NCBI GenBank assembly: GCA_048941285.1 | Contig: JBHLNS010000013.1 | Location: 8,130 to 72,129, forward strand | Origin: Promethearchaeota archaeon | Lineage (GTDB): Archaea > Asgardarchaeota > Lokiarchaeia > Sigyniarchaeales > SOKP01 | Length of the DNA stretch: 64,000 bases | Reading direction: 5' to 3' | Shown: piece after piece, positions 1 through 64,000 of the stretch | Position numbering within the stretch: position 1 is the first letter of the stretch | How the letters are laid out: every line of letters starts with the position of its first letter | Position numbers and translations under genes: made by a program | The notes under the pieces: model-generated | Databases searched by the model: none | What the model was told of the DNA's origin: nothing | The model's input: the letters and a program-made list of their open reading frames with translations, nothing else

Positions 1-312
1 TACAGCTCCTAATGAGATTAGATTACATTTTGTAATATAATTAATACATATCTTAATTTAAAGAGTATTAATATTGAATCTCTTATAGACTTAATAGCAA
101 ATTTAACTCTTTAAATGTTTACATGGGACAAGGAGATTTTTATTTATACATTTAAGTAAACTAATATCCAAATTAATGAATTTATCATAAAAAATAGAAG
201 AAAACTGGTTAAAATTTTTGTCAAAATTATAAAAATTCATGTATTAAAAAGTATTAAATCGATTTAATGCTTAACAAATACAAGGTGGTATAAACTGGTA
301 GATTATGTAAAT

Positions 313-1575
313 TTGGACTACAATCCAAGTGATAAAGATTTAATTGCAATGTATTATGTGGAGATTTCACCAGAATGTAGGAATTTACTTCATGCTTCTG
401 AAGAAATCGCAAAAGAAAGTTCGATTGGCACATGGACTGAAATTTCAACATTGTCACCTGAAATAGCAAAAAGACTTAAACCCTCAGTATTTTATGCGGA
501 CCCTAAAAAAAATATAATTAAGATCGCCTATACGAAAGAACTCTTTGAAGCAAATAATTTATCTCAAATTTTAAGTGCTATTGCTGGTAATATCTATGGT
601 ATGAAAGTTTTAAAGAATTTAAGATTATTAGATATAACTTTTCCAAAAGATATTGTTAATGCATATAAAGGTCCTAAATTTGGAATTGAAGGTATTAGTA
701 AATTAACAAATGTAACAGATAGACCTCTGCTTGGTACTATTGTAAAACCAAAAGTTGGCTTGACTGAAGTTGAGCATTCGAAGGTGTGCGGAAAAGCCTG
801 GAGTGGAGGATTAGATATAGTTAAAGATGATGAAAATTTAACAAATATGACCTTTAATAAGTTTGAGAAAAGGATAATAGAAACTTTAAAGATTCGGGAT
901 AAAATTGAAAGGGAAACTGGAGAAAAAAAGATTTATATGCCGAACATAACAGCACCTCTCAGTATTATGAAAAAGAGAGCTGATTTTGTACTAAAAAATG
1001 GTGGAGAATATATTATGGTAGATATCGTGACAATTGGATTCTCTGCCTTACAGGAAATTAGAGATTATCTTGAAGATAAAGATATTGTAATTCACGCACA
1101 CAGAGCAATGCATGCTGCTTTTACAAGAAATAAAAAACATGGTATGACAATGTTAGTATTAGCCAAATTAATGAGACTTCTTGGTATGGATCAACTTCAT
1201 ACTGGGACTATTGTGGGTAAAATGGAGGGAGAAAAGGATGAAGTTTTAGAAATTAATAGAGTTATTACCCAAAAAGTAATTACTGGGAATAATAAAACTC
1301 TATTATATCAAGATTGGGGTAATATTAAACCAATTCTACCTGTTGCTTCAGGAGGTTTAAGTCCATTGCATATTCCTGAATTGTTTAAAATCTTAGGTAA
1401 AGATATGGTTTATCAATTTGGAGGAGGATGCCATGGACACCCTATGGGAACTGAAGCAGGAGCAAGAGCAATAAGACAAGCTCTTGATGCTGCTATAGAT
1501 AACTTTGAATTAAAAGATTATGCAAAGAATAACATGGAATTAGCAATAGCTATTGAAAAATGGGGAAAGGAATAA
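313..1575 (+). CDS. rbcL: Ribulose-1,5-bisphosphate carboxylase, form III (archaeal)
   Basis: KPKVGL, GGLDIVKDDE (carbamylated Lys motif), HAHRAMH, HTGT, ASGG and FGGG motifs; 420 aa; TTG start. Confidence 0.95.
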   Translation: MDYNPSDKDLIAMYYVEISPECRNLLHASEEIAKESSIGTWTEISTLSPEIAKRLKPSVFYADPKKNIIKIAYTKELFEANNLSQILSAIAGNIYGMKVLKNLRLLDITFPKDIVNAYKGPKFGIEGISKLTNVTDRPLLGTIVKPKVGLTEVEHSKVCGKAWSGGLDIVKDDENLTNMTFNKFEKRIIETLKIRDKIERETGEKKIYMPNITAPLSIMKKRADFVLKNGGEYIMVDIVTIGFSALQEIRDYLEDKDIVIHAHRAMHAAFTRNKKHGMTMLVLAKLMRLLGMDQLHTGTIVGKMEGEKDEVLEINRVITQKVITGNNKTLLYQDWGNIKPILPVASGGLSPLHIPELFKILGKDMVYQFGGGCHGHPMGTEAGARAIRQALDAAIDNFELKDYAKNNMELAIAIEKWGKE

Positions 1576-1585
1576 TTAAGAGTAG

Positions 1586-2518
1586 TCATACCATTTCTGG
1601 ATAAAACTTCTCAAAGTAATTTGACACGTGGCTTGATGCAAAAATACCTGCTTCGGTAATTAAGCCATCTATATACCTTCTACTTACGGTTTCGAATGCC
1701 GGATTTAAAATTTCAATTCCGTTAGGTGGATCTTTCCATATCTCTTGAGGATCTCTCATCTCAATAACTTCCAATATTCCAAGGTTAGTTTCTGGATTAT
1801 ACTTTAATAGAGGAGATGCAACATAGAAAGGAACATGTTCTTCATGAGCTACCAATGCTAGTAATCTTGATCCAATCTTATTAATTATAGTGCCCTCAGA
1901 TGTTATGCTATCCGCTCCAATTAATATTAAATCTACTTGATAATGCCTTACAGCCCACCTCATAGCACTATCAATGACGTGAATAACCTCAATACCCGCT
2001 TTTAATAATTCATTTGCTGTCTTTCTACCTTGTAATCTAGGTTGTGTTTCTGTATTAATTACTTTGAAGACTTTACCTTGTCTTTTAGCCTCTAAGAGAA
2101 TACTTGTAACTAGACTCGAATGACAATGTGTCATCACCCGAAATTTTTGCCCCTTAGATGGAAAACGTCGCGCACCTATCTCCGCAATTCTTTGTTTCGA
2201 TGTTTGAAGCATATCATGATATAAATTCTTGTATTTTTCAATAATATCAGAAATATATTCAGTTATTATTGTATCTTTTTCTTTTTCTAATTTATTCATA
2301 ATAAATTTTAAACCATTTTTCATTGCAGGTTCAGTTGGTCTTGTATCTATTAAGATATCCATCGCTTCGTAAAGTTTCTCAAAACAAGTGTTAACATTTT
2401 CACATTTTAGTCTTTTGGCATAATTGCTTAAAAAACTGATAGCACTTATAGCTATATTACTTGCACCTTGTATCTCTAATGATTTTATGCTTTGAGCATC
2501 TTTTAATAATTCTTTCAT
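1586..2518 (-). CDS. Ribose-1,5-bisphosphate isomerase (eIF2B alpha/beta/delta family)
   Basis: IQGA, TRPTEP, THCHS, ETQP, GADSI, NKIGS and NPAFE motifs; convergent with form III RuBisCO. Confidence 0.88.
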   Translation of the reverse strand: MKELLKDAQSIKSLEIQGASNIAISAISFLSNYAKRLKCENVNTCFEKLYEAMDILIDTRPTEPAMKNGLKFIMNKLEKEKDTIITEYISDIIEKYKNLYHDMLQTSKQRIAEIGARRFPSKGQKFRVMTHCHSSLVTSILLEAKRQGKVFKVINTETQPRLQGRKTANELLKAGIEVIHVIDSAMRWAVRHYQVDLILIGADSITSEGTIINKIGSRLLALVAHEEHVPFYVASPLLKYNPETNLGILEVIEMRDPQEIWKDPPNGIEILNPAFETVSRRYIDGLITEAGIFASSHVSNYFEKFYPEMV

Positions 2519-2593
2519 GTGAGATTACCTCAATTATATTTTTAGGCAAATTAATTATAGATTTGTAGAATTTAATCTTATAGTAAAATTGTA

Positions 2594-2773
2594 TTATTCC
2601 TCCGAGAGATCTTCATTATCTAACTTATAATCCTCAGTGTCAATTTCAACAAAAAAACGACCTACATAACCACAAGAACACTCATACATATCCGGAGCAA
2701 GCCAACCTGAAACATTAACAGCGTTTTTTAAGTTTGGTTCTTTACATTTTGGACAAATTCTTATTTTTACCAT
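2594..2773 (-). CDS. Small zinc-ribbon protein, 59 aa, not in the ORF track
   Basis: Manual translation MVKIRICPKCKEPNLKNAVNVSGWLAPDMYECSCGYVGRFFVEIDTEDYKLDNEDLSEE*; CPKC...CSCGY cysteine pairs; acidic tail. Confidence 0.8.
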   Translation of the reverse strand: MVKIRICPKCKEPNLKNAVNVSGWLAPDMYECSCGYVGRFFVEIDTEDYKLDNEDLSEE

Positions 2774-2899
2774 AAATAAAGTTCAACTTAACTTGTTCGA
2801 TTTTTTTTAATTCTTTTTTAAAAAATTTACATTCTAAGTATAATTATAATTTATTACATTTTTAATTAGAGGATAATAAGTTATAAAAGTGGGGATATA

Positions 2900-3829
2900 A
2901 TGGTAAATGCAATAGTCACTAGAACTATTGGAATGGATTTTATTTATCTTGATTTAATATTCCTATCAATTTGGATCTTCTTTTTAATAAGAAAAAGGTA
3001 TTGGCTTTCGATTATTTGGGGTGTGTGTGGGTGGTTAATTTACATTTTTACAGATTATATATTATGGTATTTAATTACTCAAACAAGAAGCTATACTGGG
3101 CCCTTAGATCCATTAATATTTTTCTTATGGTTCTGCTTTTCACCCGGCTTTGTTCAATTTAGTTATGTTTTTGTCATGTTTGAGAAGAGAAATGTTAACG
3201 ATTTAATTATTTTTACATTGCTTTTCTATTTAGGATGGATTTTTGTGGGGTACGGTTCTGAATTAATACCTCTGGATGATAGACTTATTGAAGTCTCTAG
3301 AGATATGAATATAGCAAATCAACGTTTTAATGAAGTTATAATGGTCTTAATTAATATTGGAGTTGCACTAATTTTATATTTCAAAAAAAAATTGAGATTA
3401 GAAGATATTTTATATATCTTTTTAATAGGAACTTTAGTTGAGTTTTCTTTAGAATTTAGCTTAGCAATATCAGGCATACGCCAGGCACAAGGGGTATGGA
3501 CTTTAGAATTATTGATTATAAATACTCTTCTGGAATTCAATTTAGGTATTGTATTAATGTATTTATTATGGGCTTTCATTAAAATTAAAAAGTATGGTCA
3601 TTATTATTTTCAAATGAGTTACAAAGACATAAAACACATTAAAACAAATTTCGATGCTGTAGCATATATTTGTAATAACCAAACACTTATTGAGAAGCAT
3701 ATGGAAGAATATTCTAAGCTATATAAACTTAAAAATTTCTTATCAGATATTAAATACTATTGTATGACATACAGAACCGATTTTATCAAACAAGAATTAG
3801 AAAATGAAATAGTAATTTATTGGAATTAA
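2900..3829 (+). CDS. Multi-pass membrane protein of unknown function
   Basis: About 7 hydrophobic segments followed by a soluble C-terminal tail. Confidence 0.75.
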   Translation: MVNAIVTRTIGMDFIYLDLIFLSIWIFFLIRKRYWLSIIWGVCGWLIYIFTDYILWYLITQTRSYTGPLDPLIFFLWFCFSPGFVQFSYVFVMFEKRNVNDLIIFTLLFYLGWIFVGYGSELIPLDDRLIEVSRDMNIANQRFNEVIMVLINIGVALILYFKKKLRLEDILYIFLIGTLVEFSLEFSLAISGIRQAQGVWTLELLIINTLLEFNLGIVLMYLLWAFIKIKKYGHYYFQMSYKDIKHIKTNFDAVAYICNNQTLIEKHMEEYSKLYKLKNFLSDIKYYCMTYRTDFIKQELENEIVIYWN

Positions 3830-3949
3830 TTCTGTTTTGCTTTTACTATGGGATTTTCTAGTATAATAATAAAGTATTAATCTCTATTAATATAAATGTA
3901 TAATAGGCTTAATTTATCAATATTAAAGGTCCAAATAATCCCATAGAAG

Positions 3950-5773
3950 ATGTCTAACTTACAATTACAAAGAAAGAGTTTACCAAATGAACCTGGGGTT
4001 TACTTATTTCTTGACAGTAAAAATACAGTTATTTATATAGGAAAAGCTTTAAATCTCAGAAAGAGAGTTAATCAATATTTTACAAAATCCCATTACAACG
4101 ATCCTTATTATGAAGAAAAAATCAATGAACTGGTAAAGCACATCCATTCTATTGAATATATTGTAACCGAAAATGAGAAAGAAGCATTGCTCTTAGAAAA
4201 TATCCAGATTAAGAAGCATCTTCCTCGTTATAATGTGATTATGAGGGACTCCAAGACTTATCCTTGGGTTGCCATTTTTTATTCTGAAGATTTTCCCAGA
4301 ATTCGTGTCCTTAGAAACCCCGAAAAATATTCCCAAGATAATCTATTCCTAGGGCCATACACGGATAAAAAAGAAATCATAAGAATTTTAAGAGATTTAA
4401 GAAAAATTTTTCCCTATTGTTCATGTAAGAAACCAATTAGGAGAAGAAAGAGACCTTGCTTATATTATCAATTAAAACTATGTCCAGGCCCATGTTTTGC
4501 TATGATAATAAAAAAGGAATATAGAGATAATGTCAAAAAGATTGAATTGTTTTTAAGAGGGGAAACGAGTGAGTTGAAAAAACAAATAAAGGAAAAAATG
4601 GCTTTAGCGGCAGATGAACAAGAATTTGAAATAGCTGCCTTTTGGAGAGATAAATTATTAGATATTGATCATGCAACAGATCAACAACATGTGTTTTTAA
4701 ATCATGATGCAAATAAGGACATCATTGGACATTATTCTGCGAACAATTATATGGCAATGGTTCTAATCCATATCAGAGAAGGTAGGATAACAAATAAAAA
4801 TTCCTTTGATTTTGATTTAAGAGAAAAACTAATTCTCAAACAAGAGTTATTTTCTTCTATTTTAGAGCAATATTATCAAGAGTTTAAAACACAATTACCG
4901 AATGTAATTATTATTTCTGAATTAAATAAAAGATTTGAGATTCTTATCAAATATTTGAAGAGTTTAAAAGCAGAAATACTAATAAGGCCTCCAAACGATG
5001 ATTTTGAAGAAAGTTTGATTCGCATTGCAAATAAAAATGCTAAAGTAATGGTTAATCAGCGCATTCAAATGGAAAAGATCAAAATGGATGAAGGAGACTT
5101 TAGAGAGGAAATTCTGAGAGAAGCTAAAAAAGTATTAGATTTACCAAAAGACCCTAGAATTATAGAAGGTTTTGATATTTCTAATATCGAAGGTACTGAC
5201 GCAACAGGTTCTATGGTTTATTTTTTGGACGCAAAACCATACAATAAAAACTATAGACATTTTAAAATAAGGTCAAAATCTACTCCTGATGATGTCGCTA
5301 TGATGAGAGAAGTCTTAAAAAGAAGATACAATTTTCTATTAAAGAGAAATCTAGAACTTCCTGATTTAATTCTAATTGATGGCGGAAAAGGACAATTGAA
5401 TGCAGGAATTTCAGTTTTACAAGAGTTAGGTCTCAATATTCCTATCATCGGATTAGCAAAAAAAAATGAAGAAATTTACTTGCCAAATAAGAAAGAACCT
5501 ATTATTCTAGCAAAAAATTCCCCATTGCTAAAATTATTTCAAAGAATAAGAGATGAAGCTCATCGTTTCGCAGTAAGACTTCATAAAAAACAAAGAAAAA
5601 GTCGAATATCGGGGTCAATTTTAGATGAAATTGAAGGAATTGGCCCAATCACTAGAAATAAATTACTTAACCACTTTGGAAGTATAGATAATATCAAAAA
5701 AGCTACCTTAAAAGAATTATCAGAAATAGTGAGAAAGGATTTAGCCGAAAGAATTTTAAAAGAGTTGAATTAG
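3950..5773 (+). CDS. uvrC: Excinuclease ABC subunit C
   Basis: GIY-YIG (PGVY..YIGKA), UVR domain, EGFDIS, LIDGGKGQ, QRIRDEAHRFA, C-terminal HhH. Confidence 0.97.
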   Translation: MSNLQLQRKSLPNEPGVYLFLDSKNTVIYIGKALNLRKRVNQYFTKSHYNDPYYEEKINELVKHIHSIEYIVTENEKEALLLENIQIKKHLPRYNVIMRDSKTYPWVAIFYSEDFPRIRVLRNPEKYSQDNLFLGPYTDKKEIIRILRDLRKIFPYCSCKKPIRRRKRPCLYYQLKLCPGPCFAMIIKKEYRDNVKKIELFLRGETSELKKQIKEKMALAADEQEFEIAAFWRDKLLDIDHATDQQHVFLNHDANKDIIGHYSANNYMAMVLIHIREGRITNKNSFDFDLREKLILKQELFSSILEQYYQEFKTQLPNVIIISELNKRFEILIKYLKSLKAEILIRPPNDDFEESLIRIANKNAKVMVNQRIQMEKIKMDEGDFREEILREAKKVLDLPKDPRIIEGFDISNIEGTDATGSMVYFLDAKPYNKNYRHFKIRSKSTPDDVAMMREVLKRRYNFLLKRNLELPDLILIDGGKGQLNAGISVLQELGLNIPIIGLAKKNEEIYLPNKKEPIILAKNSPLLKLFQRIRDEAHRFAVRLHKKQRKSRISGSILDEIEGIGPITRNKLLNHFGSIDNIKKATLKELSEIVRKDLAERILKELN

Positions 5774-5886
5774 AGGATATCATACACCTTAGAAATCCCA
5801 ATATTGCTTTAATGCAAGATTAACCTTTGACATTTTTAACAATTTTAATTAATTTCAATTTAATAGTAAAAAAAAAAAATTATATA

Positions 5887-7143
5887 TTATAAATTATCAC
5901 TCTTTATCCTCGATAATACTGCAAATATTATTATTAATACACCTAATAGTATAAACGTTATATTTAAATTCCACATCACCAGGTATCCAACGAAAGGGTA
6001 AAGAATTGCTCTTATAAGACTCGCTATCATGTTTATTGCACTTATAACTGTAGCTCTGTTTTCTGTTTCAATTTGTTGATTTATGCCCTTAACAAATATC
6101 AAACTCCTTGAAAATCCAAAACCAATAACAATGAGAATTAAAGGAATGCTCACTGGAAGATATTGGATTAGTGCCATTAAAATAAAGGCCATACCTGGGA
6201 TTATTGTATATATTCTAAGGAACCTTCTCTTGTTATAGATTTTGTTTTCTAAAGTTGGAAGGATATTGTTAAAGAGAATTTGCACCAGTGTCATTGACAT
6301 ACTTACAAATCCAAAGAATATTAATTGAAAATTTAATGCTTCAAGGTAGACTTGATAGGTCCATATTAAGAAAAACACTAAAGCCTCTGTTATCACCATT
6401 TCGATAGCTAGTAATCTTAATATCTTATTGGTTGTGAGCTCTTTAATCCCAGATTTTACAATTGTCAAATACTTGTCATTTTTCTTTTTTATCAAGTCAT
6501 GATTAGGCTCCTTTAAAGTTAATGATATTATCGTTGCTATTATAAATGGTACAAATATAAGACTCATTACAAGATTCAATGAAAAATATGCACCAATGAT
6601 CGATCCAACTGGCGCTGAAATTGCTATACCAAGCAAGCTAAAACTACGATTTCTTGCCATAACTTTAGAAATTTCGTTTTCTCTTCCAAGTTTTCTCAGT
6701 GTGTCGTAAATAAATGCCATATTGGTCCCTGATGTTAAAGCAGCTCCTAAAGCCCATAAAGTCTCACCAATAGTAAAAATGATAATACTTGGATAACTTC
6801 CATAAATCAATCCAGCAAATGCAGTTGTCAAGGCTCCTAAAATTAGTGAAAATTTCCTACTTATGTAATCTGCTATCGCACCACAAGGAATCTCAAATAC
6901 TAATATCATAATTGTAAAATAACTTTGTAAGAACATTACTTCTAGAAATGTTAATCTACCCCACGTCAAGAAAAATGGTAATAGAATTCCTGAGATCAGA
7001 TGAAATCCCTCTATAAAACTAATCAAATATGATTTCCATATGTTCGCTCTCCACTTCTCTAAATTTTCATGAGAGACTTTACTTTCTAACTCTAAGGAAG
7101 ATTCGAGTATTTCTTCTTGAGTTAATTCCTTTAATTCTGACAT
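5887..7143 (-). CDS. MFS transporter (putative efflux)
   Basis: About 12 TM segments; FEIPCGAIADYISRK motif A; RATVIS. Confidence 0.9.
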   Translation of the reverse strand: MSELKELTQEEILESSLELESKVSHENLEKWRANIWKSYLISFIEGFHLISGILLPFFLTWGRLTFLEVMFLQSYFTIMILVFEIPCGAIADYISRKFSLILGALTTAFAGLIYGSYPSIIIFTIGETLWALGAALTSGTNMAFIYDTLRKLGRENEISKVMARNRSFSLLGIAISAPVGSIIGAYFSLNLVMSLIFVPFIIATIISLTLKEPNHDLIKKKNDKYLTIVKSGIKELTTNKILRLLAIEMVITEALVFFLIWTYQVYLEALNFQLIFFGFVSMSMTLVQILFNNILPTLENKIYNKRRFLRIYTIIPGMAFILMALIQYLPVSIPLILIVIGFGFSRSLIFVKGINQQIETENRATVISAINMIASLIRAILYPFVGYLVMWNLNITFILLGVLIIIFAVLSRIKSDNL

Positions 7144-7622
7144 TTTTTAACCTATTTTATTTATTTTTTTCTATTTTTTATTAAATTATCAAAAAAACAC
7201 ATTTAGAATCTCATTTAGAAAGATATTAGATTCTGGGTTTACTAAATTAACTCTAGAGTCCTGGAATTTTGTCAAAAATACGAAAGCGAATAAAGAGTAA
7301 AGATATTCAATGCTAAAAAGTATAAGATAAGGTTCGGCGTGTTGTTGATTTCTATGTTTTTATAAGGATAATGTAGTAGGGAAATATGATACAAGCCCTA
7401 AAAACATCATTACCATGATAATTTTTTCACAATACGGATAGTGAACTAGCAAATCTCCTCTGTTAGTTCGAATCCAATAGTTTTTTTTCATTATCATGAT
7501 ATAATCAACAAATATGTTTAATAAAACTATATTATTCTTAAACTTATAAATTTTATGGGGATTTTGCATTATTTAATGAAGGTTAAAAAGAAAATGGGAA
7601 AATAATGGGAATAACTAAAAAC

Positions 7623-9050
7623 TTAATATGAAATAATTAACCTTATAAGCTCTGCTGTTGCTTCACAATACACTCTAGCTAGTGATTCTCTTTTTGCTTC
7701 GCTTATAACTCTGATTAATCGTTCTGTATTTGATGGATGAATAAGAACAAACCAATCCTTTCCATGACCAAATTTAAGATCATTTTGAATTTGATCTACT
7801 TCTTCCCCTTCCTTCTGCAATTCAGATTTCAACTTTTTAATTAGTAATTCAATATCGATGTCTTTAATACTGATTCTTATTCGATGGGAATAGTATTTAG
7901 GAAGCTCTGAAACCAACTGAGAGATCCTTTTTCCAGTTTTCACCATTATTTCTATAATTTTTGTTGCAGCAAAAATCCCATCCCTAGTATTATTGAAATA
8001 TGGAAACATAAAACCTCCACATGAACCTTCTCCTCCAAAAACTAAACGATTTTGTGATGAATCTGAAATTAATTCATTCATTTTTTCAGTTAAAAAACGT
8101 TCACCAATGGGGGTTCTTAAAACTTTCGCATTGTATTTTTCTGCTATTGCATCAAATCTTAATGAAGATGCTAAATTAGTAACAAAAAAAACCTCCTTGT
8201 TTTTAATATCCTGATTTTTTAAATAATAATCTGTAATTATAGCTAAGCCTATATCTTCGGGATAGCATTCTCCATTTTCCCCAATAATTGCAAGTCTATC
8301 CGCATCTGAATCATGAGCAAATCCAATATCATATTTTCCTTGCCAAACTTCCATTATTAAATCTCTTAGATTCTCTTTAATTGGTTCGATTTCTCTGGGA
8401 AAATCTTTATTCGCAAGCAACTTATTATTGATAAGTTTTACCTCGCATCCCAGTTCAGTTAAAACTTTAGGAGTTACATTTTTTCCAGCACCTGCCCCCG
8501 AATCAACAACTACTCTAAGCTTATTTTTTCCTTTAATCTCTAAAAGATCAATGTGTTTAAATAAATCTTGAATATAGTCTATAATTGGGTTTAAATTTCT
8601 AACATTCTGTTCAGAACTTAATTGAATTGCTTCATAGGAATTCAAATCTATGTTCTCCAAATATATTGAAATTATTTCTAAATCGTCAGTGCCTAGAAAT
8701 GTTTCCTTGGATAATAATTTTAAGCCATTCCACTCTTGAGGGTTATGAGATCCTGTAATAATAATACCAGCAGGGATATTTAACTTGTTTTTTAAATGGA
8801 TTATTACAGGTGTAGGGCAAACTCCAAGATTTATTATTTCAAAACCAGATATAATTAGCCCTTCAATTATTCCTTGTTCGATTAAGATACTACTTGGTCT
8901 AGTATCTCTACCTATAACTACTTTTTTATCTCCACCATCAATGAATAATCCAAATGCAATTGCAATTTTTTTAACAATATCAAATTTAAGATCCTTCTCA
9001 ACATGACCTCTAATGCCGCTTAAAGTGAAGATTAAATTACGTTGTTCCAT
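7623..9050 (-). CDS. Phosphohexomutase (PGM/PMM/GlmM family)
   Basis: GRDTR, TGSHNP phosphoserine loop, DSDADR metal loop, GEGS, HPSNTE. Confidence 0.92.
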   Translation of the reverse strand: MEQRNLIFTLSGIRGHVEKDLKFDIVKKIAIAFGLFIDGGDKKVVIGRDTRPSSILIEQGIIEGLIISGFEIINLGVCPTPVIIHLKNKLNIPAGIIITGSHNPQEWNGLKLLSKETFLGTDDLEIISIYLENIDLNSYEAIQLSSEQNVRNLNPIIDYIQDLFKHIDLLEIKGKNKLRVVVDSGAGAGKNVTPKVLTELGCEVKLINNKLLANKDFPREIEPIKENLRDLIMEVWQGKYDIGFAHDSDADRLAIIGENGECYPEDIGLAIITDYYLKNQDIKNKEVFFVTNLASSLRFDAIAEKYNAKVLRTPIGERFLTEKMNELISDSSQNRLVFGGEGSCGGFMFPYFNNTRDGIFAATKIIEIMVKTGKRISQLVSELPKYYSHRIRISIKDIDIELLIKKLKSELQKEGEEVDQIQNDLKFGHGKDWFVLIHPSNTERLIRVISEAKRESLARVYCEATAELIRLIISY

Positions 9051-9063
9051 TTTTTTGAATTTA

Positions 9064-10077
9064 TTATGAAATTATTTTATTATTCTCCAATTTATATTTA
9101 ACAAGAGCTAATGCTCCTCTTAATCCAATTTCATCTTTAAATTTTGTCAACTTTATTATTGGTGGATGATTGAGTGTAAAGCGAATAGGATCATTCTCAA
9201 ACTGCTCTTTTAATGGAGGAATTATTTGATCTTTATCATTCATCATAGCTCCTCCAAAATAGATTGAAACACAATCATAGTAATTATTAACTAATCCTAC
9301 TCCTACTTTTGTATAAAATATACAATCTTGAACTATTTTATTAGATAATTCATCTCCTTTCTTAGCCGCCTGAAATATTTCTTTTGCAGTCATTTTAGAC
9401 CTGTCATGATCAATAATTTGCATTAATATCTTCGCGTTTAACTCCCCCTCATCTAGAGCATCTAAGGTTCTATTTCGAACCCCTGTTCCAGAACTATACG
9501 CTTCCCAACAACCAAATGCTCCACAATTACATCTAGCCTTACTTTTTGGCTCAACTAATGCATGACCAATTTCTGCTGCGTTACCCTCTTTTCCAAGCAG
9601 AAGATGTCCACTGCAAATCACACCACCACCTATTCCTGTTGACATTGTAATATACACTAAATTATCTCTTTCTTCCTCTTCTGCTTCAAAGAAGTGTATA
9701 CCTAACACACTACCATTGCAATCGTTTATAAAATATATCGGAATTTTTGGGAATTTTTGTTTAATTGGATCTTTTAGAGGAATTTGTCTAAAACCTAGAT
9801 TAGCATTATTGAATACCTCTCCTTTTTCCATATCTAAAGGACCTGCTGTAGCTATCCCCATCCCTAAAACTTGATCACTTTCAATATTATTTTCAGAAAG
9901 CAAATCCGTTAGCATGTGACATACAGAATTACTAATTGAATATTTATTTTCTTTTAATGTTCTTGTTGTTTTTTTTACTATATTTTTTTCATTTAGATCT
10001 GCTGTGCAGATAGCGACTCGTACCCACGTACCTCCGATATCAACCCCTGCTAAGAATTTTTTATCCACTCTTATCAT
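9064..10077 (-). CDS. ROK-family sugar kinase (glucokinase-like)
   Basis: GVDIGGT, NDCN, STGIGGG, EIGH, CxCGxxGCWE. Confidence 0.93.
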   Translation of the reverse strand: MIRVDKKFLAGVDIGGTWVRVAICTADLNEKNIVKKTTRTLKENKYSISNSVCHMLTDLLSENNIESDQVLGMGIATAGPLDMEKGEVFNNANLGFRQIPLKDPIKQKFPKIPIYFINDCNGSVLGIHFFEAEEEERDNLVYITMSTGIGGGVICSGHLLLGKEGNAAEIGHALVEPKSKARCNCGAFGCWEAYSSGTGVRNRTLDALDEGELNAKILMQIIDHDRSKMTAKEIFQAAKKGDELSNKIVQDCIFYTKVGVGLVNNYYDCVSIYFGGAMMNDKDQIIPPLKEQFENDPIRFTLNHPPIIKLTKFKDEIGLRGALALVKYKLENNKIIS

Positions 10078-10173
10078 GCATTTACACTTTTTTTGCTTTC
10101 CTTAACCTCTTAATAATATAAATATTTCAAATACTTCAAATTATTATTATAGAAATAAAAGTCTTTCTGTAGT

Positions 10174-10971
10174 TCAGTATACATTTATTTCTATTTTATC
10201 ATCATCGATTATCTCCTTAAAAATGGTGGCTATCTCCCTTTTCCTCCCATCATCAATTGAAAAAACAAAATACTCTGCTGGAATTCTAGCAGTCGAATAA
10301 ATTTGAATTATATCTGGTTTTATGCTTTTTAATGCCTGAGCTAAATCAAAAATATTTGTAGAATTATTGTTAGGTATAAAATTTTCTTCGTAAGAATTAA
10401 AAATTAAACACTGAATAGCTAATTTATTTTTTTTAGGCATTTCTTGTTTTAGTTTAATTAATGATTCAATGATAATTTCAATATTAGGAGTGTCACGATG
10501 AGGGCGGTTTGTTCTCTTAAAATCACCACTATTACCAGCATCTAATTTTGCGAGAACTAACTCGAATTGCTTGACACTTTCTCTTACTCTATCTATATAT
10601 AAAGTACTAGAATTTGTAAATAACGTAAGGTTGGGTTTTTTGTTCGTCCAAATTAATTCATTCCTTACATCCAATGCGATTTTAAGGAAATCCAGTAAAT
10701 TTTCATTCAAAGTCGGTTCACCATTATATCCGAACGTTATTGAGTCCAAATGCGGAACATATTTCAAAATCGAAAGCAGTTCTTTACGGAAATTAATAGA
10801 TGGAGGCAAATTTATTTTGTAATTAGGAGATACCAAATTTTCTTTTTTAGTTAATCCAATTTCACAATATACGCAATTATATGTACATAATTTATAATCA
10901 GCTAACACGTTTACCCCTAAAGACAGACCCAATCGCCTGGATTGAAAAGGACCATATGTATATTTGCGCAT
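10174..10971 (-). CDS. Radical SAM protein
   Basis: GPFQSRRLGLSLG, CTYNCVYC, GEPTL. Confidence 0.9.
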   Translation of the reverse strand: MRKYTYGPFQSRRLGLSLGVNVLADYKLCTYNCVYCEIGLTKKENLVSPNYKINLPPSINFRKELLSILKYVPHLDSITFGYNGEPTLNENLLDFLKIALDVRNELIWTNKKPNLTLFTNSSTLYIDRVRESVKQFELVLAKLDAGNSGDFKRTNRPHRDTPNIEIIIESLIKLKQEMPKKNKLAIQCLIFNSYEENFIPNNNSTNIFDLAQALKSIKPDIIQIYSTARIPAEYFVFSIDDGRKREIATIFKEIIDDDKIEINVY

Positions 10972-10980
10972 TTTATATAA

Positions 10981-11742
10981 TTACAAATAATTCTTAATAA
11001 ATCTTTCTATAGCATTATTTACTTGCTTTGGTTTTTCTAACATAACCCCGTGACCCGCTTTATCTATTATATGAAGTACTGAATTCTCAATTTTATCGTG
11101 AAAAAATTGTGAATATTTAACGGGAGTAAGTTGATCATACTTTCCACATATTATTACACATGGTATATCAATTGAATTTGTCTTTTCTAATGTATCAAAT
11201 GCATCACAAATTTTAAAATCACGATAAACTACTTCTGGATCTGCTTGAGATGCCTCCAAAACTGCATTTTCAATTATAGCTTTTGAAACTTTCTTATAAA
11301 ATGTCCCTGTTGGAAAAGAATTTAAGTATTTCTGATAATCAGGTTTTATTGAATCAAAGATCACTTGACTTACTCTCATCCTTCCACCTGTAGCACATAG
11401 AATAAGAGCAGAAACCTTTTCTGGATATCTAAAATAATACTCCTGTATCACTACTCCTCCCATAGAATGTCCTCCTAATACTAATGTATCGGGTTTTAGG
11501 GATTCTATAAGCGTTTTTAGTACATCAACGTATAGATCTAAAGATAATTCTTGATATATATTGGATTTATTATGTGAAGGCAAATCAAGAGCAATAATAT
11601 TATAATTAATATTTAAATAAAACTGATTCTCCCAGACATTTGAATTACCACCTGCTCCATGTATAAGAATAAGTATATTTTTCGAATTATTATCTTTAAT
11701 CTGATAAAAAATTTGTTTTCCAGAATATTCGAAGTATGGAAT
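10981..11742 (-). CDS. Alpha/beta hydrolase; extends 5' of the ORF-track call, probably from an ATT start
   Basis: GHSMGG nucleophile elbow, GKYD, AGH; in-frame upstream extension contains IHGAGGN and ALDLPSH. Confidence 0.88.
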   Translation of the reverse strand: MPYFEYSGKQIFYQIKDNNSKNILILIHGAGGNSNVWENQFYLNINYNIIALDLPSHNKSNIYQELSLDLYVDVLKTLIESLKPDTLVLGGHSMGGVVIQEYYFRYPEKVSALILCATGGRMRVSQVIFDSIKPDYQKYLNSFPTGTFYKKVSKAIIENAVLEASQADPEVVYRDFKICDAFDTLEKTNSIDIPCVIICGKYDQLTPVKYSQFFHDKIENSVLHIIDKAGHGVMLEKPKQVNNAIERFIKNYL

Positions 11743-11860
11743 AATTAAGCACCATGATAGATTATCTATTATATGGATTTAAAAACATGATAATAATTTA
11801 GTTTTATTAAAAATTCATAGTTAGATCATTTTCACTGAAAAGAGAAGAAATGAAGAATAT

Positions 11861-14077
11861 TTAATTGTCAATTTCAATATCGCGATTTTGCATTTCAAGA
11901 AGCCTTTTATATTTTCCATTTAAAGCGATTAAATTATTATGGTCACCTTGCTCTATTATTCCTTTTTTATCTGCGTTTAATACTATGATATGATCAGCAT
12001 TTTTTATGGTTGAGAGGCGATGAGCTATTATAATAGTTGTCCTTCCTTTACGAGCTTTATTTAAAGCATCCTGAATTAACGTTTCTGTATAAGGATCCAC
12101 AGAAGAAGTGGCTTCATCCAAAATCAGGATTTTTGGATCTGTTATTAGGGCACGAGCAAAAGCAATTAATTGACGTTGGCCTATTGAGATGTTACTACCA
12201 TTTTCTTTTAATTTAGTATCATAATTTTTATGTAAGGCATTAATAAAATTATGAAGTCCTAAAAATTTTGAAACCTCTATCATCCTTTCTTCAAGTTCGG
12301 GTGTAATAGTATCATATCCATATAATATATTTTCTCGAATAGTCCCTGTAAATAAAAATGCTTCTTGTGGGACAATGCCGATTAAATCTCTTAACTCTTT
12401 TTTCTTTATTTTTAATATATCAACACCGTCTATAACGATTTTTCCCTTATTTACGTCATAGAAACGAGCAATCAATTTAATTAACGTTGTTTTACCTGCT
12501 CCAGTTTCCCCTACAATTGCTAGTGTGATTCCTTCTGGGATTTTTATGCTCAGGTTCTTTAAAACCAAACCTTTAGATTCTATATGTTGAAGTATTATTT
12601 TTTGCTCATTTATCAGATCTTTAACTATTTTTGGAATTCTTTCATTTACTTCGGGAGGTATAGATATTTTGGCAAGTATTTTCAAATTATTTTGAGGAGA
12701 TTTTAAGCCCTTTTCATCACTAATTAATACGCTTCCATCTCCACTAAAATCCCCACCCTGTTGAAGATTTGATTTAGTTATTAAAGTCTTTTCTAAAGAC
12801 TTAACCATATTTAGAATGCTCTCAGATGTCAAAGTATTATCAAATTTATTATCATCCTCTAATCTTTGTTTCTTAGATTTAGTTTTAACTGTATCATTAT
12901 TAAGAATATAACCAAAACTCACATTTTCAAACTCAATAGTACCTTTTATTTGATCAAGTAATATTGGATTCTCGATATCTGGGATCTCAGCTTGTTCTTC
13001 TAATAACGAATAAATTCGATCACTAGCTGCTAGAGCAGACTCGATTACGTTTTGAATTTGCATTAATGTCATAAATGGTCTAAAAAATTGACCTAAAATT
13101 GTAATGAAAGCACTTAAAACCCCTACTGAAACAGTTATCCCGAAAAGTGAAATATTGCCAGATGTTACCAATCCACCTACTAATAAAATGGTTGCTGTAA
13201 TAATTGTTGTTATAAGACTGATTAAAGGAAAAATAGTTGCCATATATTTGCGAATTCTTAACATAATTTTGTAATTTGCTGTATTTGCTTGATCAAATTC
13301 AATAGCAGCTCTTTTTTCTTGACCATACGCTTTCACTACTTTTGCACCTTCAATATTTTCTTGTATTGAAGAAGTAACCCTCCCTATAGTTCTTCTTTCT
13401 TCCTTAAATAATAAAGTAGCTACTTTTTTGAAAAATCGAGTAATTATAAAAAATAAGGGAAAGATTATCAGGCTAATTAAAGCTAAAGCTATATTTAGGA
13501 AGAACATAAAAATTACAGTTAATCCAATCGAAACCATGCTTGTTATAATTTGAACGAATTGTCCTCCCACTAATTGATTAAGTATTGTAACATCATTTGT
13601 TAATATAGATATTATTTGTCCAGAAGACTTTTTATCAAAATAATTTAAAGACATTTCTTGAAGTTTAAAAAAAAGATCATTTCTAATTTGATAAGTCACT
13701 TTTTGAGATAACCGACCCATCCCATATAATGCAAAATAATTTGCAATTGCCATAATTAAGATTAATATCAAAAAAATTCCACTCATCATAACAATATATA
13801 TAGCATTTTTCGTAACAATTCCTCTGTCAATTATATTTGCTGAAAAAATCGGACTTAAGGCTGATATTACTGTTGCTAACAAAAGAAAAATAAAGAAAAG
13901 GAAGAATTCCAATTTTTGCGGCTTTAAGTATGAAATTAGCCATCTCCATAATTCTCTTCGTGGATGGTCTAGCTTTCTTTTATCTCCCTCTAACATAAAA
14001 CGTTGACGAGTACTAGCGCTTGGTTTTACAATTTCTTCTCTTTCCTCATCATCATTTTCATTTTTAGTATTGCTCAT
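11861..14077 (-). CDS. ABC exporter, fused TMD-NBD, heterodimer subunit
   Basis: 6-TM domain, GETGAGKT, ISIGQRQ, ILDEATS; about 110-aa insertion at the start of the NBD. Confidence 0.93.
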   Translation of the reverse strand: MSNTKNENDDEEREEIVKPSASTRQRFMLEGDKRKLDHPRRELWRWLISYLKPQKLEFFLFFIFLLLATVISALSPIFSANIIDRGIVTKNAIYIVMMSGIFLILILIMAIANYFALYGMGRLSQKVTYQIRNDLFFKLQEMSLNYFDKKSSGQIISILTNDVTILNQLVGGQFVQIITSMVSIGLTVIFMFFLNIALALISLIIFPLFFIITRFFKKVATLLFKEERRTIGRVTSSIQENIEGAKVVKAYGQEKRAAIEFDQANTANYKIMLRIRKYMATIFPLISLITTIITATILLVGGLVTSGNISLFGITVSVGVLSAFITILGQFFRPFMTLMQIQNVIESALAASDRIYSLLEEQAEIPDIENPILLDQIKGTIEFENVSFGYILNNDTVKTKSKKQRLEDDNKFDNTLTSESILNMVKSLEKTLITKSNLQQGGDFSGDGSVLISDEKGLKSPQNNLKILAKISIPPEVNERIPKIVKDLINEQKIILQHIESKGLVLKNLSIKIPEGITLAIVGETGAGKTTLIKLIARFYDVNKGKIVIDGVDILKIKKKELRDLIGIVPQEAFLFTGTIRENILYGYDTITPELEERMIEVSKFLGLHNFINALHKNYDTKLKENGSNISIGQRQLIAFARALITDPKILILDEATSSVDPYTETLIQDALNKARKGRTTIIIAHRLSTIKNADHIIVLNADKKGIIEQGDHNNLIALNGKYKRLLEMQNRDIEIDN

Positions 14078-14093
14078 TCTTACTATTCTTTAC

Positions 14094-15857
14094 TTATGTT
14101 TCTTGTATAATTCGATTTTTTGAATTTTGTTTTTGATATAAAGTTTCATAGATTTGCTTATATAAGACGTTTGACCTAATTAATTCATTATGAGTCCCAT
14201 AACCTACAACTCGACCCCGGTCTAGAATTAAAATATAATCTACTCCTCTAATGGTTGATATTCTCTGCGTGATAATAATAGATGTTATATCCTTCATTAT
14301 TATCTTTAAAGCTTGTTGTATTTTATACTCAGTTTCTACATCAACAGAGCTTGTACTATCATCAAGAATTAAAATTCTAGGTTTTGTTATAAGAGCCCGA
14401 GCTATTGATAAACGTTGTTTTTGACCACCTGAAAGGCGTGTACCTCTCTCACCCACAATTGAATCATAAGATTTTGGTAAATTAACAATAAATTCATGTA
14501 AATCCGCAATTTTAGCTGCTTCAATTATTTCTTCTATTGAAGCATCTTCTTTTCCATAGGCTATATTTTGTGCTATTGTTTTATTGAATAGAAAGGTTTC
14601 TTGGGAGACAATTGCAATATTTCTCCGTAAATCGTTTATTAAAAAGTCTTTTATATCAATTTGGTCAATCTTAATAGATCCGTCATGTAACTCATAGAAA
14701 CGAGGGATTAAATTTATTATAGTAGATTTACCTGAACCTGTTGTTCCTAAAATAGCAAGTTTTCTTCCAGCAGGAATTTTAAATGTCACATTTTTTAAAA
14801 TTCGATGATCAGATGTATATCCAAACGAAACATTATCAAATTCAATATCCCCTAGTAAATTAGAAATCTGTAATGCATTGGGGAAGTCTTTAATTTCCGG
14901 ACTTGAATCCAAAATATCTCTTACTCTGGTAAGTGCGGCATCGGCTTGAATATATACTAACATAATTTGACCTAACATCATTAAAGGAAATCCAAGTGAC
15001 GCTATATAAGAGAGAAGGGTTACAACTACATCTAAATCCATTGTTCCATTAATAAACCTAATACCCCCTATGAATAAGGAAAAAATTGTCATTACTCCAA
15101 TTATAATATAAATAGTGGGCATATAAAGTGAGTTGTATTTTACAGAATCGACACTGGCTTTATAGAATCTATTATTATTTTCTTTAAATTTGTTATATTC
15201 CTTATTTTGAGTACTAAATATCCGTATTACTTGAGCACCAACAATATTTTCCCTTATAGTAGTAGTCAGATCACCAAAACTATCTCTTGTTTCCAAGAAG
15301 ATTGGCTTAAGCTTCTTCGCAATATAATATGATAATATTAAGGAAATTAAAATTGCTGAAACTAAGATAAATGATAAATCAAAACTGAAAGCAAAAAAGC
15401 CAAAAATAATTCCGCTAATCTGGAGAGTTGACTGAAAACCTAAAATTAAACCCATACCAAAAATTTGCCTGGTTTCTTCGATATCACTTGTAGCTCGAGA
15501 AATTAATTGACCCGTTTCTGCTTTATCGAAGTAAGAAAACGATTGACGATAAATTGCATTGCTAATATCGTCACGGAGATAATATAATGCTCTTGATGAA
15601 ACTTCAGCTCCTTGCAGCCGAGCAGCTCTATTGAAAAAATAAGTTAATACTCCTAATACTAATATAATACAAAAATAAATTAGAAATACAATAATATTAA
15701 AACTGGGTAGATTCGGATCCAATAATCCAACCATTCTTCCAATAAAAATAGGAATAAGTGTGGAAAAAATTGTTGAAAGTGATAAACTAGTAATTTGTAA
15801 AATGAATGCTCTTTTCGATTTTAACCAATACTTAAATATCATTCTGGCAGAATTCAT
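14094..15857 (-). CDS. ABC exporter, fused TMD-NBD, heterodimer partner with degenerate site
   Basis: GTTGSGKS, LSGGQKQR, ILDDSTS (catalytic E replaced by D), ITQR (H-loop H replaced by Q). Confidence 0.93.
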   Translation of the reverse strand: MNSARMIFKYWLKSKRAFILQITSLSLSTIFSTLIPIFIGRMVGLLDPNLPSFNIIVFLIYFCIILVLGVLTYFFNRAARLQGAEVSSRALYYLRDDISNAIYRQSFSYFDKAETGQLISRATSDIEETRQIFGMGLILGFQSTLQISGIIFGFFAFSFDLSFILVSAILISLILSYYIAKKLKPIFLETRDSFGDLTTTIRENIVGAQVIRIFSTQNKEYNKFKENNNRFYKASVDSVKYNSLYMPTIYIIIGVMTIFSLFIGGIRFINGTMDLDVVVTLLSYIASLGFPLMMLGQIMLVYIQADAALTRVRDILDSSPEIKDFPNALQISNLLGDIEFDNVSFGYTSDHRILKNVTFKIPAGRKLAILGTTGSGKSTIINLIPRFYELHDGSIKIDQIDIKDFLINDLRRNIAIVSQETFLFNKTIAQNIAYGKEDASIEEIIEAAKIADLHEFIVNLPKSYDSIVGERGTRLSGGQKQRLSIARALITKPRILILDDSTSSVDVETEYKIQQALKIIMKDITSIIITQRISTIRGVDYILILDRGRVVGYGTHNELIRSNVLYKQIYETLYQKQNSKNRIIQET

Positions 15858-15951
15858 TTAAATTCTGGTTCTTATTAATTTTAAATCAAGTTTTAATATG
15901 ATCTATTTAAAAAAAATTTTTATAAAAATAACTAAATAGAAAAAAAATATG

Positions 15952-16737
15952 TTATTGACTTATTTCCATCTTATTAAAAGACTGGGCTCCGATTAATATC
16001 AAGAGGGTTCCAAAACCAATTGTAATTAATATATCAACCCAAAATGGGAAATATGATACCCCTAATAATACAAATCGGAATAAATCTGCACTATAAGAGA
16101 AAGGATTAAACATTGTGATCTGCGGAGGAAGTGGTATTAATGTTCCCGAAAGCCACATCATTGGCATTATAATAAAGGTTTGTATTAACCCAAAAGATTG
16201 CATATCTCTTAAGCGAGTACTTATCGTTAAGCCTATCCCGACAATTCCTAAACTTGAAATAAAAGCAACAGGTAGAATAAGCATTGCACGCCATATTAAG
16301 CTAAACTCATATCCAAAAAAGCCAAAAGCAACACCTAAACCTATCATTATTACGACTTGTATCATAGTTTGCAAAGCAACACCTACGGTTCTTCCAAGCA
16401 TTATGGTTCTTCGACTTATAGGAGCTACCATCAACTCCTTCATAAATCCAAACATTTTATCTCTAAATATAGACATCCCACCAAAAATCCCGGTGAAAAG
16501 TATAACCATTGCAGCAATACCCGATGCAGTAAAAGCCCTTGAATCTACAATCATTCCACCTATCTCGATATCTACTCTCGAAAATCCCGCTCCAAAAACA
16601 AAGAGAAACAAAATTCCCTGGGCAAGTGAAGAAATAACTCTTGATTTATTCCTCCAGAACTCCATCAACTCTCTTTTTGCTAAAATCCATACTGCACTAT
16701 AATTAAATTTCGACTTTACAAGATTTAAATCAGACAT
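15952..16737 (-). CDS. ABC-2 type permease (DrrB-like)
   Basis: 6 TM; GFMKELMVAPISR, NPFSYSAD. Confidence 0.9.
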   Translation of the reverse strand: MSDLNLVKSKFNYSAVWILAKRELMEFWRNKSRVISSLAQGILFLFVFGAGFSRVDIEIGGMIVDSRAFTASGIAAMVILFTGIFGGMSIFRDKMFGFMKELMVAPISRRTIMLGRTVGVALQTMIQVVIMIGLGVAFGFFGYEFSLIWRAMLILPVAFISSLGIVGIGLTISTRLRDMQSFGLIQTFIIMPMMWLSGTLIPLPPQITMFNPFSYSADLFRFVLLGVSYFPFWVDILITIGFGTLLILIGAQSFNKMEISQ

Positions 16738-16744
16738 TTTTTTA

Positions 16745-18070
16745 TCACTTCCTTAATTGTCTCATTTGAATTCTTCTCTTCATATCTTTTAAATGATTTG
16801 AAGATTCTTCTCGAATTGCAGTACCTACATAGTGAAGAAACACATCTTCCAACGTAGGTTGATGCATATTTATCGTTTTTATAGGCAAATTGTTTTCATT
16901 TATTTTTTGAATAATAAATGGCAATTGTTTTCCCCCATTTTCGCAAGAAATTGAGATTGAAGGGTCATTTTCTTCTTCCTCATCAATTTCTCCTTTCTTA
17001 ATTTTGATTATCTCTTCCTTTATCGTATCTGGTATTTCATCTAAGGTTGATTCATCAAACATTTCAGCAATTTTCTTTTTAATTGATAACGGTGCATTTA
17101 AAAACATTCCAGTAGCCATCGGCATTTTTTTCCAAGCCATAATTAGTTTCTTAGGATCCGATAAAATTTCTCGCATTCGTGCTTGAATCATTTCTGGATT
17201 AAAATTACTAGGCATTCCTTTTGGAAGTTGCATATTAGGCATTATCGGTTGTTCTCCTTCATTTGTGCCCAAGAAAACATTCTTCACCCCAGGAATTTCC
17301 TTTATCTGGCTGATTATCATAGGAATTTTATATCTTTCTTCTAAATTTTCAAATTTAATATCAACAACATCCCCAGCTAATTGTTTTTTTAGGTTCTCCG
17401 AAGTATCCATAGCGATTATTTTTCCATGATCCATAATACAGATTCTATTGGCAAGCTCATCAGCTTCGTCCATATAATGAGTGGTGATTAAAATAGTCAT
17501 TTTTGAATTTCCTTTATTTAATTCCTGAATTTTATCCCATATTTTTCTCCGTGTTTGAGGATCTAATCCTAACGTAGGTTCATCTAAGAAAAGAACTTTT
17601 GGTTCATGGATCAGCCCACGAGCAATCTCTAAACGTCTTTTCATCCCTCCAGAATAATTTTTCACAAATGTATCTGCTCTATCTTCGAGATCCACTAATT
17701 TAAGAACTTCTTGTATTTTTGCATGTCTCTCTTTTTTCGGCATTCCATAAAGAATTGCATGCAATTCTAGATTTTCCCAAGCTTTCATCTCGCCATCTAC
17801 TGAAGGTTCTTGAAAAACTATACCAATACTTTTTCTCACTTTATCAGGATCTTTTTCTACATTCCAACTATTGACAAAAGCTTCTCCCTCTGTAGAGGAT
17901 AATAAAGTTGCCAATATACTTATTGTAGTAGTTTTCCCAGCACCATTAGGTCCTAGTAAAGCAAAAATCTCGCCTTTCTTGATATTAAAGCTAATATCAT
18001 CAACAGCTAATACTTCGCCTTCTTCATAGATCTTTGTTAGATTCTTTACTTCTATTATATTTTCAGTCAT
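16745..18070 (-). CDS. ABC ATP-binding protein (DrrA-like) with C-terminal insertion
   Basis: GPNGAGKT, YSGGM, LDEPT, TTHYM, PTLEDVF. Confidence 0.93.
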   Translation of the reverse strand: MTENIIEVKNLTKIYEEGEVLAVDDISFNIKKGEIFALLGPNGAGKTTTISILATLLSSTEGEAFVNSWNVEKDPDKVRKSIGIVFQEPSVDGEMKAWENLELHAILYGMPKKERHAKIQEVLKLVDLEDRADTFVKNYSGGMKRRLEIARGLIHEPKVLFLDEPTLGLDPQTRRKIWDKIQELNKGNSKMTILITTHYMDEADELANRICIMDHGKIIAMDTSENLKKQLAGDVVDIKFENLEERYKIPMIISQIKEIPGVKNVFLGTNEGEQPIMPNMQLPKGMPSNFNPEMIQARMREILSDPKKLIMAWKKMPMATGMFLNAPLSIKKKIAEMFDESTLDEIPDTIKEEIIKIKKGEIDEEEENDPSISISCENGGKQLPFIIQKINENNLPIKTINMHQPTLEDVFLHYVGTAIREESSNHLKDMKRRIQMRQLRK

Positions 18071-18276
18071 ATTCTCTCATAAGCTAATGTTTCATTACAA
18101 TAATACTTTTCTAAAAATAGTTTTAACTTGATTTTAACATTAAAAAAAAATTTGGAATTCATTTTTTCTTCTCTTGTTTACCTTTCGCTTTCCGACTATT
18201 AAATAAGCACTTATCTAACCTTGATTTTTTATGAATAAATGTTTCTTCAATTTTTCCTGTTGATTTTTCATCTATT

Positions 18277-19011
18277 TTATCTAGTGTATTCATATTTCTC
18301 ACTCTTTTTAAGGGAATCTTTAACCATTTCCATTATTCTATCTTTATTTAGAGAATCCATTTTCTCAATTTCCTTAATAATTCTGTCTAAATCTGCTTTA
18401 CTTTCTCTAAAATTTCCTATTTTATTTTCTATCTGTTGAAGCATACCTTTTATCCAAGATCTTAAACCTCTGAAAAAGTCAATGGCATCATCTATATCTT
18501 GAAATTCTTTTATTCTTTCTATTAAGACCAATCTTAATCCTTTTGAGGGAGAAATTTCTGACATCATATTGAAGACATTTGCCCATTTCAATTTCAGTTC
18601 TTCTAAAAATTTCCTTCCTAATTCCGATATTATAAAGAATTTATTTGCTCGTCCTTCTACAATTTCTTCTTTAGAATATAAATATTGTTTATCCCCTAAT
18701 TCTTGTAGTGTTCTTATTAGAGTTCCTCTTGGAAAATTATATTTTTCTTGCAACTGATAACCAGTAATCCCATTAGGATACTCAGAAATTATCAATAATA
18801 CAATGAAATCTCTTATTTCTTGAAATGATTCTCTCCCTATAGGTAACGGAGGTTTGAAAGAACCTTTCAAAAATGGTGGAAATTTACTATGTGAAGGAAA
18901 GCCCTCAAAACCTGGATAACGTGGAGGGTTATGATGTTCAGGAGGGCCTTGTTCCATGAATTTAGGTGGGTTCTCCTCAAACCTAAATTGATCTATATTT
19001 CTTTTAAACAC
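18277..19011 (-). CDS. PadR-like winged-helix transcriptional regulator
   Basis: TGYQL..GTL..L..L..RANKFFIISELG; heads the ABC cluster; Pro-rich N-terminus. Confidence 0.8.
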   Translation of the reverse strand: MFKRNIDQFRFEENPPKFMEQGPPEHHNPPRYPGFEGFPSHSKFPPFLKGSFKPPLPIGRESFQEIRDFIVLLIISEYPNGITGYQLQEKYNFPRGTLIRTLQELGDKQYLYSKEEIVEGRANKFFIISELGRKFLEELKLKWANVFNMMSEISPSKGLRLVLIERIKEFQDIDDAIDFFRGLRSWIKGMLQQIENKIGNFRESKADLDRIIKEIEKMDSLNKDRIMEMVKDSLKKSEKYEYTR

Positions 19012-19204
19012 TATTTATATCACTTAAAAAGCAGTAAAACTGATGTAAATATGCTTAATGATTAAAAAAAGGGCATCATATTTAAATGTTGTCCAAATAG
19101 GACATATGTCAAATACTAATTTTTTAAATATTTTGTATAAGAATAATTCAAAAAATGATATAAGCAATCGACTTAAAATATTATTATTAGAAGAAGTGAT
19201 TAAA

Positions 19205-20542
19205 ATGGTAGAAGTTTATATAGAAGATACAAATCAAGGGATTAAATCCGCTGTAAACCGTATTTTTAATCAGATTAATCAGGCTGGAACAATCATTCTT
19301 AAAAAATCAAAAGAAGTTTATATTAAAGTGAATGGAATTAATTTTATGAAACATTCTTACACATCTCCAGACGTTTTAGAGGCAGTAATAGAGTACTTTA
19401 AAGAGAGGGGAGCAAATGTATTTGTAATGGAAAATTCGACACAAGCCAATATCACAAGAGTAGTTTTTACCGTTACTGGTTATAAAGAAATTTGCGAAAA
19501 AGCTGGTGCAAAAATTATTTATTTAGATGAAGAAGATACAGATGCCTATGAATTTAAGTACAAACCCTCAATAGAAGAGGCTCCTGGAGGATATATTCTA
19601 AAAAATTATAAATTACCCAAAATAATTACAAAAATTATTGAGAACAGAGATTCTATAACATACATAAATTTACCTAAATTGAAAACTCATAGTATGGCTG
19701 TAGTCACTCTGGGAATTAAAAATCAATGGGGATTCCCTCAACATGCGGATCGTGGTAAGGACCACAATTATAATTTACATTCGAAATTAGTAGAAGTATA
19801 TGATATAATTAAACCGGATGTTACTATAATAGATGGTATTGAAGGAACTATTCATGGACATTATCCACCCACAGCATGGGAAGATCAACATGTTATTCCT
19901 TTCAATATTCTTATTGGGGGGACAGACACATTGGCTGTAGACGTTATCGGAGCAAGAATATTCGGTTTAGAAATTGATGAGATTCCTCATTTAAAATTAG
20001 CTTATGAACGTGGTTTGGGTGAGGGAGATTTAAAAAAAATAAAAGTAATCGGAAAAAATTTAGAAAGTTATAAAGAAAAATATGAATGGGATTTGTTTCA
20101 ACAATTTCCAGAAAATGTTAAGATCATAAAAGGAAAAGAACTATTATGCCGAGAAGGTTGTCAGAATAATCCATTATCATTACTACAATGGTTAGCTTTT
20201 GATTTTCCAGATAAATTTAAAGGTGGTTGGTTTATTGTTATGGGTAAAGGGCATGATGAGAATCTTATAGATCAGTTAAAGTCAGAGGGATATTCCAAAG
20301 GATTAGTGGCAGGATATTGTGCTATTGAAGAAGTTGGTCAAAAATTAAGGCAAGAATTTGGTAGAAGGAAAATATTTTTTTCAGGAAATTGTAATAATCT
20401 AGCAGAGACTACAACTGCTGAATTAAAATTATCTGGCATGAGTGCTCTTGATTTAGTACCATTATCCTCTGAAGAAGTGATGCAACTCATTCAAGAAGCT
20501 CAACAAAATGGTACTACCGCATTAATAACTACGGCATTTTAA
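19205..20542 (+). CDS. DUF362 family Fe-S protein (likely start MVEVY at 19205)
   Basis: IKVN, NLPKLKTH, TLGIKNQWG, IIDGI, AVD and CxxGC motifs. Confidence 0.82.
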   Translation: MVEVYIEDTNQGIKSAVNRIFNQINQAGTIILKKSKEVYIKVNGINFMKHSYTSPDVLEAVIEYFKERGANVFVMENSTQANITRVVFTVTGYKEICEKAGAKIIYLDEEDTDAYEFKYKPSIEEAPGGYILKNYKLPKIITKIIENRDSITYINLPKLKTHSMAVVTLGIKNQWGFPQHADRGKDHNYNLHSKLVEVYDIIKPDVTIIDGIEGTIHGHYPPTAWEDQHVIPFNILIGGTDTLAVDVIGARIFGLEIDEIPHLKLAYERGLGEGDLKKIKVIGKNLESYKEKYEWDLFQQFPENVKIIKGKELLCREGCQNNPLSLLQWLAFDFPDKFKGGWFIVMGKGHDENLIDQLKSEGYSKGLVAGYCAIEEVGQKLRQEFGRRKIFFSGNCNNLAETTTAELKLSGMSALDLVPLSSEEVMQLIQEAQQNGTTALITTAF

Positions 20543-20614
20543 CTTTTTTATGTCTATTCTGCTATTATAATAAAAAAAAATTTTTATAAAGATTAAAAAT
20601 GATATAAAATTATT

Positions 20615-21364
20615 GTGGATTTAAGTTCACTTTATTCTGAAGTAAAGCAACTCCTATTGATCTCTGATAAAGATTTCGATTTAGAACACAATCTAAATTA
20701 TTATTATTCTATGGAACCGGATGAAAATAAACTCGAAATTCTAGGAGATATTTTAAGCTTTATCGATAAATTTTCAATGTTTAGGGATATTAAACCTTTC
20801 ATGAACTCATTATATACGTGTATTAATAATACTCTTGAAATAAAATCTGAATCAATCCTTGATTTTGAAGAATTATTATTTAAAAATTCAATTATGCATT
20901 TTATTCAACAATATCTTAATTATTCAAAAATAACACAAAAAGATCAAGTCTTAGAATTTTTAACGGATTCCTTAGAAAAACTTCAAAAACAACCCTTAAT
21001 CATGAATCTTGGACTATTACTTAAACCAATGTACCAAGATCAAAAATATATTGATGATCTGGGGAAACTCAAAGAACTTGAAGTGACATATAAGGATAAT
21101 AATAATGAAGATATTCAAATTAAACAATATATAGATCAATGGTTAGAAACTCAAGTTATTAATCTAAACAAACAAGATGAATTGAGAGAAAATTTAATCC
21201 AAGAATTCAAAAGTTTAATTTCCAAGTATAATTTAACATTAGACTCTGAGAAAGTAAAGAAATTAGAGTTAGAAGTTATAGAAATGCTCACAATGAAATT
21301 AACGATGCAGAGTCTTATGGAACATATGCAAGAAGATTCTTTTGAGCCAATCCCTATAAAATAA
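20615..21364 (+). CDS. Hypothetical helical protein
   Basis: 249-aa ORF, no recognisable motif. Confidence 0.7.
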   Translation: MDLSSLYSEVKQLLLISDKDFDLEHNLNYYYSMEPDENKLEILGDILSFIDKFSMFRDIKPFMNSLYTCINNTLEIKSESILDFEELLFKNSIMHFIQQYLNYSKITQKDQVLEFLTDSLEKLQKQPLIMNLGLLLKPMYQDQKYIDDLGKLKELEVTYKDNNNEDIQIKQYIDQWLETQVINLNKQDELRENLIQEFKSLISKYNLTLDSEKVKKLELEVIEMLTMKLTMQSLMEHMQEDSFEPIPIK

Positions 21365-21497
21365 ATAAAGGGAACAATTAAATTTTTTGTTATATTATGC
21401 TTTTCCTTCTTTATTTTAAAACTAATTTCTAGTTCAAACATAAAAATTATTAAATACTAATTTTGATATTATATTTAAAAAAAATTCCAAAAATTTT

Positions 21498-22880
21498 TTG
21501 AAAGTGAGAATTTTGGGTGAAAATGAAAAACGTTTATCTAAGGAAGAAATTGAACATCAAAAGAAACTTGTTGATGATCTTTTAAAGAAAGGAAAGAAAG
21601 AAAGAGAAGCTTATCTAAAAAAAACTGAAGAAGAGAGAAAAAAATCTTTCGAAAAAGGAAAAGAACAGATTTCGGGGTCTATTGATGAAAAAGCCTTTAT
21701 GATTGAAAAACGAAGGGAAATCGATAAACAGCGTAAATCAATGCACGCAGATATCGATGGTACTGGAGAAAAAATTGAGAAATCTGTCAGTGAAAAAGCA
21801 TTTCGAATAGAAAAAAGAAGGGAACTAGATGAGCAACGCATGGGAATTCATGCAGATATTGATGGAACTGGAGCAAAGATACAAAAAATTGTTAGTGAAA
21901 AAGCATTTCGTGTTGATAAGCAACGAGAATTAGACGATTACCGCAAATCTATACATGCAGATATCGATCAGACTGGAGCAAAAATTGAGAAGTCAATAGG
22001 CGAGAAAGCTTTTATGATGGAAAAAAAGAAAGAGTTGGATGAAACTCGAAAAGAAATTCATGCTGATATAGGTGGAACAGGTGCAAAGATAGAAAAAGCT
22101 ATTAGTGAAAAGGCATTTCGAATAGAAAAGCAACGGGAATTAGACGAACAACTTAAAGCAATTCATGCAGATATTGATAGAACTGGAGAACAAATAGAAA
22201 AACTAATTGGCGAGAAAGCATTTTTAATAGAAAAAAGAAGGGAACTAGATGAGCAACGAAAAGAGATTCATGCAGATATTGATGGAACTGGAGAACAAAT
22301 AGAAAAACTAATTAGCGAGAAAGCTTTTATGATAGAAAAAAAAAGGGAACTAGATGAGCAACGAAAAGAGATTCATGCAGATATTGAAGGAACTGGAGGA
22401 CAAATAGAAAAATCAATTGGCGAGAAAGCCTTTATGATAGAAAAAAGAAGGGAACTAGATGAAAAACGAAAAGACATTCATGCTGATATTGATGGAACTG
22501 GAGAACAAATAGAAAAATCAATTGGCGAGAAAGCTTTTATGATAGAAAAAAGAAGGGAACTAGATGAAAAACGAAAAGACATTCATCCAGATCTAGAAAG
22601 TGCTGCGGAACGAATTGAAAAATCGATAGGCGAGAAAGCTTTTAGGATTGAAAAACAACGAGAATTAGACGAACAACGAAAAGACATTCATCCAGATCTA
22701 GAAAGTGCTAGCAAACAAATCCTTACCACTATTGAAAGACATGCAGAAAAAATAGAAGAAAAAAAAGATATTGACGATAAACGAATTGAAATAAAAACTG
22801 ATGCAAATCACATTGTTAAAAAATTTGAAAATGAAGTTGATAAATTTAAAAAAGATAATAATAATGAAAATTCTGCTTAA
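21498..22880 (+). CDS. Charged helical tandem-repeat protein (ten 35-aa repeats)
   Basis: Repeat consensus SIGEKAFMIEKRRELDEQRKEIHADIDGTGEQIEK. Confidence 0.9.
   Translation: MKVRILGENEKRLSKEEIEHQKKLVDDLLKKGKKEREAYLKKTEEERKKSFEKGKEQISGSIDEKAFMIEKRREIDKQRKSMHADIDGTGEKIEKSVSEKAFRIEKRRELDEQRMGIHADIDGTGAKIQKIVSEKAFRVDKQRELDDYRKSIHADIDQTGAKIEKSIGEKAFMMEKKKELDETRKEIHADIGGTGAKIEKAISEKAFRIEKQRELDEQLKAIHADIDRTGEQIEKLIGEKAFLIEKRRELDEQRKEIHADIDGTGEQIEKLISEKAFMIEKKRELDEQRKEIHADIEGTGGQIEKSIGEKAFMIEKRRELDEKRKDIHADIDGTGEQIEKSIGEKAFMIEKRRELDEKRKDIHPDLESAAERIEKSIGEKAFRIEKQRELDEQRKDIHPDLESASKQILTTIERHAEKIEEKKDIDDKRIEIKTDANHIVKKFENEVDKFKKDNNNENSA
21678..22727 (+). repeat. Ten tandem 105-bp coding repeats
   Basis: Recurring gagaaagcttttatgatagaaaaaagaagggaactagatg...cattcatgcagatattgatggaactggag units. 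Confidence 0.93.
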
Positions 22881-22884
22881 AAAA

Positions 22885-23394
22885 TTAAATATGAATATTA
22901 AATTTGAATAATGAGTCCAAATTCATACTTTTTAACCTTTTTTTATAATCTAATATTGCGGGATATACTTCACCATTAAAATTATTAATTTGATGCTTAA
23001 ATCTGATATAAAAGTCTTCAACAATTTCTCTTAGAATTCCTCTTTCTACCTGTAAATTTGTTTTCTTAGTAATTGCTATTGCTAAAAGTCTTCCTTCTCT
23101 CTCATACAGAATTCTTGTGCCTTTGAAGTTAATTTCTTGGAGCTCTTCATTGGCTCCTTCATTAACTTCGTTAATGAATAAATTTATAGCATTCAAAAAG
23201 CTACAAATTAAGTCATCCTTTAAAAAGTTCAAATTATCAGTATATCGGTTGCTTACAAGTAAAGCACCAGTCTCATAATCTATAAAATACAACGCATGGA
23301 ACCTGCATTCTTGAGAAGTATACTTTTCAAGCTTAAATCCAAAGGAATTGTTATTTTTATCAAAATTATTTTGGAAATCCATTATTAAAGCCAC
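22885..23394 (-). CDS. Longin-like domain protein
   Basis: LYFIDYETGALL..DLICSFLNAINLF..LQEINF..LREIVEDF pattern typical of Asgard longin-like proteins. Confidence 0.65.
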   Translation of the reverse strand: MALIMDFQNNFDKNNNSFGFKLEKYTSQECRFHALYFIDYETGALLVSNRYTDNLNFLKDDLICSFLNAINLFINEVNEGANEELQEINFKGTRILYEREGRLLAIAITKKTNLQVERGILREIVEDFYIRFKHQINNFNGEVYPAILDYKKRLKSMNLDSLFKFNIHI

Positions 23395-23619
23395 AATTAA
23401 TTCTTATTTATTAAGGATAATAAATAATGAAAATAGCGTTTTGATATAAAATACAAATATTATCTTAGTAATACCAGAATTCTTAGTAAAGAAGATTCAT
23501 AAGCTTTTAATTAAAGAAAAACATAACAAAACCAACCTATATAAAACGTGTAAAAAAATAAATATAAAAAAACTTTATATATGCTTACGCAAATATAAGT
23601 TTTAATTATCTTTCGGTTT

Positions 23620-24087
23620 TTGATTATAATGGAAACGGACAATAGCACTCAAAAAAATAGAATTTCCATAGGTCTTATTATAAACAATGAAGAACTTAGT
23701 AAAAATCCTATTTTTCCTTCTGAAATAAAAGAAGAAATATTAGAATCGCCCTATTATTTACTAATTTTCATTTCTCGTGAAGATGTTGTTAAAATTAGCT
23801 GTTTTCCCACAAAAAATAAAAATATTAAAAAAATCCTTGTAAAACTTAAGGAATTTTCTCCAGACCTTGTCAAAGGCATTTCTAATGTATTGAATGAATT
23901 AAATTTAAGCAAAGAAATATTACATACAACGGGATTATGCTATGAAATGGAAAAATGTTTTTATGAAACGTATCTAATTGGTGATATGATTGATGCAGGG
24001 AAATTAACAGTTGATACTATTCAGCAAAAATTTATGTCTGTTGCTAACGTTCTTAATGTAATGATTGAGAATATTCCGGCACTTTAG
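23620..24087 (+). CDS. Hypothetical protein (possible ACT-like C-terminal domain)
   Basis: 155-aa ORF; beta-alpha-beta-beta-alpha-beta-like pattern with ILHTTGLC. Confidence 0.65.
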   Translation: MIIMETDNSTQKNRISIGLIINNEELSKNPIFPSEIKEEILESPYYLLIFISREDVVKISCFPTKNKNIKKILVKLKEFSPDLVKGISNVLNELNLSKEILHTTGLCYEMEKCFYETYLIGDMIDAGKLTVDTIQQKFMSVANVLNVMIENIPAL

Positions 24088-24185
24088 TAGAATAGCATAA
24101 ATTCTATGGTAATTAATAATTTTTTTTAATATCTTAATAAGACTTAATTAATTCTGTTTAAGGGACAATTATTAAATGAGATTTA

Positions 24186-24392
24186 ATGAGTGATAAAAAA
24201 ACACCTCCTCCTCCGATATTGCCCCCTCCAGTTAGTTTAAGCGAGAAATTCTGTCTTTTTCATAAAGGGCATATCAAGGGAGAAATTTACATATGTCCCT
24301 CCTGTAAAACAAAATATTGTCTAGAATGCGCTGAAAAAGCAAAAAAAGAAGGAACACTCTGTATAAAATGCAAGTATTTAGTATTGATGTAA
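24186..24392 (+). CDS. Small RING-like zinc-finger protein with polyproline N-terminus
   Basis: PPPPILPPP, then CxxH..CxxC-x4-CxxC..CxxC (8 ligands). Confidence 0.78.
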   Translation: MSDKKTPPPPILPPPVSLSEKFCLFHKGHIKGEIYICPSCKTKYCLECAEKAKKEGTLCIKCKYLVLM

Positions 24393-24428
24393 TTAAATTC
24401 CTAAATTTTATTTTTCAATCTTATTTTT

Positions 24429-24815
24429 CTACTTTTTCAGTTGTTTAATTGAAGATAGAGATCTCCAAGCTTTCCAAAAAATTAACCACAATATAATAAA
24501 AATAAATAAGGATGTCGCAAATGTGTATCCCCCTATAAATATATCCCCTATAAACAAGAAGGGAATTCCAGCAATCGCAAACCCAAACAAATATCCATAC
24601 CCCCAATATCGATTTTTTAAACCAATAATAACGGTAGGTAATATAGTTGTAAAAATGATTGTTAAATATGACCAAATCTCCATAGACTCTAAAATTATCA
24701 ACATATTTATCCAAGATACAATGAACCCAACAATTATCCACATTATTGTCACAACATCAATCTTAAATTCTGGTTCAGGCCTTCCTACAGATTGATCTCC
24801 ACTTCTACTTGACAT
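24429..24815 (-). CDS. Small 4-TM membrane protein
   Basis: Four hydrophobic segments and a basic C-terminus. Confidence 0.75.
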   Translation of the reverse strand: MSSRSGDQSVGRPEPEFKIDVVTIMWIIVGFIVSWINMLIILESMEIWSYLTIIFTTILPTVIIGLKNRYWGYGYLFGFAIAGIPFLFIGDIFIGGYTFATSLFIFIILWLIFWKAWRSLSSIKQLKK

Positions 24816-25073
24816 AATTATGTAAAATTATTGTTTCCGCTACCAATATTAATTCTTTTTTTTAATTTTAATTCAATTTTAACTTAAAATTAATCTACAA
24901 ACTATAATGATTTAATTTATAAACTCTTAATGATATATTAAATTTAGGATAAAAATTTAAATTCAATCTATCAATAAAAAAACACAATTTAATTGAATTC
25001 TAAAACAATTTTAAATTTAAACAAAACAGAATAGGAAAAAAAATAATATAAGATTAACAAAAATCAAAAAAAA

Positions 25074-25193
25074 TGACTCCTGCCTACACCCTGGATTTTT
25101 GTCTTTTGGTAGTGTAAATTCTTACACTCTGATTTCGCCCTCCTCCCCCTATTTTGTTTTGACGCGTACTTGCGTCTCGTAGGGCAGGAGTCA
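25074..25193. ncRNA. Candidate structured ncRNA or cis-element of unknown family
   Basis: 57/120 G+C inside a very AT-rich intergenic region; 14-bp closing stem 25074-25087/25179-25193; two internal hairpins. Confidence 0.65.
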
Positions 25194-25569
25194 CCCTTAA
25201 TAGTTTCTAATCTCATATTTGACATCAAGCTACTAATCTTTTGAAAGTTATAAAATTTTAAATAATAATTAGCTGTGAGAAAAAACAGAATATTTAGAAA
25301 TATTTCAAGGCTTTACAAAAAAAATGAAAGAAAACTTCCCAAATCTAGTTCAAATCTGAAATTTAAAGCTATCGATTATAATTTCAATTTAAGAAGATTA
25401 AAATATAACACAAAATTTTCAATTTTATTAAGATTTTTAATCTTTTTTAATAATATCGTTAATACTATAGATATTATTAAAAGATTTAAATGATTTAAAT
25501 GTTTAATTAATAGAATAACTATTTATTAAAATACTATTTTAACCAAATTATAACAGAGTATAGATTCAT

Positions 25570-27303
25570 ATGACAGAGTTAGAAACTCAATCTGCTCAAA
25601 AAGGTAACATCGAAATTATTCGAACCACCACTAGCATATGCCCAGAATGTATGCACCATCTTCCTGCTGAAATTTATGTAGATCCCGAAACAAATTGGGT
25701 GATGATGCGAAAAACCTGTAAAGATCATGGAGAATTCAAAGATAAATTGTCTATTAATCCAGAGGATTATAAATGGCAACAAACCTTTACCAATGAGATT
25801 GGATCTACCATAAATAACTCTACAAAACCTGAATACGTATCCTCAGGAATTAAAGAATGCAGCCCTAAGGGATGCCCGTTTGATTGTGGTCTTTGTGAAA
25901 ATCATCAAAGTGCTCCGAACATCTGCTTAATCGATATTACTAATAGGTGCAATTTAGCATGTCCAATATGCTTTGCGAATGCCAGTGCAGCAGGTTACGT
26001 TGTTGAGCCAACCTTTGAAGAACTCGTTAGAATTATGGAACATTTTAGATCGATGGAACCTATTCCGGCTGTTTTATTACAACTTTCTGGAGGAGAGCCT
26101 ACTGTTAGAGATGATCTGCCTGAAATAATCCGAAAAGGTAAAGAATTAGGCTTCACTGAAGTGATGGTTACTACTAATGGGGTAAGATTTGGTAAATCAC
26201 CAGAATTTATGCAAAAATGCATGGATGCTGGGATGGACGCGATTTATCTGCAATTTGATGCTACTAATAACCCCGAAATATGGAAGAAGATTAGAGGAGT
26301 AAATTTATGGCCTCTTAAACAGCGAGTTATTGAAAATGCCCGTAAAATTGGATTTTATGGTATTATGTTAGTCCCAGTTATAGCAAAGGGAGTAAATGAT
26401 CATGAAATCGGGAAGATTCTGGATTATGCTCGAGATAATTGTGATGTGGTATCAGGTATAATCTTCCAACCAGTTTCTTTAACTGGACGTATCAGTTTTG
26501 AAGAATTAATGGATATTAGATACACTACTTCTGATTTAAAGGAAGCTATCAATGCTCATACAGGTGGGGCTGTGACTAAATTCTATCCGATAGCAACAAC
26601 AGCAAAAATGACGAAATTACTGGCTTGGTTTGATGATATGCCTCCATTTAGCATGACAAGCCATCAAGACTGTGGTTTTTGTACTATTTGCGTTGTAAAC
26701 GAGAAAGGAGGATGGGATCCTATTGAAAAATATTTTGATGCTGAAGGTTTAATTCGTTGGTCAAATAAAGTTTGGGATATGGTTGAAAAACAGGAGGTTC
26801 CAAAACCTACTGGGTTGTTAAAAGGGGTTGATTTAAATGATTTTGGTCAGATAATCTCCAAAATCGGAAATTTCGTAGATGACATGACCAGCTTAGGATA
26901 TCGCCAAGCTATAAAAGCTTACTATTTCGCAGGAGCAGCACGTTATATTAAACATCCAGAAAAAATCCTTACAAATAAAACTTATCAAGCCTTTGCTCGC
27001 TTGGTAATGGCCCCAAACCTGAAATCGGCAGGGGACTTTCTCCATAATCGCAATCTTATGATCAGTAGCATGCATTTCCAGGATAGTTATAACTTCGACC
27101 TTAACCGAGTATGTAACTGCCTTGTTCACTACGGAGTCATCGATCCAGAGGATTCTACAAAAGTCCGGGAGATTCCTTTCTGTAGTATGAACACATATCA
27201 TAGACCAATTATTGAGCGACAACTTGCGATTGCAGGAAAAACAGCAAAGAAACCAGAAGTTATCCAAGCAGAAATCGAAGAACTGTTAAAAACAGTTGAA
27301 TAG
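25570..27303 (+). CDS. tes: Tetraether lipid synthase (GDGT-MAS, MJ0619-type radical SAM)
   Basis: TTSICPEC..KTCKDHG, GCPFDCGLC, TNRCNLACPICFA, SGGEPT, HQDCG, MHFQDSYNFD..C..HY, IPFC. Confidence 0.88.
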   Translation: MTELETQSAQKGNIEIIRTTTSICPECMHHLPAEIYVDPETNWVMMRKTCKDHGEFKDKLSINPEDYKWQQTFTNEIGSTINNSTKPEYVSSGIKECSPKGCPFDCGLCENHQSAPNICLIDITNRCNLACPICFANASAAGYVVEPTFEELVRIMEHFRSMEPIPAVLLQLSGGEPTVRDDLPEIIRKGKELGFTEVMVTTNGVRFGKSPEFMQKCMDAGMDAIYLQFDATNNPEIWKKIRGVNLWPLKQRVIENARKIGFYGIMLVPVIAKGVNDHEIGKILDYARDNCDVVSGIIFQPVSLTGRISFEELMDIRYTTSDLKEAINAHTGGAVTKFYPIATTAKMTKLLAWFDDMPPFSMTSHQDCGFCTICVVNEKGGWDPIEKYFDAEGLIRWSNKVWDMVEKQEVPKPTGLLKGVDLNDFGQIISKIGNFVDDMTSLGYRQAIKAYYFAGAARYIKHPEKILTNKTYQAFARLVMAPNLKSAGDFLHNRNLMISSMHFQDSYNFDLNRVCNCLVHYGVIDPEDSTKVREIPFCSMNTYHRPIIERQLAIAGKTAKKPEVIQAEIEELLKTVE

Positions 27304-27560
27304 CTTTTTCAATTTATGTATTTTTTTTTATAATATTTCTATTTCTACTTTTTCAAGACACTTCTTTTTTATTCAATTTCCAATTTAGAAGCCTTCCATT
27401 AATTGAATCTGATTTTTTAGTGGATGTGAATAGGTGAAAAATAATATCTAATTTTAATGTACTCTGAATATTGAATTATAAGGGGATATTTAAAAATCCT
27501 ACAAATTTATATAAGATCGCATATCATATACATTTGTAAAATTCAAACCAAGGTGATCAT

Positions 27561-27995
27561 TTGCCAAAGATTGAAAGAAAGATAAATATAGAATCTACTC
27601 CAGATAAAATCTTTAAAATTATATCAGATGGTTTTAATACTCCAAAATGGAATCCTGCTGTAGAATCTGTTTTAGAGATTGAAGATAATAAAATCCAGTT
27701 AGATACTGATATTGGAGGTATTATCGTTATTAGGACTGAAAAAGAGGAGGATAAAAATATTACATGGTATACAGAAAACAGCGAGATGAATTCAATTGGT
27801 TATAATATAATTCCTAAGAGTGAAAAAACATCAAAAGTAAATATTTGGACAGAATTTGATGATAAGAAACAATCAAAATTATTCAAGGAGACTGCGGATA
27901 ATATTTTATTAGGATTAAAGAATTATGTTGAATATATCGAAAATGGAGGAGACCCTGATATTTATAAAAAATGGGAGGCTTTAATTTCTCCATAA
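27561..27995 (+). CDS. SRPBCC/START-fold ligand-binding protein
   Basis: I.STPDKIF....PKWNP..LLGLKNYVE; aggtga RBS before TTG. Confidence 0.8.
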   Translation: MPKIERKINIESTPDKIFKIISDGFNTPKWNPAVESVLEIEDNKIQLDTDIGGIIVIRTEKEEDKNITWYTENSEMNSIGYNIIPKSEKTSKVNIWTEFDDKKQSKLFKETADNILLGLKNYVEYIENGGDPDIYKKWEALISP

Positions 27996-28086
27996 AAATT
28001 TCTTTTTTTTTTGTGAACCTTGAGATTATCAATTTAAGTAAAAAACTCTAGGATTTGAAGGTAATTATTTTAAAATTCTTAAAAAT

Positions 28087-29511
28087 TTAAATTAATTTCC
28101 AATTAGGCCCATCCGGAGTGTCTTCAAGCTGAATTCCCGCTCTTCTCAATTTTTCTCTAATTTCATCACTTAGTTTATAATTTTTTGCTTTCCTGGCTTT
28201 ATCACGGATATCTATTATAATAGCCATTAATTCACTTAATGTTACATCAGTAGCTGCTTCTCGTTTATTGAAATCAAGCCCAAAAACAGTTAAAAGCTCA
28301 AGCAGCGTTTTTTTTGCCGAATTAAGAATTTCGGATTTGTTGTCTAAAGAGCTATTAATTTTTTTTATAAACTCGTAGATTGTAGCAAGAGCTTTAGGAT
28401 TATTGAAATCATCATCCATTGCGGAGTTAAAGTCTTTTTTTACATTTTCTATTGCTTCTATAAGATTATCTTCAACTCCACCAGATGAATTAGCTATTGC
28501 ATTTAAACAATTTTTTATTTTTTCAATATTATTTTTTGCATTCTCAATAACTTGGGGATTCCAATCCACTGCAGATCTATAATGTCCAGACACAAGCCCC
28601 ATTCTTACAATAAGTCCTCCATATTCATCAATTAACTCGCGGGCAGTAACATAGTTTCCAAGGCTTTTACTCATTTTTTTGCCATTTAAAGTAATAAATT
28701 CCGCATGCATCCAATAATTTACAAATTTTTTTCCTGTAGCGGCTTCAGATTGGGCAATTTCATTAGGATGATGAGTAGGAATATGATCAATACCGCCACC
28801 ATGAATATCCAGTGTTTCTCCTAAATATTTCATACCCATGACGGAACATTCAAGATGCCATCCAGGATAACCCTCCCCCCAAGGAGAATTCCATCGCATA
28901 ATATGGATTTGATCTCCTTTTTGGGCATTTAACCATAATGCGAAATCAAAATAATTCTTTTTTAATGGATCTTGAGCCACACGGGCTTGTGCTTTTTCTT
29001 CATCAAGCTTTAATCTTGCGAGTTTCCCATAATCTTCGAATTTCGTAGTATCATAATATACATTACCTTCTACTTCATAAGCATAACCTTTTTTTAGCAA
29101 AATTTTGATAATTTCAATCATATCGGGGATAACAGCCGTTGCTCTAGGAGATATATTAGGTCTTTGAATGTTTAAATCATCAATTACTTGCCAATATTCT
29201 TTAATTTGTTTATCGACTAGTTCCCAAGGATTTATTTTTTTTTCTCGTGCTCTTTTTTCAATTTTATCTTCTCCTTGATCTTCATCATCAGTTAAATGAC
29301 CTACATCAGTGAAGTTTTGAACATGGAATACGTTATAACCTTTGTATCTTAAGTATCTAATAACCACATCCCATGAACTATATGTCCTGGCATTTCCGAT
29401 ATGCACATCATCATATACAGTTTGCCCACATGTATAGATTCGAACTCGACCTTCCTCTATTGGTTTAAAAACCTCCTTTTGTCGAGTCATGGTGTTATAG
29501 ATTTTAAGCAT
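28087..29511 (-). CDS. cysS: Cysteinyl-tRNA synthetase
   Basis: CGQTVYD..HIGN, PGWHLECS, DIHGGG, KMSKS, AMDDDFN. Confidence 0.97.
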   Translation of the reverse strand: MLKIYNTMTRQKEVFKPIEEGRVRIYTCGQTVYDDVHIGNARTYSSWDVVIRYLRYKGYNVFHVQNFTDVGHLTDDEDQGEDKIEKRAREKKINPWELVDKQIKEYWQVIDDLNIQRPNISPRATAVIPDMIEIIKILLKKGYAYEVEGNVYYDTTKFEDYGKLARLKLDEEKAQARVAQDPLKKNYFDFALWLNAQKGDQIHIMRWNSPWGEGYPGWHLECSVMGMKYLGETLDIHGGGIDHIPTHHPNEIAQSEAATGKKFVNYWMHAEFITLNGKKMSKSLGNYVTARELIDEYGGLIVRMGLVSGHYRSAVDWNPQVIENAKNNIEKIKNCLNAIANSSGGVEDNLIEAIENVKKDFNSAMDDDFNNPKALATIYEFIKKINSSLDNKSEILNSAKKTLLELLTVFGLDFNKREAATDVTLSELMAIIIDIRDKARKAKNYKLSDEIREKLRRAGIQLEDTPDGPNWKLI

Positions 29512-29514
29512 AAA

Positions 29515-29572
29515 ATAATAAAGAATAGGGAAAAATAAGAATTTTACGGAAGATTTTAAGATCTATCTTCCT
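29515..29572 (-). terminator. Hairpin plus U-rich tract between ileS and cysS
   Basis: Minus strand GGAAGAT..ATCTTCC stem followed by T-rich sequence. Confidence 0.35.
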
Positions 29573-29588
29573 CGTTTTCAATTTTAGG

Positions 29589-32453
29589 CTAAATTTTTAC
29601 TTCAATATATGCCTCAATGAGTTTATTATCGATTTTCAATATCTTCGGTTCTTTCTTACCTTCCATTTTTTGAATAATGCTATTAGCTTGAACCATCTTC
29701 TTGATATATTCTTCATGTTTCTCAACTGCTTCTGAAATAACTTTATCATTAATTTGTAAATATAAAGTGATTCGATTTTTCGTTGAGAGATTGAGTTGTT
29801 TTCTGTAATTATTCAAATGTCTGATTAGATTTCTTACGATACCTTCCGATCTTAATGACGGTGTAATTTTGGTATTTAAATCTACAATAAGTTCTGCATC
29901 ATCTCTTTTTTGAAGAGTTACCTTTTTAACATTTATAGCATCAGCTACAATTTTTAAATATTCATTTTCGAGGGTTACTCCTTGCAGTCTAACCTCACTT
30001 AAGACTTGTCTCACTGGAATTTTAGCGTTATCTCTTAATTCAAACGATCTTTTTACTATATCCCTTGTTAATTCCATGTTTCTAATAGCTTCATTATCAA
30101 TTAATTCTGTATCATATTCCGGCCAAAACTCTAAATGAACCGATTCTAAACTAACAATTCCTCTTTCGCTCAATTTCTGATATATCATCTCAGAAATAAA
30201 TGGAGTTAAAGGAGCTAAAAGTTTTGCTAAATTTTTTAATACATACGACAACGTATTCACTGCTGCTGATTTTTCATTAATCTCTGCACTTTTAAATCGA
30301 TTTCTGCTGTTTTTAATATACCATGTGGAGAGATCTTCAATAAAATTGAAAATTAATCTACTGAACTCTGCTGTGTCATAATCATCCATTAGTTGCGTAC
30401 CTTCTTTTATTAGCCTATTTAATAAACTAACAATCCATCGATCTAAGATATTATCTGAATATATTTTATCTGCATTAAACTTATCAATATTAGCCATTGA
30501 GTAAAACTTTAGAACATTAATCATCAATAAATTGAATCTTCTGTAGATTTGTTTCACTAATTCCTCTTTAAAGCTTAAATCTTGTGCCCTCATTAGTTGA
30601 GATGACATAAGATAAATCCTTAAAGCGTCAGCTCCATATTTTTCTATGATTAGATTTGGATCTGGATAATTTTTTTTGGATTTTGACATTTTAGTTCCGT
30701 CTTCGCCAAGTAAATTACCATTTACGACAACATTTTTAAAAGGAATATTATCAAATAGCAGAATTGATATTACATGCATATAGTAAAACCATGCTCTTAC
30801 CTGACCAATATACTCTGACACAAAATCACTCGGAAAATTTTTTTCAAACCAGTCAATATTTTCAAAAGGGTAATGTTTTGCAGCATACGGCATTGAACCC
30901 GATTCCAACCAACAGTCAAATACCTCTGATATACGATTCATAATTTTACTGCAACTTGAACATCTAAGATGTATTTTATCAACTATGTGTCTGTGTAAAT
31001 CCAGATCATCTTCAACTTCTTCTATTGCATTATCTTGTAATTCTTTCACTGATCCAATTACTTTTATTTCATTACATTCCTCACATTCCCATACGGGCAT
31101 TGCTGTCGCCCAAAACCGATTTCTTGAAATACACCAATCAGGAGCTGTTTCTATTATCTTTTGATATCTATAAGAAATTTCTTTAGGATACCAGTTTATA
31201 ATTTTATTGGTTTTTAGGAGTTTTGGTTTTATTTTTTGAATGTTTATAAACCAAGCATCAAGAGCATTATAAATTAAGGGTGTATTACATCTATAACAGA
31301 AAGGATATGAATGTGTGTAATCTTCTGATTCGTATATAAGATTCCGACGATGTAGATCAACCAAGACTTCTTCATCTAAATCTTTAAACCATAATCCAAT
31401 CCATTCTTTAGGGCCATCAGTCAATTTGCCATGCTCATCAATATGTTGAATTACTGGAAGATCATACTTATTTATCATATCATAATCATATTCACCATAA
31501 AGTGCAATATGTATTATTCCTGTTCCTTCATCAGATAAGACTTCATCACCACCATCTATAACAATATGGCCTTTTTTGTCGCTTTTAGTAGAAATATAGT
31601 ATAAAGGTTTATACCTTTTATTTAATAACGCTTTTCCTTTAAATTCTTTAATTATTTCATATTCCTCATTGATGATTTCTAATTTATTTTTTATTAAGAT
31701 TAAATATTCACCATCAACTTCTATTTTAACATATGGTTGATTACTATTTACAGCTAGAGCTACATTTCCGATTAAAGTCCAAGGAGTTGTAGTCCATGCT
31801 AAAAGAAATGTCTTTGGTTCTTCTTTTAATTCAAATTTTGCTGTAATAGATTGTTCAGTAACTTCCCTATAACTATTATCCATAGAAATTTCAAAATTAG
31901 AAAGCGGGGTTTCACACCTTGGACAATAAAACAATACTTTTTTACCTTTATAGACAAAACCCTCCATATAAATCTTCTTAAAAATATACCACACAGTTTC
32001 CATATACGTATTATCCATAGTTTTGTATGAATTATCAAATTCTATCCACTTACCCATTCGTTCAACAGTTTTTTTCCACTCATTAGCATACCAAAGTACT
32101 TTTGATCGACAAAATTCGTTAAATTCTTCTACACCCATCTGATAAATTTCATTCTTCTGCTTTATATTTAAAGCTTTTTCACAAACACTTTCTATAGGAA
32201 GCCCATGACAATCCCAACCCCATTTCCTCTCACAACGTTGCCCTTTCATTGTCCAATATCTTGGGAATACATCCTTTGTTACAATACTTAATATATTACC
32301 ATGTTGAGGTAATCCAGTGGCAAATGGAGGCCCGTCATAAAATATATAAGGAATACCTTTAGGTCTATGCTCCACACTTTTTTCAAATATTTTGCTATCC
32401 TTCCAAAATTTTATTAGTTCTATTTCCTTTTCAATATATGATATTTTAAACAC
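29589..32453 (-). CDS. ileS: Isoleucyl-tRNA synthetase (type 2 / eukaryote-like)
   Basis: FYDGPPFATGLP, GWDCHGLP, AWTTTPWTL, DWCISRNRFW, DCWLESGSMP, KMSKS; GTG start after AGGATAG. Confidence 0.95.
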   Translation of the reverse strand: MFKISYIEKEIELIKFWKDSKIFEKSVEHRPKGIPYIFYDGPPFATGLPQHGNILSIVTKDVFPRYWTMKGQRCERKWGWDCHGLPIESVCEKALNIKQKNEIYQMGVEEFNEFCRSKVLWYANEWKKTVERMGKWIEFDNSYKTMDNTYMETVWYIFKKIYMEGFVYKGKKVLFYCPRCETPLSNFEISMDNSYREVTEQSITAKFELKEEPKTFLLAWTTTPWTLIGNVALAVNSNQPYVKIEVDGEYLILIKNKLEIINEEYEIIKEFKGKALLNKRYKPLYYISTKSDKKGHIVIDGGDEVLSDEGTGIIHIALYGEYDYDMINKYDLPVIQHIDEHGKLTDGPKEWIGLWFKDLDEEVLVDLHRRNLIYESEDYTHSYPFCYRCNTPLIYNALDAWFINIQKIKPKLLKTNKIINWYPKEISYRYQKIIETAPDWCISRNRFWATAMPVWECEECNEIKVIGSVKELQDNAIEEVEDDLDLHRHIVDKIHLRCSSCSKIMNRISEVFDCWLESGSMPYAAKHYPFENIDWFEKNFPSDFVSEYIGQVRAWFYYMHVISILLFDNIPFKNVVVNGNLLGEDGTKMSKSKKNYPDPNLIIEKYGADALRIYLMSSQLMRAQDLSFKEELVKQIYRRFNLLMINVLKFYSMANIDKFNADKIYSDNILDRWIVSLLNRLIKEGTQLMDDYDTAEFSRLIFNFIEDLSTWYIKNSRNRFKSAEINEKSAAVNTLSYVLKNLAKLLAPLTPFISEMIYQKLSERGIVSLESVHLEFWPEYDTELIDNEAIRNMELTRDIVKRSFELRDNAKIPVRQVLSEVRLQGVTLENEYLKIVADAINVKKVTLQKRDDAELIVDLNTKITPSLRSEGIVRNLIRHLNNYRKQLNLSTKNRITLYLQINDKVISEAVEKHEEYIKKMVQANSIIQKMEGKKEPKILKIDNKLIEAYIEVKI

Positions 32454-32720
32454 CTATCCTACTTATTTTCTCTAATCTCAATCTTTTTAACTTAAAAATA
32501 TTAAAAAATAATTTAATTAACATAATTTAGTTTATATCATAAATGTCGAGAGCTTTATTCATGAAGCAGGATGTGGAGGTAAAAGCTAAGAAAATTCACT
32601 TCACAAATAAATGAATTTAGATAATAATAATCGTGGATATGATCATAATCATATTTTTCACAAAACCTAAGAATTTACTAACAATATTCATAGCATCCAC
32701 ATCCACTTTATATTTTAAAT
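32451..32720 (-). promoter_or_regulatory. Putative ileS leader/attenuator region
   Basis: Ile-rich uORF; hairpin after its stop codon; segment complementary to both the ileS RBS/start and the leader 5' region; TTTAAAAT box at 32712-32719. Confidence 0.65.
32617..32691 (-). CDS. Ile-rich leader peptide upstream of ileS (24 aa)
   Basis: ATG AAT ATT GTT AGT AAA TTC TTA GGT TTT GTG AAA AAT ATG ATT ATG ATC ATA TCC ACG ATT ATT ATT ATC TAA = MNIVSKFLGFVKNMIMIISTIIII*. Confidence 0.72.
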   Translation of the reverse strand: MNIVSKFLGFVKNMIMIISTIIII

Positions 32721-32772
32721 AAGGTAAAATACTCTAAAAAATATTACGGTATTTTATCATTTTTTTTAAACT

Positions 32773-34761
32773 TTAATCCAAAAATATATAGTGATGAGCA
32801 ATTTTTCTTTTGTCTCTTCCAGCAAGAATATGAATATGTTTAATAGCTTTAAGAGAGTCTTTGCTAAAATTGTCGATTGAAATATAAACAAGTTCTCGAT
32901 TTTTGATTCCAGCAAGTGAATAAAAATATTTGCGAGGGGGTTCTTTTGCAATATAAGCTACATATCGTTCTTTGGAATAAATAATAGCAGCTTTAAGCAA
33001 GCGTTCTGCTTTATTCTTTGTATCTTTATACTCATAGTCCAAATATGGGTCAAAAAGGGATCTGAGAAAAATCGCTGGAAAAATCGAAAGTAATCCTCCA
33101 ACTTCTACATGGGTAATCCCTGGACCAATGATAAAATCTCCCGGATTTGTTGAATAGAATGCCATATCGCTCTCTCTATCATGTTCTGCCCACCAAGTTA
33201 ATTTATATGGAAAATATTCTTTTTCTCCATCGTCTTTATCAAATATAACTACAATTGTGTCGATTTTACCTTGAACTTGTTGAATGTTTTGCACGTAAAT
33301 CTTCTTTTTAAAAGCCCAATTTCTAATAGTTTCTTTAATTGCAATTCCGTCCATTAAGCTGGATTTGAATTCCTCTATTTTAATTCTCTGATTTTTCAAA
33401 TTTTTAATTGTTTTTTTTCTTATAAAAGCAAAATAATCCTCTTCTAAAGCATCCTCAGGAGGCCACGAAACAGTATATTCTTTACCTTCTTCCCATCTAT
33501 CTCTCCATTCCCCGGGATATTTTTCTTCAGGTTTTTTCTTTAAAGGCAATTCTCTCTCTTTTCCATAGTTATAAGGAAGATGTCTTCTTAATTTTATATA
33601 TCGACCACTAGGATCATACCCACCTTCCAATGACATCTTCAGAGTTTCATAATTATCACTTTCATCATTATATGGATATTTTGTAGCTTTATCCAATACT
33701 TTCCACGCATAATCATCGTCAACTATATTTTTTGATGCGATTAATAATTGAAATAAATTTGGTAGTAATCTCTGTTCCGTTAATGAAAGATTCCTTGAAT
33801 ATTGAAATAATGTTTTTAATTTATGGAGATCCACAAATTCTTTAAATTCTTCCTCAAAATCATATTTAGCTTTGATCAAAATTTTTCTAATATGCTCAAT
33901 TTTATCAAACCGGTTAAATATTTTATAAAGTTCTTCGAGAGAATCAACCCTTTCTAATCTTTCTTTAGAAAATTCTTCTTTAAATTTCAACCACCTATAG
34001 GTATGATATGGTAATTCTCTCAAAAGATACCTAGCGTCACCACTTCTTATGTTATAAATCTTTACGTATTTATGAGGAATTAAATCTAATTCTACTTCTT
34101 GAACCTGCTCTGGGTTTTCTAAGTAATATTTTACGTTTTCCCAATGAGCCATACCAATAATAAGTAAAATTCTATGGTATATAGGCATCATTTTTAATAG
34201 ATGAGCTGCCATATATTTTTCTCTAAGAATATCTTTTTGAATATAATCATACTCTTTATCATCTTTTAACTGGTTTTTAAGAAAATCTTTTAAGATTACT
34301 TCTTTGTTGGGAATATCTTTTCTATTCTTAGATTTCTTTATAAAATAATCAGATATTTGATGATAAAACTCTTGAAGACCGATTTGATTAATAGCATAAT
34401 CATCTGGAAGTTTGAAACTTGGAGGTAAATACTCTGAGATGGAAAGATCAATAAATTCGATCGGAATATTATAATCAACACCAATCTTTATTGCTTCCAT
34501 AACTGAATCACCCGGATCTATTGGAATAAAATTTAATTTTTCTGGATTTAAGCTATCAGCATATCCAATTAAAGATAGAAAAGGTAATCTCTGGACAGCT
34601 TCAATCACTTCTTCTTGTATATTATTAGGTAATTCAACAGCGATTACATCCGGAAATACTTTAAATAATGCTATACGGACTAATTTAGCAAACTCTATTC
34701 GCGAATGGAATGTGGGAATGACATAGATATTTCTAAATTTAATATAGGGATTCTCATCCAT
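32773..34761 (-). CDS. Conserved protein with TraB/GumN/ChaN-like N-terminal domain, MoxR-associated
   Basis: H..FA..VR..PDVIAVELP, RE.YMA, IIGMAHW motifs; 1 bp from the AAA gene. Confidence 0.65.
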   Translation of the reverse strand: MDENPYIKFRNIYVIPTFHSRIEFAKLVRIALFKVFPDVIAVELPNNIQEEVIEAVQRLPFLSLIGYADSLNPEKLNFIPIDPGDSVMEAIKIGVDYNIPIEFIDLSISEYLPPSFKLPDDYAINQIGLQEFYHQISDYFIKKSKNRKDIPNKEVILKDFLKNQLKDDKEYDYIQKDILREKYMAAHLLKMMPIYHRILLIIGMAHWENVKYYLENPEQVQEVELDLIPHKYVKIYNIRSGDARYLLRELPYHTYRWLKFKEEFSKERLERVDSLEELYKIFNRFDKIEHIRKILIKAKYDFEEEFKEFVDLHKLKTLFQYSRNLSLTEQRLLPNLFQLLIASKNIVDDDYAWKVLDKATKYPYNDESDNYETLKMSLEGGYDPSGRYIKLRRHLPYNYGKERELPLKKKPEEKYPGEWRDRWEEGKEYTVSWPPEDALEEDYFAFIRKKTIKNLKNQRIKIEEFKSSLMDGIAIKETIRNWAFKKKIYVQNIQQVQGKIDTIVVIFDKDDGEKEYFPYKLTWWAEHDRESDMAFYSTNPGDFIIGPGITHVEVGGLLSIFPAIFLRSLFDPYLDYEYKDTKNKAERLLKAAIIYSKERYVAYIAKEPPRKYFYSLAGIKNRELVYISIDNFSKDSLKAIKHIHILAGRDKRKIAHHYIFLD

Positions 34762-34762
34762 T

Positions 34763-35713
34763 TTAATCTTTATCTGATTTATTTACATATTTATCATAAT
34801 AATCATTTGCATCATCAATATCTCTAAATATTTTAAATGAAAGTGATTCACTTTGTTTTTTCATAAATTCTTCATAATTTCCAGGTAAATATTTTAAAGC
34901 AGCTTCTTCTAATACTTGAATCATTGCATTTTCAAACAAATTTTTCTCGATTATATCCTGGTTTTCTTTACTCATCAATCTCGATTTAATATAATATCTT
35001 AAAATATTGATGCCATCTCTAACGGTATAAGGTTCATCATGTATATGAGCATTCTGAAGAAAATCTGCACAATATTCTAATAATTCCTTTGAAGCAAAAG
35101 GTAAATTATATTTCAAAATTTTCAACTCATCAACTCGATTTGGAAAATCAATGTAAATTTTAGGTTGTAGACGGGACTGAATATATTCGGGAATTTCATA
35201 TGTTGAGGCATCGGCATTCATAGTAACACAGAGCCTAAATTCTGGATGAGCATAAATTCTAATACCAGCAATGATACTCTCAACATAACGTCTTTTATCC
35301 ATTAATGGAGCTAAGGATGCCCAACTCTTTTCACTCATCCGATTTCCCTCATCCAATAAACACACTCCTCCCTTTATCATAGCTGATACTAAAGAACTTG
35401 CTACATAAGCTATTTTATTATCCGATGCAATAACAGGGCTAATTAATAAGTCTTCTGGACGAGTATCCATAGTACATTGAAATATGTACACGTCTTTATC
35501 TAATCTTCTTCCAGTGGCGTAAGCTAGGGTTGTTTTACCAACTCCTGGTTTACCAAGAATACGAGGATTCAAAGGCACATCATCCTTATCAACAATCATC
35601 CATGCTGCTTTTAATTGATTAATTAAATCATCGTTTCCAACCCATTCCATATCAACTTGTGCTGGGTCGGATAAGATTAATTCAACATCTGATATTATGA
35701 TTTTCTCTGGCAT
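34763..35713 (-). CDS. MoxR/CbbQ-like AAA+ ATPase
   Basis: GKPGVGKT, LLDEGNR, HPEFRLCVTMN. Confidence 0.88.
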   Translation of the reverse strand: MPEKIIISDVELILSDPAQVDMEWVGNDDLINQLKAAWMIVDKDDVPLNPRILGKPGVGKTTLAYATGRRLDKDVYIFQCTMDTRPEDLLISPVIASDNKIAYVASSLVSAMIKGGVCLLDEGNRMSEKSWASLAPLMDKRRYVESIIAGIRIYAHPEFRLCVTMNADASTYEIPEYIQSRLQPKIYIDFPNRVDELKILKYNLPFASKELLEYCADFLQNAHIHDEPYTVRDGINILRYYIKSRLMSKENQDIIEKNLFENAMIQVLEEAALKYLPGNYEEFMKKQSESLSFKIFRDIDDANDYYDKYVNKSDKD

Positions 35714-35994
35714 AATAATTCTTACATTCTATTGTACTAATAATGGTTATAAAAGTAGAGTATAAATAATTTTTCAAATTCAAGTTGAAATTATAATTTG
35801 TAGCAAATATATGAAAATCTCTTATTTAGCTCAAGTATAAAAAATATGAAATTATCTGATCTATAAAAAATGGATATAATTATCAAAAAGATCTTTGAAT
35901 TACTATATCTAGTTACACCATTATTCTCAAAACTATTAGTGTCTACAGACTTGGTTTACTACTATTAAAAAATGAAGCATAAAATGAATCAAAA

Positions 35995-36423
35995 ATGAGA
36001 AGTATCGAAACTAAAATTAAACGCATTATTGTTGCGAAAATTGAACCAAATGAAGATTTAATTGATTCAATTGTTGATCTAGTCAAAATTTATAATGTTA
36101 AATCTGGATTAGTAAATTGTATTGGAGCATTAAAAAAATTCACAATTGGTTTTTATGAAATTAATTCCAAAAGTTACAAAATGGAAACTTTTGATGAAAA
36201 TGTGGAACTCATTAGCTGTATGGGAAATATATCATATAAAAACAAAGAACCAATAATTCACCTGCATGTGTCTTTAGGAAGGAAAGATTATTCGGTAATA
36301 GGGGGTCATCTGAGTCAACCTAGTATAATTTCTGTGACAGGTGAAATTAAAATACTAGAAATTGATCAAGAATTAAATCGTGCAGAAGATCGGCAATTTA
36401 AATTATCACTTCTAGATCTATAA
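35995..36423 (+). CDS. PPC/DUF296 domain protein
   Basis: IGAL, ELISCMGN, HLH, GGHL, TGE. Confidence 0.9.
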   Translation: MRSIETKIKRIIVAKIEPNEDLIDSIVDLVKIYNVKSGLVNCIGALKKFTIGFYEINSKSYKMETFDENVELISCMGNISYKNKEPIIHLHVSLGRKDYSVIGGHLSQPSIISVTGEIKILEIDQELNRAEDRQFKLSLLDL

Positions 36424-36440
36424 AAGATGGATGTGTATTA

Positions 36441-37001
36441 ATGCAAGATAATAAGAATAGAGAATGGGCATTAAAGATAGCAATACTAGGAGATCCCGCA
36501 GTAGGGAAAACTTCCTTAATTGAAAAATATATCACTAATTCCTTTAGGGAAAATTACCAACCAACTTTAGGTGTTAACATTATATCAAAAGATATAAGAA
36601 TTGAAGAATTTAATTCCAAAATCCGCTTACTTCTATGGGACATCGCTGGTCAAGAAAAATATGAATTAACACGTCAAAGTTTTTTTCAAGGCTGTGTCGG
36701 AGCATTTTTAGTTTATGATATAACACGTTATTCAACATTTGAACAGATAAAGATAAAGTGGCTTGAAGATTTCAAGAAATTTAGCAAGCCTAATGGAATT
36801 TATATTTTAATAGGTAATAAATCAGATTTAAAAGATTCAATTAAAGTGTCTTATGATGAAGCAAAATCACTGTCAGAAGAAATTAATGCTGTAGAGTTTT
36901 TAGAAACAAGTGCAAAATATGGTGAAAATGTCGAGGAAGCATTTAAAAAATTAGTGATGTTTATCTTGAATAAAAATAGCGTAAATTCTAAAATAAATTA
37001 A
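36441..37001 (+). CDS. Rab-like small GTPase
   Basis: GDPAVGKT, PTLG, WDIAGQE, GNKSD, ETSAK. Confidence 0.95.
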   Translation: MQDNKNREWALKIAILGDPAVGKTSLIEKYITNSFRENYQPTLGVNIISKDIRIEEFNSKIRLLLWDIAGQEKYELTRQSFFQGCVGAFLVYDITRYSTFEQIKIKWLEDFKKFSKPNGIYILIGNKSDLKDSIKVSYDEAKSLSEEINAVEFLETSAKYGENVEEAFKKLVMFILNKNSVNSKIN

Positions 37002-37045
37002 AAGAATGATATTAAATTAGAAGTATTGAATGAAATTAAAGCAAA

Positions 37046-37612
37046 ATGATTGGAGATTATAAAGGATTTGTAAAAAATAAGGTTGTAATAGCACTGCTTC
37101 AAGCTTATCATGATATACTTGACTATGATGGGATGAGATCAATCCTAAAGGAAGCAGGAATGATGTACATAAAGGATATAAGAGATAAAAATCCTAACGA
37201 TACATTAGACTTTTTTTCTTTTAAAAAAATCATATCTGCTCAAAATTGTTTATTATTTGAATCCTCTGATCTCCTTTTTGAAATTGGAAAGAAATTCTCT
37301 TTTTATCTTTTTCCTTTTGGAAAAAGTTTTGAAGAAATAATTAACGAAATAAATTCTTCAATTATTACTGATTGGAAAGTTAGTATTATTCAAAATAACG
37401 AAGATGAAATATCTATAAGTGTTAAACGATGCATCTTTTGTTCTGAGATTGGGGTTCCCTGTGACTTATTTAAAGGATTTTTGTTCAATTCATTACAAAA
37501 ATCATTACCATCAGAACATAAAGTTATTTATGAAAAAGATATTGATGACATAAATGATCCTCAACATAATAGCTTCACAGTTAAACTAAAAATAGTCAAA
37601 AATATTAAATAA
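37046..37612 (+). CDS. V4R-like domain protein
   Basis: GM.SILKEAG N-terminus; CIFC...PCDLFKGFL. Confidence 0.65.
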   Translation: MIGDYKGFVKNKVVIALLQAYHDILDYDGMRSILKEAGMMYIKDIRDKNPNDTLDFFSFKKIISAQNCLLFESSDLLFEIGKKFSFYLFPFGKSFEEIINEINSSIITDWKVSIIQNNEDEISISVKRCIFCSEIGVPCDLFKGFLFNSLQKSLPSEHKVIYEKDIDDINDPQHNSFTVKLKIVKNIK

Positions 37613-37730
37613 GTTAAAAACGAAAATTAAGTTATATATTTGAGATAATCAAAGAAATCCGTTTATAGTGATTTTATAAAAAAATGGAAAAAGTATTAAA
37701 TAGACCTATAACAAAATATTAAATTGGATA

Positions 37731-38285
37731 ATGACATCCGAAGAAGCTAATCTCGATCGAGAGTTCGTATATAAAGTAGTCATTTTAGGAGATGCCGCAG
37801 TAGGTAAGACATCCTTAATAAATCAATTTGTAGAAGGATCTTTTAATGAGGATTACAAACCAACACTAGGAGCAAACATTGTTCGTAAAGATGTTAGCTT
37901 AGATAACACAAAAGTTAGATTAATACTATGGGACCTTGCCGGGCAAGAAAAATATCAAGTTGTTCGTAGCTTGTATTTTCAGGGATGTCAAGGTGCCTTA
38001 CTTGTTTATGATGTTACTCGCTATAGCACTTTTGATAGTATAAATTCCAAGTGGTTACGAGATTTTAAAAAATATGTTAAGCAAGAAGGAGTATATATAT
38101 TAATTGGAAACAAATCAGATTTAACAGACCAAAGAGCAGTAACAAAAGAAAGAGGTAAAGAAATAGCCGAAAAAATTAAGGCTAGCCACTTTATTGAAAC
38201 AAGTGCAAAATTGGGAGAAAATATTGAAGAAGCATTCATACTTTTAGTAAATCAAATCTTGAACAACCATGGTGTTAAGATTTAA
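37731..38285 (+). CDS. Rab-like small GTPase
   Basis: GDAAVGKT, WDLAGQE, GNKSD, ETSAK. Confidence 0.95.
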   Translation: MTSEEANLDREFVYKVVILGDAAVGKTSLINQFVEGSFNEDYKPTLGANIVRKDVSLDNTKVRLILWDLAGQEKYQVVRSLYFQGCQGALLVYDVTRYSTFDSINSKWLRDFKKYVKQEGVYILIGNKSDLTDQRAVTKERGKEIAEKIKASHFIETSAKLGENIEEAFILLVNQILNNHGVKI

Positions 38286-38372
38286 AAAGTTTTAATAGTT
38301 TTGCACTACTTGTTTTTGTATTAATAAATTGACGACTAGTCTTTTTAAAATATCCATATTAAAAGTATAATA

Positions 38373-39524
38373 ATGAAAGAAACATCTCAAAGATTAGTAA
38401 ATGCTCCAAAATCTGCTATAAGAGAGTTATTTGATCTTGCCTCTGGTCGATCAGATATTATTAGTCTTGGAATTGGGCAACCAGATTTCAGGACTCCCGA
38501 ACCTATAATACAAGGAAATATAAAAGCATTAAAAAACAATATTACTATGTATGCACCCACTAAAGGTGTTCCTGAGTTATTAAAATTAATAGAGAGGAAA
38601 GTCCGTAGTGTTAACAAGATTGATATAAATTGGAGAGAAAATATAATTATTACTAATGGAGCAAGTCAAGCTGTTACGTTAGCATACGCCTCAATTTTTA
38701 ATCCCGGAGATGAGTTGATTATTTCATCACCAAATTTTGTATCTTACTTTTACTGCGCTTCATTTTTTGGAGTTAAAGTAATAGAGGTGGAGCGAAATAA
38801 AGATTTCAGCCCAAATATTGAAAAAATCAGGAACTCGATTACAAATAAGACGAAAGCAATGTTGATAAATACACCTAACAATCCGACTGGTTATTCATTA
38901 ACTAAACGAGATTTGCAAGAAATTACTGAAATAATTATAGAAAACGACCTTTATTTAATTACTGATGAAGTTTATGAAAATTACATATATGATGGGCTAA
39001 AACATATAAGCCCAGCTTCTTTAGAAGGCATGTTTGAGAGAACTGTAACTGTTAATGCAATGTCAAAATTATATTCTGCTACTGGCTTCAGATTAGGATA
39101 TGCTATTGCTTCGAAAGAAATAATAAACTTAATGGAGAAATATCATCAATATACCATTGCTGGGACAAATCATGCGGCTCAGTATGGTTTTATTGAAGCA
39201 CTAAAAATGGATCCAAATTTTTTTAATGAAATTTGGAATAGTTTCAACAAAAGACGAAATTTAGTGTATGATCGGTTAAATGAGATTGGTTTTGATGTAT
39301 TAAAACCAAATGGAGCCTTTTATATAATGCCATCAACTGCAAAATTCAATTTGAGTGGTTCTCAATTTTCACAGAGAATAATGAAAGAACAAGCGGTCGC
39401 CATCGTTCCCGGAAATATTTTTGGGTCCTATTCAGATAATATGATAAGAATCTCTTATGCTACTGAATTAGAGAAACTTGAAGAAGCTATGAATAGAATT
39501 GAGAAATTTGTTCATAATTTATAA
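38373..39524 (+). CDS. PLP-dependent aminotransferase class I/II
   Basis: GIGQPDF, PNNPTG, DEVY, SKLYSATGFRLG. Confidence 0.93.
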   Translation: MKETSQRLVNAPKSAIRELFDLASGRSDIISLGIGQPDFRTPEPIIQGNIKALKNNITMYAPTKGVPELLKLIERKVRSVNKIDINWRENIIITNGASQAVTLAYASIFNPGDELIISSPNFVSYFYCASFFGVKVIEVERNKDFSPNIEKIRNSITNKTKAMLINTPNNPTGYSLTKRDLQEITEIIIENDLYLITDEVYENYIYDGLKHISPASLEGMFERTVTVNAMSKLYSATGFRLGYAIASKEIINLMEKYHQYTIAGTNHAAQYGFIEALKMDPNFFNEIWNSFNKRRNLVYDRLNEIGFDVLKPNGAFYIMPSTAKFNLSGSQFSQRIMKEQAVAIVPGNIFGSYSDNMIRISYATELEKLEEAMNRIEKFVHNL

Positions 39525-39534
39525 TTATGTCTAT

Positions 39535-40677
39535 TCATTTTATATAAGTTTTTAAAAGAGAGCTAGTTAATAATTCTGTTGCTCTAAATATATCTTCTAA
39601 TAAAACCCATTCGTTTATTTTATGAATAACATTTGGATTCCCTGGACCAAATATTACAAAAGGAATTGGGTTGTTAGGATCAACATAATGAGTAGCATCC
39701 GTTGCATATGATAATCCAATATATTTAGAATTAGAAATTCTCTCTAGGTTCTTGATTAAGGGATTATTGATATCCGTTTGTAGAGCAGGATGATCTTTAA
39801 TTATTTCTAATTTTATATTACAATGTTCTGATTTAATTTTAACTAATTTATTAATTAGAATTTCTTGTTTTTGTTCTGGAATTAATCTAAAATCAACTTC
39901 CAGTTCTGAATAATCCGGAACAATATTTATTTTTGTTCCGCCTTTAATTTTGCCAATATTCACTGTAGATCGTCCTAGAATTTTGTTTTCTTTATTATCT
40001 AAACAATCATAAAGTTGAGGTATAATCTTCATGGTAGCTTCTATAGCATTAACACCTTCTTCTGGCATAGAACCATGAGCAGATTTTCCATATATGTTAA
40101 AAACAGCCCAAAGTAACCCTTTTTCTGCTACTCCGATATTTAAATCAGTTGGTTCGGCTATAATTAATAATTCTCCATTATTTAAGATTCCCGTTTTTGC
40201 TAATCTAAGAGAACCTGACATACCTGTTTCTTCATCAGCTGTACCGAGAAAAACTAGCTCAAATTTATCCAATAATTTTTTATTTTTCTTAAGTAATTTC
40301 ATTAAACCTATCAATGAGGTTATTCCTCCTTTCATATCTGCAGAACCCCTACCATATACTTTTCCATCTACTATTTTAGCTGAAAAAGGAGAATAACTCC
40401 ATTTATTTTGTTCACCGACAGGGACCACATCAAAATGCCCAGATAGAAATATTTTTTTCTCTCCAAATCCTATTTTGGATACCAAATTATGAAGTTCTAT
40501 GTCATTTTCTCGATATGAAATTATTTCATTAATAAAACCTTCTTCTTCAAGGAAAACTTCACTAACTAAGAAATCAACTACTTCTTTAGTTTTCCCCGGA
40601 GGATTTTCAGTTGGGATTTGAATTAATCTTTTTAATATATAGATTAGTTTCTCTTTTAATGAATTAGATATAATCAT
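39535..40677 (-). CDS. M20 family metallopeptidase (ArgE/DapE-like)
   Basis: GHFDVVP, GRGSADMKGG, DEE, AEPT, terminal H..NE. Confidence 0.92.
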   Translation of the reverse strand: MIISNSLKEKLIYILKRLIQIPTENPPGKTKEVVDFLVSEVFLEEEGFINEIISYRENDIELHNLVSKIGFGEKKIFLSGHFDVVPVGEQNKWSYSPFSAKIVDGKVYGRGSADMKGGITSLIGLMKLLKKNKKLLDKFELVFLGTADEETGMSGSLRLAKTGILNNGELLIIAEPTDLNIGVAEKGLLWAVFNIYGKSAHGSMPEEGVNAIEATMKIIPQLYDCLDNKENKILGRSTVNIGKIKGGTKINIVPDYSELEVDFRLIPEQKQEILINKLVKIKSEHCNIKLEIIKDHPALQTDINNPLIKNLERISNSKYIGLSYATDATHYVDPNNPIPFVIFGPGNPNVIHKINEWVLLEDIFRATELLTSSLLKTYIK

Positions 40678-40742
40678 ATAAAAAAAATTATGTTGATTAA
40701 AATAAATAATCTATGGATAAAAAAATTAATAAATCTTCAAGG

Positions 40743-41942
40743 CTATACATAATCCACTTCAAATCGCGTTTTAGGAAGCACTTCAGCCCCATTGCCAGTA
40801 ATCAGTGTAGGTGATTCAAGTCTAAGTCCTCCTAACCCCGGACGATTAAACACAATTGCTGCGATTTCAACCATATTTTTTTCAAATGCCATTGAACCCC
40901 ATCCTTTTTGAGGTATTACTACTGGCCAAGATTCATTCCCTATACAGCCAATCCCATGTCCGATACCAAAGAATAAATCATTTTCGTATCCCGCTTTTTC
41001 AGCAACTTTTCTAACTTCTTGATAACACTCTTCAAATGTGTTTCCGGGATACATATTATCAATAAGTGAATAGCACAATTGCTCATAAACTTCATTGAAA
41101 GCCTTTAGTTTTGAAGGACAATCCCCTAGAATGTAATTGTGACTTAAATCTCCAAGATAACACCCATATTCACTATGCAGATCCACTAATAGGGATTCAC
41201 CTTCTTTCACCTTTTTATTTGTTGCCGGTGTACACCCATTAAATGTCCAAGCTGTTCGATATCCTGAACCAATCTCCTGACTTCCCGTAAAGGTCCATTC
41301 ATAACTACTTCCTTCTTTTCTCATAGCTAATGTACCAATACCAGCGATTTCATTTTCGGTAAAGATTTTTCCCTTAGGACGTTCCAGTAAAGTATCTTTC
41401 ACCACCTTTTGCCCAACATCAGTAATTTCTGAAGCTTTACGGAGCATGGCAATCTCTTCTGGTTCTTTGATGAATTGTATTAGTTCAGTTTTATCATTAA
41501 AGTCTACCAATTCACATCCTGGAAAAACAATTTTTAGCAATTCTCCTTCAGTATAATTGAGCATTTGGCCAGTTACACATATATCAACTCCTAATTCTAC
41601 ACCTATTCTTGGTGGAGATTCCTTTGGATTATATAACCCTACTTTTTTTGCTGCTTTTTGTATTTTCTTCTCCCAAAAAAATCCTTTGATAGGCCCCCAA
41701 GCTTCAGTTTTTAACTGACCTTCAGCCTTTACGCGTTCAACATCTAAAAGAACAGTATAAAGAATTGGATCTCCTGCTCCTTCTTTTGGTAAAAAAATAT
41801 AGCTTTTCCAAGGTACAAAACAACCAGAAAGATAAGTTATAGACTTAACACGAGTGAGTATACAAAAATCCAGATTTAATTCTTCCATAGCTGCTTGATA
41901 CTTTTGTATGTGACCTTTCCAATTTATTTTTATTTCACTCAT
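40743..41942 (-). CDS. M24 family (Xaa-Pro peptidase/creatinase-like) protein
   Basis: IKEPEEI, LVD...GD, GHGIG, GGLRLE. Confidence 0.85.
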   Translation of the reverse strand: MSEIKINWKGHIQKYQAAMEELNLDFCILTRVKSITYLSGCFVPWKSYIFLPKEGAGDPILYTVLLDVERVKAEGQLKTEAWGPIKGFFWEKKIQKAAKKVGLYNPKESPPRIGVELGVDICVTGQMLNYTEGELLKIVFPGCELVDFNDKTELIQFIKEPEEIAMLRKASEITDVGQKVVKDTLLERPKGKIFTENEIAGIGTLAMRKEGSSYEWTFTGSQEIGSGYRTAWTFNGCTPATNKKVKEGESLLVDLHSEYGCYLGDLSHNYILGDCPSKLKAFNEVYEQLCYSLIDNMYPGNTFEECYQEVRKVAEKAGYENDLFFGIGHGIGCIGNESWPVVIPQKGWGSMAFEKNMVEIAAIVFNRPGLGGLRLESPTLITGNGAEVLPKTRFEVDYV

Positions 41943-42066
41943 TTAAACCTCAAGATCAATATTTGAATAAATATAATTAACTTTGTTTTTTAAAAATGTT
42001 CTAAAATCATTTTATAAAACGCTTAAAATATAGAAAAATAATAAAATTATAGTATTTAGATAGAAA

Positions 42067-44352
42067 TTATCTATATAAGTCGGCTTTACTTTCTTGAATA
42101 TTCCTTGATTTTGTTATTTCTTTAGCCATATTTTCATATTTTTCAAGAATATCCTTAGGTAAAGTCGAATTAATTTTACCTAAAGCAAAATCAAAATCTT
42201 TTTGTTCTATTCTTTCCAAATTAGTCATTTTTTCTCGAATTGCCTGCATTCCTGCCTCACGACATACGTTTTCTAAGTCTGCTCCACTATATCCCTCTGT
42301 TGTTTGAGCAATATGTTTTAATGAAACATTTTCTGCTAAAGGCATATTTTTAGTATGAACTCTTAATATGGCTTCTCGTTCTTCAATGTTAGGGGCTGTA
42401 ATGTATAAAAGGCGATCCAATCTTCCTGGTCTTAATAATGCTGAATCTACCATATCAGGTCGGTTTGTGCTAGCAATAACAACAATTCCTTTTCTATTTT
42501 CAATTCCATCCATTTCTACTAATATTTGATTTACAATTGAATCTCTCACGGCAGTACTCTCACTTATACCCCTAAAAGAAGAAATTGCATCTATTTCATC
42601 GAAATATATAATTGAAGGGGCTGCCTGTCTAGCTTTTCTAAAAATATTTCTTACTGATTTTTCACTTTCACCAACCCATTTAGAGAATAATTCTGGCCCT
42701 TTTACTGTTATAAAATTAGTTTTTGTTTCTGTAGCAATAGCTTTAGCTAAAAGAGTTTTTCCACATCCAGGAGGTCCGAAAAGGAGTATTCCATTTAAGG
42801 GTCGAACTCCTGCTTTTTCAAATAATTTTGGATATTTTAATGGCCATTCTACTGCTTCTTTTAACTCACTTTTTATTTCTTCTAAACCGCCTACATCATC
42901 CCAGTATATATCAGGAATTTCAACCATGACTTCTCGCATTGCAGAAGGTTCAATCATATTTAGAGCTTGAACAAAATCATTATTTTTTATCTTTATTTCT
43001 TGAATAATTTCGCTTGGGATTGGTTCATCTAAGTTAATCTTTGGTAATATTCTTCTAAGAGAATACATTGCAGCTTCACGACATACAGCCATAATATCTG
43101 CTCCAACGAATCCATGAGTTATATCCGCATAATCATCTAGATTGACATCTTCTTCTATTGGCATTCCTCTCGTATGAATTTGAAATATTTCTTTTCTACC
43201 CTTAGCATTTGGAACACCAAACTCAATCTCACGATCAAATCTGCCTGGTCTTCTAAGAGCTTCATCAATTGCATTAATTCTGTTAGTAGCGCCAACACAA
43301 ATTATTTCTCCCCTACCACGTAGTCCATCCATTAATGACAATAATTGAGAAACAACACGTCTTTCTACTTCTCCCGAAGTATCTACTCGTTTTGGAGCAA
43401 TTGAATCTATTTCATCTATAAAAATTATGGAAGGAGCACTTTCTTCAGCTTCTCTAAATATATCTCGAAGCCTTCCTTCACTTGCTCCATAAAATTTACT
43501 CATTATTTCAGGACCATTTATTGTAATAAAATTGGCATTTGATTCTTGTGAAACAGCCTTCGCCATAAGTGTTTTACCTGTTCCAGAAGGCCCATGAAAT
43601 AAGACTCCCTTGGGGGGATCTATATTCAACCGATGAAATAATTCAGGGTGTTTTAAGGGCAATTCAACCATCTCTCTAATTCTTTGAATTTCATCCGTTA
43701 AACCGCCAACATCATCGTAAGTAACAACTCCTCCAGAAATGTTAAGAACAGCTACTCTCTTATTAACTTTTATGACAGTTTCACGAGTGATCTTTACCAC
43801 TTTATCTGAAGGTTTTAAATTTTCGACGATCAATCTTAAAGTCCCTAAAGTCGGCCTCTTTTTAGCTCCAAAGGGAAGCATTTTCATAATCTCAGACATT
43901 GGATTATCATTATCATCTCTTTGAACAAAAGTTCCTAAAACATCAACAATATCACCTATTACTACTGGTTTATCAATCAATTTTCCCTTTATTGCTTCCG
44001 CTTGTCTTTTTAAATCAATATTAGGACGAGTAGGAGTTAATTCAATCTCAACAGCAGGGTAGACGTCTGCAAGTTTTATTGTAACATATTCTCCTATTGT
44101 TGCCCCAGCATTTAATCTTTGAAGTCCATCAAGTCTAATAATCCCCTTTCCTCTGTCTGAACCCGATGAAACTGCAATACCCGTAGTTTTTTTCTTCCCT
44201 CTAATCTCAATAATATCTCCTGTGTTTAATCCTAATGCTGACATTATATCTTGATCTATGTAGCAAAGAGAGCGCCCACTTCGACTTTTATCTAGCCTCT
44301 CAATTCTGAGCTTAGAGTTCTTATTCACATTCTTTGGTTGCGACATTTTCAC
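42067..44352 (-). CDS. cdc48: Cdc48/p97 AAA+ ATPase
   Basis: N-domain plus two AAA modules ([24 protein letters not shown]); C-terminal LYR HbYX-like tail. Confidence 0.95.
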
Positions 44353-44460
44353 TATTCAAGAAATTTATCAAATTTTTGAAAATATAATTATCATGTAAAA
44401 AAAGTAATAGTGTTTTATTTTCTTTTTCTTTAATTTTTATAAATATCAGCAAAACACTTT

Positions 44461-45267
44461 TCAAGAAATTTTAAATTTTAGAATTTTTTCTAAATAGCTC
44501 TTAAAACTTTTTAAGATTTCTGCTTCACTGAGTGCTTTATTTTTATTTTTTTTTATAAAATTTTTTCTTAATTTAAAAATCTTCTTTTTAAGAGGAAATA
44601 AATCGGGATTAAGTACAAGCTTTCCAACATAAGTTCGAGTAATTTTGTCTAGATTTTCATTATATTTATTGTAACTAAAACTGTATTTCTCTATTATAGG
44701 GCTTTGTTTCATATTCATTATATTATTTTCTAATTTAGCTAGAAAATCCCTTACTACTATGTCTAGATCAATTTGAGAGAGATCATAAGTAACAATAGGA
44801 TTGTCCCAATTATACCTATTAAATTCATCAAATTTATCTTGAATTTTATTGATAACCTCTTTAGGGATAGGTTCACCTCTTTTTTCATTCCATTTCAGAC
44901 AAATTTCAATTGGAGTTGCTATATGAATGATATAAAAATTGAGATCAAGAGCATCAGCAATTTCTTTTAAATCATGCCTCATACTCGAATAATAATTTAA
45001 ATCATCAGCAATTACAATTTTTCCTTGTTCCAACGCACTCCTAATAATTTCTAAATTCCTATTTCTCACAATATGTTCTTTTTCGTATTCAAATTGATTT
45101 GAGGTTAAGTTTTTTCTTATTATGTCCGGATCAATAATCTCAACTTTTAAATCCTTAAATATTTTCTTGAGGGAGATTCTCAACTTATTAGCAAATACAG
45201 TTTTGCCGGAAGCGGGTAAACCTGCTAAACAGATTAAAAAATTTTTATTATTCAAAGACTTATTCAA
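44461..45267 (-). CDS. pstK: O-phosphoseryl-tRNA(Sec) kinase
   Basis: GLPASGKT, D.IR, DDLNYYSSMRHDL, R.EPIPKEVI, YNWDNP; resembles MJ1538-type PSTK. Confidence 0.82.
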   Translation of the reverse strand: MNKSLNNKNFLICLAGLPASGKTVFANKLRISLKKIFKDLKVEIIDPDIIRKNLTSNQFEYEKEHIVRNRNLEIIRSALEQGKIVIADDLNYYSSMRHDLKEIADALDLNFYIIHIATPIEICLKWNEKRGEPIPKEVINKIQDKFDEFNRYNWDNPIVTYDLSQIDLDIVVRDFLAKLENNIMNMKQSPIIEKYSFSYNKYNENLDKITRTYVGKLVLNPDLFPLKKKIFKLRKNFIKKNKNKALSEAEILKSFKSYLEKILKFKIS

Positions 45268-45543
45268 CTAATTTATATTAAAACTTATATTTTTTATTAG
45301 TTCTCGTTTTTCTTGTCTTGAAAAAGATTTGATTTGCAATTCTCGTCTCATAGCTTCCTTTCTAGTTTGATAAGTTTCAAAGTATTTTAATTCAATGAGT
45401 TCTTTGCCACGACAAAATTTAGCACCAGTTCCACTCCGATGTTCTTTCCATCTCCTATAGAGATTGTTAGTGTAACCGGTATAATATCTTTTCTTTCCAT
45501 TCTTAGCCATAACTTCTATAATATATACATAAAATACAGCCAT
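45268..45543 (-). CDS. GIY-YIG nuclease (UPF0213)
   Basis: YVYI..YTGYTNN..R..EH..G.GAKF..AMRRE..IK. Confidence 0.9.
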   Translation of the reverse strand: MAVFYVYIIEVMAKNGKKRYYTGYTNNLYRRWKEHRSGTGAKFCRGKELIELKYFETYQTRKEAMRRELQIKSFSRQEKRELIKNISFNIN

Positions 45544-45748
45544 TCCATATCCTCTAAGTGACTGATCAACGTTGTATTATTTAATTTTTTAGTTAATCCT
45601 TCTAAGTCCCATTTAATTTTACACTCATGCGGTCAAATATATATATTACGATATCATAATTGATTAATTAAGTAAATAAACATTATATTTTTAATAATAA
45701 ACGATTATTAAATTATTAAGAAAATAATTAATCGCTGAAATAGATACA

Positions 45749-46384
45749 ATGCCAAATGGTATCTTTTTAATTCGTTGGGATGAGGTTGAAGGAGGTATTA
45801 TTTATTTAAAGTTCCCTGAAGACCTAGAGATTCCAAATCCTGTAGTACAACAAATAACAATATCTCATAATTTTACAGAGTCTTATATAATTACAGAAGA
45901 AAAAAATTGGAATTCAGTTTCATATTATAATGAAAATAAAGAAATCATAATAGTTTTAGTGTTAAGCAAATTTGATGATGGTAATGATTATTTAGAAATT
46001 CTCGAGAAGTTCAATAGAGAGATCGATAAACTAACAGAAGAAGAAAAGTTAAAAGAGAATTTAGAGGCGATGTTTCATATCAGTTTAGATGCCTTCCGTA
46101 CCACTGATGAAGTAATAACAAAATTAAGCAACGAGGTTGCCCTCCTAAAGACAAGAGAATATGATTATGCAATAAAATTCGATTTCATTACAAAAACAAA
46201 TCACTTGCCTGTAAAAAGTAAGATTTTATTTTTGTTAGCAATTAAAGATTTTGTAAAGTTTGAAGATTTTGATAAGGTGATAAAGACAAAGAAGCAATGG
46301 TTATTAAGTGTTCTTGAAACACTTGTAAAAAATGATGTTATAGGATATAACCCTGAGAATCAATCTTATTATTTGAGAGTATGA
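45749..46384 (+). CDS. uDENN/longin-like N-domain plus winged-helix-like C-terminus
   Basis: FLIRWDEVEGG...FP start; helical linker; IL..L...L..L..NDVI..Y wHTH-like end. Confidence 0.55.
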   Translation: MPNGIFLIRWDEVEGGIIYLKFPEDLEIPNPVVQQITISHNFTESYIITEEKNWNSVSYYNENKEIIIVLVLSKFDDGNDYLEILEKFNREIDKLTEEEKLKENLEAMFHISLDAFRTTDEVITKLSNEVALLKTREYDYAIKFDFITKTNHLPVKSKILFLLAIKDFVKFEDFDKVIKTKKQWLLSVLETLVKNDVIGYNPENQSYYLRV

Positions 46385-46659
46385 AGATATCTAGGATAAA
46401 AATTAAAGTATTTGGTAACGTTCAAGGCGTTTTTTTTCGCTATACTACTAGGAAAATTGCTCGAACATTAGGACTGAATGGATATGTTAAAAATATGTCT
46501 GATGGGACAGTCTATATTGAAGCTGAAGGGCCTCAAGACAAACTATTTGAACTATTAGAATTTTCTAAACAAGGCCCTAAACACGCTCAAGTTGAAAAAG
46601 TTGAACATGAATTATTGCCTCCTAACAATGAATTTAATGGGTTTGATTATCAACTTTAG
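46381..46659 (+). CDS. acyP: Acylphosphatase
   Basis: GNVQGVFFR, GYVKN..DGTV, GP. Confidence 0.95.
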   Translation: MKISRIKIKVFGNVQGVFFRYTTRKIARTLGLNGYVKNMSDGTVYIEAEGPQDKLFELLEFSKQGPKHAQVEKVEHELLPPNNEFNGFDYQL

Positions 46660-46749
46660 CCTAACTTTTGAAAAAAAAATTAGGTTTTCATTTATGATAT
46701 TACCCCCGTATTACTTCTTTTCAAAAACTTCCTTCATCTTTAATAATTT

Positions 46750-47088
46750 ATGTCGGTTCCTGTAAAAAAATATGAACATCTAAAATTATTTCGATCATTA
46801 CAACATAACCAGATCAAATATCAAACACCTTTAATATTAAGGATGTTTGGGGTATTGAATAAAGTAAATATGAGAAATGAAAATAGATATATTTTATGCA
46901 ATTTCCTTGATCAATATAGCGATAGTATTGGATTAAAAGAAGATATTTATAAATTAAGCAATCAGGTTACCCTCAATCAGTTATTTCTTTTTGCTATTAC
47001 TAAAGCTAAAGAAAAAAAGCTAATTAATATATTATATAATGAATATCTTAATTCTATTAATGCAATTAGCAAAAAGAAAGCAATTTAA
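46750..47088 (+). CDS. Hypothetical protein
   Basis: 112-aa ORF in gene-like position. Confidence 0.6.
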   Translation: MSVPVKKYEHLKLFRSLQHNQIKYQTPLILRMFGVLNKVNMRNENRYILCNFLDQYSDSIGLKEDIYKLSNQVTLNQLFLFAITKAKEKKLINILYNEYLNSINAISKKKAI

Positions 47089-47143
47089 ATTGATATAATA
47101 TTTAACATTTGGACATTTAAATATGAAAAAGATAAAAAATAGA

Positions 47144-47839
47144 TTAAATAAAAGTGATATCTTGATATTCTGAATCTCCAATATCTTTCTTTGCGACTCC
47201 TAATTCTCTAACTTGCTGATTTAACTTTAAGACGGCATCTCTAACAATTTCTTTTTGTTTTGCCCCTGTACACACAATTCTTCCAGTTGAGAAAATTAAG
47301 AACACAGTTTTAGGATCTTGCATCCTATAAATTAAACCAGGAAATACTTCTGGTTCATACATAGCATATTCCATAACAATTGCTGCCATATTTAGATCAA
47401 TATTTGTATGGAGATCACCTGAAGCTACAATGTTTTGAATGGTAATTTCTGGATTAGCAAGCTTTATTCCTGCTTTCCTAATATTTTTAACAACCTTATC
47501 AACAACTCTTTCTGCTTCTGCTGCTTGTCTAAGACCAGTAACTACCATCTTTCCAGTAGAAAATATTAAAATCGTAGCACGAGGTTTTTCAATTCGCATT
47601 ACAAGGCCGGGAAAACGTTCTGGGTTATATTCTACTTCTGCATGACGCCGTGCAATTTGATTTAAATCTATTTTTTCCGTTATTTCTACTGTGACTGTTG
47701 CGACGACATTTTCTATTTTATAATCTAAATCTGTCTCATAGTCGTATTCACCTTCCTCGCCTTCCTCTTCAAATTCTTCTTCTTCTTCCTCGTCTTCTTC
47801 AAATTCGTCAAAATCATCTTCAAAATCTTCGTCTGACAT
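47144..47839 (-). CDS. tbp: TATA-box binding protein with acidic N-terminal extension
   Basis: Two repeats: IENVVA..YNPERFPGL..LIFSTGK and IQNIVAS..YEPEVFPGL..LIFSTGR. Confidence 0.97.
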   Translation of the reverse strand: MSDEDFEDDFDEFEEDEEEEEEFEEEGEEGEYDYETDLDYKIENVVATVTVEITEKIDLNQIARRHAEVEYNPERFPGLVMRIEKPRATILIFSTGKMVVTGLRQAAEAERVVDKVVKNIRKAGIKLANPEITIQNIVASGDLHTNIDLNMAAIVMEYAMYEPEVFPGLIYRMQDPKTVFLIFSTGRIVCTGAKQKEIVRDAVLKLNQQVRELGVAKKDIGDSEYQDITFI

Positions 47840-48040
47840 AATAAATTTAAGTGATAATTGTGATTTTAATTTATTAAAACAATAAAATTCTATATTGCTA
47901 GGTTTTTTTGTTAATTTTATTTAAATATATCCTCCTTTATAAAGGTGGTAGATTTAAAAAAGATTAGTGCTAAAACCACTAAATTTTGATAGTCATTAAA
48001 TATTTTTTACAAAAATTAATAAAGAAAAGAAATTTTCACC

Positions 48041-48562
48041 TTAAGAATATTCTGAGATCTTTTCTAAGATTTGTTTTGCTAATTTTATAAAAGCTTCTTC
48101 GACATTTTGACCAGTCTTAGCTGAAGTAATAATCAACCCCATATTATTCATATTCGCATATTCAGCTGATTTATTTTCATCTATTTTAATTTGATTTGTC
48201 AAATCAGATTTATTTCCAATTAATATTATTGGAGCATCATCCCTAGCTTCTCTAAAACTTTGTACCCAATCATCAAGTTTTTCAAAACTTTTCTGGCTAG
48301 TCATATCATAAACTAGAAGTGCACCATTGGCGCCTTCCAAATAGAGTTTTCTGAGGGATTTAAACGATTCTTGCCCTCCTAAATCCCAAATCTGTGCAGA
48401 AACGAAGCCAAATGAATTTAATTCCATATCTTTTTTTAAAAGGTTAACTCCTAAGGTTGATTTGTAATTTTCCCTGAATTTATCCTCAATAAACCTATAA
48501 ACAAGTGAAGTTTTCCCTACGTTTGCTTCTCCAAGCAAAACTATTTTTAAAATATATGACAT
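48041..48562 (-). CDS. Rab-like small GTPase
   Basis: GEANVGKT, WDLGGQE, GNKSD, TSAK. Confidence 0.95.
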   Translation of the reverse strand: MSYILKIVLLGEANVGKTSLVYRFIEDKFRENYKSTLGVNLLKKDMELNSFGFVSAQIWDLGGQESFKSLRKLYLEGANGALLVYDMTSQKSFEKLDDWVQSFREARDDAPIILIGNKSDLTNQIKIDENKSAEYANMNNMGLIITSAKTGQNVEEAFIKLAKQILEKISEYS

Positions 48563-48730
48563 TTACCATCACAGAGTAATAGACTTAGTAATTTATATTA
48601 TATTCAAAGTATAGTTTGCACTTATTAATAATTTTCTAATTACACTTTAAAATTGTTAATAGAACTTTACTAATCTTAAAATCATTTTCTTAAAAAAAGG
48701 AAATACAAAAAAAATTGAGTTGTACTTATT

Positions 48731-49210
48731 TTAATCTTTTTGAAATACTATCATAAACTCGCAAAAATTCTCACCTGTCTGTAAACTACATCCGAGTTCT
48801 TGAGCAAAGCAATGACGATCACTTAATTTCTCTACAATACCTGCTAACAAGCCAGCTTCAAATGAACAAAAACTTCCTGTTGTTTTAATCCCTTTTTTGA
48901 TTAAATCTTTTATAGATGAATGGTCCTTTAATTTTAATTGTACTATCTCTTCGGTACTTTCAGTAATTTCAACGTTTCCAAGATTAAACTCATTTATAAT
49001 TCGCTTTATTTCATCCGGAATTTGAGCTACATCCTTAACGGGTTTAATTTTCAATATTGTCCCTAATTCATGACCTAGATAGTAAAATATTGCCTCTAGT
49101 TGATGTCCTAGAGCTAACAACGCACCAACTTTCATATCTCCGATATCTCTACCCTCTCTTAAATTTTTTTTCATTTGAGCGAGAATTTTGGAGAGTAATT
49201 GTCTATCCAT
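48731..49210 (-). CDS. V4R domain protein (Bet3/TRAPP-related fold)
   Basis: YYLG..LG, FCSFEAGLLAG, ELGC...G...CEF. Confidence 0.85.
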   Translation of the reverse strand: MDRQLLSKILAQMKKNLREGRDIGDMKVGALLALGHQLEAIFYYLGHELGTILKIKPVKDVAQIPDEIKRIINEFNLGNVEITESTEEIVQLKLKDHSSIKDLIKKGIKTTGSFCSFEAGLLAGIVEKLSDRHCFAQELGCSLQTGENFCEFMIVFQKD

Positions 49211-49260
49211 TAAATTTCACTTCTTTTTTTATTTTTATTTTATACTTTTTTTATCTAGAT

Positions 49261-49560
49261 TTATATTTTAACTGAAGATATAAACGCATAAAGAATCGCA
49301 TCGATAATTTCTTCCTCCTGTATATTTACTGATAATCTCTTATCTGCTATAATTAACGTGGGAACTGATGTAATATGATACTCTTGTGTTAACCGACGAT
49401 TTTCTTCCAAATCAATTGAAATTTTTTCAATTCTTAATTTTTTTCCAAATAGCGAAATATTTATTCTTTTTAGCTTTTCTTCCACTGGAAGGCAGGGTGC
49501 ACAATGATTTGATGAGAAAAATAAAATCTTTGGATATCCTTGGTTGATATCTTCATACAT
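49261..49560 (-). CDS. Thioredoxin-like protein
   Basis: CAPC and ITSVPTL. Confidence 0.85.
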   Translation of the reverse strand: MYEDINQGYPKILFFSSNHCAPCLPVEEKLKRINISLFGKKLRIEKISIDLEENRRLTQEYHITSVPTLIIADKRLSVNIQEEEIIDAILYAFISSVKI

Positions 49561-49563
49561 TTT

Positions 49564-50103
49564 CTAATCTTCTTTATATTTGTAATATAATTCTTTTATA
49601 ATTGCTTGGAATGCTTGATAAACGCCACTTCCAGTTTTAGCAGATGTTTTGTAATAACCAAGAAAATTACGGTTTTCAACTATCTCATTTACAGCATCAT
49701 TATCTAAATCCTTTTCAGCAATTAAGTCTGTTTTATTCCCAAACAATACAATTGGGAGATCTCCAGTATACTTTTTAATATCTTCATGCCAATTAGCTAT
49801 ATTTTTAAAACTTTCTTCATCAGTATGGGAGAATACTATGATTGCAGCTTTGCTACCCTTATAAAAGGTGGGACGCATGAAATCAAATTCCCGTTGACCA
49901 GCAATATCCCAGAAGAATAATTTACAATTATCTCCCTCGATTTCTTCATCATATTTTGAAAATTGAGCTCCTAGGGTTTTAATATAATCTTTTTGGAAAC
50001 TACCTTGAGTATATTTCTTAATTAGGGAGGTTTTCCCTACAGCACCATCTCCTATTACGGTAATTTTAAAAACGAATCCTTTAGATACATCTTCTTTTCC
50101 CAT
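49564..50103 (-). CDS. Rab-like small GTPase
   Basis: GDGAVGKT, WDIAGQ, GNKTD, TSAK. Confidence 0.95.
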   Translation of the reverse strand: MGKEDVSKGFVFKITVIGDGAVGKTSLIKKYTQGSFQKDYIKTLGAQFSKYDEEIEGDNCKLFFWDIAGQREFDFMRPTFYKGSKAAIIVFSHTDEESFKNIANWHEDIKKYTGDLPIVLFGNKTDLIAEKDLDNDAVNEIVENRNFLGYYKTSAKTGSGVYQAFQAIIKELYYKYKED

Positions 50104-50241
50104 TTAAATCACTTCGTTGAATTATTTCCTTTAAATCTGTTATTATGTAATATAATTCAAAAGTATACGATATTATTTTTTAATTTATTTTTATTTGTTA
50201 TTATTTTATATTAATAATAACTACTCGTAATAAATATTTAC

Positions 50242-50754
50242 ATGAGTAAAATTATGGATATTGTAGATAGAATCTCAAAAATTTTAAGAGATTTTTCAGA
50301 TAAGAACATTAAAATTGCAGTTGCTGAATCTTGTACAGGAGGATTTGTTTCGCACATGCTTACTAATGTCTCTGGAGCATCAAAAGTATTTGAAAGAGGA
50401 ATTGTTTGTTATAGTAATCAAGCTAAAATAGATTTAATAAAAGTGGATCCACAAATTATTGAGAAATATGGGGCAGTATCAGAACGTGTTGTCAAACAAT
50501 TAGCTTATAATGTAAGAATATTATCTAATGTTGAAATTGGAATTGGAATTAGTGGTATAGCTGGACCGACTGGAGGGAGTCTAGAAAAACCAGTTGGTTT
50601 GGTTTTTATTGGATTTTCAACAATAGAAGACACCACTGTTGAGAAGTATCAATTTACAGCAGATCGAGGAACCTTTAAAAAACTTGTTTTTGAAAAGGTT
50701 CTACTTTTGCTTGAAAAATTCTTAGGTAGTAAGTATCAAGATAAAGCTGAATAA
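50242..50754 (+). CDS. CinA C-terminal / PncC nicotinamide-nucleotide amidohydrolase
   Basis: AESCTGG, GAS, YSN..K, GAVS, SGIAGP.GG..KPVG. Confidence 0.92.
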   Translation: MSKIMDIVDRISKILRDFSDKNIKIAVAESCTGGFVSHMLTNVSGASKVFERGIVCYSNQAKIDLIKVDPQIIEKYGAVSERVVKQLAYNVRILSNVEIGIGISGIAGPTGGSLEKPVGLVFIGFSTIEDTTVEKYQFTADRGTFKKLVFEKVLLLLEKFLGSKYQDKAE

Positions 50755-50856
50755 AAATATAATGTATTTATATCATAGTTCAAACAAATTATTAACATAA
50801 TTTATTTAGATTTTAAAAAAGACAAAAATGAAATCATAATAACTTCGGTGGATTAA

Positions 50857-51729
50857 ATGCCATTTTGCGATTTATGTAATGAAGAAACTGGTATTTTACC
50901 ATTTAAATGTAATTATTGTGGGGGAACATTCTGTAAAAAACATAGATTGCCTGAAAATCATGGGTGTAATTATGATATCGAACACAAGATGAAAGCTATA
51001 GAAGAAAAACAACATAGGACTCTTTTTGAAAGAAGACAAAGGCAAAAAAGATTGATATATTCGGGAAAAACTAAGGGATTATATTTTCTTTATTTGCTTA
51101 TTTCAATATTCTCATTATTTGCTTTTTTCTTCCCACAATATTTATGTATTTCAAGTCTTACATTTAATTTTTATTCTAAACCATATATTTGGACGTTGTT
51201 TAGTTCCATATTTGTTCTTAATTTTTTCAATCCCATTGAATTCACATATTTCATTATTTTATTGTTTTTTTCCTATCACTTTATTAAGATGCTTGAATCT
51301 TCACACGGTTCACGATTTCTAATATCTTTATTCCTAATATTCTCTATTTTATCAGGATTATTTAATTTTATTCTAAGCTTTGCTTCTAAATTACCTATTT
51401 CATATTACTATCATTATATTGGATTGGCTTCAGGAGGCATATTAGGATTAATAACTTTCACAATATCATCAAACCCTAAACAAGAATGGATTTTTTTGAA
51501 ATATGGAATTAAATCAACTTATGTATTAGGAATCCTAGTGCTTGTCAGTATTATTACTAAAATTTTTTCATCGATTATTGAAAATTTTTATTGGTTAAGT
51601 GGAGCGGATTTTTATACTATTTCATTTTTTGTTTTAAGTAACTTTGCATGGTATCTTCTAGACGTGTTTGGAATCCTAGTTTCTTTAATCTATTATTATG
51701 GCTATTATATTAGAAGAAAAGTGTATTAA
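50857..51729 (+). CDS. AN1 zinc finger fused to a rhomboid-like membrane domain
   Basis: CxxC..PFKCNYCGGTFC..HRLPENH.C; W.L.SS.F, E...GS..F, GLASGG; 6-7 TM. Confidence 0.78.
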   Translation: MPFCDLCNEETGILPFKCNYCGGTFCKKHRLPENHGCNYDIEHKMKAIEEKQHRTLFERRQRQKRLIYSGKTKGLYFLYLLISIFSLFAFFFPQYLCISSLTFNFYSKPYIWTLFSSIFVLNFFNPIEFTYFIILLFFSYHFIKMLESSHGSRFLISLFLIFSILSGLFNFILSFASKLPISYYYHYIGLASGGILGLITFTISSNPKQEWIFLKYGIKSTYVLGILVLVSIITKIFSSIIENFYWLSGADFYTISFFVLSNFAWYLLDVFGILVSLIYYYGYYIRRKVY

Positions 51730-52916
51730 TAATTTTCAATTAATTTTCCATTTTCCATTATCTCTCTTTTAGTGCCATCCAAATATTCTACTGTTATATT
51801 AGCCTTTGGTTCAGTCACAAAATCCCAATGCATTTGAGATGCTGATGTTCCTCCAAAAGATTTGTTAAATCCAAAAGCAACGTGAACACTTCCATTAATT
51901 TTTTCATCTGTCAAGATGTATCCAATTGCTTTACTTATCACAGGGTTACAACCAATACCAAGTTCACCAACATTGTAAGTTCTCAGTTCTGGGACTTTAT
52001 TTTTTTTATCTATTTCTTCACTTTGTTTAAATGCGTCTATTAATAGGTCTAAATCATTATCCGCTGACGCTTTTTCCATTAACAATTTGCCATCCTTAAA
52101 ACTTAGTTTTACATTTCTCAAAATTTTATTAGAATATCTCTCAATCGTTAATGGACAAAAAATTGTACCTTCTCCTTGTTTTTCATTAGGAGGGAAAAAG
52201 ACTTCTCCAGCTGGCAAATTACCCCCTAAATCACCTAACGCAATTTGTTCATCAGAAAGTAATCCATCATCAAGAATTTTAACACGATTTTCTATTGAAA
52301 CCCAAAAATCGGTACCAAGGTCGTCAGTAATGTAAACTTTTTTTGCACTGTCAAAATATTTTCCTAAATTACTTGTAATATTTGTTAACTCGTCAGATGG
52401 AATGCTCATACCATCAACTATAAATTTTTCAAATAAATCATAATCAATATTATAGAAATCAGCAGCTTTCTTTGATGGCCAAGCAGCATAACACCATTTC
52501 TTTCCAGGTGCATATTCTTCCTTGAAACCATATAATATTTCTCGTATTGGAGCGACTGATTTCTGATAAGCTTTAAGTTTTTCTTCTGGAGCATTATTAC
52601 GAATTAAAGGATCTTCTGGATATTCAATTACAATATAAGCATCAATATTTTTAATCATTTCTATATAATGTTTTGGTGGTATTTCCAATGTTTTCACAGA
52701 TATTTGATCATCTTGCCACATAGTTTCCTCAAAATAATTACTTGTTGAAGTAATATGTGGAACTCCTCCCTTCCTAAGAACACATAAGCCTATCTCCTCT
52801 AAGAGTTCTTGGCAATATATAGCTCCTTTTATTAAAATGAATTCACCTTCTTTTTTAATGTTAACACTTTTGGTAATATTCTCAGCACATAATCTGAATT
52901 TTTCTTTTGTAATCAT
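51726..52916 (-). CDS. M29 aminopeptidase (AmpS/AmpT family)
   Basis: NLPAGEVF, GELGIG, DEK..GSVH.A.G, HWD. Confidence 0.9.
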   Translation of the reverse strand: MITKEKFRLCAENITKSVNIKKEGEFILIKGAIYCQELLEEIGLCVLRKGGVPHITSTSNYFEETMWQDDQISVKTLEIPPKHYIEMIKNIDAYIVIEYPEDPLIRNNAPEEKLKAYQKSVAPIREILYGFKEEYAPGKKWCYAAWPSKKAADFYNIDYDLFEKFIVDGMSIPSDELTNITSNLGKYFDSAKKVYITDDLGTDFWVSIENRVKILDDGLLSDEQIALGDLGGNLPAGEVFFPPNEKQGEGTIFCPLTIERYSNKILRNVKLSFKDGKLLMEKASADNDLDLLIDAFKQSEEIDKKNKVPELRTYNVGELGIGCNPVISKAIGYILTDEKINGSVHVAFGFNKSFGGTSASQMHWDFVTEPKANITVEYLDGTKREIMENGKLIENY

Positions 52917-53089
52917 AACTTCATGAAATGTTCGATAAATAATATTTCTTATTAATAAAAAATTTCAAATATATAGTAAGGGAATCAAAGAATTTATTAT
53001 TATAAGTTGGTATAATTAAATTATTAAACTGATTATTTAAAAGGAAGAAAATATTACAAAATTACATTAATCATTACTAATTCTTTAAA

Positions 53090-53551
53090 ATGGTCGTAAG
53101 AGAAGCTGGTTTATTATTTAGAGGTTTTACATTAGTAAAAAAAAGTTATCATAAAACTTCACTGGGTAAAATTGATACAGACTTAAGGAGTGGGCTGTTA
53201 ACCGCAATCTTAAATTTTGCGCAATCTACTTTTTCAAAAGATATTGTAGAATATTTTGAAGGAAAAAAATTTCTTATAACATTCACCGAAGATCAAATAT
53301 TAAGTGAAGATGGTTTTGAGCCCGAACTTCTAGTTTCTTATGCTATTTTAGATAAAGAAAAGAAAATTGAAAGATATATTCATAAAATTATTCAACCCCT
53401 ACTACAACAAGTTGTAAAAGAGTTTAAAGCTAACAATATGGGTAAAAACTTATCTGAAGTATCGCAATTTAAAGAATTTAAAAAATCTATTGATAAAATA
53501 TTTGGAACTGATACACAGACTATTGATCAAAAACTAAGAGGAATACTATAA
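53090..53551 (+). CDS. Longin-like domain protein
   Basis: DTDLRSGLLTAILNFA..L..VVKEF..F..F..ID.IF pattern. Confidence 0.6.
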   Translation: MVVREAGLLFRGFTLVKKSYHKTSLGKIDTDLRSGLLTAILNFAQSTFSKDIVEYFEGKKFLITFTEDQILSEDGFEPELLVSYAILDKEKKIERYIHKIIQPLLQQVVKEFKANNMGKNLSEVSQFKEFKKSIDKIFGTDTQTIDQKLRGIL

Positions 53552-53560
53552 GGATTTATT

Positions 53561-54514
53561 CTATTTGTGTGTTTTTTTTAAAAACCATAATATTATGGGG
53601 AGTGCTATAGTTGCATCAGAAATAATGGTAGAATACTTTGCTTTCTCATTTATTTTTCCCCATGAGATTGCTTCTCTTAAAGAAGCACCACTTAATCCTC
53701 CAGGTTCAGGACGATCCATAGTAATCTGGATCGCGTAAGTTGCAGAATTAGGGCAAAATTGTAATGATTGCATTATAAAATTTTTTGGAACACCTCCTCC
53801 AACAATACAAATCCCAGCTACTTTAGCATCCCAAGCAATATTAACCATTTCTAACATATCCTTGAAATGATTTAAATTAAGTTTCTGGTTATGAAAACCT
53901 AATTGCATAGCTAAACCGGAATCGGTAAAAGCAGGACAAAAAATTGGAATTTCTTTATCATAGCAAGCTCTGAGGACAGAATAAGAATTTTTTGGGAGTT
54001 GTTTTCCAACAAAATTCAAAAACGAACTAACTGACATTTGAGTATCTGGAATTTCTAAATTTGATATGAAATCTTCAATTCCTTCATAAACTTTATTAGG
54101 CATAAATACGTCATATATCCTGTTAATCTCTTCTTGATGCAAATATTCGTCATCAAAATCACCAGAGTGAAAATCTCCTTGTAAATGATGGTATCCTAAC
54201 GCTTCTGCTAAATCATGAGTTAAATTCGCTCCTGTTGTTACTAAAACATCTAAATATCCTTCAATTATAAAATCATGGATAACCTTCTGTAATCCTACAG
54301 GAATAATTGCACCTGCTAATCCAAAAAATTTAACACAATTAGGTGTATTGATCATTTCCTTATAAATTTCACAGGCTAAGGCTAATCTTTTTGCATTAAA
54401 TCCAGTATCTTTTAATGAATTTATCAGTTCTTCAATATCAGTATCCTTAGTTATTTCAAATTGATTTATTTTTTTTAAATTCTCTTTAAAATCTCTATTC
54501 GTCATCGAAATCAT
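53561..54514 (-). CDS. dys: Deoxyhypusine synthase
   Basis: TTGANLTHD, NRIYD, PAFTDS, GGGVPKN, GGLSGA..EAISWGK, DATI. Confidence 0.93.
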   Translation of the reverse strand: MISMTNRDFKENLKKINQFEITKDTDIEELINSLKDTGFNAKRLALACEIYKEMINTPNCVKFFGLAGAIIPVGLQKVIHDFIIEGYLDVLVTTGANLTHDLAEALGYHHLQGDFHSGDFDDEYLHQEEINRIYDVFMPNKVYEGIEDFISNLEIPDTQMSVSSFLNFVGKQLPKNSYSVLRACYDKEIPIFCPAFTDSGLAMQLGFHNQKLNLNHFKDMLEMVNIAWDAKVAGICIVGGGVPKNFIMQSLQFCPNSATYAIQITMDRPEPGGLSGASLREAISWGKINEKAKYSTIISDATIALPIILWFLKKTHK

Positions 54515-55416
54515 AAATTATTTTTATTAGCTATAAATGAAATAAATTCGACAATTAATTTAGCTGCCAGATTACATGTCATTTTGTTATCTAAATCTAA
54601 ATTAGGTGCTACTTCAACCAAATCAAATCCAATTATTTTAAAATGTTTAGATATCTCTTGTAAGACTTTCCACAATTCTCTATAAGTAAATCCTCCCGGC
54701 ATAGCAAAACCGGTACCAGGTGCGATAGAAGGGTCTAGTGTATCAATATCTATGGAGACATATAAGGATTTAATTCCTGCTTTTTTAAAAAAACTAATTA
54801 TCTTTTCTATATAATTATCAAGACCATCTAATAAATGATAACCACTTAAATATTTGATGTTTTCCGATTCTGCGAGTTCTAACTCAGGGATGTCAATATC
54901 TCTAACTCCTACAATTAAAAGATTCTTATTATTCATATAATCTAAATCATAAACCCTATGTGATATAGTTGCATGCGAGTACACACCTTTATCCCATTCC
55001 TCGTAAAAATCCAAATGTGCATCAAATAAAAGCACTCCAAACTCATCTTTCTTATTAAATAAATCTCCAACACTCTTTATCACGGGGTAAGAACAGAAAT
55101 GATCTCCACCAATCATTACGGGGATTATTTTTTCATTTTTTTTATATAAATCTTTTATGAATTTCATAATAGCGTTGAGGTTTTTTTCTATATTTAATTT
55201 TTCAATAGGAACATCCCCTGCATCTACAATATTAAATTTATTAATAGGCCATCCTAATTCAGATGTCCATCCAATATCATTTGTTACATCTCTAATTCTT
55301 TGAGGGGCAATAGAAGAGTTAGGTAAATCAATTGAAGTCAAATAATCCCAAGGTATCCCAAAAATTACAAATTGAGTATCTTGATTAATAATTTCGCTGG
55401 AATCAAAAAAATTCAT
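54511..55416 (-). CDS. speB: Agmatinase (ureohydrolase family)
   Basis: GGDH, DAHLD, SHAT, DIDTLDP..APGTG, VEVAP. Confidence 0.85.
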   Translation of the reverse strand: MNFFDSSEIINQDTQFVIFGIPWDYLTSIDLPNSSIAPQRIRDVTNDIGWTSELGWPINKFNIVDAGDVPIEKLNIEKNLNAIMKFIKDLYKKNEKIIPVMIGGDHFCSYPVIKSVGDLFNKKDEFGVLLFDAHLDFYEEWDKGVYSHATISHRVYDLDYMNNKNLLIVGVRDIDIPELELAESENIKYLSGYHLLDGLDNYIEKIISFFKKAGIKSLYVSIDIDTLDPSIAPGTGFAMPGGFTYRELWKVLQEISKHFKIIGFDLVEVAPNLDLDNKMTCNLAAKLIVEFISFIANKNNL

Positions 55417-55446
55417 TTAAATTCATCTCTTTTCAAATTCTTTTTC

Positions 55447-57168
55447 TTACATTTTATCAAGGGTTTCAATTCCTAAAATATCTAATCCAATTTTAATAAT
55501 AATTTGCACACATTTTATTAGTAATAATCTGGCTTTTTCTAATTCTTTTTCATCAGATATAACTTGACAAGAAGAATAAAAAGAATTAAAGCTCTGACAT
55601 AAGTTTAATAAATATTGAGCAATTAAGTGAATATTATAAGTTTCCTCAGCTGAATCTAGGATTTCAGGGAAATAGATCATTTGTTTGATTAAATCGGATT
55701 CGTTTTTATGAATCAATAAGTTCCAATTAATATTGGTACTCACTTTTAATTTAGATTTTGAAAGGATTGATTCGATCCTGGCGTAGCAATATTGAATATA
55801 AGGACCAGTTTCTCCCTCAAATGAAATACTCTCATCTGGTCTAAAGATAAAGCCTTTAGTAGCGCTGTATTTTAATATAAAAAATTTAATTGCTGCTAAT
55901 CCAATAATTTCCGCCCTCCTTGATTTTTCAGATTTAGAAATGTCAGGGTATCTTTTATTAACTTCAATTAATGCAAGGTTTTCTACTTCTTCGATAACAT
56001 CATCTCCATCGACAACTGTTCCCTCTCGACTTTTCATTTTACCACTAGGTAAATCAATCATGCCATAAGATAAATGGTAATTATCTTCTTTAAAACCTAA
56101 GAGATCTAATATAGCAAATAACCATTTAAAATGTTGATTTTGCTCGTCGGCAACAACATAAATAGATCTATCATAATTAAAATCTTCCTTTTTCTTATAT
56201 GCGAGGTATATATCTTGAGTAATATAAATAGATGTACCATCACTGCGAATTAGAAATTTATCAGGTAGATTATATTTATCATATAATCTAGCAAAGATAG
56301 CTCCATCTTCAGCTTCTTCAAATATACCTTTTCTCAATCCATCTAGAATAATATCCTTTCCTTTTAAATATAGATCTGATTCAAAGTATTCTTTATCAAA
56401 TGAGATACCAAGTTTTTGGAAAGTGATCTTAAAACCTTCCAAAGCCCAGTTATTCATTTTTTTCCATAATTCTAACGTATCTTTATCACCCTCTTCCCAT
56501 AATCTTAATAAAGTATAAGCTTCTTCTTCAAGATCTTCATTCTTTTCTGCCATTTCACTATATTTTACATAAAAGTCTCCCACATAATGATCACCTTTCT
56601 TATCTGGTTCCTGATCATTCCCCCATTTTTTATATGCAAGCATGCTTTTACAAATGTGAATCCCACGATTATTATATAAATTTACCTGAAATACTTTATA
56701 TCCCTTATATTCAAGCAGATTGGAGAGTGATTTACCAAGTAAAATATTTCTAATATGGCCAAAATGGAGAGGTTTATTAGTATTTGGTGAAGGATATTCA
56801 ATAACAATTCTTTTCTTCTCTTTTTCTCCCTTATTTACAATATCTCGAATCCTTCCATAATCTTCCTTCAATTCAAAAATATTTTCTAGAATATATTTTG
56901 ATTTGACCTTCAAATTTAAATAAGACCCAATCGCCTTAACATTATCTAAAACTTCAGTTTTCTTAAGCTTACTTTCTAAATCTATTGCTACTAAATTGGG
57001 TGTTTTCTTTTCAATTTTTGCCAGTCTAAAGCAAGGAAAAGCATAAGTAAAATCGATATCTGAAGGAGGTATCTCTAATAGGGTCTCAATTTCCTCTATA
57101 TTGAGGCCCTTAACCTTTTCACCTAAAATCTCGGCAACAGCTTTCTTGTCAATGATTTTCATTTTCAA
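55447..57168 (-). CDS. argS: Arginyl-tRNA synthetase
   Basis: EYPSPNTNKPLHFGHIRN, RSDGT, GKMKSREG, GETGPYIQY..AR, terminal KM. Confidence 0.96.
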   Translation of the reverse strand: MKMKIIDKKAVAEILGEKVKGLNIEEIETLLEIPPSDIDFTYAFPCFRLAKIEKKTPNLVAIDLESKLKKTEVLDNVKAIGSYLNLKVKSKYILENIFELKEDYGRIRDIVNKGEKEKKRIVIEYPSPNTNKPLHFGHIRNILLGKSLSNLLEYKGYKVFQVNLYNNRGIHICKSMLAYKKWGNDQEPDKKGDHYVGDFYVKYSEMAEKNEDLEEEAYTLLRLWEEGDKDTLELWKKMNNWALEGFKITFQKLGISFDKEYFESDLYLKGKDIILDGLRKGIFEEAEDGAIFARLYDKYNLPDKFLIRSDGTSIYITQDIYLAYKKKEDFNYDRSIYVVADEQNQHFKWLFAILDLLGFKEDNYHLSYGMIDLPSGKMKSREGTVVDGDDVIEEVENLALIEVNKRYPDISKSEKSRRAEIIGLAAIKFFILKYSATKGFIFRPDESISFEGETGPYIQYCYARIESILSKSKLKVSTNINWNLLIHKNESDLIKQMIYFPEILDSAEETYNIHLIAQYLLNLCQSFNSFYSSCQVISDEKELEKARLLLIKCVQIIIKIGLDILGIETLDKM

Positions 57169-57441
57169 AATTTAGATAAGTTCAATATATTTTGTTTTTA
57201 TAAAGATTATAACTTATCTCTTTTTGGTTAAATATATCTAAAATAGCTCATAAAATTTATGATAGAAGATCTAACATTTTACTAAGCTAGAAATATTGGA
57301 TTTAATAGTAGAATGTATTTAATGGTTAAAATAAGATTAAATAAAAATAATTTTATATTAAAATCATAAAAATGTTAAAATTTTTTCGTAACTCATTTAA
57401 TTTAATTTCTCAAAAACTCCGCGTGAAATAATTGTAAAAAA

Positions 57442-57789
57442 ATGTCAGAAAAAAACGATAATTTTATTCTAAAATGGAATGATAATAAAGGCCAATTTGT
57501 CCCAATCGAATCTGACGCAGATATGAATGAAGGAATTTTCGTAGAACTTGTTGAAGAGGAAAATAATTGGAAATACTTTTATATAAAAGGGGCTTCTTTG
57601 ATTTCGAGACGCACTGCTTTAAGAGCAGCTAATGGAATATCAAAAACGGGATATGTCCACCCAAAAACAAATATTCGCTATGGAATAGATTGTAAACTTC
57701 AAGAAGAAATATCTCCTTATGAAGATATGCCAGATAATCTTAGAAAATCTCAGCGCTCTTGGTATAAAGGCGAATATAAGCAATTTTAA
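57442..57789 (+). CDS. Hypothetical protein, possible single gelsolin-like domain
   Basis: Beta-strands, then GASLISRRTALRAANGI long helix. Confidence 0.45.
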   Translation: MSEKNDNFILKWNDNKGQFVPIESDADMNEGIFVELVEEENNWKYFYIKGASLISRRTALRAANGISKTGYVHPKTNIRYGIDCKLQEEISPYEDMPDNLRKSQRSWYKGEYKQF

Positions 57790-57829
57790 TTTATATTTTT
57801 TTTCTTAACTTCTAAAATTTCGCTATAAA

Positions 57830-58948
57830 TTAAATTTTACTCCAAAATTCCTTAGGTGTATAATACTTACTGATTTTTGAAAATGGGCATGCAGCAATAC
57901 AATTTCCACAATCACTGCTGTTTTCTACCCAATATTCGAAGCATTTTTCTACATTAATATAATATTTCTTAACTCCAGGATTGTTAGAAATTGTAGCTGG
58001 TTTAAAAGTAGGGTGCCTTTCTTTAGGAATTGCATCATTTTCACAAGCTTCAGCGCATTTAGAACACTTTTCACAAAAATTATTTATCTTTTTTATGAAT
58101 ATTTCGTTTGGTTTATCAGAAATTAGAGGTAAATCTGTAAATACTTTACATAAACGCACTCTTGGTCCAACTTCGGGAGTAAGCAATAAACCATTCCTAC
58201 CTAAAGCACCAAGACCAGCATCGATTGCCAATGGTATACTTAAAGCGGTATCATTACCACATTGTATGGCTCTATATCCCAAATTTCTAATAAATTCACC
58301 TACGCATGAAATAATAAATGCCATTTTTGAATATGCAACTGCTGCAGCTGCGGCTGCTGGTTGAGTAGGTGCTGTCGAAATTGCATCTGGATCCATTTCC
58401 ACACCCATGACAATTACTTTATTAATCCCATCCGGCAAATTTATAATTTGGTCATAAATTGTATTTACAACTTTTCCTCCACGTAAACCTTGTTTCGCTT
58501 CAGCTTCACTAGTTTGATTTGGTCTCATAAAACCTGTTTTGTAGATCCATTTTTCATTAACATCTGCAATACCTACTAATGATGCTCCATAAAATTTAGC
58601 TACTTTCTTTATATTATTCGTGAAACTCTTCAAATTTTCAATTATAATTTTTGATTTCATCCAATCTGTACCATAGCCAATATCCAGCTGATCTTTCCTT
58701 TCCCATGTGAATGCATGAGGAAATTGTTCATATACTGTCCAACCGGCAGCAACCAACGCAAAATCCATCCTTGAATATCCCTCTTTCTTAGATTCAATAT
58801 GTTTCTCGATATTTGTATCAAACATTTGATGATATGTTGATAAAGATTTATCCCACAGTCTTCTGAACAACATGTTATTTTTCTGTTTAAAACGTTTGTA
58901 TACATTATCATCAATTTCATAAGGATAATTTTCTTTTTCTTTGACCAT
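57830..58948 (-). CDS. Reductive dehalogenase-like cobamide/2x[4Fe-4S] protein
   Basis: GASLVGI, LGYRA, SIPLAIDAGLG..GRNG, GPRVR, TDLPL, CxxCxxCxxxC and C-x10-CxxCxxxCP. Confidence 0.85.
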   Translation of the reverse strand: MVKEKENYPYEIDDNVYKRFKQKNNMLFRRLWDKSLSTYHQMFDTNIEKHIESKKEGYSRMDFALVAAGWTVYEQFPHAFTWERKDQLDIGYGTDWMKSKIIIENLKSFTNNIKKVAKFYGASLVGIADVNEKWIYKTGFMRPNQTSEAEAKQGLRGGKVVNTIYDQIINLPDGINKVIVMGVEMDPDAISTAPTQPAAAAAAVAYSKMAFIISCVGEFIRNLGYRAIQCGNDTALSIPLAIDAGLGALGRNGLLLTPEVGPRVRLCKVFTDLPLISDKPNEIFIKKINNFCEKCSKCAEACENDAIPKERHPTFKPATISNNPGVKKYYINVEKCFEYWVENSSDCGNCIAACPFSKISKYYTPKEFWSKI

Positions 58949-59102
58949 ATTCTAATTTCACTTTAATACTTGATATAGAATTAACCATAAAATATGATTT
59001 AAAGTAAAAAATAGGTAAAAAAGTTTAAGTTCTACTATTAAATTACCAGTAAAGGAGAAAATACCTTATGAGAGTAAGAGATATTAATAGGATCCTTAAT
59101 TA

Positions 59103-59495
59103 ATGATATCAACTATGAATGAAAAAAAATTTATAACTCAAATAGGTATGGGTGTGGATATGCATGGGCATAATGATGATTGTACTAATGCAGCTATTAA
59201 GGCAGTTAAAAATGCGATTTCAAATAACAGCTTAACGGGGTTAAGTGAGATTTGTGGGCTTAAAGAACCAAAAGATCTATTAAAGATGAAAGTTCACGCA
59301 AAGTTTGGAGTACCATATCCTGAAAAAATAAACAAACTAAAAGTTTTGAAAGCAATACCTTTTGGTCAAAAATCAATAGAGGTAGTAAAAGGTGGATTGA
59401 TTGCTAAAGGTTTTTTGATTAAAGAACTTGGAGATACTTCAGATAATATTATTGTTTGCAATGCCGCAGTAACAGTATCAGTAAAAGTTCCTTGA
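59103..59495 (+). CDS. Lin0512 family protein
   Basis: GMGVDMHG..T.AAIKAV.NAI..N, GVP.P, PFG, GG, AAV.V. Confidence 0.85.
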   Translation: MISTMNEKKFITQIGMGVDMHGHNDDCTNAAIKAVKNAISNNSLTGLSEICGLKEPKDLLKMKVHAKFGVPYPEKINKLKVLKAIPFGQKSIEVVKGGLIAKGFLIKELGDTSDNIIVCNAAVTVSVKVP

Positions 59496-59776
59496 AAAAA
59501 GATTATGGGAATTAAACCAATTAAACTTGATTAACCCCACTATTTGCATTGACAAATCTTTAAACTTGAATGACAAAAAATTTTAAACATATATTTCAAT
59601 CTTTTTAATATATAATATCAAAATATTTTAATGATATAGAAAAAGATAATTATTATAGGAATCGTAATAGTGATTAAATTTAAAAAACAAGAACTCTCTT
59701 ATAATAGAATACGCATGTAAATATTAGAAAGTTTAGTTTTTTAAAATTTAGCTTCTTTACCAAAAATCTGAATGGA

Positions 59777-60322
59777 TTGAGGAGAATAAAGGTGTACGAT
59801 GCGACATATAAAATTGTGATCTTTGGAGATGCAGGTTGTGGTAAAACAACATTAACACAAAGATTTTTAACGAACCTTTTTAAATCTGATTCAAAAATGA
59901 CTATAGGAGTAGATTTTGAGGTTAAGAGTCTAGAAGTCAACGGAAAGCGAATAAAGCTCCAAATCTGGGATTTTGGGGGGGAAGAAAGATTTAGATTTTT
60001 ATTACCTACGTATGTTCGAGGCGCAAATGGGGCATTATTTATGTATGATGTTACAAATTATAGTTCACTTGCTCATATAGATGATTGGTTAATGGTAATT
60101 AGAAAAGAATTACGGACAGAAGATGAATTTCCTATTATTGTTGTAGGAGGAAAGGCAGATTTAATTGGTGAACGTGAAGTTTCAGGAGATGAAGGAATAA
60201 ATATTGCAAAATCTAGAGGAGTAGACGGTTTTATAGAATGCAGCTCGAAGACGGGTGAAAATGTTGAGGAAACTTTTGAGGCTTTATCACGTTTAATGCT
60301 TCAAAAGTCTAATTTATGGTAA
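59777..60322 (+). CDS. Rab-like small GTPase with variant G3/G4
   Basis: GDAGCGKT, TIGVDF, KLQIWDFGGEERFR, YVRGA, GKAD, SSK. Confidence 0.93.
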   Translation: MRRIKVYDATYKIVIFGDAGCGKTTLTQRFLTNLFKSDSKMTIGVDFEVKSLEVNGKRIKLQIWDFGGEERFRFLLPTYVRGANGALFMYDVTNYSSLAHIDDWLMVIRKELRTEDEFPIIVVGGKADLIGEREVSGDEGINIAKSRGVDGFIECSSKTGENVEETFEALSRLMLQKSNLW

Positions 60323-60402
60323 AAAATTATTCAATAGGCAGTTCTACAAATATATACATTTTTTTTAAAAAGAAAGTAAAATTTTTCTATACAAATTTTA
60401 AT

Positions 60403-61338
60403 TTATAAATCTATATGCTGTTCTTCCATTGCTAATTTTTGCTTTAGTCTCAAATCTTTTCTTCTAAGTGATACCATAATTTGAAAATCGAGATCTTTTT
60501 TGTATAGATCAGCATATCTTAAAAGTTTTTTAACAATTTCATCTTCAACATCCTTCTTTTCGATATCAAATCCATTAAAAGTCGATATTTCTGAGAATTT
60601 TTCTATATCATCCAGGAGTTCTTCGGGTAAAACATCTGATCTATCTTTAACAGCAACGTTCATTATTTCATCTAATCTCTTATATATTTCCTTCTTACTA
60701 AATTGACAAAGAATACATTTTGAGACGCGATTTTTGAATATATTTAGGATTATCAATCCTGTAATAAATTTGAAATTTCTAATTAATAAATTGATATTTT
60801 TTGTCTCAAAATCATCTACATTTTGTCTGATATACTTTCGAGCTTCAAGATATAGCTTACAGAAATTCATTGCTCTATCAAAATATGCAGGAACTATGCA
60901 AAATAATCGAGTAAACCAGAAAGGTTTTATATCCTCTGGAGGATCCTCATAAAAAATATAATATACTATTCTTCCATCTCTTTCTTTATATAAAGTAGAT
61001 TCCTTCTTTAGCATATTTAAATATGTTGAGATAGTAGATCGCGCAATTTCTTTAAAATACCTTTTATATTCATCCTCTACTTCTCCCGTAGTAATTTTAT
61101 TTTTTCCTTCTAGATAAAATTTTAAAAGTATCCCTAAGATACGATTTTCATGAAGGCGCCCTGTTTTTATTTGTTGTTCTTCTGATTCATCCTCTCTAAA
61201 TTGATATAAAAATGCAATTTCTGGGGCAAAATCTTGAATAACTTGATCAATTAATTTAAGTTTTGAATCTGTAATTTCTAAAGCTTCTAATTTCGCGCTT
61301 TCTATTAATAATTTTTCTATATCTGTTCTTTCAGACAA
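60403..61338 (-). CDS. Winged-helix DNA-binding domain protein
   Basis: TTGEV...IARSTISTYLNML..LYKERDGRIVYY. Confidence 0.7.
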   Translation of the reverse strand: MSERTDIEKLLIESAKLEALEITDSKLKLIDQVIQDFAPEIAFLYQFREDESEEQQIKTGRLHENRILGILLKFYLEGKNKITTGEVEDEYKRYFKEIARSTISTYLNMLKKESTLYKERDGRIVYYIFYEDPPEDIKPFWFTRLFCIVPAYFDRAMNFCKLYLEARKYIRQNVDDFETKNINLLIRNFKFITGLIILNIFKNRVSKCILCQFSKKEIYKRLDEIMNVAVKDRSDVLPEELLDDIEKFSEISTFNGFDIEKKDVEDEIVKKLLRYADLYKKDLDFQIMVSLRRKDLRLKQKLAMEEQHIDL

Positions 61339-61609
61339 ATTTGGAAAACACTCGATTTTGATTATACTATATTAAAAAAATATATATATCTTAATAAAAA
61401 TTTATATTCGATTAGACTAGAAAAATCTTGCTTATTTATCTTTCTATAAGAATCTTCTATGTTTTGAAATATATTGAATAGTTAGATTATTTCTAATTAA
61501 TGATACCTATTATGATAATTAATTAAATTATTTGTAGATAATAGTAAAAAATACTTACTAAAGAATCTCCGTGTATTTTAAATAAATTCTTGAAAATTTT
61601 ATAAGAAAA

Positions 61610-63421
61610 TTACTGACGTTTTTCATATTTTTCTTTCCATATTGGATCTGCTTCTTGTAGCACTCTTCGTTGAACTTTACCAATTAGATTTTTAGGGAGC
61701 TCCCCAATTATCGCTACTTTATGAGGAACTTTATAATGTGCCATATTATTTTTAGCCCAATCTTTTATGCCTTGAGGAGAACAATCACAGTCTTCCTTAA
61801 TTGCAACCCACGCTTTAACTATTTCTCCACATTCTTGATCAGGGAGGCCTGCTACCGCAACTTCTACAATATCTGGATGTTTCATTAATAATTCCTCGAT
61901 TTCTTTTGGAAAAACAGAATATCCCTTGCATTTTATGAGCTGTTTTTTTCTATCTCTGATTTCAATTGTACCGTCTTCGTTCATAAAGCCAATATCTCCG
62001 GTTAAAAGCCACTTTTTACCTTCATATTCGAAAATTGCTTGTGCCGTCTCTTCCGGTTCATTTAGATATTCTAGCATAATTTGAGGACCAGTAACACATA
62101 TTTCACCGGTATGCTCAATTCCAAAATTTGTATCATCCGGATCTCCTAAACAAATAGGACCTTTCGAAAAATCATCAATAGGCCAAATTCCCCATTCTGT
62201 TCCTGGAAAGGGCATGCCTATAGTTCCAACCGGGCTTTCACCAAAAAGATTTCCTGCACTTACTGCAGGACTAGCTTCTGATAATCCATACCCTTCTACA
62301 ATTCGGCCTCCAGTGTTTTTAACAAATGCATCTCTAACAGGTGCATGTAATGGGCCTGCACTAGAAATGCACAATATTAATTTTCCCATTACCCCTGGAA
62401 ATCTTCTATTAAGATTTTTAAGATCAGCTAATTTTTTAAATAAAATTTCCGTTCCAGCATAAATTAGTCCCTCCTTGCATGGTAGCCTTTCTATTTGCTC
62501 ACACAACTCTGCTTGTGAAGGTGGAGTAGGAAAGAGCATTATCCAACCACCAACAATCAAGGTGGTATTCATTACAACTGTATGAGCGAAGCTATGGAAT
62601 AGGGGTAATATTCCTATATTCCCGATTCCTGGTTTTTCCCCACCTAACCATAATTCGCATTGTTTAGCATTTGAAACTATATTAAAGTGAGTTAATACAG
62701 CAGCTTTTGGTAATCCTGTTGTACCCCCAGTCATAATATACGTTGCTGGATCTTCTTTTGCATTAATACTCACTTTTTGAACTTTTGGTACTGTTTTTAA
62801 GAGGTCTTTAAATCTTAAAGCACCTGGAAAATCAACTTTTCCAGAAGGTATTTTTTTAACAAATTTTCCTATTGCCTTTTTTACACCCTTTATTTCCGTT
62901 AGGTCGATAAGACTAGTATAAACGATATTCTCTAAATTTGAATCTTTAATTATTGGTTTTATTGATGATTCATATAAAGCATCCAATACAATAAGTAATC
63001 TCGGCTTAGTGATATCCAATTGATGAAGCACTTCTACGGGTTGAGAAGTGGGATTAATACCACTAGCAATTGCTCCTATTCGTGTACTTGCAAAATATGC
63101 AACAATGTATTGGGGGCAATTAGGTAAAAATATTCCAATAACATCTCCCTTTTTTATTCCCAAATTCGATAATGCGGTAGCGAAGGATTTCACATAATTA
63201 TGGAATTGTTTATAGGTAATCCATGTGTCTAAAAACCAAATAAATCTTTCATCCTTATATTTATCAACTTGCTCATCTAACAATTCATTTATCGTTTTCT
63301 CTTCAAATTTATAATTTAATGGAACTCCTTCAGGCCACCATTTCTTAAACCAGCGTTTTTGTACGTTTACATAACAAGGATCTTGCATTTTTAATGACAT
63401 ATATTCCTCACTAAATTTCAA
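61610..63421 (-). CDS. Long-chain fatty acid-CoA ligase
   Basis: MTGGTTGLPK, EGYGLSE, TGDIG, DRKK, IGK. Confidence 0.93.
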   Translation of the reverse strand: MKFSEEYMSLKMQDPCYVNVQKRWFKKWWPEGVPLNYKFEEKTINELLDEQVDKYKDERFIWFLDTWITYKQFHNYVKSFATALSNLGIKKGDVIGIFLPNCPQYIVAYFASTRIGAIASGINPTSQPVEVLHQLDITKPRLLIVLDALYESSIKPIIKDSNLENIVYTSLIDLTEIKGVKKAIGKFVKKIPSGKVDFPGALRFKDLLKTVPKVQKVSINAKEDPATYIMTGGTTGLPKAAVLTHFNIVSNAKQCELWLGGEKPGIGNIGILPLFHSFAHTVVMNTTLIVGGWIMLFPTPPSQAELCEQIERLPCKEGLIYAGTEILFKKLADLKNLNRRFPGVMGKLILCISSAGPLHAPVRDAFVKNTGGRIVEGYGLSEASPAVSAGNLFGESPVGTIGMPFPGTEWGIWPIDDFSKGPICLGDPDDTNFGIEHTGEICVTGPQIMLEYLNEPEETAQAIFEYEGKKWLLTGDIGFMNEDGTIEIRDRKKQLIKCKGYSVFPKEIEELLMKHPDIVEVAVAGLPDQECGEIVKAWVAIKEDCDCSPQGIKDWAKNNMAHYKVPHKVAIIGELPKNLIGKVQRRVLQEADPIWKEKYEKRQ

Positions 63422-63583
63422 TTATTTCTTAGCTTTATGTCACTTAGATTTTTTAAAATTTATAACTTTATAAGAAATTGAAATTCAAAAATCTTATTTT
63501 TTTAATAAATTCGTTAAAAATTATCTAAAAACTAATAAAAAAGTACAAAAAATAAAAAAAAATTTAAAAAAATTAATTTAATT

Positions 63584-64000
63584 TTAAAATCTACTGTCTT
63601 TTCTCCTTTTTATCAAAATTGTGGCAACACCTACTAATCCTACCCCAGCGATCAAAACAATTAATGCCCAGAATCCTTCATTCTGAAATACCATAAAAAC
63701 TGAGAAAGTAGGGTCATGCCATATACCAGAACCATCCTCAAACTTAGGATAACAAACAGCATAAACCATAACACTTAATTCAGTCTGAACTCGGATACTT
63801 GAAGCAAATGTACTCACCTCTTCTCCTCCTGCTATTACGAATGAATCATGTCTCTCATGTTCCATTAACCAAACAGCAAGTGGAATAATACTTGTACTTG
63901 CTGGAGCAGTTTCTCTCCCTGTATTATTCCCATATTCATAGTCTAAACCCGCAATATCAACAAATTCTAATTCATCTCGAGCACCAGCGCCAATATAATT
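63584..64000 (-). CDS. 3' part of a C-terminally anchored surface protein (starts beyond the window)
   Basis: Frame open to the window edge; YP.F...I.HDP, then TM helix and basic tail KRRK. Confidence 0.75.
   Translation of the reverse strand, partial: NYIGAGARDELEFVDIAGLDYEYGNNTGRETAPASTSIIPLAVWLMEHERHDSFVIAGGEEVSTFASSIRVQTELSVMVYAVCYPKFEDGSGIWHDPTFSVFMVFQNEGFWALIVLIAGVGLVGVATILIKRRKDSRF

Follow-up and report, generated by a model that had tools for sequence, protein, structure and literature searches.

The structured element in an AT-rich spacer of the window, by which we mean the whole 64,000-nt stretch of Lokiarchaeial DNA analyzed here, is a real, previously uncatalogued structured RNA gene with many relatives. 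As judged from sequence searches, these small RNAs are confined to a single family of the Loki-type Asgard archaea. Its members combine covarying helices with a U-rich module that hardly changes and a pyrimidine-rich single strand that differs from one paralogue to the next. We tentatively propose, with a probability of roughly 0.4, that the RNA acts in trans as part of a ribonucleoprotein (RNP), in which the module would serve as the handle for a protein, perhaps an Sm-like ring, and the pyrimidine strand as a paralogue-specific targeting surface, with a self-complementary leader in many copies. To our knowledge, almost nothing is known about the noncoding RNAs of Asgard archaea, and in the part of the literature open to full-text search no report on this small RNA was found.

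The conserved core of the gene spans about 126 nt (25073..25198, plus strand), and its borders are sharp in alignments of 31 and of 84 members. Among the 31 aligned loci, conservation starts abruptly at A-TGACTCC and stops at GGAGTCA-CCCTT(T), beyond which the flanks are unrelated and AT-rich; comparison of members thus yields a unit slightly larger than the element originally described. The core is closed by the 14-bp helix P1, whose 5' strand TGACTCCTGCCTAC (25074-25087) pairs with GTAGGGCAGGAGTCA (25179-25193) and which carries, in the window copy, a single bulged G. Within it lie a U tract, GAUUUUUG (25094-25101), the hairpin HP2 (AGTGTAA-attc-TTACACT, 25111..25128), a G-poor pyrimidine-rich strand, CTGATTTCGCCCTCCTCCCCCTATTTTGTTTT (25129..25160), that is unpaired in the consensus fold and contains a second U tract, AUUUUG (25151-25156), and the hairpin HP3 (GACGC-gtactt-GCGTC, 25161..25176). 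The C-rich tract CGCCCTCCTCCCCC is present between HP2 and HP3, and a run of eight A residues (T8 on the minus strand) directly precedes the closing stem. All of these stems, hairpins and tracts lie where the first-pass annotation had placed them, and the G+C island that it had described in an AT-rich spacer is borne out as well, the element having a G+C fraction of 0.33-0.43 and the spacer around it one of 0.12-0.22. On either strand, the fold is much more stable than that of shuffled sequence: the plus strand reaches -40.6 kcal/mol against -23.0 +/- 3.1 for shuffles (z -5.60) and the minus strand -39.3 kcal/mol (z -5.21), with 0 of 200 shuffles as good in either case. A position profile of 92 loci adds the conserved tail CCCTT (25194..25198). 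In most members this tail reads CC(C)TTT(T), and its oligo-U stretch is a possible short terminator; the window copy, with TT alone, would make a poor one.

The element does not belong to a known RNA class. Rfam 15 gave no match at gathering score across the whole 64-kb window, and a relaxed search of 24800-25570 (E up to 10) returned a single chance match, to NEAT1_2, which at 15.3 bits (E=1.3) falls short of the cut-off of 60, with nothing from the Y RNA or vault RNA families. ARAGORN found no tRNA or tmRNA gene in the window. The earlier description of a novel structured RNA devoid of tRNA hallmarks agrees with these searches, and the Rfam match that it had named as an argument against itself was not obtained; Rfam 15 has no model for the family. 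C/D box RNAs carry RUGAUGA and CUGA boxes adjoining a terminal stem. Here, RUGAUGA is absent, and the sole CUGA (25130-25133) varies to CUAA, CUCA or CUUA in other members. We also rejected a riboswitch-like cis-regulatory leader, since a second syntenic class of loci has both neighboring genes on the opposite strand and other copies adjoin unrelated genes; in the window, the start codon of the downstream gene lies 375 nt from the element.

The distribution of the family is narrow and, within its range, complete among the genomes searched. The genome of the window (3.55 Mb, 101 contigs, 94% complete) holds two copies, the one described here and a diverged second on contig C36, which score 137.9 and 107.7 bits, respectively, with our covariance model R1. 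A blastn search of 41 related genomes gave matches in every one of the 24 congeneric genomes (1-8 per genome), and in 2 of 16 genomes from other genera of the order, one of them by a 20-base match. The exact 19-mer CTGGATTTTTGTCTTTTGG, which is the U-rich module itself, occurs at no fewer than 113 loci of a species-representative genome collection. Among the matches listed, nearly all are metagenome-assembled genomes labeled Promethearchaeota, Promethearchaeia or "uncultured archaeon"; a few are labeled Hermod-, Hod-, Thor- or Odinarchaeota, and three are labeled as bacteria. An nhmmer search gave 137 matches in 150 loci, 104 of them full length and 93 distinct. The model R1 (131 positions, 30 pairs) was run on 151 genomes across the phylum. 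It recovered the RNA in 25 of 25 genomes of the window's GTDB family, its own genome excluded, with 1-7 copies in each and six genera represented. Across 125 genomes of 26 other Asgard families it gave one marginal match (E=3.8e-4, 32 bits); the filters of so large a search are stricter and may lose weak matches, so that this result means "not found" in those families, not "absent." The inference of a novel Asgard RNA that had been drawn from the window alone is supported by the counts in genus and family. Viral carriage of the family was considered and set aside: among four IMG/VR contigs that contain the 19-mer, only L153 has a family-like RNA (40.7 bits), and the other three match nothing beyond the 19-mer.

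Gene order supports a stably inherited locus. The two genes that flank the element in the window recur at 16 of 29 loci examined: upstream, at about 250 nt, a minus-strand gene for a membrane protein of 128-139 aa, and downstream, at 310-500 nt, a long plus-strand open reading frame. In the window, the downstream gene (25570..27303, 577 aa) encodes Radical_SAM and Zn_ribbon_HMPTM domains, and the upstream 128-aa protein has no Pfam match. At these orthologous loci the element is 93-98% identical although the flanks have diverged. The second class, comprising the C36 copy of the same genome and the loci L031 and L029, is also syntenic. In some genomes, two copies lie 3-5 kb apart in a single orientation.

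Covariation of the helices is seen in our alignment A1, which comprises 84 of 94 distinct full-length members and from which L028, L125, L123, L044, L072, L134, L129, L137, L130 and L075 were excluded for large insertions or truncations. RNAalifold independently found P1, HP2, HP3 and a small hairpin within the invariant module, and 16 of its 25 predicted pairs change on both sides. In a hand-extended structure of 31 pairs (2524 cells), 92.2% of the cells pair, against 84.5 +/- 0.4% after column shuffling (0 of 500 shuffles reach the observed value), figures that are not probabilities because the sequences are related and most were collected by way of the 19-mer; sliding the partners against each other lowers pairing to 31-47%. 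Changes on both sides affect 22 of the 31 pairs. They are found in 11 of 14 pairs of P1 (91.3% of cells pairing), in all seven of HP2 (90.3%) and in four of five of HP3 (89.7%), where GACGC/GCGTC alternates with GACCT/AGGTC and others; HP3 is missing from some members. The hairpin inside the module never varies in A1, in which the invariance of the module is a product of the collection by 19-mer.

The same alignment bears on the strand, which the first-pass annotation had left undecided and which we now assign to plus. In P1, HP2 and HP3 together, we counted 102 G.U cells and 32 A.C cells, the latter being the counterparts of G.U in a minus-strand RNA, a ratio of about three to one that favors the plus strand as the RNA. 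A U.G pair in the middle of P1, for example, occurs in 13 members and would be an A.C mismatch in a minus-strand transcript. The promoter-like motif described below lies upstream in the same orientation. With the strand so assigned, the proposed minus-strand T8 terminator falls away; the run is merely a piece of the A-rich leader common to the family, whose upstream 60 nt are A-rich in the plus sense.

The most conserved part of the RNA is the module CTGGATTTTTGTCTTTTGG (25091..25109) between P1 and HP2, with the heptad AUUUUUG inside it. It is unchanged across the genus-wide blastn set except in fragments, and it is exact in 16 of the 21 diverged members that were found by the model and not by the 19-mer, the five exceptions differing by one to a few bases. 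It is retained where the sequences of P1, HP2 and HP3 are completely different. Loci that match the model by the module alone are more distant relatives that follow the plan P1, module, HP2, pyrimidine strand, P1' and CC-UUU tail, with wholly different helix sequences and, in some, no HP3 or extra hairpins. Some 20 fixed bases amid such changing surroundings point to a sequence-specific partner. A complement of the module, with G.U pairs tolerated, was found at three sites of its own genome, namely, the antisense of the two copies and one unrelated site, and this near-absence of complementary sites makes a long RNA partner unlikely and a protein more likely. From these comparisons, the module probably docks a protein.

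The identity of that protein may be suggested by the module itself, of which the AUUUUUG heptad and the half UCUUUUGG are both parts. A-U5-G is the classical Sm heptad, and the consensus of such sites is RAU(3-6)GR in single-stranded RNA. The segment GAUUUUUGU (25094-25102), between P1 and HP2, fits this form and is kept across the family; in the RNAalifold fold, an alternative weak hairpin, CCUGGA/UUUUGG, could occlude it. Two Sm-like U tracts had been noted in the window. The first belongs to the near-invariant module, whereas the second (25151-25156) lies outside it, is no conserved motif itself and is part of the variable segment that pairs with the leader. LSM-domain genes are available in these organisms, with four matches in the window's genome, three to four in the genomes of its GTDB family and mostly two to three elsewhere. 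An LSM paralogue specific to the family was sought as a partner and rejected: the counts do not discriminate, and the extra long-insert type also occurs in another family. Binding of SmAP/LSm to the AUUUUUG module is plausible. A stronger version, which we regard as improbable, takes the module for a genuine Sm site: a SmAP ring of seven identical subunits would sit between the two helices of a prokaryotic Sm-class RNP, the variable pyrimidine strand would guide it to RNA targets and the leader would mask that strand until processing. If true, an architecture comparable to that of snRNPs would exist in archaea, within the lineage closest to eukaryotes.

New in our data beyond the fold are a complementarity between the RNA and its leader that covaries, a promoter-like motif, and contigs of the family in RNA libraries. 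The G-poor pyrimidine strand differs between paralogue classes. In the window, the sequence between HP2 and HP3 is CUGAUUUCGCCCUCCUCCCCCUAUUUUGUUUU, and the C36 copy is different and less C-rich. The C-rich tract, noted earlier as a possible pairing surface for Shine-Dalgarno sequences, is real in the window but is not conserved across paralogue classes and not shared by the genome's own second copy; a search of that genome for sequences complementary to the C-rich 15-mer, with two or fewer mismatches, gave no further site. At many loci, a plus-strand motif, AAAyAAAAUAGG(G), situated 15-71 nt ahead of the core, is reverse-complementary to the 3' portion of the strand. Of 86 loci, 24 have its AATAGG portion within the 60 nt upstream, where 1.7 would be expected. 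Ungapped complementary matches with a score of at least 18 were seen upstream at 35 of 80 loci, compared with 1 of 80 downstream and 1-2 of 80 in sense controls. In the window, the leader segment CAAAACAGAATAGGA (25022..25036) and positions 25147-25160 form the 5' and 3' strands of the proposed helix PL, with an RNAduplex energy of -14.8 kcal/mol.

The two strands of this helix change together. Matched internal and leader variants include UUUUG with CAAAA, UUUUA with UAAAA, UUGUA with UACAA and UAUAUUA with UAAUAUA; in 16 distinct well-paired combinations, the pair at position 5 reads UA in 10, CG in five and UG in one. When leaders were permuted among these 16 good pairs, the observed pairing was reached in 4 of 2000 trials, and the helix core (positions -8 to +3) holds four G.U and no A.C. 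The pairing is not universal: among the 16 orthologues of the window copy, only 4 retain it, and a locus's own duplex energy beats that with other loci's leaders in 45 of 80 cases. Wobble-tolerant scoring of the extended leader duplex gave 54 A.C against 10 G.U, which on its face speaks for the minus strand; we attribute the excess to an A-rich leader opposite a C-rich tract, and it is still a point for that strand. The leader motif was found upstream of none of 13 tRNA genes of the same genome and is thus no general promoter element. It lies between the promoter-like motif and the core and would therefore be transcribed. Such an arrangement suggests, from the sequences compared, either a pseudoknot or a masked precursor.

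The promoter-like motif, GATAAAAATTTAAA, is a putative BRE/TATA element (24948..24961, plus strand, in the window). With two or fewer mismatches, 33 of 86 loci have it upstream on the plus strand, at a distance of 65-150 nt from the core; the control counts among the same 86 loci are 6 (upstream, minus strand) and 3 and 1 (downstream). The window's motif falls within a block conserved among the 16 orthologous loci. From the usual distance between an archaeal TATA box and the transcription start, we infer a start at about 24980-24990. Absence of transcription had been listed among the outcomes that would refute the case for a novel RNA; family members do occur in RNA libraries. Among the 16 sequencing runs listed, four recorded as RNA contain part of the stretch; these are metatranscriptome runs from four studies, whose short contigs (33-230 nt) match the core at 85-100% identity, come from relatives and show presence, not strand, ends, level or silence of the flanks, with carry-over of DNA possible. 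Their summed word depth reaches 42-68. The contigs cover mainly the conserved core, their ends fall at paralogue branch points, and one contig of 159 nt includes 48 nt upstream of the core.

Taken in the order in which the RNA would be made and used, the trans-acting RNP reading is as follows. The plus-strand gene would have a promoter of its own, the promoter-like motif that lies about 125 nt ahead of it, and the mature body of about 126 nt would be clamped by the terminal helix P1, exposing two functional surfaces. On one surface, the near-invariant module of 19-21 nt (CC-CUGGAUUUUUGUCUUUUGG-U) between P1 and HP2 would dock a conserved protein, the most likely candidate being an SmAP/LSm ring on the AUUUUUG heptad. 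On the other, the G-poor pyrimidine strand would pair with purine-rich RNAs, each paralogue addressing a target set of its own. The 3' portion of this strand, CCCUAUUUUNUUU, would in many copies pair with the transcript's own 5' leader, forming either a pseudoknot with P1 or an alternative, masked state that lasts until the leader is removed.

Other readings of the same data must be weighed against this one. The RNA might instead be a subunit of a nonregulatory particle, a scaffold or chaperone RNA like Y RNA or vault RNA, with paired ends and no mRNA targets; we consider this unlikely, though it is the best placed of the alternatives. The gross shape fits, with a long bulged terminal helix, a pyrimidine-rich strand, a short U tail and a length of about 100-130 nt, and a near-invariant module suggests contact with a protein in such a particle as well; neither the module nor the C-rich tract has a convincing base-pairing target in its own genome. 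Against it, no TROVE/Ro60 gene (PF05731) was found in that 94% complete genome, where the same search was positive in 2 of 14 control genomes, the relaxed Rfam search gave neither Y_RNA nor vault, and a strand that varies between paralogues is more in keeping with a targeting surface than with an unchanging site for a protein. The Vault domain (PF01505) had no match in the genome, and its control was likewise 0 of 14. A further reading concerns the upstream complement alone, which could be a promoter element, with a TATA-like AAATAAAATA ahead of GGG, or a site in the DNA that the RNA itself recognizes in self-targeting or autoregulation, the mature RNA then starting at the A of AUGACUCC. The motif stands 15-27 nt before the core in many loci, which is the position expected of a TATA box if transcription began with the first base of the core; the CC|A before the core resembles an initiator, and the motif is dispensable in many orthologues. 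A generic promoter, however, would not change in step with an internal segment, base by base, from one paralogue to the next, nor would one expect such a motif to be missing from all 13 tRNA upstream regions, to range from 15 to 71 nt in its distance from the core or to be accompanied by a separate conserved promoter-like motif further upstream. We think this reading improbable, somewhat more so than the scaffold.

Two readings that deny a plus-strand RNA gene altogether appear to us very improbable. One makes the element a MITE-like mobile element, in which P1 represents terminal inverted repeats and the upstream complement is the relic of a guide-directed insertion. Copy number does vary from one to eight, some copies are only 3-5 kb apart, the L035 copy adjoins an open reading frame that looks transposase-like by eye, and the leader complement decays in some orthologues as a relic would. 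Several copies also lie at contig ends (e.g., G014:C146:1-108 and G012:C80:1-121), as is expected of any multicopy sequence. Many copies with target-site duplications had been named in advance as the mark of a MITE. What we found are two copies in the genome and border repeats of 4 nt or more at 41 of 86 loci (48%) versus 41% for mismatched flanks, with no excess at any length; with no target-site duplications at its borders, the element is not a MITE. The two classes are stably syntenic across the genus, and covarying internal hairpins with strand-asymmetric G.U pairs are not expected of DNA repeats. The 18 proteins around three paired loci (radical SAM, SIR2-TPR, LRR, PAS, NosD and unknowns) include no integrase or transposase domain, in a setting where Asgard mobile genes are poorly covered by Pfam. 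The other reading places the function on the minus strand, as a cis-acting leader or attenuator of the left-hand gene, which encodes the 128-aa membrane protein; the T8 run would then be the terminator, and a downstream CCCUAUUUU-like segment an alternative pairing partner. That strand folds almost as well, both syntenic classes have a minus-strand gene 218-258 nt further on, T8 does follow P1 in the window, and the A.C excess in the tolerant duplex count (54 to 10) is on its side. The count in the variable helices (102 to 32) and that in the core of the leader helix (4 to 0) are not, the pairing CCUGGA/UUUUGG proposed within the module is possible on the plus strand only, the promoter-like motif points to the plus strand, and the neighboring genes differ between paralogues.

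Compared with characterized systems, the RNA shows partial likeness to several. With the eukaryotic U1, U2, U4 and U5 snRNAs and with the small RNAs associated with archaeal SmAP or bacterial Hfq, it has in common a single-stranded A-U5-G between helices, small size, a structured body with an unpaired pairing strand and LSM genes in its own genome; it differs in having no match to any snRNA or sRNA family of Rfam and in a conserved module that, at about 20 nt, greatly exceeds the length of an Sm site. Y RNA and YrlA, the partners of Ro60/Rsr, are characterized by paired ends, a pyrimidine-rich internal strand and a U tail, and our RNA resembles them in its length of about 100-130 nt, bulged end-pairing stem, pyrimidine-rich strand and short U tail. 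Unlike them, it has no TROVE gene in its genome, no neighboring rsr-like gene, no tRNA-like domain and no Rfam match. RsaE/RoxS of Firmicutes act by pairing C-rich loops with ribosome-binding sites. The unpaired C/U-rich tracts of our RNA could likewise pair with G-rich ribosome-binding sites, but domain of life and architecture differ, the C-rich tract is not present in all paralogues, and no target site was found in its own genome. MITEs share a size of about 120 bp, inverted termini and several dispersed copies, and differ from a family that is syntenic, with covarying hairpins, strand-asymmetric G.U pairs and no target-site duplications.

The family is of interest because it is universal in one Lokiarchaeial family among the sampled genomes, has clear covariation and carries a module of about 20 nt with a textbook-looking Sm heptad. 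Whether SmAP binds it bears on a wider question, namely, whether the prokaryotes most closely related to eukaryotes recognize RNA in the manner of snRNPs. Given the confinement to one archaeal family, a line of descent to the snRNAs is not indicated, and the same restriction limits what can be claimed about the origin of eukaryotes. The family offers a covariance model with which these genomes can be annotated and, possibly, a small RNA masked by its own leader.

One further observation concerns the promoter-like motif beyond the family. GATA[AG]WWW is found 36-43 nt upstream of 3 of 13 tRNA genes, against a background of 0.118, which is not significant, and the 14-mer was rejected as a tRNA promoter on these numbers. 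Elsewhere in the same genome, the 14-mer occurs 69 times with one or no mismatch. At 27 of these sites, an open reading frame of at least 100 aa starts 20-200 nt downstream, compared with 14 in the opposite direction, and because of this difference, the 14-mer looks like a general promoter form of the organism.

The architecture of this family of small structured RNA genes from Loki-type Asgard archaea is modular. Some members carry an additional hairpin, positioned either within the C-rich tract, which forms part of the pyrimidine-rich strand between the internal hairpins HP2 and HP3 (loci L028, L123, L090, L191, and L192), or 3' of HP2 (L044, L130, L134, L186, and L190), while others are without HP3 (L115, L127, L175, L178, and L179). 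The closing stem P1 and the near-invariant U-rich module between P1 and HP2 are retained in all these architectural variants.

In some genomes, the RNA occurs as paired copies in the same orientation, with 3 to 5 kb between them (L168, 5149-10038; L172, 5029-7932; L173, 4961-8426). The genes separating the two copies encode radical SAM proteins, a SIR2-TPR protein, and unknown proteins, and no integrase or transposase domain was found among them at these three loci. Family-like RNAs were also detected on contigs of metagenome-assembled genomes labeled Saccharibacteria (L086) and Patescibacteria (L113), which are probably misbinned Asgard contigs. The exact 19-mer from the U-rich module, by itself, is present on a Clostridia-labeled contig (L059) and on three IMG/VR contigs (L151, L152, and L154), where it probably occurs by chance.

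A 54-codon open reading frame with a TTG start overlaps the window's RNA gene on the opposite, minus strand (25064-25228). Since the lengths of indels between family members are not multiples of three, we consider this reading frame spurious.

Comparison of the 16 orthologous loci, flanked by the same two genes as the window copy, revealed an AT-rich block (25424-25560) that is far more conserved than the remaining spacer and contains an inverted repeat, AAGATT...AATCTT. Lying immediately 5' of the gene encoding a 577-aa radical-SAM protein (25570..27303, plus strand), this block may represent the promoter, 5' UTR, or a regulatory site of that gene.

Finally, ARAGORN identified just 13 tRNA genes across all contigs of the window's own genome (3.55 Mb, 94% complete), a count suggesting that many of its tRNA genes contain introns, are otherwise atypical, or are unassembled.

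Follow-up and report, generated by a model that had tools for sequence, protein, structure and literature searches.

Results

A small frame with an isoleucine codon run lies upstream of a second ileS gene

The window, by which we mean the whole 64,000-nt stretch of DNA analysed here, comes from an uncultured Asgard archaeon and carries on its minus strand, as for all features below, a second isoleucyl-tRNA synthetase gene, ileS2 (29589..32453), of 954 aa if read from a GUG and 951 aa if read from an AUA. The product scored 810 bits against TIGR00392 (cut-off 621), and the other ileS of the same genome, on contig C10 and 32% identical, is also above this cut-off. The ileS2 enzyme appears DPANN-like; its HIGH motif is frequently altered, and its start codon is frequently a near-cognate AUU or AUA. 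Upstream of ileS2 is a 319-nt spacer with a small leader frame (32617..32691). This frame runs on the minus strand from an ATG at 32691 through 24 codons (MNIVSKFLGFVKNMIMIISTIIII) to a stop at 32619-32617, and it ends in the isoleucine run AUU AUU AUU AUC at 32631-32620. The predicted peptide is hydrophobic.

A survey of 400 Asgard genomes, with an orthologue threshold of 72% identity or more, returned ileS2 in 39, and in all 39 a leader lay upstream of the gene, in two different upstream-gene contexts overall. Leaders were compared in a first set of 22 and an enlarged set of 40 orthologous sequences; because the 40 span only two genera, one of which (g12) supplies 7, the compensatory changes reported below represent few independent events. 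A leader frame of 20–25 codons was present in 40/40 leaders, beginning with ATG in 39 and GTG in one. While the N-terminal half of the frame varied, nine letters, ATTATTATT (AUU-AUU-AUU), were invariant in every leader, synonymous sites included, and were followed by zero to two codons and the stop. Like attenuators of the trpL/pheM class, all 40 leaders have a short upstream frame whose codon run matches the gene downstream.

A pattern scan of metagenomes matched 119 stretches, and among the 80 examined there was a single true leader (L142), indicating that the pattern was too loose. Most one-mismatch matches in a 16-mer scan of the 400 genomes were opposite-strand coding sequence in a methyltransferase-like gene rather than leaders. 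Sister leaders before leuA/cimA were sought in the genome that holds the window (94% complete), where no HMGL-family gene was found; its three matches to ThDP enzymes were all under the ilvB cut-off.

The ileS2 start probably lies downstream of the GUG first assumed

The GUG at 32453-32451 had been taken as the ileS2 start, which now appears doubtful. In the 40-leader comparison, the start-codon position of the orthologues is 9 nt downstream of the GUG and is occupied in the window by an AUA (32444-32442); this column reads ATG in 18 leaders, ATT in 16, ATA in 3, TTG in 1 and something else in 2. A GGUG was found 6 nt 5′ of the column in 20 of the 22 leaders of the first set, corresponding in the window to GGUG at 32454-32451, a 6-nt spacer and the AUA (together 32442..32454). 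The anti-Shine-Dalgarno (anti-SD) duplex was predicted at −8.8 kcal/mol upstream of the AUA versus −3.7 kcal/mol upstream of the GUG, and two leaders (L051 and L060) have an in-frame TAA after the GTG. These data suggest that the GUG is probably part of the ileS2 SD core, GGUG, and not a start codon, and that the homologous start is probably the codon 9 nt further on. A second small ORF at 32523-32446 (25 codons, ending 1 nt before the AUA) was considered as a termination-reinitiation device and set aside as a frame seen in the window only; the ORFs that end close to the ileS2 start in 13 other leaders, 1–31 codons long, are all unrelated.

Three conserved helices compete within the leader

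The small frame is preceded by an SD-like element, E1 (GUGGAUGUGGA, 32696..32706), whose core is invariant in 40/40 leaders and which includes the GGAUGUGGA (32704-32696) of the original prediction. The duplex of E1 with the 16S 3′ tail of its own genome was predicted at −8.2 kcal/mol, compared to −8.3 kcal/mol for the first percentile of background. E1 is G-rich at −13 to −6 of the ATG, which is where genes of the same genome show G enrichment, and this genome uses SD-type signals.

E1 serves as the common 5′ arm of two helices. The first, P1, is formed with E2 (UCAUAUCCAC, 32633..32642), which covers leader codons 17–20, sits 1–10 nt upstream of the isoleucine run and pairs with 32706-32697; the synonymous site of the Ser codon within E2 is fixed. 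P1 was paired in 95.9% of the cells of the 40-leader comparison, with double changes at three pairs (U-A to C-G in 6 leaders, G-C to A-U in 3, plus one more). The second, R2, is formed with E4a and had been put forward in the original prediction: GGAUGUGGA and UCCACAUCC (32577-32569) make 9 bp, all Watson-Crick and five of them G-C. R2 was kept in all 40 leaders (99.2% of cells). Compensatory changes turn a G-C into A-U in L223 and an A-U into U-A in L218, and L209, L215 and L219 show single changes only, all wobble-compatible. E4a is the first part of E4 (32554..32577), continuing with UG and then E4b (CUUCAUGAAUAAA, 32566-32554). The segment originally called the anti-RBS, AUCCUGCUU (32572-32564), sits within E4, the core of which has 9 of 16 columns invariant in the 40 leaders and five more that are at least 90% conserved.

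E4b is in turn the 3′ arm of a third helix, P3, whose 5′ arm is E3 (UUUAUUUGUGAAG, 32599..32611). P3 was paired in 90.9% of cells across the 40 leaders. Of its 13 pairs, 6 showed double changes, among them a G-C that became A-U in seven g12 leaders and a U-A that became C-G in six. Slid controls for P1, P3 and R2 gave 24–57% of cells paired. One-sided changes in the helices were wobble-compatible, as expected of RNA. RNAalifold found P1 in every subgroup, and both P1 and P3 in each of four subgroups. E3 lies in the loop of a hairpin (AAAUUCA, 32618-32612, with UGAAUUU, 32598-32592; 32592..32618) that begins inside the leader stop codon exactly where it had been placed; this hairpin is weak, consisting of A-U pairs only, and its conservation is moderate (82–83% of cells, 82.1% in the 40 leaders). 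L223 carries one G-to-A change in E1, with a matching change in each of E2 and E4a. Co-variation of E1, E2 and E4a would also be compatible with three sites on the DNA for a single protein.

P1 and R2 are mutually exclusive because both use the E1 arm. R2 also crosses P3, which leaves either mutual exclusion or an H-type pseudoknot, with linkers of 21 and 2 nt. In energy calculations the R2 state was lower in 30/40 leaders and the P1+P3 state in 10/40, with a mean gap of 3.0 kcal/mol, and the energy of one or other constrained state equalled the unconstrained minimum in 31/40; in this thermodynamic model the two folds are near-isoenergetic. Ribosome position had been proposed to set the switch, and masking of ribosome-covered segments speaks for the part of this idea that concerns E1: with a ribosome masked on the isoleucine run, E4a became the main partner of E1 in 19/22 leaders, while in unmasked folding the in-frame partner led in 8/22. 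The leader has mutually exclusive helices (P1 and R2) with one arm that a ribosome stalled on the run would cover, and a helix, R2, that would capture the putative anti-RBS upon stalling.

Two candidate promoter elements lie upstream of E1

E1 is part of the RNA only if transcription begins upstream of 32706, and P1, R2 and the whole switch scheme require this. Two A/T-rich, TATA-like blocks are conserved in this region. Block 0 (AATATTTTTTAGA, 32733..32745), a candidate leader promoter, adjoins a conserved ACC (32750-32748), and its columns are almost invariant in the 40 leaders. In archaea, the centre of a TATA box lies some 26 nt before the transcription start; if Block 0 is such a box, it would place the start near 32712, about 8–10 nt upstream of E1. 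Block 1 (TTATTTAAAATATAAA, 32707..32722), conserved in alignments A1 and A2, would if it is the true TATA box bring the start close to the ATG at 32691, and E1 would then be absent from the RNA. RNAalifold had also proposed a helix, P0, between the ACC box (32753-32748) and the ileS2 SD. Double changes were found at eleven pairs over P0, P1 and P3 (two, three and six, respectively), and at two in R2. P0 was nevertheless rejected: pairing dropped from 93.6% of cells in 22 leaders to 77.5% among the 40, and the g12 leaders have other sequence in place of the ACC box. We instead take Block 0 to be a promoter element.

A proposed model for the leader

Together, these data suggest that the 319-nt spacer encodes a leader acting in cis, in which a translating ribosome serves as the gauge of charged tRNA-Ile, a reading to which we assign a probability of roughly 0.55. 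When Ile-tRNA is plentiful, the ribosome would clear the frame, allowing E1 to pair again with nearby E2 (P1); P3 would form as well, with E4a lying open in its loop. Under a shortage of Ile-tRNA, the ribosome would stall on the AUU run with its footprint covering E2, so that E1 would pair with E4a instead (R2). The output is harder to place, and our most likely guess is that it is translational: E4a, which resembles the 16S anti-SD tail, would when free of E1 pair along with its 3′ neighbour to the SD region of ileS2. This pairing could be the originally predicted 9-bp helix in the window and a 5+5-bp version over GGUG in about 10 relatives. Capture of E4a by E1 during stalling would thus free the ileS2 start. 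In other lineages, the coupling could instead be T-tract read-through or factor-dependent termination.

Possible transcriptional outputs and the predicted masking helix

A rival reading makes the system a transcriptional attenuator, in which the switch would decide whether RNA polymerase gets as far as ileS2. Between E4 and the SD of the window are two T tracts, T6 (32508-32503) and T5 (32498-32494; together 32494..32508), which may be an oligo-T termination signal or the TATA-like box of an ileS2-proximal promoter. Oligo-T is the intrinsic termination signal of archaea. A ribosome stalled near the stop, or the R2 fold, would then block termination, either by read-through of the tracts or by escape from a CPSF-type termination factor. 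The placement of the isoleucine run so close to the stop in 40/40 leaders recalls stall-at-stop systems such as tnaC, and a T run of at least five, 32–55 nt from the ileS2 SD, is found in 33/40 leaders. However, such a run is also present in 69% of background windows whose G+C is under 0.20, only 1/7 g12 leaders has one, and no helix ends at the tracts; P3 is followed by A-rich sequence, with the T tracts about 45 nt on, and no hairpin directly precedes a U tract. We know of no hairpin dependence of archaeal termination. As a universal output, a T-tract terminator was rejected for not exceeding background, and attenuation of this kind seems to us unlikely.

Somewhat less probable still is the original prediction taken literally, in which AUCCUGCUU masks the RBS and GUG, GGAUGUGGA acts as the anti-anti-RBS and control is purely translational and set by the ribosome. 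In the window itself the predicted helices are well beyond chance. AUCCUGCUU (32572-32564) does form 9 bp, one of them G·U, with the RBS-side arm AAGUAGGAU (32456..32464), and, counting helices of 9 bp or more that include three or more G-C and no more than one G·U, the 344-nt leader has two, precisely those predicted. The same criteria in 300 mononucleotide shuffles gave a mean of 0.063 helices and never two, and perfect helices of 9 bp with five or more G-C appeared in 1/300. In the minimum-energy structure that RNAfold gives for the window, the anti-RBS helix forms and R2 is present in a shifted register. The covariation expected in orthologues, however, was borne out for R2 and not for the masking helix, which in 22 orthologues was paired in 44.8% of cells versus 26–45% for slid controls and is broken by a central C·A mismatch in the nearest relative, L061. 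The bracket said to surround the anti-RBS, AGCUUU (32587-32582) with AAAGCU (32556-32551), is present at exactly these positions but was rejected as a conserved element (55.3% paired).

A looser form of start masking fared no better. Duplexes between E4 and the ileS2 start region showed no excess over composition-shuffled controls in 22 leaders (mean z −0.2) or in 40 (mean z −0.19, with 4/40 below −1.5). RNAalifold consensus folding found no conserved structure between E4 and the SD, and no conserved helix sequesters the SD or start of ileS2. In the thermodynamic model, the SD kept its main partner under the ribosome mask in most of the 22 leaders; the masking that favoured pairing of E1 with UCCACAUCC did not extend to release of the ileS2 start. 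The literal reading also takes as start a GUG that is probably SD, and it ignores the conserved partners P1 and P3; it is P1, R2 and P3 that compete and are conserved, not an RBS-masking helix. About 10 close relatives do have a related 5+5-bp pairing over the SD (ACAUC-C-UGCUU with AAGUA-A-GGUGU), suggesting that the predicted idea may hold within a sub-lineage. Coupling to ileS2 by start-masking therefore appears lineage-specific at best.

DNA-level control or a functional peptide is improbable

The conserved repeats could instead be operators, with GTGGATGTGGA and its two inverted copies (one in the frame, one at 32577-32569) arranged around a Block 1 promoter and the small frame leaderless or an incidental ORF. 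Block 1 is at a fitting distance for a start at the ATG, and the three copies change together in L223. We consider this very improbable, as the copies are of fixed polarity and differ almost only in ways that keep G·U wobble, P3 covaries independently and without any such motif, and both the invariant AUU run and the SD-like E1 would go unexplained. That the frame encodes a functional hydrophobic micropeptide, or that its conservation is a by-product of A/T-richness, with no regulatory link to ileS2 in either case, is hardly credible: the peptide is hydrophobic and Ile codons are common at the 29.7% G+C of this genome, but the N-terminal half is free to vary while synonymous sites of the isoleucine run and the E2 Ser codon are fixed, the linkage to ileS2 holds in 39/39 genomes and the RNA helices covary.

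Discussion

A leader that gauges tRNA-Ile charging, as we favour here, resembles the gauges by which bacteria read amino-acid supply through a ribosome; in bacteria, sensing of tRNA charging by a leader peptide is a textbook mechanism. A full-text literature search found no published precedent for leader-peptide control in archaea. Bacterial ileS genes can have T-box leaders, which yield more IleRS when tRNA-Ile is uncharged by binding the tRNA directly, with no need for a ribosome. The physiological logic of the ileS2 leader would be the same, but cmscan of 31500-33500 (E up to 10) found no T-box or other Rfam family, returning four weak, unrelated matches.

The closer likeness is to pheST of Escherichia coli, where a Phe-rich leader peptide, pheM, is followed by competing helices, one of which is a hairpin-plus-U intrinsic terminator. 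Both systems have a short frame rich in the codons cognate to the synthetase and then competing helices, and the ileS2 leader would likewise sense charging by stalling. Unlike pheST, the ileS2 leader has no helix abutting a U tract, its switching arm is an SD-like element upstream of the frame, and its host is an archaeon. Control of tnaA by tnaC in E. coli is Rho-dependent and senses free tryptophan in the exit tunnel. Its regulatory stall falls one or two codons at most from the end of the leader frame, as a stall on the AUU run would, and in both systems a long untranslated spacer precedes the regulated gene; in contrast to Rho and free tryptophan, nothing at the ileS2 leader points to a factor.

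The logic of the original prediction is that of ermC/cat-type translational attenuation, in which, as outlined in PMC5118997 and PMC5499644, a ribosome stalled on the leader remodels mRNA pairing and frees the next start. As far as those accounts describe it, the stall there is drug- and peptide-dependent and the masking helix is both defining and conserved, whereas the ileS2 leader would signal the stall by a run of codons and has no conserved masking helix. If the ileS2 leader frame were leaderless, a relevant parallel would be the poly-cysteine leaderless short ORFs of mycobacteria, presented in bioRxiv 10.1101/834739 as amino-acid-responsive attenuators of downstream genes; the system outlined there is bacterial, senses Cys and serves biosynthetic operons, unlike the isoleucine-run leader of an archaeal ileS2.

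More tentatively, we propose that the leader may be a ribosome-based amino-acid gauge of the Asgard archaea's own making, in which the SD of the isoleucine-run frame would be the moving arm of a three-helix switch, possibly a pseudoknot, turning on a spare IleRS when tRNA-Ile charging fails, as might happen if a natural inhibitor poisons the main IleRS. Should the tRNA-Ile-gauging model prove true, the second IleRS would have a conditional role, and the coupling of ribosome position to RNA folding would be used for regulation in Asgard archaea. The leader would also provide a small, concrete RNA for testing transcription-translation coupling in archaea, and it would place leader-peptide control in the archaeal lineage nearest to eukaryotes.

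The ileS2 leader in Asgard archaea

The ORF downstream of the leader (29589-32453, minus strand; 954 aa) encodes an isoleucyl-tRNA synthetase (TIGR00392, 810 bits against a cut-off of 621). We named it ileS2 because the genome carries another ileS on a separate contig (C10:6041-8926, locus L002), which has an open frame of 1048 aa, also scored 810 bits with TIGR00392 and is 32% identical to the window copy. The leader occupies a 319-nt minus-strand spacer behind a gene for a 662-aa protein with a weak TraB-family match (32773-34761, minus strand), and an Rfam search of this spacer returned neither a T-box nor any other family match. After a 77-nt gap, ileS2 is followed by cysS (28087-29511, minus strand; TIGR00435, 510 bits), with which it may form an operon. 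The cysS KMSKS peptide likewise turns up behind ileS2 in L006, L009, L012 and L013.

A search of 400 Asgard genomes, with ileS2 residues 1-300 as the query, recovered orthologues of at least 72% identity, their open frames roughly 950-970 aa long, in 39 of them, the window genome included. These comprise 30 of the 54 genomes of its own genus and 9 of the 42 of another genus, g12. The remaining 80 matches were 40-47% identical and about 1060 aa long. The upstream DNA of all 39 genomes and of one metagenome contig (L142) gave a set of 40 leaders. The leader was present in every one, also at loci where the upstream gene is different and divergently oriented. Each contains a small frame of 20-25 codons with a variable N-terminal half, in which the stop comes 0-2 codons after a closing (I/T/A/P)-S-x-I-I-I. 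Nine letters, ATTATTATT, were invariant in 40/40, synonymous sites included. Separately, the conserved 16-letter leader element recurs with 0-1 mismatch in antisense orientation within a widespread protein-coding gene, presumably one for a methyltransferase, where it corresponds to an E-A-G-C-G-type motif (L047, L048, L055, L059, L066, L068, L070-L078, L080 and L082); this match inside a coding gene is a coincidence and misleads pattern searches.

Conservation of the predicted pairings

The original prediction held that mutually exclusive pairings hide or free the ileS2 start site: an anti-RBS helix (32572-32564 with 32464-32456) and an overlapping anti-anti helix, R2 (32704-32696 with 32577-32569). 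All of its elements were found on the minus strand. Requiring 9 bp or more, no more than one G.U and three or more G-C pairs leaves just two helices in the 344-nt leader, the two predicted; shuffled leaders averaged 0.063 such helices, and two were reached in 0 of 300. The minimum-energy fold of the window holds the anti-RBS helix together with a shifted register of R2. Since the coordinates are right, the helices exceed shuffles and both appear in this fold, the observation is real for the window sequence.

Comparison did not support the RBS-masking part of the proposal. Across an alignment of 22 leaders, 44.8% of anti-RBS cells were paired, against 26-45% for controls slid by 1-3 columns, and no compensatory changes were found; even the nearest relative, L061, has a central mismatch. 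Without alignment, the duplex between the conserved element and the start region reached -15.4 kcal/mol in the window, with a mean z of -0.2 over the 22 leaders and of -0.19 over all 40, where 4 fell below -1.5. A related two-part 5+5 bp pairing over GGUG is confined to a single sub-lineage, where about 10 relatives have it. R2, however, was paired in 99.2% of cells in the 40-leader alignment, with compensatory changes from G-C to A-U in L223 and from A-U to U-A in L218; three leaders show wobble changes, L214 has an internal U.U mismatch, and two terminal pairs are lost. The hairpin proposed at the leader stop codon was moderately kept (82% of cells paired), and the AGCUUU/AAAGCU bracket was not (55%).

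The ileS2 start site

Comparison gave no support to GUG 32453 as the ileS2 start. In the alignment column of the window's AUA (32444-32442), the 40 leaders carry ATG (18), ATT (16), ATA (3), TTG (1) or another triplet (2), and L207 and L210, otherwise of the window's leader type, have ATG there. GGUG lies 6 nt upstream of this column in 20 of the first 22 leaders. The GTG is directly followed by an in-frame TAA in L051 and L060, and L054 has ATG-GTG-TAA ahead of its ATG. The anti-SD duplex is -8.8 kcal/mol upstream of AUA 32444 versus -3.7 upstream of GUG 32453. Because of this stronger duplex, the relatives' start columns and the GTG-TAA cases, the GUG is more likely a Shine-Dalgarno core than a start, and ileS2 in the window appears to begin at a near-cognate AUA. 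A GUG start is less likely, though the GUG is open in frame in 17 of the 19 ATT/ATA leaders.

Alternative structures and the modelled effect of a ribosome

RNAalifold and explicit counting yielded two helices absent from the original prediction. P1 (32706-32697 with 32642-32633, minus strand) joins E1, the Shine-Dalgarno-like element at 32706-32696, to E2, which covers frame codons 17-20; 95.9% of its cells were paired in the 40-leader alignment, and 3 pairs carry double changes. P3 (32611-32599 with 32566-32554, minus strand) joins E3 to part of E4 (32577-32554), with 90.9% of cells paired in the same alignment. Of its 13 pairs, 6 carry double changes; all seven typical g12 leaders show G-C to A-U. 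P1 and R2 are mutually exclusive because E1 is the 5' arm of both. R2 and P3 cross and would be alternatives as well, unless they combine in an H-type pseudoknot, for which the linkers (21 and 2 nt) should leave enough room.

In constrained folding of the E1-E4 segment, R2 was the lower-energy state in 30 of 40 leaders and P1 with P3 in 10, with a mean gap of 3.0 kcal/mol; in 31 of 40, one or the other was as low as the unconstrained minimum. Ensemble folding of 22 free leaders gave E2 as the main E1 partner in 8 and E4 in 12. When a stalled ribosome was imitated by masking the Ile run with 12 nt on each side, E4 became the main partner in 19 of 22, as the proposed dependence on ribosome position would predict. 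Together, the comparative and folding data point to a conserved, ribosome-addressable RNA switch that includes the predicted anti-anti arm, so that the original interpretation was half right.

The original prediction itself made the 5' arm conditional on a transcript that includes E1. E1 is G-rich at -13 to -6 of the frame ATG, a zone likewise G-enriched in the genes of this genome (20-26% against an 11% background; genomic G+C 29.7%). Its duplex with the 16S rRNA tail (GGAUCACCUCCU) is -8.2 kcal/mol, close to the -8.3 that marks the 1st percentile of the background, and both E1 partners change along with E1, single changes retaining wobble pairs. The conserved, TATA-like Block 0 (32745-32733) would, given the usual archaeal promoter geometry, put the transcription start some 8-10 nt 5' of E1. 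All four observations favour inclusion. Against it stands Block 1 (32722-32707), also TATA-like, which would put transcription initiation right at the ATG, making the frame leaderless and leaving E1 outside the RNA.

Possible output to ileS2

Across the leaders compared, nothing conserved was found to connect the switch with ileS2, and no subgroup had a consensus structure between E4 and the Shine-Dalgarno sequence (SD). Under the ribosome mask, the main SD partner was unchanged in most of 22 leaders. Pairing of an upstream ACC box with the SD was 93.6% in 22 leaders and 77.5% in 40, the box being replaced in g12. A T tract lies between E4 and the SD in 33/40 leaders and in only 1/7 of g12; 69% of background A/T-rich windows contain one. 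A second small ORF (32446-32523, minus strand; 25 codons, ATG at 32523, UAA at 32448-32446), which stops 1 nt short of the AUA column, was kept in none of the other 39 leaders. RNA structure is not known to determine archaeal oligo-T termination; because of this, and because the gene has a strong SD, our working guess is that the anti-SD-like 3' arm of R2 (32577-32569) would control ileS2 translation, a reading supported only in one sub-lineage. In the openly accessible literature searched, leader-peptide or uORF control was described in bacterial or eukaryotic cases only. The switch is a predicted one, and it would act only if its 5' arm is transcribed.

The ileS2 protein and its host

Close ileS2 relatives (74-89% identity) all come from Promethearchaeota, Hermodarchaeota or Hodarchaeota MAGs, all Asgard archaea. 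In the ileS2 orthologues the class I signature motif HIGH is HYGH, HYGN or QHGN (QHGN in the window, residues about 48-54, 32290-32310, minus strand) and KMSKS is intact; the HIGH motif is drifting inside a single orthologue group while KMSKS is unchanged. This is unlike the G/AXHH swap that in bacterial IleRS2 is linked to mupirocin hyper-resistance (PMC10485003). The nearest named non-Asgard relatives of the ~950-aa enzyme are DPANN archaea (Micrarchaeia, Woesearchaeota; 56-57% identity), which hints at gene exchange across the DPANN and Asgard lineages. In the host genome, three acetolactate-synthase-like matches all lie under the family cut-off. Because a search of this 94%-complete genome found no HMGL-family (leuA/cimA) gene, the organism may lack its own branched-chain amino-acid synthesis and depend on an external supply.

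Follow-up and report, generated by a model that had tools for sequence, protein, structure and literature searches.

A 24-codon open reading frame (ORF) whose 3' end is crowded with isoleucine codons lies upstream of a gene for isoleucyl-tRNA synthetase (IleRS), here called ileS2, in a Promethearchaeota archaeon. The window analysed, that is, the whole stretch of DNA, comprises 64,000 nucleotides, and both the ORF and the gene are on its minus strand (Table 1). Judged from comparative sequence evidence, this upstream ORF (uORF) is probably part of a cis-acting leader which senses charged tRNA-Ile through the speed of the ribosome that translates it. A shortage of Ile-tRNA would then stall the ribosome and switch on ileS2. 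Leader-peptide attenuation is a textbook outcome of coupled transcription and translation and is regarded as bacterial. An earlier, sequence-only reading of this DNA knew of no archaeal synthetase leader of this type, and the full-text literature that we searched likewise gave no archaeal case of leader-peptide attenuation; the words "attenuat" and "leader peptide" are absent from a 2026 cross-domain review of termination signals.

Table 1. Features of the leader and of ileS2 in window coordinates
Feature	Position	Strand	Description
Conserved block ACCGTAATATTTTTTAGAG	32732..32750	minus	Candidate promoter (TATA-type) for transcription of the leader
TTTAAAAT box	32712..32719	minus	20 nt before the uORF ATG; conserved as an AT-rich block
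Strand A GUGGAUGUGGAUG	32694..32706	minus	Holds the SD-like GGAUGUG of the uORF; partner of either B or C
Leader ORF	32617..32691	minus	24 codons and TAA; encodes MNIVSKFLGFVKNMIMIISTIIII
Strand B UCAUAUCCAC	32633..32642	minus	uORF codons 17-20; pairs with A; ends 1 nt before the Ile run
Ile run ATT ATT ATT ATC	32620..32631	minus	3' end of the uORF
Strand D	32597..32610	minus	5' arm of the hairpin following the uORF
UUCUUAGC	32585..32592	minus	Hairpin loop; pairs with GCUAUGAA, which includes the uORF AUG
Strand C UCCACAUCC	32569..32577	minus	At the loop's 3' end; perfectly complementary to GGAUGUGGA of strand A
Strand D'	32555..32568	minus	3' arm of the hairpin following the uORF
T-rich block TATTTTTTAATATTTTTAAG (T6 and T5)	32491..32510	minus	Candidate U-tract terminator and/or ileS-proximal TATA box
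GGUG	32451..32454	minus	Likely SD of ileS2; contains the GTG listed as ORF start
ATA	32442..32444	minus	Possible ileS2 start codon; 10 loci have ATG at the aligned position, 16 have ATT
ileS2	29589..32453	minus	954-aa isoleucine--tRNA ligase, second paralogue

An isoleucine-rich ORF before a second IleRS gene

A sequence check placed the ATG of the uORF at 32691..32689 and its TAA at 32619..32617; an alternative upstream GTG at 32706 would extend the peptide by VDVDA. Seven of the final ten codons encode isoleucine (ATT, ATC, ATA, ATT, ATT, ATT and ATC), the last four adjoin the stop codon, and the stretch between the stop and the listed GTG of ileS2 (32453) is exactly 163 nt long. The sequence, the use of all three Ile codons and the distance are as the sequence-only reading had described them, here confirmed on the minus strand. 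The whole genome (3.55 Mb, 29.7% GC) was searched on both strands for ORFs that begin with ATG and span 15-40 codons; of the 19,712 collected, only 2 had at least seven Ile among their last ten codons, and the uORF is one of the two. Isoleucine accounts for 10.6% of the codons in long ORFs of this genome and is the commonest enrichment in small intergenic ORFs, 22 of 2,255 having at least five Ile in eight codons. The isoleucine content of the uORF far exceeds chance expectation.

The downstream gene had been read as ileS, and its product indeed scores 810 bits on the TIGR00392 ileS model (cut-off 621), but it is not the only ileS of the genome: a 1048-aa frame at C10, here ileS1, encodes an IleRS with 32% identity to the ileS2 product. 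On the MupA and MupB models the ileS2 product reached 675 and 672 bits, far below the 1900-bit cut-offs, and the other paralogue scored lower still, at 492 and 462 bits. By these scores the ileS2 product would not be classed as a curated type 2 (MupA/MupB) enzyme, and they give no grounds to assume mupirocin resistance. DPANN proteins, with 56-57% identity, are its closest relatives outside those labelled Asgard. By sequence, the ileS2 product is a second, patchily distributed, DPANN-like IleRS. Its gene was found in 30 of the 54 genomes of the genus, compared with 46 for the other copy, and in 6 of those 30 it is the only IleRS found. A scan of 28 ileS1 loci gave eight uORF matches, none of which was a conserved intergenic Ile leader; in six the match is the upstream gene read in an alternative frame, and the other two are located at -350.

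Conservation had been named beforehand as the decisive test, and a homologous uORF was found upstream of the orthologous ileS2 at all 30 loci, from 30 species of one genus, and in one more distant metagenome lineage (locus L090), where the leader homologue again precedes ileS2. These counts are not independent, since every leader copy comes from the one genus or the one lineage. BLAST with a 181-nt query recovered near-full-length leader copies (at least 147 of 181 nt) in 30 of the 54 genus genomes, each lying 233-269 nt upstream of the ileS2 N-terminus, and the leader and ileS2 are intact as a unit at three loci with a different upstream gene. A strict leader pattern was matched by 24 records among 185,579 species genomes (one genome per species). 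All of them are archaeal metagenome-assembled genomes, labelled Promethearchaeota (15), Promethearchaeia (1), Hermodarchaeota (3), Hodarchaeota (1), Thorarchaeota (1) or "uncultured archaeon" (3), which fits the Asgard assignment made in the sequence-only reading.

The orthologous uORFs measure 22-28 codons, begin with ATG in 29 cases and with GTG in one (L063), and end with TAA in all 30. The triplet ATT ATT ATT is identical at all 30 loci without a single synonymous change; considering that the genome uses ATT, ATA and ATC at 0.53, 0.34 and 0.13, this suggests a constraint beyond a need for any Ile codon. The fourth codon of the run varies (ATC 19, ATT 2, ATA 1, AGG 3 (plus L064), GGG 2, AGT 1, AAT 1). 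Gaps within the uORF are 3, 6 or 12 nt long, all multiples of three, if one alignment artefact at the L064 stop is excluded, whereas those of the 3' leader measure 1-2 nt. The constant start, stop and frame and these gap lengths indicate that the uORF is maintained as coding sequence and so presumably translated. The N-terminal half varies freely, the peptide there is poorly conserved, and codon-position periodicity in this half is weak (0.72, 0.80 and 0.87 bits).

Loci of more distant IleRS2 relatives (41-56% identical, mostly DPANN-like) with at least 250 nt of upstream sequence were also scanned. Among these 72 loci, Ile-rich uORFs numbered 11 in sense orientation, including the true homologue L090, versus 6 in antisense, and no leader was found outside the Asgard clade. 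Strand A of the leader occurs once outside coding sequence in the genome of the window. A second BLAST match to the leader in that genome (C32:3715-3760) lies in an unrelated sequence context without strand A and was rejected.

Exclusive pairings in the leader RNA

The leader contains three strands, A, B and C, of which A can pair with either of the other two. The motif TGGATGTGGA within strand A is invariant in 30 of 30 sequences. The GGAUGUG in this strand, 6 nt before the AUG, matches 6 of 7 positions of the anti-SD GGATCACCTCCA, taken from a 16S 3' fragment of a congeneric genome (G022); 16S rRNA was not found in the assembly of the window or in that of G006. Helix A:B (alignment columns 14-23 with 78-87) is paired in 98% of cells, with a change from G-C to A-U in two sequences and six pairs that changed on one side and yet stay paired; read by eye, L090 has C-G in place of a U-A pair. 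Helix A:C (columns 16-24 with 146-155) is paired in 98.9% of cells, seven of its nine pairs being invariant. It is extended by the pairing of UUCUUAGC with GCUAUGAA (columns 26-33 with 131-138), which is 90% paired and has three compensatory pairs. In this extension columns 27/137 are C/G in 18 sequences, U/A in 8, C/A in 2 and U/G in none, L043 and L045, a close pair, are distinguished by precisely this double substitution, and the GUG start of L063 is accompanied by a change from U to C in its partner. Helices A:B and A:C are mutually exclusive in that they share strand A, and compensatory changes occur in both alternatives.

The hairpin formed by D and D' (columns 113-126 with 156-169) is paired in 94.3% of cells with four compensatory pairs, and encloses a U/C-rich loop of 29 nt with two U4 tracts. 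When the partners were slid against each other as a control, only 34-51% of cells were paired for A:B and D:D'. In the predicted ensemble of the free leader RNA, A:B has a probability of 0.37 and A:C of 0.54; masking of strand B and the Ile run raises A:C to 0.90, partly by construction. Helix A:C appears sterically incompatible with D:D', a geometric argument about a kind of structure, the pseudoknot, that the folding program cannot model.

Between 2 and 17 nt upstream of the uORF ATG, bases covary with their downstream partners as RNA, so that the transcript must begin further upstream. This bears on the TTTAAAAT box, which the sequence-only reading had noted about 20 nt before the ATG. The box is present, but as the TATA box of a leader transcript or of a leaderless uORF it is improbable, since a mere 5 nt separate it from strand A, and that strand behaves as RNA. 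The block ACCGTAATATTTTTTAGAG may instead be the leader promoter, or could alternatively terminate the upstream gene. It lies about 28 nt before strand A and is conserved at 14 of 14 loci, three of which have another gene upstream; its ATTTTTTA is also present ahead of the genes for tRNA-Gly and tRNA-Val. A positional TATA consensus sought in 559 gene upstream regions gave no sharp peak.

These pairings suggest how the leader might work. With plentiful Ile-tRNA, the ribosome would complete the uORF and depart, A:B and D:D' would form, and the U/C-rich loop with its U4 tracts would be displayed single-stranded. With scarce Ile-tRNA(GAU), the ribosome would pause on the ATT codons and cover strand B; the freed strand A would pair with the loop over 16 bp, concealing the U/C-rich stretch, excluding D:D' and also closing the start site of the uORF itself. 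The output is the weakest step of this model: exposed U-rich RNA might lead to premature termination or 3' cleavage by aCPSF1/FttA, and with the U-rich RNA concealed, transcription would proceed into ileS2. Either a shortage of Ile-tRNA or inhibition of the other IleRS would then raise ileS2 expression. The genome encodes aCPSF1/FttA (878 bits, cut-off 580). The KH domains of this protein are reported to bind U-tract RNA, and a Lokiarchaeota orthologue is named among those assayed in complementation and reporter experiments in Methanococcus maripaludis (PMC8716108).

Of the ribosome-mediated attenuation proposed in the sequence-only reading, the cognate codons, the kept frame and the exclusive helices stand, whereas a bacterial-type intrinsic terminator, i.e., a GC-rich hairpin followed by a U run, was not found before ileS2. 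Hairpin D:D' has no directly adjoining U run, its U4 tracts lying in the loop and the T6 and T5 tracts about 45 nt further on. A weak AU-rich hairpin running into UUUUCUU is only 85.9% paired, with one compensatory pair. When both strands of 32350..32900 were compared with Rfam at a permissive E of up to 10, four weak matches were returned, none of them a T-box; the best reached 21.7 bits (E = 0.17), where the gathering score is 47.

Translational masking of the ileS2 ribosome site was considered as another output and found to be unsupported by duplex energies and accessibility. Seven leader segments paired with the ileS2 start region no better than shuffled sequences (mean z -0.6 to +0.5, 30 species), and the predicted accessibility of the ribosome site was 0.40 in the free leader and 0.41 with the Ile run masked. 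Minimum-free-energy folds of the stalled and free states had no downstream feature in common among 15 species.

Cognate leaders in the genus and known attenuation systems

The sequence-only reading had suggested a search before other synthetase and amino-acid genes. Two further cognate uORFs were found in the same genus, each at 30 of 30 loci. A Trp-rich uORF (..WQWPW.WQ) precedes trpB2 and is followed by T tracts and then by a conserved AATATTTTAATGA block about 55 nt before the gene. A Leu-rich uORF (..LLAVLLL) precedes the archaeal-type leuS; here a helix covers the Leu codons, and a 14-bp hairpin with a U-rich loop starts from the stop codon. This leuS was found in 38 of the 54 genus genomes, compared with 50 for the other leuS copy. 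The Leu and Trp leaders have no sequence in common with the Ile leader, and each of the three carries codons cognate to the gene behind it. Together, the Trp and Leu leaders make codon-based sensing the natural reading of the Ile leader. No cognate-rich uORF was found before the genes for ValRS, MetRS and the bacterial-type LeuRS in the genome of the window, nor a Leu-rich uORF before LeuRS in two genomes of another family.

A broader proposal, which we put forward tentatively as a possibility that falls somewhat short of an even chance, is that a whole family of leader peptides (at least Ile/ileS2, Leu/archaeal-type leuS and Trp/trpB2) exists in the Asgard archaea of this order, and that in each of them ribosome pausing refolds the RNA and so hides U-rich RNA from aCPSF1/FttA or exposes it. 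If so, archaea too would have translation-coupled transcription attenuation, in the lineage nearest to the eukaryotes, and it would depend on eukaryote-like 3'-end machinery in place of the intrinsic terminators or Rho that bacteria employ. Three independent cognate leaders, each present at 30 of 30 loci, would show that archaea sense tRNA charging by means of the ribosome. Ribosome-polymerase coupling in Asgard archaea, and the dialogue of RNA structure with aCPSF1/FttA, could moreover be studied in these leaders as a natural system whose sequence is defined.

Bacterial leader-peptide attenuators include trpL, hisL, ilvL/ivbL, thrL and pheM before pheST. The Ile leader resembles them in its short ORF with tandem cognate codons at the 3' end, in its mutually exclusive helices with one strand beneath the paused ribosome, and in the regulated gene, which is a synthetase gene (as in pheST) or a biosynthetic one. 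In contrast to them, its host is archaeal and it lacks the GC-rich terminator hairpin and U run; archaeal polymerase terminates at U tracts and does not need a hairpin. Furthermore, the shared strand A lies upstream of the ORF and bears its ribosome site, so that the switch would also shut off translation of the leader itself, and the 163 nt between ORF and gene possibly include a promoter.

In the Rho-dependent leader attenuators mgtL-mgtA and tnaC-tnaA, ribosome pausing decides between two folds, one of which presents a pyrimidine-rich loading site for the termination factor. The logic proposed for the Ile leader is similar, in that pausing would choose between two folds of which one leaves an unstructured pyrimidine-rich site open. 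To our knowledge, archaea have no Rho. Unlike in the Rho systems, the candidate factor would be aCPSF1/FttA, described as a U-tract-binding nuclease (PMC8716108). Leaderless polycysteine short ORFs have been reported from mycobacteria (bioRxiv 10.1101/834739), and the accessible text of PMC1262725 describes actinobacterial Cys and Leu leader peptides without obvious terminators. As portrayed in these sources, such cases are like the Ile leader in having conserved cognate short ORFs, missing classical attenuator parts and an output other than a textbook terminator. Unlike all of these bacterial cases, the Ile leader is archaeal, and the covariation upstream of its AUG argues against a leaderless uORF.

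In Bacilli, T-box control of ileS and a pair of ileS1 and ileS2 genes have been described, and in Priestia megaterium IleRS2 is reported to rise 70-fold upon mupirocin inhibition of IleRS1 (bioRxiv 10.1101/2022.02.09.479832; PMC1262725). As in those accounts, a second, MupA/B-like IleRS is found here beside a housekeeping one, behind an element that we propose reads the charging of tRNA-Ile. The sensor described for Bacilli is an RNA that binds uncharged tRNA, whereas here it would be the translating ribosome, and neither a T-box nor any other Rfam family was found at or near its gathering score in the region scanned. The synthetases that carry the Ile and Leu leaders are patchily distributed paralogues, a parallel with the inducible, antibiotic-resistant IleRS2 reported from Bacilli.

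The region before ileS2 and competing explanations

The T-rich block lies about 55 nt before ileS2, and, read by eye, a T run of at least four (in most cases at least five) is found there at all 30 loci. It contains TTTTTTAAT, which also occurs upstream of ileS1 and of 2 of the 13 tRNA genes found (Gly and Val), the Thr gene having TTTTTAAT. The block may thus hold a promoter of ileS2's own, with the leader possibly a separate transcript that ends there. At L090 there is neither a T run of at least four nor TTTTTTAAT between the leader and ileS2.

It is unlikely, in our estimate, that the leader is an independent small gene or RNA which has its own promoter, ends at the T-rich block, where the ileS2 promoter would also lie, and acts in trans or in an unrelated role. 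The TTTTTTAAT common to this block and to the tRNA-gene and ileS1 upstream regions would suit such an arrangement, as would the T tracts and conserved block that likewise trail the Trp leader and the failure of the leader strands to pair with the ileS2 start. A precedent is given by the trp attenuator of Sinorhizobium, whose RNA and peptide products are reported to act in trans (PMC7298713, PMC7968998). Nevertheless, the leader was never found apart from ileS2, at the 30 loci or at L090, the two stay joined where the upstream gene differs, and L090 has no sequence of this kind between them. Moreover, each of the three leaders matches the amino acid of its adjoining gene, an adjacency that a trans-acting product does not need, and the N-terminal half of the peptide is poorly conserved.

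E. coli ThrRS recognises an anticodon-like element on thrS mRNA, and by analogy a protein could bind the leader as an operator, either structured RNA or DNA; this protein might be IleRS on an anticodon-like GAU or a transcription factor, and the ORF would be incidental. In the ATT triplet and in strands A, B and C the nucleotides themselves are kept, synonymous changes being almost absent, strand A holds two GAU triplets, and GTGGAT / ATCCAC-type repeats are possible protein sites. An incidental ORF is hard to reconcile with a start, stop and frame kept at 30 of 30 loci and with indels that, unlike those of the flanks, come in multiples of three; substitutions in strand A and in the strands that pair with it compensate each other as in RNA, the Leu and Trp leaders have cognate codons although neither has sequence in common with the Ile leader, and no Rfam family came near its gathering score. 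We therefore hold an operator to be improbable, more so than an independent gene. Finally, the AT-rich composition of the genome and its general enrichment of Ile in small ORFs might make the Ile run a functionless by-product of intergenic DNA, a reading with a negligible chance of being right, as it is already contradicted by the rarity of such ORFs and by leader conservation (mean column identity 76%, against 75-88% identity for the N-terminal 300 residues of IleRS2 across the same species), the sequence 5' of ACCGTAATATTTTTTAGAG failing to align between loci.

The cis-acting leader thus remains the preferred reading. Two further elements of the region were considered and rejected. The sequence TTAATTAAAT as a specific operator common to ileS1 and ileS2 was discarded, since it occurs 232 times in the genome and is not specific. 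A second uORF across the T-rich block (MLIKLFFNIFKLK..) is present at some loci only, with neither ORF nor frame conserved across the 30.

The alignment also bears on the start of ileS2. In 10 loci an ATG stands 6-8 nt downstream of the GGUG, and in the others the aligned position is ATA or ATT. At L041 and L048 the GTG is followed by an in-frame TAA. In the window, the ATA at this position is possibly the true start codon of ileS2, with the GGUG as its likely ribosome site.

Conservation of an Ile-rich leader ahead of ileS2

The 319-nt gap between the 662-aa gene and ileS2, which encodes an isoleucine--tRNA ligase, is the site of the leader uORF. The sequence-only reading had described this ORF accurately: Ile occupies seven of the final ten codons with ATT, ATC and ATA all present, four Ile codons precede the TAA, the stop lies 163 nt before ileS2, and TTTAAAAT stands 20 nt before the ATG. 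G000, the genome of the window, comprises 3.55 Mb in 101 contigs with 29.7% GC, and 10.6% of the codons in its long ORFs specify Ile. When ATG ORFs of 15-40 codons were counted on both strands genome-wide, two of the 19,712 had Ile at seven or more of their final ten codons. The chance occurrence of such an ORF directly ahead of ileS is already unlikely, and conservation of the leader, judged by sequence comparison, settles the question.

The 41 related genomes drawn first comprised 25 of the genus (the window's own counted) and 16 from other genera of the order. Orthologues of the ileS2 product, 73-89% identical, were found in 14 of the 25, and no IleRS more than 37% identical to it was found in the 16. 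All 14 loci carried an ATG ORF of 22-25 codons (42 in L018, via an upstream in-frame ATG), which began 219-240 nt (L018: 271) and ended 141-165 nt before ileS, with a C-terminal end reading ..IISTIIII or a variant. BLAST with the 181-nt leader gave near-full-length matches (at least 147 of 181 nt) in 30 of 54 genus genomes, and in all 30 the IleRS N-terminus followed 233-269 nt downstream. The conservation check proposed by the sequence-only reading was thus answered by a uORF kept upstream of ileS2 at 30/30 orthologous loci. The leader-ileS unit was intact at three loci despite a different upstream gene; the alignable block starts about 45 nt upstream of the uORF, and no alignment across loci was obtained further upstream. 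When one genome from each of 185,579 species was searched with a strict three-part pattern, matches were limited to 24 archaeal MAGs, all labelled Asgard-type or 'uncultured archaeon'. A more divergent metagenome lineage (L090) has the homologous ORF VDVMNKKSKFLVSTPNYIEIISDIIII. The nearest labelled relatives at 41-56% IleRS identity are DPANN archaea, and among relatives in this range Ile-rich ORFs were at background (72 loci: 11 sense, including L090, versus 6 antisense).

The uORF bears several signs of translation. It starts with ATG at 29 loci and GTG at one, and stops with TAA at all 30 (TAG in L090). Indels are of 3, 6 or 12 nt within the uORF versus 1 or 2 nt in the 3' leader. The triplet ATT ATT ATT is identical at 30/30 loci; the codon before it varies (ACG, ACA, GCG, GCT, GCA, CAA, GTA, ATT and others), as does the codon after it (ATC, ATT, ATA, AGG, GGG, AGT, AAT). 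Because Ile codon usage in the genome is ATT 0.53, ATA 0.34 and ATC 0.13, the complete lack of synonymous change in the triplet is not neutral, and either sensing may be restricted to tRNA-Ile(GAU) codons or an extra RNA constraint may act on those bases. The N-terminal half is free to change, as expected if the act of translation counts and not the peptide; third-position excess is only weak.

Features of the Ile leader locus, its RNA helices, and the related genes and leaders in G000
Feature	Sequence	Position	Strand	Description
Leader uORF	MNIVSKFLGFVKNMIMIISTIIII	ATG at 32691, TAA ending 32617	-	Ile-rich ORF before ileS2
ileS2	954-aa ORF	29589..32453	-	Isoleucine--tRNA ligase, TIGR00392 810 bits vs cut-off 621
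662-aa gene upstream of leader		32773..34761	-	Weak TraB-family match
Helix A:B	GUGGAUGUGG + UCAUAUCCAC	Just before AUG; codons 17-20, ending 1 nt before first ATT		98% of cells paired
Helix D:D'	14 bp	Begins 9 nt past stop		Encloses 29-nt U/C-rich loop; 94.3% of cells paired
Helix A:C	GGAUGUGGA + UCCACAUCC	UCCACAUCC at 3' end of D:D' loop		98.9% of cells paired, almost invariant
A:C extension	GCUAUGAA + UUCUUAGC	GCUAUGAA contains AUG; UUCUUAGC in loop		90% of cells paired, three compensatory pairs
ileS1	1048-aa frame	C10:6041-8926	+	The other IleRS paralogue
Trp leader	MVAVRTLSWQWPWQWQ	C70:17019-17069	+	148 nt before TrpB-like (TrpB2) gene
Leu leader	MISNKTALRMNIIEKTLLVNLLAVLLLF	C90:8507-8593	-	About 140 nt before archaeal-type LeuRS
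Bacterial-type LeuRS		C32:123680-126484	+	TIGR00396 905 bits

A predicted two-state leader RNA

Four helices were counted on the 30-sequence leader alignment (A2). They are formed by strand A before the uORF AUG, strand B just before the Ile run, strand C at the 3' end of the hairpin loop, and D and D', the 5' and 3' arms of the hairpin after the uORF. Helix A:B showed one double change (G-C to A-U) and six pairs altered on one side only with pairing kept; a further change in L090, U-A to C-G, was read by eye. D:D' has compensatory changes at four pairs. Alignment columns 27/137 are C/G in 18 sequences, U/A in 8, C/A in 2 and U/G in 0, and this double change is precisely what separates the nearly identical L043 and L045. 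L063 has GUG as its start codon, with a U-to-C change in the partner. Pairing fell to 30-59% when the partners were shifted by 1-3 columns.

Both A:B and A:C require strand A, which makes them mutually exclusive. A:C with its extension makes a 16-bp helix that fills the D:D' loop and leaves no linker to D', from which we infer that it is also incompatible with D:D', a case that folding programs cannot model. Thermodynamic ensemble calculations placed the free RNA near bistability across species, with A:B at 0.37 and A:C at 0.54; masking B and the Ile run to mimic a paused ribosome gave 0.90 for A:C, partly by construction. There is a direct repeat, AAAAGCTAAGAA / AAAACCTAAGAA, at 32581-32592 and 32662-32673 (+ strand coordinates). 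On the RNA strand the hairpin loop carries it as UUCUUAGCUUUU and the uORF as UUCUUAGGUUUU, which gives the B and C sides of the switch the appearance of a partial duplication.

RNA-level covariation extends over the bases 2-17 nt upstream of the AUG, and therefore the transcript starts upstream of strand A and the uORF is not leaderless. Within A, GGAUGUG stands 6 nt before the AUG and matches the anti-SD of a congeneric 16S 3' end at 6/7 positions; both A:B and A:C thus compete with ribosome loading on the leader. As TTTAAAAT lies only 5 nt before A, it is an unlikely TATA box for the leader transcript; a better candidate is the conserved block at 32732..32750 (..TAATATTTTTTAGAG), some 28 nt before A. 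The listed ileS2 start GTG sits within a GGUG resembling a Shine-Dalgarno sequence (window 32442-32454, - strand; L036-L065). The aligned codon 6-8 nt past GGUG is ATG in 10 loci, ATT in 16 and ATA in 3, and in L041 and L048 an in-frame TAA follows the listed GTG; ileS2 may therefore initiate at AUU or AUA in most species.

Possible output of the Ile leader

Ribosome-mediated attenuation at ileS by an Ile leader peptide, as the sequence-only reading proposed, held in part: alignments support a codon-bearing, frame-kept leader in a two-state, IleRS-linked RNA, but a stable hairpin followed by a U run, as in a terminator, was not found ahead of ileS2. Seven leader segments paired with the ileS start region no better than shuffles in 30 species, and accessibility of that region was unchanged when the Ile run was masked. 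U tracts occur at two sites: the D:D' loop has two of U4, and a T6+T5 block stands about 55 nt ahead of ileS; L090 has no T run before ileS. The block contains TTTTTTAAT, which also occurs upstream of tRNA-Gly and tRNA-Val genes (tRNA-Thr has TTTTTAAT) and upstream of ileS1 in congeners, and so the block may act as a promoter, as a terminator or in both roles.

The putative mechanism that we favour borrows its logic from factor-dependent bacterial attenuators. In the unstalled fold, the U/C-rich loop would be single-stranded and open to aCPSF1/FttA; in the stalled fold, it would be hidden inside the A:C helix, and shortage would be expected to give more ileS2. aCPSF1/FttA is encoded in G000. 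One study reports that its KH domains bind U-tract RNA and that Methanococcus needs these domains to terminate transcription; the complementation and reporter assays of that study included an orthologue from Lokiarchaeota (PMC8716108). A translated Ile-codon leader in a two-state RNA, tightly linked to IleRS, is supported by comparative sequence analysis, and we consider it reasonably probable that it serves as a cis-acting sensor of Ile-tRNA supply upstream of ileS2.

Two IleRS types, and Trp and Leu leaders

The IleRS encoded by ileS1 is 32% identical to the ileS2 product, and both pass the ileS model TIGR00392. The MupA/MupB models scored the ileS2 product at 675/672 bits versus 492/462 for the other paralogue, and the ileS2 product is far below both cut-offs. 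Its nearest relatives beyond Asgard-labelled MAGs are DPANN archaeal IleRS, 56-57% identical. The 1048-aa type is present in 46/54 genus genomes and the leader-bearing type in 30/54; in six, including one that is a single 3.3-Mb contig, no IleRS other than the leader-bearing type was found. Regions before the 1048-aa-type genes contained no Ile-rich intergenic ORF that was conserved. The pair resembles that of Bacillus, in which a second IleRS is reported to be induced, by way of a tRNA-sensing T-box, upon inhibition of the first (10.1101/2022.02.09.479832). The ileS1 upstream region, 60-200 nt out, is strongly conserved across the genus (L002, L171-L199), with an imperfect palindrome (..ATTCAAAGATAGAAC.TTCTATTGAAT..) and the block GAATTAATTAAATTTTTTAATTTGA.

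Screening the small intergenic ORFs of the whole genome, together with an inspection of rare residues, revealed a Trp and a Leu leader. The gene behind the Trp leader encodes a TrpB-like enzyme (NF009057, 625 bits) and is present in 43/54 genus genomes. Four Trp in eight codons occur in 5 of the 32,848 small ORFs of G000, and a Trp ORF ending ..WQWPW.WQ was found at 30/30 fetched orthologous loci (L201-L230). The Trp codons lie within a compact hairpin, and T tracts follow. Trp-containing ORFs also precede trpB2 in two of four genomes from two other families of the order, with ..EEITWPWHLL in G038 (L264) and MWLRIMPSNLWTISWAWH (..LWTISWAWH) in G033 (L265), and none was found before trpB2 in G032 and G025; the Trp leader may thus predate the genus.

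The Leu leader has an equivalent at 30/30 fetched loci (L232-L261), and its LeuRS gene is present in 38/54 genus genomes. Its enrichment level is reached by 136/32,848 small ORFs, so that conservation, not enrichment, singles it out. An 11-bp helix covers the Leu codons, one pair of the inner hairpin shows 14 double changes, and the stop codon marks the start of a 14-bp hairpin whose U-rich loop is conserved. Read from the alignments, the Leu and Ile leaders have the same ground plan. The bacterial-type LeuRS is the commoner copy (50/54 genomes) and has no obvious leader. Together with the Ile leader, these would bring the number of such leaders in the genus to at least three. Our full-text search of papers available without subscription returned no archaeal description of a leader-peptide attenuator or cognate-codon uORF; 'leader peptide' beside 'Asgard' in the papers examined meant secretion signals or a reference-list entry.

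Two further small ORFs of G000 are unusual (C68:36655-36789, +; C30, -, 37616-37754 in reverse-strand coordinates): one has a seven-Met run of ATG repeats before a 162-aa gene, and one has 45 codons, nearly all Asp, Glu and Trp. On C32, about 12-120 nt before a ValRS-like gene, the small-ORF reading ..VTGSIPVRS.. resembles a translated tRNA T-arm, which makes a tRNA gene immediately before valS probable. Aragorn's total for the assembly was only 13 tRNAs, for which introns may be responsible.
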